A stretch of DNA of 32,000 bases from Mycobacterium tuberculosis H37Rv (GCF_000195955.2 NC_000962.3:2370001-2402000), one strand, 5' to 3'. Counted from the first letter of the stretch, positions 1 to 32,000 are shown. A program made the numbers and translations. Notes: generated by a model from the sequence alone, not told the origin.

Positions 1-601
1 GCGAACCCGAGCCCACCGCCTGATAGCCCTCTTCCTCGATGTTCCAACCGCCGGCGGCGTCGAACGAAACGATACGACCCGCGCTCTGCGGGTCAGACGC
101 ATGAATGTCGTAGCCCGCCAGCAACGGCAACGCCAGCAGACCCTGCATCGCGGCCGCCAGATTGCCACGCACCATAATCGCCAGCCGGTTGATTTTGCCG
201 GCAAACGTCAGCGGCACACCCTCGAGCTTCTCGTAGTGCTCAAGTTCCACGGCATACAGCCGGGCAAACTCAACCGCGACCGCAGCCGTGCCAGCGATGC
301 CGGTAGCGGTGTAGTCATCGGTGATATACACCTTGCGCACATCACGCCCAGAAATCATGTTGCCCTGCGTCGAACGCCGGTCACCCGCCATGACAACACC
401 GCCGGGGTATTTCAGCGCGACAATGGTGGTGCCGTGCGGCAGTTGCGCATCGCCGCCTGCGAGTGGCGCACCGCCGCTGATGCTTGCCGGCAGCAACTCC
501 GGCGCCTGGCGGCGCAGGAAGTCAGTGAAAGAAGATAGGTCTACAGCGGGTGTTCCAGAGAGTGAATTAATGGACAGGCGATCGGGCAACGGCCAGGTCA
601 C
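1..601 (-). CDS. prcB: Proteasome beta subunit PrcB (Rv2110c-like), 5' portion only; the gene runs off the window start
   Basis: The minus-strand frame is open from base 1. GTG at 601-599 gives [37 protein letters not shown]...[27 protein letters not shown], which is the propeptide plus the Thr-1 active-site context of actinobacterial PrcB. The start overlaps the pup stop in GTGA (598-601). Confidence 0.88.
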
Positions 602-792
602 TGTCCGCCCTTTTGGACGTATGCGCGGACGAAGTCCTCGGCGTTCTCCTCGAGGACGTCGTCGATTTCGTCGAGCAGATCGTCGGTCTCCTCGGTCAGC
701 TTTTCGCGACGCTCCTGGCCCGCGGCGGTGCTGCCGGCGATGTCGTCATCATCGCCGCCGCCACCGCCACGCTTGGTCTGCTCTTGCGCCAT
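598..792 (-). CDS. pup: Prokaryotic ubiquitin-like protein Pup (64 aa)
   Basis: ORF 598..813 contains [64 protein letters not shown], ending in the diagnostic GGQ. I chose the second ATG (792) because AGGAGG lies 6 nt upstream of it. The ATG at 813 would add 7 residues. Confidence 0.93.
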
Positions 793-904
793 CGCCGCCT
801 CCTGCTTCCTCATGGCCTTTCAAAAGGCCGCGGGTGCGCGTCACACGCCCGCTGTCTTTCTCTACCCTACCGGTCAACACCAACGTTTCCCGGCCTAACC
901 AGGC

Positions 905-2422
905 TTAGCGAGGCTCAGCGGTCAGTTGCTCTACCAGCTCCACGGCACTGTCCACCGAATCCAGCAACGCACCAACATGCGCCTTACTACCCCGCAACGG
1001 CTCCAGCGTCGGGATGCGAACCAGCGAGTCGCCGCCCAGGTCGAAGATCACCGAGTCCCAGCTAGCCGCGGCGATATCAGCCCCGAACCGGCGCAGGCAT
1101 TCGCCGCGGAAATACGCGCGGGTGTCGGTCGGCGGGTTCTCCACCGCACTCAGCACCTGGTGTTCGGTGACTAAACGCTTCATCGAGCCGCGCGCGACCA
1201 GCCGGTTGTACAGGCCCTTGTCCAGCCGGACATCGGAGTACTGCAGGTCGACGAGGTGCAGCCGGGGCGCCGACCAGCTCAGGTTCTCCCGCTGCCGGAA
1301 ACCGTCGAGCAGCCGCAGTTTGGCCGGCCAGTCCAGCAGCTCCGCGCAATCCATCGGGTCACGCTCGAGCTGATCCAGCACGTGTGCCCAGGTTTCCACG
1401 ATGTCGGCCGCCCGCGGGTCCGGGTCGCGGCTATCCACCAACTTAGCCACTCGGTCCAGGTAGATCCGTTGCAGCGCAAGACCGGTCAGTTCCCGGCCGT
1501 CGGCCAGCGCAACGGTCGCTCGCAGCGACGGATCGCGGGAGATTGCGTGCACCGCATGTACCGGGCGGGCCAGCGCCAGGTCGGTCAGATCTATTGCGTG
1601 GGCTGGTCCTTCTTCGATCAGGTCGAGCACCAGCGCCGTGGTACCCAACTTCAGATAGGTCGACGTCTCGGCAAGGTTGGCGTCGCCGATGATGACGTGC
1701 AGCCGGCGGTACCTGTCGGCGTCGGCGTGCGGTTCGTCGCGGGTGTTGATGATGCCGCGCTTGAGCGTTGTTTCCAGCCCTACCTCGACCTCGATGTAGT
1801 CCGAACGCTGGGATAGCTGGAAGCCGGGCTCATCACCCGAGGGCCCGATGCCGACCCGGCCCGAGCCGGTCACCACCTGCCGGGATACCAGAAAGGGGGT
1901 CAGCCCGGTGATGATCGCCGAGAACGGTGTCTGCCGCGACATCAGGTAGTTCTCGTGCGACCCGTAGGAGGCTCCCTTGCCGTCGACGTTGTTCTTGTAC
2001 AGCTGCAGTTTCGCGGCCCCGGGCACGCTGGCGACATGGCGGGCAGCGGCCTCCATCACGCGTTCGCCCGCCTTGTCCCAGATCACTGCGTCCAGCGGGT
2101 CGGTGCATTCGGGCGCGGAGTATTCCGGGTGCGCGTGGTCGACATACAGCCGCGCCCCGTTGGTCAGGATCATGTTGGCCGCGCCGACCTCGTCGGCGTC
2201 GACCACCGGCGGCGGCCCGGCCGAGCGACTCAAATCGAAGCCCCGGGCGTCGCGCAGCGGCGATTCCACCTCGTAGTCCCAACGGGTGCGTTTGGCACGC
2301 TGAATGCCGGCGGCGGCGGCGTATGCCAGCACCGCCTGCGTCGAGGTGAGGATCGGGTTGGCGGTCGGGTCCGACGGCGAGGAAATGCCGTACTCGACCT
2401 CCGTTCCGATAATCCGCTGCAT
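905..2422 (-). CDS. dop: Pup deamidase/depupylase Dop (505 aa)
   Basis: ORF 905..2569 is trimmed to the ATG at 2422 ([16 protein letters not shown]...), the Pup-ligase/deamidase family N-terminus. The 49 upstream in-frame codons lie in the 57-bp tandem repeat and are unlikely to be coding. Confidence 0.92.
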
Positions 2423-2436
2423 GCCGTAGAGCCTAG

Positions 2437-2605
2437 GCCCGCCGACGATGCGGGCCGCGCAGCGGGCCGCTGAGGAGGCGGGCATCAAGCAACGCCCGCC
2501 GACGATGCGGGCCGCGCAGCGGGCCGCTGAGGAGGCGGGCATCAAGCAAGGCCCGCCGACCCAGAACATCGGAGCGGGCCGCGCAGGAGGTGGACAATCA
2601 AGCAG
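2437..2605 (+). repeat. 57-bp tandem repeat (MIRU/VNTR-like): two near-identical units plus one diverged unit
   Basis: Units 2437-2493 and 2494-2550 are identical except for the last base (gcccgccgacgatgcgggccgcgcagcgggccgctgaggaggcgggcatcaagcaa[c/g]). A third, diverged copy spans 2551 to about 2605. On the + strand each unit carries TGAGGAGG (a stop plus an SD-like core). Confidence 0.9.
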
Positions 2606-2629
2606 GGCCCGGCGCTAGGGTAGGCCGGC

Positions 2630-3823
2630 ATGAGCCTTTCCGTCCGTCGCCCCCCGGCGGCCCGAGCAGCGGCCATTGTGGAGGCTGAAAGCTGGTTCTT
2701 GAAGCGTGGTCTGCCCTCGGTGCTGACCATGCGGGGCCGGTGCCGTCGGCTGTGGCCGCGGTCGGCTCCGATGTTGGCCGCCTGGGCGGTGGTCGAGGGC
2801 TGCCTCATGGCCGTCTTCTTCGTCACCGACGGCGGCGAAGTCTTCATCAGCGCGACGCCGACGACAGCGCAATGGGTGATCCTGGCGCTGCTCGCGGTTG
2901 CTCTTCCGCTGGCCTCCCTCGTCGGCTGGTTGGTGTCGCAGATATCAAGCGGGCGTGGCCAAGCGGCGGTGGCGACCATGGCGGTGGCCTTCGCGGCCGC
3001 ATCCGACGTCATCGAATCCGGCCCGATCCAGCTGTTGCGGACCGCCGTCGTGGTGGGCCTGGTGCTGCTGCAGACCGGCTGCGGCGTCGGGTCGGTGCTT
3101 GGCTGGGCGGTGCGGATGACGCTGGAGCACCTTGCGACGGTCGGCACGCTGGCGGTCCGGGCCCTGCCGATCGTGCTACTGACGGCATTGGTGTTCTTCA
3201 ACACCTATGTCTGGCTGATGGCCGCCAACATCAACGGCGAGCGGCTGACGCTGGCGATGGTTTTTCTGCTCGCCATCGCCGGGGCGTTCGTCGTGTCCAA
3301 GACGGTGGAACGGGTGCGTCCGCTGCTTCGCTCAACGACGGTGATGCCCCAAGGCAGCCAAAGCCTGGCCGGCACACCCTTCGCGACCATGGGCGACCCC
3401 TCTCCCGGCTTCCCCCTCACCCGGGCCGAACGCCTCAACGTGGTCTTCCTGCTGGCGGCCTCGCAACTCGTCGAGATCCTGGTAGTGGCGTCGGTCGGCG
3501 CCGCGATATACCTCGTTCTGGGCATGATCATTCTCACTCCGCCGCTGCTTCGGGAATGGACGCACTACGATTCGATGACCACGACGGTGCTCGGCATGAC
3601 GTTCCCGGCGCCGGATTCGCTCATCCGTATGTGTCTTTTCCTGGGCGCGCTGACGTTCATGTACATCAGCGCCCGCGCGGTCGACGACGCCGAGTACCGC
3701 GCGATGTTCCTCGACCCTCTGATCGACGACCTGCACACCGCGCTGCTCGCGCGCAACCGCTACCGCAACAACGTGGTGACCGCGCCGTGCGCCGGTGTTG
3801 ACGCCGGTCACGTCGATGACTAG
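2630..3823 (+). CDS. Conserved integral membrane protein (Rv2113-like, 397 aa)
   Basis: The full-length ORF has several hydrophobic segments (WVILALLAVALPLASLVGWLV, VVVGLVLLQTGCGVGSVLGWAV, IVLLTALVFFNTYVWLMAA, LAMVFLLAIAGAFVV, VVFLLAASQLVEILVVASVGAAIYLVLGMIIL). No catalytic motif was recognised. Confidence 0.8.
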   Translation: MSLSVRRPPAARAAAIVEAESWFLKRGLPSVLTMRGRCRRLWPRSAPMLAAWAVVEGCLMAVFFVTDGGEVFISATPTTAQWVILALLAVALPLASLVGWLVSQISSGRGQAAVATMAVAFAAASDVIESGPIQLLRTAVVVGLVLLQTGCGVGSVLGWAVRMTLEHLATVGTLAVRALPIVLLTALVFFNTYVWLMAANINGERLTLAMVFLLAIAGAFVVSKTVERVRPLLRSTTVMPQGSQSLAGTPFATMGDPSPGFPLTRAERLNVVFLLAASQLVEILVVASVGAAIYLVLGMIILTPPLLREWTHYDSMTTTVLGMTFPAPDSLIRMCLFLGALTFMYISARAVDDAEYRAMFLDPLIDDLHTALLARNRYRNNVVTAPCAGVDAGHVDD

Positions 3824-3833
3824 GTTCACCCTG

Positions 3834-4457
3834 ATGTCGGCTCCCGAACGGGTAACCGGCTTGTCCGGGCAACGTTACGGGGAAGTCCTTCTCGTAACAC
3901 CCGGGGAGGCCGGTCCACAGGCCACCGTTTACAACAGCTTCCCGCTTAACGATTGTCCGGCCGAGCTGTGGTCCGCGCTCGATCCGCAAGCCCTAGCCAC
4001 CGAACACAAAGCGGCCACCGCCCTGCTCAACGGTCCGCGCTATTGGTTGATGAACGCCATCGAGAAGGCGCCCCAGGGCCCGCCGGTGACGAAGACCTTC
4101 GGCGGGATCGAGATGCTCCAGCAGGCCACGGTGCTGCTGTCATCGATGAACCCTGCCCCATACACCGTCAGCCAGGTCAGCCGCAACACGGTCTTTGTGT
4201 TCAACGCCGGCGAAGAGGTCTACGAACTGCAGGACCCCAAGGGACAGCGCTGGGTGATGCAGACGTGGAGTCAAGTGGTGGACCCCAACCTGTCCCGAGC
4301 CGACCTGCCCAAGCTGGGTGAACGGCTCAACCTGCCAGCCGGGTGGTCCTATCATACCCGCGTGCTTACCAGCGAGTTGCGGGTCGACACTACCAACCGG
4401 GAGGCCCGCGTCCTGCAAGACGACCTCACCAACAGCTACTCGCTGGTGACCGCCTGA
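3834..4457 (+). CDS. Conserved hypothetical protein (Rv2114-like, 207 aa)
   Basis: ORF 3795..4457 is started at the ATG at 3834 (MSAPERVTGLSGQRYGEVLLV...), 10 nt after the upstream TAG. The earlier TTG at 3795 would overlap the preceding gene. Function is unknown. Confidence 0.7.
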   Translation: MSAPERVTGLSGQRYGEVLLVTPGEAGPQATVYNSFPLNDCPAELWSALDPQALATEHKAATALLNGPRYWLMNAIEKAPQGPPVTKTFGGIEMLQQATVLLSSMNPAPYTVSQVSRNTVFVFNAGEEVYELQDPKGQRWVMQTWSQVVDPNLSRADLPKLGERLNLPAGWSYHTRVLTSELRVDTTNREARVLQDDLTNSYSLVTA

Positions 4458-4460
4458 GCC

Positions 4461-6290
4461 CTACAGGTACTGGCCGAGGTTGGACTCGGTATCAATAGCC
4501 CTGCTGGCCGACGAACTCTTTCCGGTGACCAGGGTGCGGATGTAGACGATCCGCTCCCCCTTCTTGCCCGAGATCCGCGCCCAGTCATCGGGGTTGGTGG
4601 TGTTGGGCAAATCCTCGTTCTCGGCGAACTCGTCGACGATCGAATCGAGCAGATGCTGTATACGCAGTCCCGGTTGGCCGGTCTCCAGCACCGATTTGAT
4701 GGCGTTCTTCTTGGCTCGGTCGACGACGTTCTGGATCATCGCCCCGGAGTTGAAGTCCTTGAAGTACATGACTTCCTTGTCGCCGTTGGCATAGGTGACC
4801 TCCAGGAACCGGTTGTCGTCGATCTCGGCATACATCCGGTCGACAACCTTCTCGATCATCGCCTTGATGCAGGCCGAACGGTCACCGTCGAACTCGGCGA
4901 GATCGTCGGCGTGCACCGGCAAGAACTCGGTCAGGTACTTCGAGTAGATGTCCTGCGCCGCTTCGGCATCAGGCCGCTCGATCTTGATCTTCACGTCGAG
5001 GCGCCCGGGCCGCAGGATGGCAGGGTCGATCATGTCCTCTCGGTTGGAGGCGCCGATCACGATGACATTCTCGAGTCCCTCCACCCCGTCGATCTCGCTG
5101 AGCAGCTGCGGGACCACCGTGGTCTCGACGTCCGAGGAAACGCCGGTGCCACGGGTGCGAAAGATCGAGTCCATCTCGTCGAAAAACACGATCACCGGAG
5201 TGCCTTCCGACGCCTTCTCGCGGGCCCGTTGGAAGATCAGCCGGATGTGGCGTTCCGTTTCCCCGACGAATTTGTTCAGCAGCTCGGGGCCCTTGATGTT
5301 GAGGAAGTACGACTTCGCCTCGTGGGCATCGTCGCCGCGGACCTCGGCCATTTTCTTGGCCAACGAGTTGGCCACAGCCTTGGCGATCAACGTCTTACCA
5401 CAGCCGGGTGGGCCATAGAGCAACACACCCTTGGGCGGGCGCAGCGAGTACTCCCGGTACAACTCCTTGTGCAGGAACGGCAGCTCCACGGCGTCGCGGA
5501 TCTGCTCGATCTGGCGGCTCAGACCGCCGATGTCGGCGTAGCTGACGTCCGGCACCTCTTCCAGCACCAGGTCTTCTACCTCGGCTTTGGGGATGCGTTC
5601 GAAGGCATAGCCGGCTTTGGTGTCGACCAGCAGCGAGTCGCCGGGGCGCAGCTTGCGCGGCCGGGTGTCATCGTTGAGGGCCTCAGGGAGGCCGTCTGGC
5701 AGGTCCTCGGCGATCAGGGGATCAGCCAGCCAAACAACGCGTTCCTCGTCGGCGTGGCCGACGACCAGAGCCCGATGACCGTCGGCCAGGATCTCGCGCA
5801 AGGTGGATATCTCGCCGACCGCCTCGAATGTGCCGGCCTCCACGACGGTCAGGGCCTCGTTGAGCCGGACCGTCTGCCCCTTCTTCAGCGATGCAGCGTC
5901 AATATTCGGTGAGCACGTCAGGCGCATCTTGCGACCCGATGTGAACACATCGACCGTGTCGTCGTCGTGCGTGGCCAGCAGGACGCCGTAGCCACTGGGC
6001 GGCTGCCCCAGCCGGTCAACTTCCTCGCGCAGCGCCAGCAGTTGTTGACGGGCTTCTTTAAGAGTTTCCATTAATTTGGAATTGCGGGCAGCAAGTGAGT
6101 CGATACGGGCTTCGAGTTGATGTATATCGCGGGCAGAGCGCGTCGGGGCATGTGATCCGACGGCGTTCTCAAGTTGCTCGCGCAGGACCGCAGCCTCGCG
6201 CCGCAGCTGTTCTAATTCGGCGGCATCACCACTGGACAGCGGGCTATCCCGGGGGATGCCGAATGCCTCAGAACGCTCTGACTCACCCAT
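4461..6290 (-). CDS. mpa: Mycobacterial proteasome ATPase Mpa/ARC (609 aa)
   Basis: ORF 4461..6308 is started at the ATG at 6290 ([10 protein letters not shown]...). It has an N-terminal coiled coil, Walker A GPPGCGKT, Walker [10 protein letters not shown] and the C-terminal ...NLGQYL proteasome-docking tail. Confidence 0.95.
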
Positions 6291-6570
6291 GTTGCGCTCC
6301 TTTCCCACGCCAGGAATCGCGCGGCGGATACTCCAACGCTACCGGCGATCGGCGCTTCATGTTGGCAGTCGAATGCCGATGGAAAGTAACAACTTGTATC
6401 GCTGGTAATCTCGGCCCCGAATCCAGCCGATCAAACGGACCTTGAGAGGAGCACTGTGACCGCGAAATCCCTAGCCACAGGCGTAGTGGGCGACGCGGCG
6501 ATCAGTGCGGCGGCCGCCGCCGAGACTTCTGCTGCATTCGCAAGCGGCCGGTAGCCGAGCGTGTCGCTGG

Positions 6571-7140
6571 ATGCGCCGAAACATCCGTGTAACCCTGGGC
6601 GCCGCCACCATCGTGGCGGCGTTAGGGCTCTCCGGGTGTTCACACCCTGAGTTCAAGCGTTCGTCGCCGCCTGCCCCGTCACTGCCGCCCGTCACGTCGA
6701 GCCCGCTCGAGGCCGCGCCGATCACGCCCCTGCCCGCACCCGAAGCCCTGATCGATGTGCTGTCCCGGCTCGCCGACCCGGCCGTGCCGGGCACCAACAA
6801 GGTGCAGCTCATCGAGGGCGCGACCCCCGAAAACGCCGCTGCCCTGGACAGGTTCACCACCGCACTGCGTGACGGGAGCTACTTGCCCATGACCTTCGCG
6901 GCCAACGACATCGCATGGTCGGACAACAAGCCGTCCGACGTGATGGCCACCGTCGTCGTCACCACTGCCCATCCGGACAACCGCGAGTTCACGTTTCCCA
7001 TGGAATTCGTGTCCTTCAAGGGCGGCTGGCAATTGTCTAGGCAGACCGCGGAAATGCTGCTGGCCATGGGTAACTCACCGGATTCGACTCCGTCGGCTAC
7101 CAGCCCGGCGCCGGCCCCATCACCGACTCCCCCTGGCTGA
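6571..7140 (+). CDS. lppK: Lipoprotein LppK (189 aa)
   Basis: ORF 6505..7140 is started at the ATG at 6571. This gives the signal peptide [23 protein letters not shown] with the lipobox LSGC. Confidence 0.85.
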
Positions 7141-7147
7141 GCTCCCG

Positions 7148-7441
7148 ATGTGGATTGGCTGGCTGGAATTCGACGTGCTGCTGGGCGACGTGCGCTCACT
7201 CAAGCAGAAGCGGTCGGTGACCCGCCCCCTGGTCGCCGAGTTGCAGCGCAAATTCAGCGTGTCGGCCGCCGAGACCGGTTCGCATGATCTGTACCGGCGG
7301 GCGGGCATCGGTGTGGCCGTGGTGTCCGGTGACCGCAGCCACGCCGTCGATGTCCTCGACAACGCCGAACGTCTGGTAGCCGCACATCCGGAGTTCGAGT
7401 TGCTGTCCGTGCGCCGGGGCCTGCACCGCACTGACGACTAA
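7148..7441 (+). CDS. DUF503 (YlxP-like) small protein (Rv2117-like, 97 aa)
   Basis: The 97-aa ORF MWIGWLEFDVLLGDVRSLKQKRSVTRPLVAELQRKFSVSAAETG... matches the remembered DUF503 pattern (SLKxKR ... KF.VS.AE). It starts 7 nt after the lppK stop. Confidence 0.8.
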   Translation: MWIGWLEFDVLLGDVRSLKQKRSVTRPLVAELQRKFSVSAAETGSHDLYRRAGIGVAVVSGDRSHAVDVLDNAERLVAAHPEFELLSVRRGLHRTDD

Positions 7442-7469
7442 GTGGACTGGCTCCCAGCTGTGTCTCCCG

Positions 7470-8372
<903 letters not shown>

Positions 8373-8385
8373 CTAAGCTGCGGAC

Positions 8386-9222
8386 ATGGCCGACCAGCCG
8401 GACCCGCCCACACCACGGCCGGCGTTATCACCGTCACGGGCGACGGACTTCAAGCAATGCCCGCTGCTATACCGGTTTCGCGCGATCGACCGGCTACCCG
8501 AGGCGACGTCGGCGGCGCAGTTACGGGGTTCGGTGGTGCACGCCGCGCTTGAGCAGCTCTATGGGCTACCCGCGGGGCTGCGCAGCCCGGATACTGCGAG
8601 GTCACTGGTGCAGCGCGCTTGGGACCAGATGGTCGCCGCGGAGCCCGAACTGGCCGGCGAACTGGACCCCGGACAACCAACCCAGCTGCTGGAGGACGCC
8701 CGCGCGTTGGTGTCCGGCTACTACCGGCTGGAAGACCCGACTCGGTTCGACCCGCAATGCTGCGAACAGCGGGTGGAGGTCGAACTGGCCGACGGAACTC
8801 TGTTGCGCGGCTACATCGACCGCATTGACGTCGCCGCCACCGGCGAGCTGCGGGTGGTCGACTACAAGACTGGCAAGGCGCCGCCGGCGGCGCGGGCGTT
8901 GGCGGAGTTTAAGGCGATGTTTCAGATGAAGTTCTACGCGGTGGCGCTATTTCGGTCGCGCGGCGTGCCGCCCACCCGGCTGCGGCTCATCTATCTGGCC
9001 GACGGCCAGCTGCTCGACTATTCACCGGACCGCGACGAGCTATTGCGTTTCGAAAAGACGTTGATGGCGATTTGGCGTGCTATCCAATCCGCAGGCGAGA
9101 CAGGCGATTTCCGCCCCAACCCATCGCGGCTCTGCGATTGGTGCCCGCATCAACAGCGCTGCCCGGCCTTCGGCGGAACACCACCGCCCTATCCAGGGTG
9201 GCCCACCGAGCCGGCGGCATAA
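8386..9222 (+). CDS. RecB/Cas4-like PD-(D/E)XK nuclease-fold protein with a Cys cluster (Rv2119-like, 278 aa)
   Basis: Motifs seen are GYIDRIDV, LRVVDYKTGK and QMKFYA. There is one N-terminal Cys (FKQCPLLY) plus a C-terminal CDWCPHQQRC, which is the Cas4/AddB-type 4-Cys arrangement. Confidence 0.8.
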   Translation: MADQPDPPTPRPALSPSRATDFKQCPLLYRFRAIDRLPEATSAAQLRGSVVHAALEQLYGLPAGLRSPDTARSLVQRAWDQMVAAEPELAGELDPGQPTQLLEDARALVSGYYRLEDPTRFDPQCCEQRVEVELADGTLLRGYIDRIDVAATGELRVVDYKTGKAPPAARALAEFKAMFQMKFYAVALFRSRGVPPTRLRLIYLADGQLLDYSPDRDELLRFEKTLMAIWRAIQSAGETGDFRPNPSRLCDWCPHQQRCPAFGGTPPPYPGWPTEPAA

Positions 9223-9244
9223 ACGATCGCGTCGAAGTGCGGTG

Positions 9245-9727
9245 TCATAGGGCCGCCGCGGCGGCGACGATGGCAAACCCGCCCAACACCGCGACCGAAT
9301 CCTCGAGCAGCGCGATCGGCAGGTCGTGGCCGCCACGGGCAGCCACCAGCCTCGTACGTGCCTGATAGCCGCCCATGGTGCCGAGCACGGCGCCGATAAC
9401 CCCAGCGCCAAGCCCGCCCCACCGGTAGCCCCACGCGGTGCCGATGACCGCGCCGGCGAACGCGCCCAAAATGATCCGGACAGCGAACACCGGCGTCACG
9501 GTACGCGGCGGTGTTTTGGGACGTTTGTCGTTAACGAGTTCGGCGACCGCAAGAACGCTGACGATCACCACGGTCACGAAATTGCCCATCCAGGATGCCC
9601 AGGTTCCATGCAGGTTGATCCAGCCGAGAAAGGCGGCCCAGGAGACCACGGCCGGGGCCGTCAGGGAACGCAACCCGGCGACGACACCGATAAGCAGCGC
9701 CAGCAGCAGAACAAGGACATGCGTCAC
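9245..9727 (-). CDS. Conserved integral membrane protein (Rv2120c-like, 160 aa; possibly DUF4126)
   Basis: ORF 9245..9760 is started at the GTG at 9727, because GGAGG lies 7 nt upstream (caGGAGGgatcgctGTG). The protein is very hydrophobic and Gly/Ala-rich. Confidence 0.78.
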   Translation of the reverse strand: MTHVLVLLLALLIGVVAGLRSLTAPAVVSWAAFLGWINLHGTWASWMGNFVTVVIVSVLAVAELVNDKRPKTPPRTVTPVFAVRIILGAFAGAVIGTAWGYRWGGLGAGVIGAVLGTMGGYQARTRLVAARGGHDLPIALLEDSVAVLGGFAIVAAAAAL

Positions 9728-9805
9728 AGCGATCCCTCCTGACACAGACGTTATGGGCAATCAGGCCCCAGCGGACGCTAACACAGCGTGGGCCCCGCCA
9801 CAGGA

Positions 9806-10660
9806 TCAGAATCGGCAGAACCTGATGTCCGACGCCAGAATCGCTTTGGCCCCGATCGCAGCGAGCTCATCCATGATGCCGTTGACGTCCCGGCGCGGCA
9901 CCAGGGCGCGGATTGCCACCCAGTCCGGGTCGGCCAGCGGGGCGATGGTCGGTGACTCCAGCCCCGGCGTGATCGCCGTGGCCTTCTTCAACGCCGAGCG
10001 CGGGCAATCGTAGTCGAGCATCAGATACTGCTGGCCGAAGACCACCCCCTGCACCCGAGCGACCAGTTGATCGCGCGCCTCGGTCTGGTCTTGGCCGTCC
10101 GTACCGGCCCGCTCGATGAGCACCGCCTCCGAATCGCACAGCGGCTCACCAAAGGCCACCAGGTCGTGCTGGCTCAGCGTGCGACCCGACCCCACCACAT
10201 CGGCGATGGCATCGGCCACCCCGAGCTGCACCGAGATCTCCACGGCACCATCAAGTCTGATGACCGTTGCTTCGATTCCCTTGGTGGCCAGATCTTTCCG
10301 GACCAGATTCGGGTAGGCGGTGGCGATCCGCATCCCGGCTAGGTCGGCAGTCGTCCAGTTCCGCCCGGCGGGAGCGGCATAGCGGAAGCTGGACGACCCG
10401 AAGCCCAGCGCCAGGCGTTCCCGAACCTGTGCACCGGAATCGCACACCAGGTCGCGTCCGGTGATCCCGAAGTCGAGCTCTCCCGAACCGACATATATGG
10501 CAATGTCTTTGGGCCGCAAGAAGAAGAACTCGACGTTGTTGACCGGATCGATGACGGTCAAGTCTTTGGAATCGGTGCGGCGGCGGTAGCCGGCCTCCGC
10601 GAGGATCTCGGTGGCCGGCTCGCTCAGCGCACCCTTGTTGGGAACCGCGACCCGCAGCAT
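9806..10660 (-). CDS. hisG: ATP phosphoribosyltransferase HisG (284 aa)
   Basis: ORF 9806..10789 is started at the ATG at 10660 ([25 protein letters not shown]...). The ATG lies 2 nt after the hisE TGA. Confidence 0.93.
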
Positions 10661-10662
10661 GC

Positions 10663-10944
10663 TCACAGCTTTCGATAGACGTCGTCGAGGGACAGTCCAC
10701 GGGAGATCATCAGCACCTGCGTCCAGTACAGCAACTGGCTGATCTCCTCCGCCAGTGCGTCGTTGGATTCGTGCTCGGCAGCCAGCCACACCTCGCCGGC
10801 CTCCTCGAGAAGCTTCTTACCCAGAGCATGAACCCCGCCGTCCAATGCCGCCACCGTGGTGCTGTCGGCCGGCCGGGTGCGGGCACGATCGCCGAGTTCG
10901 GCGAACAGATCCTCGAAGGTCTTCACGGCCAGCGATTGTTGCAC
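10663..10944 (-). CDS. hisE: Phosphoribosyl-ATP pyrophosphohydrolase HisE (93 aa)
   Basis: The 93-aa [63 protein letters not shown]... is MazG-like HisE and sits immediately upstream of hisG. Confidence 0.92.
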
Positions 10945-11020
10945 GTGTCAGCCAGCCAAGTCACGGTGGTTTGACGCCACACGTTCGCCACCGCCGCGCC
11001 GCGCATTAGGGCATCCTAAT

Positions 11021-11039
11021 ATAGGTTAGGCTACCCTAG
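11021..11039. promoter_or_regulatory. IdeR iron box over the PPE37 promoter
   Basis: ATAGGTTAGGCTACCCTAG matches the iron-box consensus TTAGGTTAGGCTAACCTAA at 16/19 positions. It abuts and overlaps a TANNNT -10 candidate TAATAT (11017-11022), 32 nt upstream of the PPE37 GTG. A weaker overlapping half-match lies at 11006-11024. Confidence 0.75.
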
Positions 11040-11070
11040 TTATTCCTGTGGTCGAAGGAGGCAGCCGAAC

Positions 11071-12492
11071 GTGACCTTCCCGATGTGGTTCGCAGTTCCG
11101 CCGGAAGTGCCGTCAGCATGGCTGTCCACCGGCATGGGCCCCGGTCCGCTGCTGGCCGCGGCCAGGGCGTGGCACGCGCTGGCCGCGCAATACACCGAAA
11201 TTGCAACGGAACTCGCAAGCGTGCTCGCTGCGGTGCAGGCAAGCTCGTGGCAGGGGCCCAGCGCCGACCGGTTCGTCGTCGCCCATCAACCGTTCCGGTA
11301 TTGGCTAACCCACGCTGCCACGGTGGCCACCGCAGCAGCCGCCGCGCACGAAACGGCCGCCGCCGGGTATACGTCCGCATTGGGGGGCATGCCTACGCTA
11401 GCCGAGTTGGCGGCCAACCATGCCATGCACGGCGCTCTGGTGACCACCAACTTCTTCGGTGTCAACACCATCCCGATCGCCCTCAACGAGGCCGACTACC
11501 TGCGCATGTGGATCCAGGCCGCCACCGTCATGAGCCACTATCAAGCCGTCGCGCACGAAAGCGTGGCGGCGACCCCCAGCACGCCGCCGGCGCCGCAGAT
11601 AGTGACCAGTGCGGCCAGCTCGGCGGCTAGCAGCAGCTTCCCCGACCCGACCAAATTGATCCTGCAGCTACTCAAGGATTTCCTGGAGCTGCTGCGCTAT
11701 CTGGCTGTTGAGCTGCTGCCGGGGCCGCTCGGCGACCTCATCGCCCAGGTGTTGGACTGGTTCATCTCGTTCGTGTCCGGTCCAGTCTTCACGTTTCTCG
11801 CCTACCTGGTGCTGGACCCACTGATCTATTTCGGACCGTTCGCCCCGCTGACGAGTCCGGTCCTGTTGCCTGCCGGGCTGACCGGGCTTGCCGGGCTCGG
11901 TGCGGTATCGGGGCCGGCCGGACCAATGGTCGAACGTGTGCACTCCGATGGTCCCAGCCGGCAAAGCTGGCCTGCGGCCACCGGAGTCACCCTGGTGGGT
12001 ACCAACCCGGCTGCCCTGGTTACCACGCCCGCACCCGCTCCGACCACGTCCGCGGCACCGACGGCACCGTCGACTCCCGGATCCAGTGCCGCCCAAGGCC
12101 TTTACGCGGTCGGTGGTCCCGACGGGGAAGGGTTCAACCCGATCGCCAAGACGACAGCACTCGCCGGTGTTACCACCGATGCCGCCGCACCTGCCGCCAA
12201 ACTGCCCGGCGACCAAGCTCAGAGCAGCGCCAGCAAAGCAACAAGACTGCGGCGACGTCTCCGGCAACACCGCTTCGAGTTTCTGGCCGACGACGGCCGC
12301 CTGACCATGCCAAACACACCGGAGATGGCAGACGTCGCCGCCGGCAACCGTGGATTGGATGCGCTGGGGTTCGCCGGCACGATCCCAAAATCGGCGCCCG
12401 GATCAGCGACCGGGCTTACTCACCTAGGCGGCGGATTCGCCGACGTCCTGTCGCAGCCGATGCTTCCGCACACGTGGGACGGGTCAGATTAA
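11071..12492 (+). CDS. PPE37: PPE family protein PPE37 (473 aa)
   Basis: GTG start preceded by GGAGG. The N-terminus is MTFPMWFAVPPEVPSAWLSTGMGPGPLLAAARAWHALAAQYTEIA..., with the PPE motif and a conserved about 180-aa PPE domain. Confidence 0.92.
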   Translation: MTFPMWFAVPPEVPSAWLSTGMGPGPLLAAARAWHALAAQYTEIATELASVLAAVQASSWQGPSADRFVVAHQPFRYWLTHAATVATAAAAAHETAAAGYTSALGGMPTLAELAANHAMHGALVTTNFFGVNTIPIALNEADYLRMWIQAATVMSHYQAVAHESVAATPSTPPAPQIVTSAASSAASSSFPDPTKLILQLLKDFLELLRYLAVELLPGPLGDLIAQVLDWFISFVSGPVFTFLAYLVLDPLIYFGPFAPLTSPVLLPAGLTGLAGLGAVSGPAGPMVERVHSDGPSRQSWPAATGVTLVGTNPAALVTTPAPAPTTSAAPTAPSTPGSSAAQGLYAVGGPDGEGFNPIAKTTALAGVTTDAAAPAAKLPGDQAQSSASKATRLRRRLRQHRFEFLADDGRLTMPNTPEMADVAAGNRGLDALGFAGTIPKSAPGSATGLTHLGGGFADVLSQPMLPHTWDGSD

Positions 12493-15400
12493 ACGTTGAA
12501 GTACTTGGCTTCCGGATGGTGCAGGACGAACGCGTCGGTCGACTGTTCGGGATGCAGCTGTAATTCCTCGGATAACGTCACACCGATGCGTTCGGGCTCC
12601 AGCAGCGCCATCATCTTGGCGCGGTCCTCCAGATCCGGGCATGCGCCGTAGCCGAAGGCAAAGCGAGCACCGCGGTAGCCGAGCTTGAAATAGTCTTCTT
12701 TCGCCTCCGGATCCTCGGCCGCCATCGCCCGATCCCCGGAGAACTTGAGCTCCTCACGGATCCGCCGGTGCCAGTACTCGGCCAGCGCCTCGGTGAGCTG
12801 CACGCCGATACCGTGCACCTCCAGGTAGTCGCGGTAGGCGTTGGACGCGAACAGCTCGTTGGCGAAATCCGCGATCGGCTGACCCATGGTCACCAGCTGG
12901 AACGGCAGCACGTCAACCTCGCCACGCTCGGCGGCCAGCTCCCGCGAGCGGATGAAATCGGCAATGCACAAAAACCGACCGCGCTGCTGGCGCGGGAAGT
13001 GAAACCGGTAGCGCACCGGGGCGTCGGGCTTGGGCTCGGTGAGCACCACGATGTCGTTGCCCTCGGACACCGCCGGGAAATAGCCGTACACCACGGCGGC
13101 GTGCGCCAAGATGCCGTCGGTGGACAGCCGGTCCAACCAGTACCGCAGCCGCGGCCGGCCCTCGGTCTCGACGAGATCTTCGTAGGACGGACCCTCACCG
13201 CCGCGCTGGCCGCGTAAACCCCACTGGCCCAAAAACAATGCGCGCTCATCGAGCAGACCGGTGTAGTCGGCCACCGCCAGGCCCTTGACGATCCGCGAAC
13301 CCCAGAACGGCGGCGCCGGGACCTCGATGTCGGCCGCGACATCGGAGCGTTCGGGCACCTCGACTGGTTCTTCGGCGGCTTTGCGCTGTGCGGCAATGCG
13401 TTTGGATCGCTGGTGGCGGGCCTTACGTTCGGCTTCTTTCTCACGCGCCTTAATGGCTTCCGGGCTGTTTTCGTCGGGCGCCTCGCCGCGCTTGGCGCTC
13501 ATGATGGTGTCCATCAACTTCAGGCCCTCGAAAGCGTCTCGCGCGTAATGCACTTCGCCCTGGTAGATCTCGGCCAGGTCGTTTTCGACATAGCTGCGCG
13601 TCAACGCCGCGCCGCCGAGCAGCACCGGGAACTTTTCGGCGACTCCCCGGGTGTTCATCTCCTCGAGGTTTTCCTTCATCACCACGGTCGACTTCACCAG
13701 CAGGCCCGACATGCCGACCACGTCGGCGCTCTTGTCCTCGGCGACTTCGAGGATGGTGGCGATTGGCTGCTTGATGCCGATGTTGACCACTTCGTAGCCG
13801 TTGTTGCTCAAGATGATGTCGACCAGGTTCTTGCCGATGTCGTGCACGTCGCCCTTGACGGTGGCCAGCACGATGCGTCCCTTGCCCGAATCGTCGTCCG
13901 AGCGCTCCATGTGCGGTTCCAGATACGCGACGGCGGCTTTCATTACCTCCGCCGACTGCAGCACGAACGGCAGCTGCATCTGGCCGGAGCCGAAGAGCTC
14001 GCCGACCGTCTTCATGCCGGCCAGCAGATGTTCGTTGATGATCTGAAGCGGCGGCTTTTGCGTCATCGCCTCGTCGAGATCGGCGTCCAGGCCGTTGCGC
14101 TCGCCGTCGACGATGCGTTGGGCCAGCCGTTCGAACAGCGGCAGCCCAGCTAGTTCAGCCAGTCGGTCCTCTTTCGAGGAGGCCGCCGACACGCCTTCGA
14201 ACAGCCGCATCAGCTCCTGCAGCGGATCGTAGTCCTCGCGGCGGCGGTCGTAGACCAGATCCAGGGCGACGTTGCGTTGCTCCTCGGGAATCCGGTTCAT
14301 CGGCAGGATCTTCGACGCGTGCACGATCGCCGAATCCAGCCCCGCTTCTTGGCATTCGTGCAGGAACACCGAGTTGAGCACCTGGCGCGCTGCGGGATTG
14401 AGACCAAACGAGATGTTGGACAGACCAAGTGTGGTCTGCACATCCGGGTGGCGCTTTTTCAGTTCGCGGATCGCCTCGATGGTCTCGATGCCGTCGCGGC
14501 GGGACTCCTCCTGACCGGTGGCGATGGTGAACGTCAAGGTGTCGATGAGGATGGATGATTCGTCGACGCCCCAGTTGCCGGTGATGTCGTTGATCAGCCG
14601 CTCGGCGATCTCGACCTTCTTCTGCGCGGTGCGGGCCTGGCCCTCTTCGTCGATGGTCAGCGCGACCACCGCCGCGCCGTGCTCGGCGACCAGCGCCATG
14701 GTCTTGGCAAAGCGCGATTCCGGGCCGTCGCCGTCCTCGTAGTTCACCGAGTTGATCGCGCAACGGCCACCCAGATGCTCCAAACCCGCCTGCAGCACCG
14801 CGGTTTCGGTGGAGTCCAGCATGATCGGCAGCGTCGAGGACGTGGCCAGCCGGCTGGCCAGCGCCTTCATGTCGGCCACACCGTCGCGGCCCACGTAGTC
14901 CACACACAGGTCCAGCAGGTGGGCGCCGTCGCGGGTCTGGTCCTTGGCGATGTCCAGGCACTTCTGGTAGTCCTCGGCGATCATCGCCTCACGAAAACCC
15001 TTGGAGCCGTTGGCGTTCGTTCGCTCCCCGATCACCAGAACCGAGGCGTCCTGGGCGAACGGGATTGCGGTGTACAGCGACGACACCGACGGCTCGTAGC
15101 TGACCTGTCGCTCGGGACGCTTGATGTTCGCAACCGCGGCAGCCACTTCGCGGATATGGGCCGGGGTGGTGCCGCAGCAGCCACCGACCAGCGAGAGCCC
15201 GAACTCGGCGATGAAGCCGGCCAGCGCCTCGGCCAATTCGTCGGGCAGCAACGGATATTCGGCGCCCTTGGCGCCCAGCACCGGCAACCCGGCGTTGGGC
15301 ATCACCGACACCGGGATGCGGGCGTGCCGGGACAGGTGGCGCAGGTGCTCGCTCATCTCGGCCGGACCCGTCGCGCAGTTCAAGCCGATCATGTCCACAC

Positions 15401-16067
15401 CGAGCGGCTCGACAGCGGTCAACGCCGCCCCGATCTCGCTGCCCAGCAGCATGGTGCCGGTGGTCTCGACGGTGACGTGGGCAAACACCGGAATGTGCCG
15501 CCCGGCCCGCGTCATCGCCCGCCGCGACCCCAACACCGCCGCCTTCAGCTGCAGTAGGTCCTGGCAGGTTTCCACCAGGATGGCGTCGGCTCCGCCGTCC
15601 AGCATGCCCAGCGCGGCCTCGGTGTAGGCGTCGCGGATCACCGCGTATTCGGTGTGGCCCAGAGTCGGCAGCTTGGTGCCCGGCCCCATCGACCCCAGCA
15701 CGTAGCGCTTGCGGTCGGGACTGCCCAGCTCGTCGGCCACCCGGCGTGCGATCGCGGTGCCCTTCTGTGATAGATCGCGGATCCTGTCGGCGATGTCGTA
15801 GTCGCCGAGGTTGGACAGGTTGCAGCCAAACGTGTTCGTCTCGACGGCGTCGGCGCCCGCTTCGAAATAGTTGCGGTGAATGGTTTCCAGCACGTCAGGG
15901 CGGGTTTCGTTGAGGATCTCGTTGCAGCCCTCCAGGCCGCGGAAGTCGTCGAGCGTGAGGTCCGCGGCCTGTAGTTGGGTTCCCATTGCACCGTCGCCGA
16001 CCATCACTCGCTGCGACAAGACGTCGAGCAGATCGGTGTCGTAGAGGTGCTTGTCGGCCGCAGTCAC
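12489..16067 (-). CDS. metH: Cobalamin-dependent methionine synthase MetH (1192 aa)
   Basis: The full-length 1192-aa ORF has Hcy-binding, pterin-binding, B12-binding (GDVHDIGKN, the DxHxxG motif) and AdoMet-activation regions in the expected order. Confidence 0.96.
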   Translation of the reverse strand: MTAADKHLYDTDLLDVLSQRVMVGDGAMGTQLQAADLTLDDFRGLEGCNEILNETRPDVLETIHRNYFEAGADAVETNTFGCNLSNLGDYDIADRIRDLSQKGTAIARRVADELGSPDRKRYVLGSMGPGTKLPTLGHTEYAVIRDAYTEAALGMLDGGADAILVETCQDLLQLKAAVLGSRRAMTRAGRHIPVFAHVTVETTGTMLLGSEIGAALTAVEPLGVDMIGLNCATGPAEMSEHLRHLSRHARIPVSVMPNAGLPVLGAKGAEYPLLPDELAEALAGFIAEFGLSLVGGCCGTTPAHIREVAAAVANIKRPERQVSYEPSVSSLYTAIPFAQDASVLVIGERTNANGSKGFREAMIAEDYQKCLDIAKDQTRDGAHLLDLCVDYVGRDGVADMKALASRLATSSTLPIMLDSTETAVLQAGLEHLGGRCAINSVNYEDGDGPESRFAKTMALVAEHGAAVVALTIDEEGQARTAQKKVEIAERLINDITGNWGVDESSILIDTLTFTIATGQEESRRDGIETIEAIRELKKRHPDVQTTLGLSNISFGLNPAARQVLNSVFLHECQEAGLDSAIVHASKILPMNRIPEEQRNVALDLVYDRRREDYDPLQELMRLFEGVSAASSKEDRLAELAGLPLFERLAQRIVDGERNGLDADLDEAMTQKPPLQIINEHLLAGMKTVGELFGSGQMQLPFVLQSAEVMKAAVAYLEPHMERSDDDSGKGRIVLATVKGDVHDIGKNLVDIILSNNGYEVVNIGIKQPIATILEVAEDKSADVVGMSGLLVKSTVVMKENLEEMNTRGVAEKFPVLLGGAALTRSYVENDLAEIYQGEVHYARDAFEGLKLMDTIMSAKRGEAPDENSPEAIKAREKEAERKARHQRSKRIAAQRKAAEEPVEVPERSDVAADIEVPAPPFWGSRIVKGLAVADYTGLLDERALFLGQWGLRGQRGGEGPSYEDLVETEGRPRLRYWLDRLSTDGILAHAAVVYGYFPAVSEGNDIVVLTEPKPDAPVRYRFHFPRQQRGRFLCIADFIRSRELAAERGEVDVLPFQLVTMGQPIADFANELFASNAYRDYLEVHGIGVQLTEALAEYWHRRIREELKFSGDRAMAAEDPEAKEDYFKLGYRGARFAFGYGACPDLEDRAKMMALLEPERIGVTLSEELQLHPEQSTDAFVLHHPEAKYFNV

Positions 16068-16292
16068 ATGGCAAGGATAGTCGGCCTATGAAATTTCCTC
16101 AGTCGTTGACAGCGCTCTGCCAGGTACCGCGACGTCGCATCGGTCACAGCTGCCACAAGAGTCTCAGCTGAGGCAGGCACACAACGTGCCCACCTCAGCG
16201 CGACAAAGCGTGGCCATCGCTACTAGCCGGGCCGCCTCAGACGACGTGCACGGTTCGCATCGTCGCCCGGGTGGACGCCGTAGGCTGACCAG

Positions 16293-17171
16293 GTGACCCC
16301 ATCGGAGGGCAACGCACCGCTGCCCGAACTGCACAACACCGTCGTCGTGGCTGCGTTCGAGGGCTGGAACGACGCCGGCGACGCGGCCGGCGATGCCGTG
16401 GCACACCTGGCGGCCAGCTGGCAAGCACTGCCGATTGTCGAGATCGATGACGAGGCCTACTACGACTACCAGGTCAATCGGCCGGTCATCCGCCAAGTCG
16501 ATGGGGTTACCCGGGAACTGCAGTGGCCGGCCATGCGGATCTCGCACTGCCGCCCACCCGGCAGCGACCGCGACGTGGTGTTGATGTGCGGGGTGGAGCC
16601 GAATATGCGCTGGCGCACGTTTTGCGACGAGTTGCTGGCGGTCATCGACAAACTCAACGTGGACACCGTGGTGATCCTGGGGGCGCTGCTGGCCGACACC
16701 CCACACACCCGGCCGGTGCCGGTCTCGGGCGCGGCCTACTCCGCGGCGTCGGCGCGGCAGTTCGGCCTTCAAGAAACACGCTACGAGGGCCCCACCGGCA
16801 TCGCCGGCGTCTTCCAATCTGCCTGTGTGGGGGCCGGCATCCCGGCGGTGACGTTTTGGGCGGCGGTGCCGCACTATGTGTCGCACCCACCGAACCCGAA
16901 GGCGACGATTGCGTTGCTGCGCCGGGTCGAGGACGTGCTCGACGTCGAGGTGCCGTTGGCGGACCTGCCCGCACAGGCCGAAGCGTGGGAGCGCGAGATC
17001 ACCGAGACGATCGCCGAAGATCACGAGCTGGCCGAGTACGTGCAGACGCTGGAACAGCACGGCGACGCCGCGGTGGACATGAACGAGGCTCTCGGCAACA
17101 TCGACGGCGACGCGCTGGCCGCCGAGTTCGAGCGCTATCTGCGCCGGCGCCGCCCGGGGTTCGGGCGCTAG
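16293..17171 (+). CDS. PAC2 (proteasome assembly chaperone 2)-family protein (Rv2125-like, 292 aa)
   Basis: The 292-aa ORF has a GTG start. LHNTVVVAAFEGWNDAGDAAGDAV... is the typical actinobacterial PAC2-family N-terminus, followed by an acidic C-terminal tail. Confidence 0.82.
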   Translation: MTPSEGNAPLPELHNTVVVAAFEGWNDAGDAAGDAVAHLAASWQALPIVEIDDEAYYDYQVNRPVIRQVDGVTRELQWPAMRISHCRPPGSDRDVVLMCGVEPNMRWRTFCDELLAVIDKLNVDTVVILGALLADTPHTRPVPVSGAAYSAASARQFGLQETRYEGPTGIAGVFQSACVGAGIPAVTFWAAVPHYVSHPPNPKATIALLRRVEDVLDVEVPLADLPAQAEAWEREITETIAEDHELAEYVQTLEQHGDAAVDMNEALGNIDGDALAAEFERYLRRRRPGFGR

Positions 17172-17201
17172 AGGGAGGTTGCGCTGCGGCGGACGACGGT
17201 G

Positions 17202-17972
17202 TCAGCCGGGCGGCCCAGGATCGCCGGAATCACCCTGAGTGCCCGGAGCGCCGGCTTTGCCGGGATTCGTGCCTGTCGACGTACCACCGCCGGCACCAGC
17301 CTCGCCGCGCGCACCGCCGCCGCCGCCGGCCCCGCCCTCGCCGCCGCTGCCCATGGCGCCGTGGGCGCCCGAGTGGCCACTGAGCCAGCCGCCCGCCCCG
17401 CCCGCGCCACCGGCACCGCGGGCACCTCCGGCGCCGCCGGTGCCACCATCGCCACCATCGCCGCCGTCACCGCCGCGGCCACCGAAGGCGTTACCACCCC
17501 CAAAGGCGCTGGCAACGCCGCCGCCACCGGTCCCGCCGGCCCCTCCCCCACCGCCCACACCGCCGGCACCGCCAATGCCGCCGGCACCGCCAGCCCCGCC
17601 GTCACCGATCAGCAGCCCGCCGGCCCCGCCAGCCCCGCCCGCGCCGCCGGCACCACCCATGCCGCCAGAGGCTCCGGTATTCCCGTTGCCGCCGAAGCCA
17701 CCGCGGCCACCTTGGGCAAAGCCCCCAGTGAATTCGTCGGCGAACCCACCTTTCCCGCCGTCGCCACCGAGGCCGCCGGGAGCGCCGGCGCCTCCGATGC
17801 CGCCATTGCCACCGGCGCCGCCGGCCCCGCCGTTACCGATCAATCCCGCACTGTTGCCGGCCCCACGGTCCTGACCGGCGGCACCCGCCCCACCGTGCCC
17901 GCCATTGCCATACAGCAATCCACCCGGCCCACCGGGCTGGCCCGGCCCGCCGTTAGCGCCGTCGCCGATCAA
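17202..17972 (-). CDS. PE_PGRS37: PE_PGRS family protein, PGRS part only (PE_PGRS37-like; 256 aa from the TTG at 17972)
   Basis: The sequence is Gly-Gly-Ala/Asn repeat from [33 protein letters not shown]... to the stop at 17202. The enclosing ORF 17202..18269 runs further upstream, but that part is out of frame with most of the PE domain (see the pseudogene entry). Confidence 0.75.
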
Positions 17973-18319
17973 CGGCCGGCCAACAATGCCTGGGTGGGCG
18001 CATTGACGGCATTGAGCACTTCGTGTGCCAACGTGGCGTTGGCGGTCTCGGCGGCCGCGTACCACCCGCCACCCGAGGTTAGGGCCGCGACAAACTGCGC
18101 GAGATACGCGGCCGCCTGCGCGCTGATCTGTTGGTATTCCTGCGCATTCGCGCCGAACAGCGCCGCGATAGCCATCGACACCTCGTCGGCGGCGGTCGGC
18201 CGCCAACGCCGTCGTCGGGCCTGCCACGAGCGCATTGGCCGCGCTGATCGCCGAACCGATCCCCGCCACATCTGCGGCGGCCGCGGTCAGAAAGAAGGTT
18301 GCGCGATTACGAACGACAT
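17973..18319 (-). pseudogene. Frame-disrupted PE domain upstream of the PGRS region
   Basis: ATG at 18319 gives [10 protein letters not shown], then TGA at 18289-18287. [32 protein letters not shown] is read in the frame of ORF 17202..18269. [70 protein letters not shown] is read in the frame of ORF 17969..18271, which is the same frame as the ATG, and stops at 17971-17969. Confidence 0.7.
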
Positions 18320-18615
18320 GTAGTCTCCAACCGTTTACGGCCGCCCGGCAAGGACCTAACGAACCGTTAAGTAGGCGGCGACAGCGCGAACGCTACCGTG
18401 ACCGCACTCGCGCGACCCCACACTAGGAAGCAGCACTAATGATTTTCTTATCTTCTCCGCAGCATCGACGGCGCCAGCCGACGTTGCGGTGTGTGCGGGT
18501 ACGATTCCGGTGGAGTTGCCGCCACCCCTAGAGTGGGCGAGGATCGCAAGAGCAAATTCCGCGCCGGTAGGACAACGATAGGACCGCCATTACGAAGCCG
18601 CCCGAGACTCCTGAA

Positions 18616-20085
18616 TTGAGCGCGGCCTCACAGCGTGTCGGCGCCTTCGGCGAAGAGGCCGGCTATCACAAAGGCCTCAAGCCCCGACAACTGCAGATGA
18701 TCGGGATCGGCGGCGCGATTGGGACCGGCCTGTTCCTCGGCGCCGGCGGCCGGCTTGCCAAGGCCGGACCTGGGTTGTTCTTGGTGTACGGCGTGTGCGG
18801 GGTTTTTGTCTTCCTGATCCTGCGGGCGCTGGGTGAGCTGGTGCTGCACCGTCCGTCGTCAGGCTCGTTTGTGTCGTATGCACGTGAATTTTTCGGCGAG
18901 AAGGCCGCTTACGCGGTGGGCTGGATGTACTTCCTGCACTGGGCGATGACGTCGATCGTGGACACCACCGCGATCGCCACCTACTTGCAGCGTTGGACGA
19001 TCTTCACGGTGGTCCCGCAATGGATTCTTGCCCTGATCGCCTTGACGGTGGTGTTGTCGATGAACCTGATTTCGGTCGAATGGTTCGGCGAGCTGGAGTT
19101 TTGGGCCGCGCTGATCAAGGTTCTCGCGCTGATGGCGTTCCTAGTGGTGGGAACCGTTTTTTTGGCCGGGCGATACCCCGTCGACGGCCACAGCACCGGA
19201 TTGAGCTTGTGGAACAACCATGGCGGGCTGTTCCCGACAAGCTGGCTGCCGCTGCTGATCGTTACCTCGGGAGTGGTGTTCGCGTACTCAGCAGTCGAAT
19301 TGGTAGGGACGGCGGCCGGGGAGACCGCCGAGCCGGAGAAGATCATGCCGCGGGCGATCAATTCGGTGGTCGCTCGCATCGCGATCTTTTATGTCGGGTC
19401 GGTGGCCCTGCTAGCGCTGTTGCTGCCGTATACCGCCTACAAGGCCGGCGAGAGCCCGTTCGTCACGTTCTTTTCCAAAATCGGTTTCCACGGTGCCGGT
19501 GACTTGATGAACATCGTTGTGCTTACCGCCGCGCTGTCGAGCCTGAACGCGGGGCTGTATTCGACCGGCCGCGTCATGCATTCGATCGCGATGAGCGGCA
19601 GCGCCCCAAGGTTCACCGCGCGAATGTCGAAAAGCGGTGTGCCCTACGGCGGGATCGTGTTGACCGCGGTCATCACCCTGTTCGGTGTCGCGCTGAACGC
19701 CTTCAAGCCCGGTGAAGCCTTCGAGATTGTGCTCAACATGTCCGCGCTGGGCATCATCGCGGGTTGGGCCACCATCGTGCTGTGTCAGCTTCGACTTCAC
19801 AAGCTGGCCAACGCCGGGATCATGCAGCGGCCGCGGTTCCGCATGCCCTTCTCCCCCTACAGCGGCTACCTCACCTTGCTCTTCTTGCTTGTCGTGCTGG
19901 TTACGATGGCGTCCGACAAACCGATCGGCACCTGGACGGTGGCGACACTGATTATTGTCATTCCGGCCCTGACCGCAGGCTGGTACCTGGTACGCAAGCG
20001 TGTCATGGCCGTCGCCCGCGAAAGGCTGGGTCATACCGGGCCATTTCCGGCGGTCGCCAACCCGCCCGTGAGGTCAAGAGACTGA
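18616..20085 (+). CDS. ansP1: L-asparagine permease AnsP1 (APC family, 489 aa)
   Basis: The 489-aa ORF has a TTG start. The APC signature is [24 protein letters not shown], and the protein has about 12 hydrophobic segments. Confidence 0.9.
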
Positions 20086-20288
20086 TGCTTCGAAGAGGTG
20101 AATCGATCATCCGCAACCGTTACGCCAGTAAGCCACCACTGTACGGAATGGCAATGGTCTTCTTGGCCATGGCCGTCGTCGCCGTGACCGCGTACTTTCG
20201 CATGGGCTGGTGGTCGATCATCGGTTACGCCGCCGCTGCCATTATCGGAGTGATCGGGTTCGCACTCGCCTTCCGCGACCTGTCCTGA
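20085..20288 (+). CDS. Small two-helix membrane protein (Rv2128-like, 67 aa)
   Basis: The ATG at 20085 overlaps the ansP1 TGA (TGATG). The product is [67 protein letters not shown]. It is the C-terminal part of ORF-track entry 19764..20288. Confidence 0.72.
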   Translation: MLRRGESIIRNRYASKPPLYGMAMVFLAMAVVAVTAYFRMGWWSIIGYAAAAIIGVIGFALAFRDLS

Positions 20289-20307
20289 ATCGAGCGCGAC
20301 AGAACCT

Positions 20308-21189
20308 CTAGGAATTCTCGAGTGATTCGGTGTAGGCGCTGGCAAAGCGGCCGAGCGCGGCGACCTCGGCATCCATCTGGGGCATCAGCTTGGCAACGGT
20401 GTTGCGGATGGGACGTTGGCCTACCCGGGTGGACAACAACGGCTTGAGCCAACGGAACAGGGCCACCCAGCCCGGGCAGTACACGCGATCTTTTCGGCCC
20501 TCAATGCCGTTGACGAATGCGGCCGCACACTTGTTGACCGACGTGGTCTTGTTCAACGGCCAAGGGAGGCGCGCCAGCAATTCGGCGAACGCAGGCAGGT
20601 CGGCCTTGGTATCGCGAACCAACGCGGTGTCGATCCACGACATGTGCGCCGAGCCGACGCTGACGCCCAGGTGTGCGACCTCGAGTCGCAACGCGTTGGC
20701 GAAGTGCTCGTTACCCGCCTTCGACATGTTGTAGGGCGCCATCCCGGGCGGCGCCGCGAACGCGGCAAGCGACGAGACGATCAATACGTAACCGCGGCGG
20801 TCGATCAGCGCGGGCAACGTCGCCCGCACCGTGTGGAAGTTACCCAGCAAATTGACGTCCAACACCCGCCGGAACGCCTGCGGGTCGACCTTCAGCACGG
20901 AGCCGTAGCTGGCGATGCCGGCGTTGGCCACGACGACGTCGATGCCGCCGAATCGTTCGACGGCCGTCTCGGCTGCGGCCTGCATGGCGGGCAGGTCGCG
21001 CACGTCGGCTACCACGGTGAGTAGGCGGTCGTCGCCGCCGAGTTCGGCGCCCATCACCGCCAGCTCTGATTTGCTCAGGTCGGTCAGCACCAGTTTGGCG
21101 CCCTTGTTGTGCAGCCGACGGGCGACCTCAGCCCCGATTCCCCGGGCAGCACCGGTAATGAAGACGACCTTGCCTTGCAGCGATGTCAT
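20308..21189 (-). CDS. Short-chain dehydrogenase/reductase (Rv2129c-like, 293 aa)
   Basis: ORF 20308..21543 is started at the ATG at 21189 (MTSLQGKVVFITGAARGIGAEV...). It has the TGxxxGxG cofactor motif and the YNMSK catalytic YxxxK motif. The longer N-terminal extension would overlap mshC. Confidence 0.88.
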   Translation of the reverse strand: MTSLQGKVVFITGAARGIGAEVARRLHNKGAKLVLTDLSKSELAVMGAELGGDDRLLTVVADVRDLPAMQAAAETAVERFGGIDVVVANAGIASYGSVLKVDPQAFRRVLDVNLLGNFHTVRATLPALIDRRGYVLIVSSLAAFAAPPGMAPYNMSKAGNEHFANALRLEVAHLGVSVGSAHMSWIDTALVRDTKADLPAFAELLARLPWPLNKTTSVNKCAAAFVNGIEGRKDRVYCPGWVALFRWLKPLLSTRVGQRPIRNTVAKLMPQMDAEVAALGRFASAYTESLENS

Positions 21190-21214
21190 GGCCGAAAACG
21201 TACCGCCGCGCCGG

Positions 21215-22459
21215 CTACAGGTCCACCCCGAGCAGGGCATCGATCGCCGTCGCCACCAACTTCGGCGCCCCGGCATCGTGGCCGCCGTACTCCACCGCAT
21301 CGGTGACCCAACCATCCAGTGCGGCAATCGCTTTGGGCGTATCGAGATCGTCGGCCAGGTAGCGGCGCACCCGAGCGACAACGTCAACTGCGGCCGGACC
21401 GGCGGGAAGTGCGGTTGCGGTGCGCCAACGGTGCAGCCGGGCGGTCGCCTCGTCAAGCACCTGCTGGCTCCAGAACCGATCGGCTCGGTAGTGTCCGGCG
21501 AGCAAACCCAGCCGAACCGCCGATGGCTCAACGTCCTGCGCACGCAGCGCCGACACCAGCACGAGGTTGCCGCGGCTCTTTGACATCTTGTGCCCGTCCC
21601 AGCCGATCATCCCGGCATGCACGTAGTGCCGCGCGAATCGCCGTTCGCCGCTGACACATTCGGCGTGCGCAGCGGTGAACTCGTGGTGCGGAAAGATCAG
21701 ATCGCTACCACCGCCCTGGATGTCGAGGCCGCTTCCGATACGACTGAGCGCGATGGCTGCGCACTCGACATGCCAGCCTGGCCGGCCAGGCCCGAACGGG
21801 GACGGCCAGCTGGGCTCACCGGGCCGCGCGGCCCGCCACAACAACGCGTCGAGTTCGTCGCTCTTGCCGGGGCGCCGCGGATCGCCGCCACGTTCCTCGC
21901 ACAGCCGCAGCATGGTGTCACGGTCATACCCTGACTCGTAGCCGAACTGCAGGGTGGCGTCAGCGCGGAAGTAGATGTCCTGGTACTCTCCCATTTCCCG
22001 GTCTATGACATAGGCCGCCCCGCACGCCAGCATTTTTTCGATGAGCTCGACCATTTCAGCAATCGCTTCGGTGGCCCCCACGTAGTCTTGCGGTGGTAGC
22101 ACCCGCAGCGCCGCCATGTCCTCACAGAACAGGGCGACCTCGGCTTGGGCAAGGTCACGCCAGTCGACACCGTCGCGATCCGCGCGCTCAAATAGTGGAT
22201 CGTCGATGTCGGTGATGTTCTGGACATAGTGCAATTCATGACCGAGATCCAGCCACAGCCGATGGATCAGGTCGAACGTCACATAGGTGGCAGCATGGCC
22301 CAGATGCGTGGCGTCGTAGGGCGTGATCCCGCAGACGTACATGGTGGCCTTAGATCCGGGCGCCACCGGACGGACCTGCCGGTCGGCGCTGTCGTACAGC
22401 CGTAGCTGCGGGCCTCGTCCCGGCAACACCGGAACCGGTGGGCAATACCACGACTGCAT
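21215..22459 (-). CDS. mshC: L-cysteine:1D-myo-inositol 2-amino-2-deoxy-alpha-D-glucopyranoside ligase MshC (414 aa)
   Basis: This 414-aa class-I aaRS-like ORF has a HIGH-type motif (THLGHAATY) and a KMSKS motif (HKMSKSRGN). It begins [24 protein letters not shown]..., as in MshC/CysS2. Confidence 0.92.
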
Positions 22460-22516
22460 GTCCTCGACTCTAAACGGCCCGGTGACTCCAGCCTTTCTGA
22501 GCAGCCCGCGCGCCGA

Positions 22517-23320
22517 TCAGCGCCACGCGTCGGCGATGGCACCGAGCAGGATCGGCGCCACCTCGGCTCGACACATCAGCAGATCCGGCAGGTAGGGGTC
22601 CAGTTGGTTGTATCGCAGCGGCGAGCCATCGAGTCGTGACGCGTGCATGCCGGCGGCCAACATCACCCCAGCCGGCGCCGCGGAATCCCACTCCCATTGG
22701 CCTCCGGCGTGCAGGTAGGCGTCGACGTAGCCGTCAATGACGGCCATCGCTTTGGCGCCCGCCGAACCGATCGACACCGGTTGGATCGCCAGCGTCTGGC
22801 GGATGCGGTGCAGGACTGCCGGTGGCCGGGTGGCGCTGACGGCAATCCGCAAGGTGCCAGGAACGCCGGCCGGCGCGGCGCCGGAAGTCACCGTATCGGT
22901 GCGGTACACCACGTTGCCACGGGCCGGCAACGCCACCGCGGCGTCGGTGATCTCGGGCTGGCCATTGGAGGAACGCCGCCACAGCGCAATGTGTACCGCC
23001 CAGTCGTCGCGACCCGGTGTGGAGAACTCGCGGGTGCCATCCAACGGGTCAATAATCCACACCCGATCGGATTTCAGCCGGGCCAGATCGTCGTGGGCCT
23101 CCTCACTGAGCACTGCGTCACCCGGCCGTTCGGCCTGCAGCCGTCGCAACAGCAGCGAGTTAGCCTGGCGGTCACCGGCTTCCCCGAGCGTCCATGGCTG
23201 ATCGAAACCGATCTCCGCACGCACCTGGAGCAACAGCTTTCCCGCGTCCGCCGCCAGGTCGGCGGCCAGCTCGGCGTCAGTCAGGTCGTCCGTCAGATCA
23301 GGTGCGGCAGGGCTCACCAC
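22517..23320 (-). CDS. cysQ: 3'-phosphoadenosine 5'-phosphate phosphatase CysQ (IMPase family, 267 aa)
   Basis: ORF 22517..23356 is started at the GTG at 23320 ([13 protein letters not shown]...). It carries the IMPase motifs EEAHDD and [12 protein letters not shown]. Confidence 0.88.
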
Positions 23321-23366
23321 TTCAGTATCGCCGAGCTGAACGCAGGCATTTGACAATGGGGCTTCA

Positions 23367-23399
23367 CATCATGATGCTCTATAATTCGCATCTTGATGC
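23367..23399 (+). promoter_or_regulatory. Candidate promoter/operator: TATAAT -10 flanked by two CATC-N2-GATG inverted repeats
   Basis: The elements are CATCATGATG (23367-23376), TATAAT (23380-23385) and GCATCTTGATGC (23388-23399). The repeat centres are 22 bp apart, just upstream of the RHH gene. Confidence 0.55.
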
Positions 23400-23410
23400 A
23401 CAATAGTGGG

Positions 23411-23641
23411 ATGCGAACCACGGTCAGTCTCGCCGACGACGTTGCCGCTGCCGTGCAGCGCTTGCGGAAGGAACGCTCGATCGGGCTGAGCGAAGCCGTC
23501 AACGAGTTGATCCGTGCCGGGCTCACGAAACGACAGGTCGCAAATCGGTTCCAGCAGCAGACGTACGACATGGGCGAGGGAATCGACTACTCCAACATCG
23601 GCGACGCGATCGAAACACTGGACGGCCCGGCAAGCGGCTAA
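23411..23641 (+). CDS. Ribbon-helix-helix VapB-like antitoxin (Rv2132-like, 76 aa)
   Basis: MRTTVSLADDVAAAVQRLRKERSIGLSEAVNELIRAGL... shows the beta-strand/helix/helix pattern of the MRTT-type RHH antitoxins. Alternative starts are at 23393 (TTG) and 23396 (ATG). Confidence 0.75.
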   Translation: MRTTVSLADDVAAAVQRLRKERSIGLSEAVNELIRAGLTKRQVANRFQQQTYDMGEGIDYSNIGDAIETLDGPASG

Positions 23642-23850
23642 TGCTCATTGACGCAAACCTCCTGCTCTATGCCGTCGACGAGCGTGCCGCGCGGCACCGC
23701 GCCGCGGTTGGCTGGCTTTCGGAACAACTCAACGGCTCCCGTCGGGTCGGCTTGCCGTGGCAGAGCCTGGCCGCCTTCCTGCGGATCGGGACTCATCCAC
23801 GTGCGTTCCCGCGACCACTCACACCTGCCGCGGCATTCGACATCGTCGAC
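23641..23850 (+). pseudogene. Truncated PIN-domain (VapC-like) toxin remnant, N-terminal about 70 codons
   Basis: The ATG overlaps the antitoxin TAA (TAATG). MLIDANLLLYAVDERAARHRAAVGWLSEQLNGSRRVGLPWQSLAAFLRIGTHPRAFPRPLTPAAAFDIVD parallels the N-terminal half of the VapC subfamily of the ML.VDVNVLVYA...LGLP..VL.GF.R..T type. Beyond about 23850 the frame is antisense to the next gene, and no C-terminal D.HLAA-type acidic motif is seen in any frame. Confidence 0.6.
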
Positions 23851-24666
23851 CTAAAACGCCGGCCAGGGAATGGGACGATGCCCATTCGGCCCGGGCATCA
23901 CCGGTTGGTCCAGCAGCGATTGCGCGCGTCGGCGCAGCGCGCCGATTTCGGCTGCGGCGATTCGCCCGGCCAACGCCTCGGCAAGCGGGCCGCCAAGAGC
24001 ATCGGCGAGCCCGGCAACCGCCTGCAGAATTTGGTCGTCAATCGGCTTGCCGGCCCAACCCCACAGCACGGTGCGCAGCTTGTTCTCGACGTGCAGACAC
24101 AATCCATGGTCGACCCCGTAGACCTGGCCGTCGATGCCGCACAGGATGTGACCGCCCTTGCGGTCGGCGTTGTTGATAAGCACGTCGAACACCGCCATCC
24201 GGCGCAACCGGATGTCGTCCGCGTGCATCAAAACGACCTCGTCACCGGCGTAGTCGTAGGCCCGCAGCACCGGCAGATAGCCCGGCCGCGGCCGGTGGGC
24301 GGGAAACAGGTCGACCAGGTCGGGCCCGGGCAGAGGGTCGGAGTCGACCGCGTCGCCGGGTTGCTGCACCCAGAGCTGTAGCATGCCTATGCCCGCCGGA
24401 CCGTCTCGGATGATGGTGTGCGGCACCAGGTTCCAGCCCAACTGTGTCGACACCAGATAGGCGCTGAGTTCGCGGCCGGCCAGCGTTCCGTCGGGGAAAT
24501 CCCACAACGGCCGCTCGCCCGAGACCGGCTTGTAGACGCAATGCAGGCTGCGCAGACCCAGCGTGGACTCACACAAAAAGGTGGCGTTGCTCGCCGAGCG
24601 GATCCGCCCGAGGACTGTCAGCTCGCCGTCGGCCAACACCGCATGCTCGTCATCCCGCAGGGTCAT
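23851..24666 (-). CDS. PI3/PI4-kinase-like protein, SCO1664 family (Rv2133c-like)
   Basis: ORF 23851..24744 has a likely ATG start at 24666 (MTLRDDEHAVL...), which overlaps the upstream gene end by 17 nt. An alternative GTG is at 24639. The kinase-like catalytic loop is NNADRKGGHIL, followed by GVDHGLCL (DFG-equivalent). Confidence 0.8.
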   Translation of the reverse strand: MTLRDDEHAVLADGELTVLGRIRSASNATFLCESTLGLRSLHCVYKPVSGERPLWDFPDGTLAGRELSAYLVSTQLGWNLVPHTIIRDGPAGIGMLQLWVQQPGDAVDSDPLPGPDLVDLFPAHRPRPGYLPVLRAYDYAGDEVVLMHADDIRLRRMAVFDVLINNADRKGGHILCGIDGQVYGVDHGLCLHVENKLRTVLWGWAGKPIDDQILQAVAGLADALGGPLAEALAGRIAAAEIGALRRRAQSLLDQPVMPGPNGHRPIPWPAF

Positions 24667-25237
24667 CGCCAGACCCGAGCAGCACATCGCGCCGGTAACC
24701 GTTGGTGCGCGCACAGATGTGTCCCTCGGGATCCAGCGGTTCATCGCAGAGCGGGCACGGCGGGCGTCCCGCAGAGATGACGCGGTAGGACCGAGTAGCG
24801 AACTGTCGGGCGGACTCCGGCGTCAGAAATACCCGCACCGCGTCGGGCCCTTCCTCGGTGTCGTCGAGCACCACGGAAGCGTCGAACTCCGCGTCGGTGA
24901 CGGCCAGCAGTTCGACCACCACGCTCTGCGCCTCCGAATCCCAGCCCAGCCCCATCGTCCCGACCCGAAACTCGGCATCCACCGGCATGATCAGGGGGCT
25001 GAGGTCGTCGATCTCAGTGGGTTCCGGGGGCACCGGGGTGCCGAACCGGCGGTTAACCTCGAACAGCAGCGCTCCGATGCGCTCGGCGAGCACCGCAACC
25101 TGCTGCTTCTCCAGGACCACCGACACCACCCGGGAGTCGTGCACCGCCTGTAGGTAGAACGTGCGGTTTCCGGGCTGGCCAACAGTCCCGGCGACGAAAC
25201 GGTCGGGTGTGCGGAATACGTGAATTGCGCGGGCCAT
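24650..25237 (-). CDS. DUF3090-family protein with C-terminal zinc-ribbon-like motif (Rv2134c-like, 195 aa)
   Basis: The 195-aa ORF begins MARAIHVFRTPDRFVAGTVGQPGNRTFYLQA... Its C-terminus is PPCPLCDEPLDPEGHICARTNGY (CxxC ... HxC). Confidence 0.82.
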   Translation of the reverse strand: MARAIHVFRTPDRFVAGTVGQPGNRTFYLQAVHDSRVVSVVLEKQQVAVLAERIGALLFEVNRRFGTPVPPEPTEIDDLSPLIMPVDAEFRVGTMGLGWDSEAQSVVVELLAVTDAEFDASVVLDDTEEGPDAVRVFLTPESARQFATRSYRVISAGRPPCPLCDEPLDPEGHICARTNGYRRDVLLGSGDDPAG

Positions 25238-25300
25238 GGCACCTCCAAAATACCGCGCAGACGCCGTTGCCGCGTTCTTCGTCGACGGTCACCCCACACG

Positions 25301-26011
25301 CTAGTCGGTGGAACCGCCGATCACCGCGTCGCCGGGTGGCACCGCCGCGTTCGGCTCCGGTGACGCACCCTGGGCGGAAGCCGCGGCCTGCAAAGCCGGG
25401 GCCAGCCGGGCGCCGGTGTGGTTGACGTGCAGCACGAACGGGCGCAGCTGGGTGTAGCGGACGACACTCACCGAACCCGGGTCGGCGGTGATTCGCTGAA
25501 AGCTGTCCAGATGCATACCGAACGCGTCTGCGATCACCGCCTTGATGACATCGCCATGGGTGCAGGCCAGCCACAGCACGTCGTGGCCGTGCTGATCGGC
25601 CAGCCGCCGGTCGTGTTCGCGGACGGCTGCCACAGCGCGAGTCTGCACCTGCGCCAAACCCTCACCGCCGGGAAACACCGCCGCGCTGGGGTGGGCCTGG
25701 ACTACCCGCCACAACGGCTCGTCGACCAGGTCACCGATTTTTCTGCCAGTCCATTCGCCGTAGTCGACTTCGGAGAACCGGTCATCGATGAGCGGCTCCA
25801 GGCACAGCGCCTCGGCCAGCGGTTCGACGGTGCGTTGACACCGCAGCATTGGAGAAGACGCGACCGCCCGGATCGGCAGGTCACCAATTCGATCGATCAA
25901 CCCGGTGGCCTGCTCGCGCCCCTTCTCGTCGAGGTCGACGCCGGACCGGCCGGCCAGCACGCCCGCGGTGTTCGAGGTGGAACGGGCATGGCGTAGCAAG
26001 ATGACGGTCAT
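25301..26011 (-). CDS. Histidine-phosphatase (phosphoglycerate-mutase-like) family protein (Rv2135c-like, 236 aa)
   Basis: [14 protein letters not shown] is the RHG-type catalytic motif, with a second His in [11 protein letters not shown]. The ATG overlaps the uppP stop (ATGA, 26008-26011). Confidence 0.85.
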
Positions 26012-26838
26012 GTCGCGGCTACCGTCCCGGTAGCCAGCAGCACGAGCATGCCCGTCCCGACGAGCACCCGGTAGCCGACGAACCAGTACATGTTGTGTCG
26101 CACCAGAAACCGCAGCAGCCAGGCCACCGCGGTCAGACCGAGGACGAACGCGATCAGGGTGGCCACCAGCAACTGCGGGCCAGTAGCGCTCATGCCCTCG
26201 GTTACCGGGTGGAATGCGTCGGGCAACGAGAACAACCCGGAGGCGAACACCGCTGGAATGGCCAGCAGGAATCCGAATCGGGCGGCCAGTTCACGGTCGA
26301 GTCCGAGAAACAGTCCAGCGCTGATGGTCGACCCGGACCTGGATACCCCGGGGACCAGCGCCAGGGTTTGGGCAATACCAACCACCACGGCATCCCGCCA
26401 GGTCAACCGCTCAATGTGACGACTCTGGCGCCCCACGTATTCGGCGAGTGCGATCACCCCGGAAAACACCACCAGCGCGGTCACCACGACCCACAGGTTG
26501 CGGACGCCCGACCGGATGTCGTCTTTGAAGAACAGGCCCAGAATGCAGATCGGGATTGTGCCGATGATGACATACCAGCCCAGCCGATAATCGGTGTTTC
26601 GATGTGCCTTCACGACCAGGCCGTGCAACCAAGCGCTCAGGATGCGCACAATATCGCGCGCAAAGTAGATCACTACGGCGGCCTCGGTGCCCAACTGGCT
26701 CACGGCGGTGAACGAGGCACCGGCGTCGCCGCTGAAGAAGATCCGCGACACGATCGCCAGATGTCCCGAGGACGACACCGGCAGGAACTCGGTCAAACCC
26801 TGGGCCGCGGCCAACACGATGACTTGCCACCAAGACAT
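26008..26838 (-). CDS. uppP: Undecaprenyl-diphosphate phosphatase UppP/BacA (276 aa)
   Basis: ORF 26008..26856 is started at the ATG at 26838 ([27 protein letters not shown]...). The BacA signature is [10 protein letters not shown], and the protein is polytopic. Confidence 0.92.
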
Positions 26839-26901
26839 CGCCGGAGCCGCGGTCACGACGACGACGGTACCCGGTTACCGGCGGCCGGTAGACGGATGCG
26901 C

Positions 26902-27315
26902 CTAACGCGACACCGGCGCCGCGGATGCCACCGAGTCGCGCACGGCCGCAGCAAGGCTGCGTTCGTCGGTCAGGTCAATGTCGACCAGGCCACGGACCGC
27001 CATCGCGACCACATCCTCAGCCTGCGGCACCGGACCGGCCACGCGCGGTCGATAGATTTCGACGACGAGCGAGCGATGCTCGATGTGGAAGGAGAAACTG
27101 CGTCCATCGCCGACTTGCCCATACCCGCTGGCGAAAATTCCCGTCGATATATCTTCAACAGCAAACTCTTCGCGCTTGTCTGCGAGATGCCGGTCAGCGG
27201 TGACGGTCATGCCCAGAGAATACCTCTGGAGTACCATTTCCCGTGGGCGACATGACGAGATTGAAAGCAACTTGCCAGATTCGGATTCGTGAGAGGTTGA
27301 CTTCATGTTTCGCAT
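26902..27315 (-). CDS. Conserved hypothetical protein (Rv2137c-like; 137 aa as the maximal ORF, true start uncertain)
   Basis: The maximal ORF has internal ATGs at 27237 and 27210. The first about 26 codons have a low GC3 (about 54% by hand count). The start sits only 14 bp from the divergent lppL start. Confidence 0.6.
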   Translation of the reverse strand: MRNMKSTSHESESGKLLSISSCRPREMVLQRYSLGMTVTADRHLADKREEFAVEDISTGIFASGYGQVGDGRSFSFHIEHRSLVVEIYRPRVAGPVPQAEDVVAMAVRGLVDIDLTDERSLAAAVRDSVASAAPVSR

Positions 27316-27329
27316 CCGAAGGCTGACCG

Positions 27330-28406
27330 TTGCTAACAGGGAATAAACCAGCAGTTCAACGCCGCTTCATCGGCCTGTTGATGTTGTCAGTCCTGGTCGC
27401 AGGCTGTTCTTCGAACCCGCTGGCTAACTTCGCACCCGGGTATCCGCCCACCATCGAACCCGCCCAACCGGCGGTGTCACCGCCTACTTCGCAAGACCCG
27501 GCCGGTGCAGTGCGACCACTGAGCGGCCACCCCCGGGCGGCACTATTCGACAACGGCACCCGCCAATTGGTGGCTCTGCGCCCGGGCGCCGATTCGGCGG
27601 CACCCGCCAGCATCATGGTCTTCGATGACGTGCACGTTGCACCGCGCGTCATTTTTCTGCCGGGCCCGGCAGCCGCGTTGACCAGCGACGACCACGGCAC
27701 GGCCTTCCTTGCCGCCCGCGGCGGCTACTTCGTGGCCGACCTGTCCTCCGGTCACACCGCACGAGTGAATGTCGCTGACGCAGCGCACACCGATTTCACC
27801 GCGATCGCCCGCCGCTCCGACGGCAAGCTGGTGCTGGGCAGCGCAGATGGCGCCGTCTACACGCTTGCCAAGAACCCCGCAGTTGACCCGGCGTCCGGCG
27901 CCGCCACCGTAGCCAGCCGGACCAAGATCTTCGCGCGCGTGGATGCCCTTGTAACACAAGGGAATACAACCGTTGTTCTGGATCGTGGCCAGACCTCGGT
28001 GACCACGATCGGCGCCGACGGTCATGCCCAGCAGGCACTGCGCGCCGGCCAAGGTGCGACGACCATGGCCGCCGATCCGCTGGGCCGGGTGCTGATCGCC
28101 GACACCCGTGGTGGCCAACTACTGGTGTACGGCGTCGACCCGCTGATCTTGCGCCAGGCCTACCCGGTGCGGCAGGCTCCGTACGGGCTGGCCGGATCCC
28201 GCGAATTGGCGTGGGTGTCCCAAACCGCGTCCAACACCGTCATTGGTTACGATCTGACCACCGGAATACCCGTAGAGAAGGTGCGTTACCCAACCGTGCA
28301 ACAACCCAACTCGTTGGCCTTCGACGAAACGTCGGACACCTTGTACGTGGTGTCGGGATCCGGTGCCGGGGTCCAGGTCATCGAACACGCGGCGGGCACC
28401 CGATGA
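27330..28406 (+). CDS. lppL: Lipoprotein LppL (358 aa)
   Basis: TTG start. The signal peptide is [31 protein letters not shown], with lipobox LVAGC. Confidence 0.85.
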
Positions 28407-28684
28407 GCAGCCGACCCGCGGCGCGGCGGACCTGGTTGCCTACCGGCTGGGATTCCGAGATGTCCGACGAGTACGAGTGGGCGCCATTGCGCCTACCGCC
28501 AGAAGTGACCAGGGTCAGCGCGTCCACCCGGCTGTCCATCGAGGCCGAATACCGCGGCTGGGAGCTAGCACGGGTACGCCTCTATACCGACGGCAGCAGG
28601 CGGGTATTGTTGCGCCGCAAGAAATCTCGCTGGGCAGACGCAGAGGCGAACCGCCGGCCAGACCAGCCGCAGCTGTGGCTCTGA
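28403..28684 (+). CDS. Small DUF5703-like protein (93 aa from the ATG at 28403, or 74 aa from the ATG at 28460)
   Basis: This is the C-terminal part of ORF-track entry 28211..28684. The ATG at 28403 overlaps the lppL TGA (ATGA). [52 protein letters not shown] matches my memory of the DUF5703 pattern (EYE...AEYGGWEL.R.RLYPDG.R.V.LRR). Confidence 0.6.
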
Positions 28685-28719
28685 AGGCCGGGGCCAGCCC
28701 GCGCGCAGACCGCTATCGG

Positions 28720-29793
28720 ATGTATCCCCTGGTGCGTCGGCTGTTGTTCCTGATCCCACCCGAGCACGCGCACAAGTTGGTTTTCGCCGTGCTGCGCGGC
28801 GTGGCCGCCGTGGCGCCAGTGCGCCGGCTCTTGCGCCGACTGCTGGGCCCGACGGATCCGGTGCTGGCCAGCACGGTGTTCGGGGTGCGCTTCCCGGCAC
28901 CGCTCGGGCTGGCCGCGGGGTTCGACAAGGACGGCACCGCACTATCCAGTTGGGGTGCGATGGGGTTCGGCTACGCCGAGATCGGCACCGTCACCGCTCA
29001 TCCGCAGCCCGGCAACCCGGCCCCCCGCCTGTTCCGGCTGGCCGACGACCGCGCCCTGCTGAACCGGATGGGGTTCAACAATCACGGTGCCCGGGCACTG
29101 GCGATCCGACTCGCGCGGCACCGACCCGAGATCCCGATCGGGGTGAATATCGGCAAGACCAAGAAAACGCCGGCCGGCGACGCGGTCAACGACTACCGGG
29201 CCAGCGCCCGGATGGTCGGCCCGCTGGCGTCGTATCTGGTGGTCAACGTCAGCTCTCCGAACACACCGGGGTTACGCGATCTGCAGGCGGTCGAATCGCT
29301 GCGGCCCATCCTGTCTGCCGTCCGCGCCGAGACTTCGACGCCGGTGCTGGTGAAGATCGCGCCGGACTTGTCCGATTCCGACCTCGACGACATCGCGGAC
29401 CTGGCCGTCGAGCTAGACCTGGCCGGCATCGTGGCAACCAACACCACGGTGTCACGCGACGGCCTGACCACACCGGGGGTCGACCGGTTGGGTCCCGGCG
29501 GCATCTCGGGGCCACCGCTGGCTCAGCGCGCGGTCCAGGTGCTGCGTCGGCTCTATGACCGGGTCGGTGATCGATTGGCGCTGATCAGCGTGGGCGGGAT
29601 CGAGACGGCCGACGACGCGTGGGAGCGCATCACAGCGGGCGCATCGCTGCTACAGGGCTATACCGGCTTCATCTACGGCGGGGAACGGTGGGCCAAGGAC
29701 ATCCATGAAGGCATTGCCCGCAGGCTGCATGACGGCGGGTTCGGCTCGCTGCACGAAGCGGTCGGCTCGGCAAGACGTCGGCAACCCAGCTAA
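28720..29793 (+). CDS. pyrD: Dihydroorotate dehydrogenase (quinone), class 2, PyrD (357 aa)
   Basis: ORF 28363..29793 is started at the ATG at 28720 ([20 protein letters not shown]...). Motifs seen are [21 protein letters not shown] and GGISGPPL. Confidence 0.93.
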
Positions 29794-29797
29794 AGCG

Positions 29798-30328
29798 CTA
29801 ACGCTGCTCGTAGGTGCCGAAGATGACCGCTCGTGCAATCGCGTGCTGGAACAGGTTGAATCCCAGATATGCAGGACTCGCGTCCTCGGGGAGGTCGAGC
29901 TTTTCGACCTTCACCGCGTGTACCGCGACGTAGTAGCGATGCACCCCATGACCGGGAGGCGGCGCCGCACCCACATACCGGCGCATACCGGCGTCGTTGA
30001 CCAATGTCAGTGCCCCGCCCGGCAGTTCGCGGCCATCGCCGACACCCTCGGGCAACTCGGTGACGTTGGCAGGCAGGTTGGCCACCGCCCAGTGCCAGAA
30101 CCCGGACAGGGTGGGGGCATCAGGGTCGTAGACGGTTACCGCGAAGCTGCGGGTCTCGCTGGGAAATCCCGACCACCTCAGCTGCGGACTGGCATCCGCC
30201 CCGCCCGCACCCATGATCCCGCTGACCTGGGGTGTAGCCAGCGGCTGCCCATCGGTGATCGAGGTTGACGTCAGGCTGAAGGACGGCAGCTTGGGCAGCG
30301 CGGCATACGGGTCGGGTGAAGTTGTCAT
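29798..30328 (-). CDS. TB18.6: PEBP/YbhB-family protein TB18.6 (Rv2140c-like, 176 aa)
   Basis: ORF 29798..30514 is started at the ATG at 30328 ([19 protein letters not shown]...). PEBP motifs seen are VYDPDAP, WHWAV and [14 protein letters not shown]. Confidence 0.88.
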
Positions 30329-30375
30329 GGTCAGTCCTCTCGTGTGATCGACGTTGCGACTAGCCTCGTTTTCGA

Positions 30376-31722
30376 CTAGCAGTGTGTCAGCAAGTGCGTT
30401 AGCACCTCGGTGCCGAACCGCAACCCATCGATGGGTACCCGCTCGTCGACGCCGTGGAACAACGAGGTGAAATCCAAGTCCGGCGGCAAGCGCAGCGGGC
30501 TGAAGCCAAAGCACCGAATACCCAAGCGCGCGAACGCCTTCGCGTCCGTTCCACCGGACAGCATGTACGGCACCGTGCGACCGTCTGGGTCGACCGCCAA
30601 CACCGCGGCGTTCATGGCGGCGACCAGATCACCGTCGAAGGTGGTCTCATATGATGGCAGATCGCTGACCCACTCCCGGGTCACGTCGGGTCCGATCAGC
30701 GCGTCGACTTCGGCCTCGAACGCCGCCCGGCGACCCGGAAGCACGCGGCAGTCCACAACTGCCTCCGCGGTCGCCGGGACGACGTTGGCCTTGTATCCGG
30801 CCTTGAGCATCGTAGGGTTCGCGGTGTCATGTAGCACTGCCTTCAACATGCGGGCCATCGGGCCAAGCTTGTCGATCGTCCCGGCCAGGTCCGGCGAGTC
30901 AAGGTCGAAGGCCAGTCCGGTCTCCTCTCCGACTACGGCCAAGAACTGGGCGACGGTGTCAGTGCAGACCAGCGGAAACTGGTGGCGCCCTAGGCGAGCG
31001 ACCGCCTCACAAACGGCGGTGACCGCGTTCTGGTCGTGCACCATCGAGCCGTGCCCAGCCCGGCCGCGTGCCGTCAGCCGCATCCACTGGATGCCCTTCT
31101 CGGCGGTTTCAATCAGGTACAGGCGACGTTCGCCACCATCGTGCCGGGGCACGGTTAGCGAGAAACCGCCGACTTCACCGATTGCCTCGGTGATGCCGTC
31201 GAACAGATCGGGCCTATTGTCGACCAGCCAGTGCGACCCGTACTTGCCGCCGTGCTCCTCGTCGGCAACGAACGCGAACACCAGATCCCGTGGCGGCACG
31301 ATAGCGGCCTGACGAAGGTGGCGGGCAACCACAATCATCATGCCCACCATGTCCTTCATGTCGACCGCGCCACGACCCCAGACGTAGCCGTCTTCGATGG
31401 CGCCGGAAAACGGGTGCACACTCCATTCGGCCGGTTCAGCCGGCACCACATCGAGATGCCCGTGGATCAGCAGCGCGCCGCGAGAACTATCGGCGCCCGC
31501 CAGCCGGGCGAACACGTTGCCGCGGCCGGGCGCACCGGATTCAACGTATTCAGGTTGGTAGCCGACTTCGGCGAGCTGCTCGGCGACCCAGCGTGCGCAC
31601 TCGGCCTCACCCTTGGTGGTCCCGGGTTCGCCACTGTTGGTGGTATCGAACCGGATTAGCCTGCTGACGACCTGGGCGACATCATCGCTGTGGTCGCTTG
31701 AAGCCCCGGTCTCATCTGTCAC
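30376..31722 (-). CDS. dapE2: M20-family metallopeptidase/deacylase (Rv2141c-like, 448 aa from the GTG at 31722)
   Basis: ORF 30376..31740 has GTG candidates at 31740, 31728 and 31722. GGAAAGG lies 6 nt before 31722. M20 motifs seen are [11 protein letters not shown] and FVADEEHGG. The dapE2 name is recalled from annotation and is not biochemically established to my knowledge. Confidence 0.85.
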
Positions 31723-31762
31723 AGTCACCTTTCCTACCACTCGTAACCCTGGCGAGCCGATC

Positions 31763-31936
31763 GCCCCTGGCGCGCCGGGCCCGCGTCGTCGCCGAGCTGG
31801 ATTTGCTTACGTGGGCTGATTGCCTGGCTCCTCCTCACCCCGTTACCCGGGGCGCATCGTCGCCGAGCTCGATTTGATTGCCCGGCTCCTCCTCACCCCG
31901 TTACCCGGGGCGCATCGTCGCCGAGCTAGGTTGGGC
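31763..31936 (-). repeat. 58-bp tandem repeat (MIRU/VNTR-like), about 2 units plus a diverged partial unit
   Basis: Units start at 31821 and 31879 (tgcc[t/c]ggctcctcctcaccccgttacccggggcgcatcgtcgccgagct...), giving a period of 58. An upstream diverged copy starts at about 31763. On the minus strand each unit reads ...GGTGAGGAGGAGCC... (stop plus SD-like core). I believe this corresponds to the typing locus VNTR 2401 (Mtub30). Confidence 0.85.
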
Positions 31937-32000
31937 CGGTGCGGGGCAATCCGATAGCCTTAGCTGCCAGCCCCGGTGGTTGGTTGGTCCGAGTGGCGGA

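Follow-up and report, generated by a model that had tools for sequence, protein, structure and literature searches.

What, if anything, do three consecutive minus-strand genes of Mycobacterium tuberculosis H37Rv, encoding a histidine phosphatase, a DUF3090 protein and a kinase-like protein, do together? They lie within a stretch of 32,000 nucleotides (NC_000962.3:2370001-2402000), here called the window, and all positions are counted from its first letter. A preliminary description of the sequence had presented them as one unit coupled to uppP. ORF and sequence reading confirmed the minus-strand trio at 23851-26011 together with its motifs and overlaps. The features around it, from uppP to mshC, are as follows.

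26008..26856, minus strand: uppP (Rv2136c-like), undecaprenyl/decaprenyl-diphosphate phosphatase (NF001392 461 bits, BacA 265 bits)
25301..26011, minus strand: histidine phosphatase of the MSMEG_4193 family (Rv2135c), 236 aa (TIGR03848 330 bits)
25238..25300, minus strand: spacer between the phosphatase and DUF3090 genes, 63 nt, with GGAGG 5 nt before the DUF3090 ATG
24650..25237, minus strand: DUF3090/TIGR03847 protein (Rv2134c), 195 aa (TIGR03847 262 bits, DUF3090 234 bits)
23851..24666, minus strand: SCO1664-family kinase-like protein (Rv2133c), 271 aa (TIGR03843 369 bits)
23393..23641, plus strand: ribbon-helix-helix (RHH, antitoxin-like) ORF, convergent with the kinase gene (RHH_1 21.5 bits, cut-off 20.5)
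22517..23356, minus strand: cysQ, IMPase-fold 3'-phosphoadenosine-5'-phosphatase family (Inositol_P 95 bits)
21215..22459, minus strand: mshC, cysteine:GlcN-Ins ligase, a CysRS paralogue with KMSKS (TIGR03447 685 bits)

Packing is as tight as had been described. The phosphatase ATG (26011-26009) overlaps the uppP TGA (26010-26008) to form ATGA at 26011-26008, a 63-nt gap separates the phosphatase and DUF3090 genes, and the kinase gene overlaps the end of the DUF3090 gene by 17 nt. The kinase frame is open over 23851-24744 on the minus strand; an internal ATG at 24666 gives the 271-aa form with its 17-nt overlap with the DUF3090 stop, and this form is the RefSeq annotation ('SCO1664 family protein'). 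A plus-strand ORF at 23641-24381 has an N-terminus that looks PIN-like by eye and gave no Pfam match. Searches of 21000-27600 for sigma-70-like promoters, terminators and Rfam families returned nothing meaningful, and the 63-nt spacer itself (25238..25300) holds neither an Rfam match nor a promoter-like site.

HMM searches bore out the family assignments, all of them far above curated cut-offs, and exact matches to the three sequences are proteins of the M. tuberculosis complex. Rv2135c scores 330.3 bits with TIGR03848 (cut-off 203.85), spanning model positions 1-203 of 204; Rv2134c scores 261.7 bits with TIGR03847 (cut-off 117.25) and 233.8 bits with PF11290/DUF3090; and Rv2133c scores 369.2 bits with TIGR03843 (cut-off 172.4) over model positions 1-253 of 253. 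The trio and its linkage to mshC are already known from NCBIfam families and the literature. The three-gene actinobacterial system of NCBIfam/TIGRFAM is this same system, here its M. tuberculosis member, and the family definitions carry no function. As had been supposed, our literature search found no paper assigning a pathway to Rv2135c, Rv2134c and Rv2133c.

Gene order was compared across loci L001-L160. One profile search of genome contigs gave 80 best matches, all from Mycobacterium and Nocardia; the divergent set, L081-L160, is a metagenomic sample. The trio is adjacent and co-directional in nearly all loci of the full set with enough flank. Divergent loci carry the phosphatase, DUF3090, the kinase and mshC in this order on one strand in an operon-like arrangement, with gaps mostly of -20 to +60 nt; in 42 of 47, mshC starts within 200 nt behind the kinase gene and in its orientation. 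In low-GC lineages a divergent aldo-keto reductase gene and a convergent PAC2 gene bound the unit. Precomputed Pfam labels give the same order, with mshC directly after the kinase, in Kineosporiaceae and in two MAGs, and two rearranged loci (L091 and L107) keep translational coupling between the two genes. Identity to the divergent set is 42-47% for the three trio proteins and 49% for MshC. A published list of actinomycete signature proteins includes SCO1664 and describes its gene as 'generally very close to mshC' (PMC4255298).

Between kinase and mshC, cysQ occurs in 43 Mycobacterium loci among the best 80 matches listed; neither Nocardia nor L081-L160 has it there. The claim that cysQ is a neighbour of the trio therefore holds in Mycobacterium and fails in Nocardia and all 80 divergent loci. 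Nothing comparable to the RHH ORF was found at this place in Nocardia or the divergent loci. The two form a lineage-specific insertion that splits the trio from mshC in M. tuberculosis, and cysQ is Mycobacterium-specific.

The link to uppP also has a limited range. uppP adjoins the phosphatase gene in the window, in 61 of 79 loci from Mycobacteriales (among the best 80 matches listed), and also in Kineosporiaceae and Pseudonocardia. Among divergent loci it is adjacent in 6 of 44, farther off in 17 and absent from the available flank in 21, and some loci have unrelated genes (CorA, M23 peptidase) inserted between uppP and the phosphatase. The label 'uppP-coupled' appears to hold for Mycobacteriales only; mshC is the most consistently linked downstream partner in other actinomycetes. 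These counts bear on a role with uppP in membrane-lipid phosphate metabolism, in which the phosphatase would act on phosphatidylinositol phosphate or polyprenyl (di)phosphate and the kinase on phosphatidylinositol or polyprenol. We think such a role quite unlikely, given the rarity of adjacency and the insertions in the divergent set. The ATGA overlap and the Mycobacteriales, Kineosporiaceae and Pseudonocardia loci favour it, as do the likeness of the kinase to a lipid kinase family, the membrane-fraction association reported and the uppP-related role proposed for Rv2135c by Coker et al., and a mycobacterial phosphatidylinositol (PI) pathway in which the PIP phosphatase after PgsA1 is without a gene (PMC6506517). 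Linkage to pgsA1 is seen in none of the loci, however, the 271-aa kinase has no predicted membrane segment in its model, and the family shares with mycothiol the standing of an actinomycete signature, where PI is an actinobacterial one (PMC4255298).

Within the unit, DUF3090 and the kinase form an irreducible core, since four Pseudonocardiaceae genera (Saccharopolyspora, Saccharomonospora, Lentzea and Actinoalloteichus) keep the pair without an adjacent phosphatase. The view of the trio as a unit thus stands as co-directional adjacency nearly everywhere, with the phosphatase missing from it in these four genera. The two core genes were never found apart in the loci examined; in Lentzea and Saccharomonospora the pair lies away from mshC. 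A 264-aa ORF upstream of DUF3090 in Actinoalloteichus was ruled out as the phosphatase, and in Saccharopolyspora, where an MBL-fold hydrolase gene overlaps that of the kinase, the hydrolase has no match beyond a sub-cut-off one to a generic metal-dependent hydrolase model. Apparent domain fusions (long 'DUF3090-kinase' and 'phosphatase-DUF3090' proteins, P0212, P0192 and P0243) were discarded as interaction evidence; they are frameshifted mistranslations, Arg/Ala/Pro-rich and out of frame.

Adjacency alone could be inherited synteny in a stable core region, with three proteins that work independently. A larger block is kept across orders (M20 peptidase, AKR, LLM oxidoreductase, uppP ... mshC, PAC2, metH), and the phosphatase and mshC are each separable from the core pair. 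Against this, the phosphatase-DUF3090 and DUF3090-kinase junctions keep the same strand and order in about 150 loci, with frames overlapping or near-touching, while flanking genes flip and gain insertions, and the core pair stays together throughout. That the proteins have no common function is very unlikely.

Rv2135c (protein record O06240) carries the motifs ILLRHARS and ACTHGD, the first with RHA in place of RHG, and scores 150 bits with His_Phos_1 in a Pfam profile search. Its catalytic set (R7, H8, R57, E81 and H152) is invariant among 51 phosphatase homologues, and either RHG or RHA occurs elsewhere in the family. The closest characterised relatives are small-molecule enzymes, namely CobC (model E 1e-29), PspA phosphoserine phosphatase (structure 4ij5, 9e-19) and the glucosyl-3-phosphoglycerate phosphatase GpgP (Rv2419c, 8e-7), with scores far below family cut-offs. 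They share the fold and the catalytic Arg-His-Arg-Glu-His. Rv2135c differs from them in having RHA instead of RHG, a basic linker with a GGG tail, and weak, unspecific measured activity. Because the TIGR03848 model ends at residue 203 of 236, it leaves the C-terminal tail uncovered. The motif [VILPT]GG[GSQE] is C-terminal in 50 of the 51 homologues compared to 8% of control ORFs; this conserved basic linker and GGG tail, outside the model, is a new observation. The family name ('putative phosphomutase') implies a mutase; published work found weak acid phosphatase activity and no phosphoglycerate mutase activity for Rv2135c, using generic substrates only, with a Km of about 10 mM and a C-terminal His-tag placed on the conserved tail (PMC3866925).

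Rv2133c contains NNADRKGGH and GVDHG, and its predicted catalytic set is complete (K46, E66, D168-R169-K170...H173, D186-H187-G188), with K46, E66, D168 and D186 invariant in kinase family alignments. Pfam PI3_PI4_kinase (PF00454) matches residues 156-198, the catalytic and activation loops only, with 23.6 bits, below the gathering score of 27.1; some orthologues have a precomputed PF00454 match. A PDB sequence search with the kinase gave no matches, and the family profile found only FAM20A and actin-fragmin kinase in the PDB, at E about 0.2. The AF2 model (pLDDT 90, pTM 0.90) has PI4KII beta and alpha as its top Foldseek matches (E 3e-6 to 8e-5, prob 1.00), followed by Rio1, Vps34, CtkA and HipA. 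The PI3/4-kinase likeness first read from motifs is thereby also seen in the predicted structure. We propose that Rv2133c is closest to a minimal type II PI 4-kinase-like fold, catalytically complete by its residues, an assignment that is new here.

The likeness to PI4K2A/PI4K2B is the best structural match (E 3e-6) at 16-17% identity and a TM-score of about 0.43, with DRKGGH/DHG as the equivalents of DRxxxN/D(N/F)G. Rv2133c differs in being a bacterial protein of 271 aa that is modelled without a membrane segment, in having an invariant His173 for the catalytic-loop Asn, and in falling below the Pfam gathering score while having invariant loops of its own, GERPLWDFP, KLRTVLWGW and a C-terminal P-x-I-P-W-P-x-F (pLDDT 54-62 in the model). 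HipA, HipT and CtkA belong to the same kinase superfamily (structural matches at E 3.5-3.9e-4; HipA TMq 0.37). We rejected membership in a HipA-type toxin kinase system: the trio lacks the HipA N-terminal subdomains and an HTH antitoxin partner, and such systems are mobile, whereas the trio is vertically inherited, near-universal in actinomycetes and in stable synteny, with a dedicated phosphatase.

Rv2134c has the zinc-ribbon motif CPLC(161-164)...HIC(173-175). Its predicted Zn ligands (C161, C164, H173 and C175) show no substitution in 54 diverse DUF3090 sequences or in another 141. The AF2 model (pLDDT 82.7) places a Cys3His zinc ribbon after two beta-sheet-plus-helix repeats, and the two copies of the internal repeat line up in register (hhalign E 0.0045). 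A PDB sequence search gave no matches; Foldseek against the PDB gave a single match with E <0.05, to Pur-alpha repeat I-II (5fgp_A, E 8.9e-3), and this match is weak (prob 0.93, 10% identity, TM 0.37/0.48, rmsd 12.8 A). We describe DUF3090 as an internally duplicated beta-sheet-plus-helix unit, which may be Pur-alpha-like, ahead of the invariant zinc ribbon; this description is also new. The predicted tandem repeats recall Pur-alpha and Whirly proteins, from which DUF3090 differs in its added zinc ribbon and, for the Pur-alpha match, in its low identity and large rmsd. Conserved columns are rich in arginines and aromatics. A role for DUF3090 as phospho-acceptor was rejected, as no Ser, Thr or Tyr is invariant (position 39 is Ser or Thr in 48 of 54 sequences). 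The idea that DUF3090 is the most conserved protein of the set is true within Mycobacteriales only and fails across the divergent set.

Such a fold would allow a nucleic-acid function, in which DUF3090 is a Pur-alpha/Whirly-like single-strand binder through which the kinase and phosphatase act, for example in post-transcriptional control of mshC. The two-repeat architecture, the sole PDB fold match, the conserved arginines and aromatics, and the basic tail of the phosphatase are consistent with this. The weakness of the fold match, the absence of a conserved RNA element from the region in the Rfam search, and the lack of precedent for these kinase and phosphatase classes on nucleic acids make it most improbable.

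The preliminary description took a kinase plus a phosphatase to imply a phosphorylated small-molecule intermediate. This is plausible; the alternative is a protein substrate, for which MshC is considered here. The kinase, held or targeted by DUF3090, would phosphorylate MshC and turn off mycothiol synthesis, which consumes cysteine and ATP, and the phosphatase would erase the mark. In class I aminoacyl-tRNA synthetases, the KMSKS loop is a target of the kinases HipA and HipT. MshC, encoded next to the kinase module, is a class I (CysRS) paralogue, and it contains KMSKS; a serine of this loop would be the most plausible site, as for HipA on GltX, and DUF3090 might detect thiol or redox state through its Cys3His zinc site. 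Several observations point this way: gene order and overlaps with mshC are kept over great evolutionary distance, coupling survives even in the rearranged loci, and the kinase has an obligate non-catalytic partner. The conserved, poorly packed termini (P-x-I-P-W-P-x-F of the kinase, basic linker and GGG of the phosphatase) resemble docking peptides, many invariant aromatics in GERPLWDFP and KLRTVLWGW are of surface type, and the protein kinases HipA and CtkA are among the structural matches, CtkA with the same TM-score as PI4KII.

The gene order also mirrors partner-switching systems. RsbU-RsbV-RsbW-SigB and SpoIIE-SpoIIAA-SpoIIAB run phosphatase, small partner, kinase and regulated target, as the trio and mshC do, with a kinase and a phosphatase of opposing action. 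The folds are all unrelated, however, DUF3090 has no conserved phospho-acceptor, and an enzyme would take the place of the sigma factor as target. We regard a phospho-switch on MshC as possible but doubtful: besides the missing invariant Ser, Thr or Tyr in DUF3090, the phosphatase resembles small-molecule phosphatases more than it does SixA-type protein phosphatases, bacterial atypical kinases of this fold class, the HipA family aside, mostly act on small molecules, and the pair lies away from mshC in two genera. A more specific version, with DUF3090-kinase as a fixed chromosomal HipA-type relative gating the MshC KMSKS loop, the zinc ribbon as thiol/redox sensor and the phosphatase as dedicated eraser, is unlikely. 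A SigH/SigR-type promoter would place the unit in the regulon for thiol stress. Such sites (GGAAY-N16-19-GTT) were found upstream of 0/55 phosphatase, 0/44 mshC and 0/68 DUF3090 genes, and none was found near the trio in the window. In C. glutamicum, mshC is SigH-dependent (PMC3489674).

The reading we prefer, with a probability of about 35%, is that the module adds a phosphate handle to an inositol-bearing mycothiol precursor and removes it again; the phosphatase would be a candidate for MshA2 and the kinase a candidate inositol or GlcN-Ins kinase. The core is the pair of DUF3090 and SCO1664 kinase, with the TIGR03848 phosphatase normally ahead of it and mshC directly behind. Substrates, any complex and what DUF3090 does are our inference: the kinase, with DUF3090 as non-catalytic partner, would phosphorylate an inositol hydroxyl, making 1L-Ins-1-P (the MshA substrate) from myo-inositol or acting on GlcN-Ins or GlcNAc-Ins, and the phosphatase would take the phosphate off GlcNAc-Ins-3-P, the orphan 'MshA2' step.

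The conserved linkage between the trio and mshC in 42/47 divergent loci argues for this phosphate cycle, as do the invariance of catalytic residues in both enzymes, the pairing of a PI4KII-like kinase with a small-molecule-type phosphatase, which fits inositol-phosphate chemistry, and the conservation of the trio proteins, which is about that of MshC. The pathway has orphan activities. M. smegmatis is said, in work by Newton and colleagues in 2006 (J Biol Chem), to have a gene-unassigned kinase that converts inositol to 1L-Ins-1-P. Mycothiol-deficient mutants are more sensitive to rifampicin. A BCG transposon mutant in Rv2134c is viable and shares this raised sensitivity, seen with sub-MIC rifampicin (PMC11329110). 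MshA2 is defined by its activity only, and papers up to 2026 refer to it without assigning a gene (PMC13156731, PMC6178380). The same organism offers a precedent in GpgP, which takes a phosphate handle off after glycosyl transfer (PMC3240985); removal after a condensation step, as by GpgP and CobC, is the logic proposed for MshA2.

Other observations weigh against the phosphate cycle. The module is linked to mshC, whereas MshA2 or an inositol kinase would be expected beside mshA, mshB or ino1. DUF3090 has no clear role in it, yet forms an inseparable pair with the kinase, and the phosphatase is not beside this pair in four Pseudonocardiaceae genera. The Rv2135c assays, on generic substrates with a tagged tail, gave a Km of about 10 mM. 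The uppP-trio-mshC block may partly be inherited synteny of a stable chromosomal region, because the PAC2, metH and M20 peptidase neighbours are conserved too. In Corynebacterium, we take it, uppP adjoins mshC without the trio, yet mycothiol is made; if this is right, the trio is not required for mycothiol synthesis.

Mycothiol is the main mycobacterial redox buffer and influences how isoniazid, ethionamide and rifampicin are activated and tolerated. To our knowledge, the MshA2 phosphatase and the inositol kinase have been pathway activities without a gene since 2006, and we know of no regulation of MshC. The kinase, phosphatase and zinc protein, whose genes precede mshC in most of the actinomycete lineages sampled, are thus obvious candidates for the missing enzymes or for a regulator of the pathway, and they are cheap to test. 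Should the module prove unrelated to mycothiol, it would still be a widely conserved actinomycete 'signature' gene set without a function. If the mycothiol link is true, a long-standing gap would be closed, either by the missing enzymes or by a phospho-switch on a CysRS-like ligase, and gating of the MshC KMSKS loop would be the first bacterial post-translational control circuit for a low-molecular-weight-thiol pathway.

Three consecutive genes lie on the minus strand at 23851-26011, with open reading frames and sequence as the preliminary description gave them. The phosphatase and DUF3090 genes of this trio, and the plus-strand frames beside the third, kinase-like gene (Rv2133c), are as follows:

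25301-26011, minus strand: histidine phosphatase gene (Rv2135c; 236 aa, contains ACTHGD)
Between the phosphatase and DUF3090 genes: 63-nt spacer carrying GGAGG
24650-25237, minus strand: DUF3090 gene (Rv2134c; 195 aa, CPLC...HIC at residues 161-175)
23641-24381, plus strand: open reading frame whose first ~70 residues (MLIDANLLLYAVDE...) are PIN/VapC-like by eye
23393-23641, plus strand: ribbon-helix-helix (antitoxin-like) open reading frame (82 aa), ending in an ATGA overlap with the 23641-24381 frame

The phosphatase ATG overlaps the uppP TGA (ATGA, 26011-26008), as had been claimed. The kinase-like reading frame is open from 24744, and the start proposed 17 nt inside the DUF3090 gene holds: the ATG at 24666 yields a 271-aa protein, which is the RefSeq form, and the TIGR03843 model start coincides with it. 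All three sequences match M. tuberculosis complex proteins exactly, the phosphatase being O06240 (Rv2135c). Their neighbours in the window are uppP, the opposite-strand ribbon-helix-helix frame, cysQ and mshC. No promoter or terminator signals or RNA families were found around the trio, and no SigH/SigR-type promoters.

Other features of the window were recorded in passing. The 23641-24381 frame extends across part of the kinase gene on the antisense strand and matches nothing in Pfam; 23393-24381 (plus strand) may be what is left of a truncated toxin-antitoxin pair that was inserted, in convergent orientation, with the trio on one side and cysQ-mshC on the other. Upstream of mshC, the longest form of a short-chain dehydrogenase frame (20308-21543, minus strand) overlaps mshC, and ~120 N-terminal residues precede the adh_short domain (from residue 125); its real start is probably well downstream. 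The 137-aa frame just upstream of uppP (26902-27315, minus strand) has no Pfam or NCBIfam match. The 17001-18000 segment has 76% G+C (window average ~65%) and a GC skew that is strongly negative (-0.18), as would fit a PE_PGRS-type gene with Gly/Ala repeats.

HMM searches place all three proteins above NCBIfam cut-offs, and the families named in the preliminary description were correct. The phosphatase scores 330 bits against TIGR03848 (cut-off 204), the DUF3090 protein 262 bits against TIGR03847 (cut-off 117) and the kinase 369 bits against TIGR03843, the 'SCO1664 family' (cut-off 172). In Pfam, His_Phos_1 scores 150 bits on the phosphatase and DUF3090 234 bits on Rv2134c. PI3_PI4_kinase reaches 23.6 bits on the kinase, below its gathering score of 27.1, and the match is limited to the catalytic and activation loops.

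We compared gene context in two sets of loci: the best 80 from a profile search of genome contigs (Mycobacterium and Nocardia; Mycobacteriales only), and 80 divergent metagenomic loci seeded by low-GC DUF3090 sequences, with ~35-47% identity to the M. tuberculosis proteins. Among the first 80 the genes run (uppP), phosphatase, DUF3090, kinase, (cysQ), mshC, with uppP abutting the phosphatase gene in 61/79 loci and cysQ between kinase and mshC in Mycobacterium only. In the divergent set, phosphatase, DUF3090, kinase and mshC follow on one strand in nearly universal order. The junctions within the trio mostly overlap or span <30 nt, and in 42 of the 47 loci with sufficient flank no more than 200 nt separate the kinase stop from the mshC start (typical gaps 9-60 nt). 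In low-GC lineages the four genes are flanked by an aldo-keto reductase gene (divergent) and a PAC2 gene (convergent), marking the limits of a four-gene, operon-like unit. Identity to the divergent set is 44, 47 and 42% for the trio proteins versus 49% for MshC; by this measure, the trio is conserved about as much as MshC.

The trio had been called uppP-coupled. This stands insofar as the trio belongs to a block of uppP, trio and mshC, with uppP abutting in those 61/79 Mycobacteriales loci, but the place of mshC behind the kinase is much more constant than that of uppP in front of the phosphatase: in divergent loci uppP is directly upstream in 6/44, farther off in 17/44 and outside the flank in 21/44. 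Two metagenome-assembled genomes have CorA or M23 peptidase genes between uppP and phosphatase. The uppP adjacency of Rv2135c was itself remarked earlier (Coker et al. 2013, PMC3866925). The evidence as a whole favours a functional unit linked with mycothiol synthesis over one linked with the recycling of polyprenyl phosphate. We consider lipid-phosphate chemistry improbable.

Two related freshwater metagenome contigs (L091, 1022-2973; L107, 6525-8476) carry mshC and then kinase on the opposite strand, overlapping by 4 nt and convergent to phosphatase-DUF3090; here a rearrangement left kinase and mshC coupled. That inherited synteny alone accounts for the linkage is very unlikely. Kineosporiaceae carry a full block in the Pfam-labelled context (LLM oxidoreductase, uppP, phosphatase, DUF3090, kinase, mshC ... 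PAC2, metH). Pseudonocardia has uppP, phosphatase, DUF3090 and kinase, with mshC absent within 7 kb. Saccharopolyspora, Saccharomonospora, Lentzea and Actinoalloteichus have DUF3090-kinase only, behind divergent S9/S66 peptidase genes; Pseudonocardiaceae loci with this pair lacking an adjacent phosphatase are L161 (7429-9785), L162 (5428-7808), L165, L168 and L169. We read the context as an ancestral block of uppP, phosphatase, DUF3090, kinase and mshC, in which DUF3090 and kinase form the inseparable core, phosphatase and mshC are usual yet separable partners, and uppP is the loosest.

Two further observations concern these loci. In Saccharopolyspora, a gene for an MBL-fold hydrolase overlaps the kinase 3' end by ~30 nt, and the hydrolase may be a replacement partner. 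In record GCA_054779195.1 (P0442/L161), which bears the name of a sphingomonad, Parasphingorhabdus pacifica, a 348-kb contig encodes DUF3090 and an SCO1664-family kinase, and its other genes look actinomycete (DUF2637, a Robl_LC7/HATPase conservon, an mshC-like ligase); mislabelling or contamination of the assembly, not horizontal transfer, is the probable cause.

The predicted kinase structure is confident (pLDDT 90, pTM 0.90). In the PDB it matches type II PI 4-kinases best (E 3e-6 to 8e-5, 16-17% identity, TM ~0.43), followed by Rio1, Vps34, PI4KIII-beta, CtkA and HipA (E ~2-4e-4). The catalytic set is complete and invariant (K46, E66, D168-R169-K170-x-x-H173, D186-H187-G188). Family-specific invariant stretches are GERPLWDFP, KLRTVLWGW and a C-terminal P-x-I-P-W-P-x-F. 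This last motif (23851-23890) is invariant but poorly packed in the model (pLDDT 54-62), the predicted pattern of a docking peptide, not a folded element.

The DUF3090 model (pLDDT 82.7) predicts two repeats of three or four strands and a helix, then a zinc ribbon; the repeats align in register (hhalign E 0.0045), and the predicted zinc ligands C161, C164, H173 and C175 are invariant. No Ser, Thr or Tyr is invariant in the protein. An earlier paper marks it out as a CxxC..HxC protein that putatively binds metal (PMC9425974). BCG tolerates a transposon in Rv2134c, the mutant showing raised sensitivity to sub-MIC rifampicin (PMC11329110). A nucleic-acid role for DUF3090 seems to us highly improbable. 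Apparent DUF3090 fusions with kinase or phosphatase fragments in public protein collections (P0212, P0192, P0243) proved to be frameshifted mistranslations of high-GC DNA, which would mislead Rosetta-stone analysis.

In the phosphatase, R7, H8, R57, E81 and H152 are kept in all 51 homologues examined. A C-terminal tail outside the TIGR03848 model (25301-25400), a Lys/Arg-rich linker followed by [V/L]GGG(A/S)G, is present in 50/51 homologues, divergent loci included, versus 8% of control frames. Among characterised proteins it stands closest to phosphatases that act on small molecules: CobC, PspA phosphoserine phosphatase and glucosyl-3-phosphoglycerate phosphatase. C-terminally tagged Rv2135c, a tetramer, had no phosphoglycerate mutase activity and weak acid phosphatase activity (pNPP Km 10.6 mM; also PEP, glycerol-1-P and F6P) (PMC3866925). 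The His-tag of this sole published enzyme study sat on the conserved tail end.

We found no paper assigning a function to the trio in the literature searched. Chater and Chandra count SCO1664 (ML1300) among the signature proteins of actinomycetes and describe it as 'generally very close to mshC' (PMC4255298). Papers from 2018-2026 continue to mention MshA2 with no gene assigned to it (PMC13156731, PMC6178380). The PIP phosphatase of mycobacterial PI synthesis likewise has no gene assigned (PMC6506517).

We put at about 0.7 the probability of some functional tie between the module and mycothiol or MshC. We tentatively prefer, at well under even odds, a cycle that adds a phosphate handle to an inositol-bearing precursor and removes it again, the mechanism being a proposal only. 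By analogy with GpgP and CobC, the phosphatase would fill the orphan MshA2 step from GlcNAc-Ins-3-P to GlcNAc-Ins. The PI4KII-like kinase, partnered by a non-catalytic DUF3090, would place a phosphate on an inositol hydroxyl; Newton and co-workers reportedly described in 2006 a kinase, without an identified gene, that makes 1L-Ins-1-P in M. smegmatis. However, the linkage is to mshC, not mshA or ino1, the role of DUF3090 is left unexplained, the phosphatase is detachable, and in Corynebacterium uppP is presumably adjacent to mshC without the trio. The main rival, a protein-level switch acting on MshC, better explains three features: a gene order that hardly varies, a partner that is obligate yet non-catalytic, and tails that resemble docking peptides. 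A precedent exists in the HipA family, whose kinases act on class I synthetases by phosphorylating their KMSKS loop, MshC being a CysRS paralogue with KMSKS; we nevertheless judge this switch rather unlikely.

The preliminary observation is thus confirmed and its interpretation partly supported. NCBIfam already lists the trio, its link to mshC has been published, and Rv2135c has been characterised in part. The trio gives an inexpensive way to address directly two open questions of mycothiol biology.
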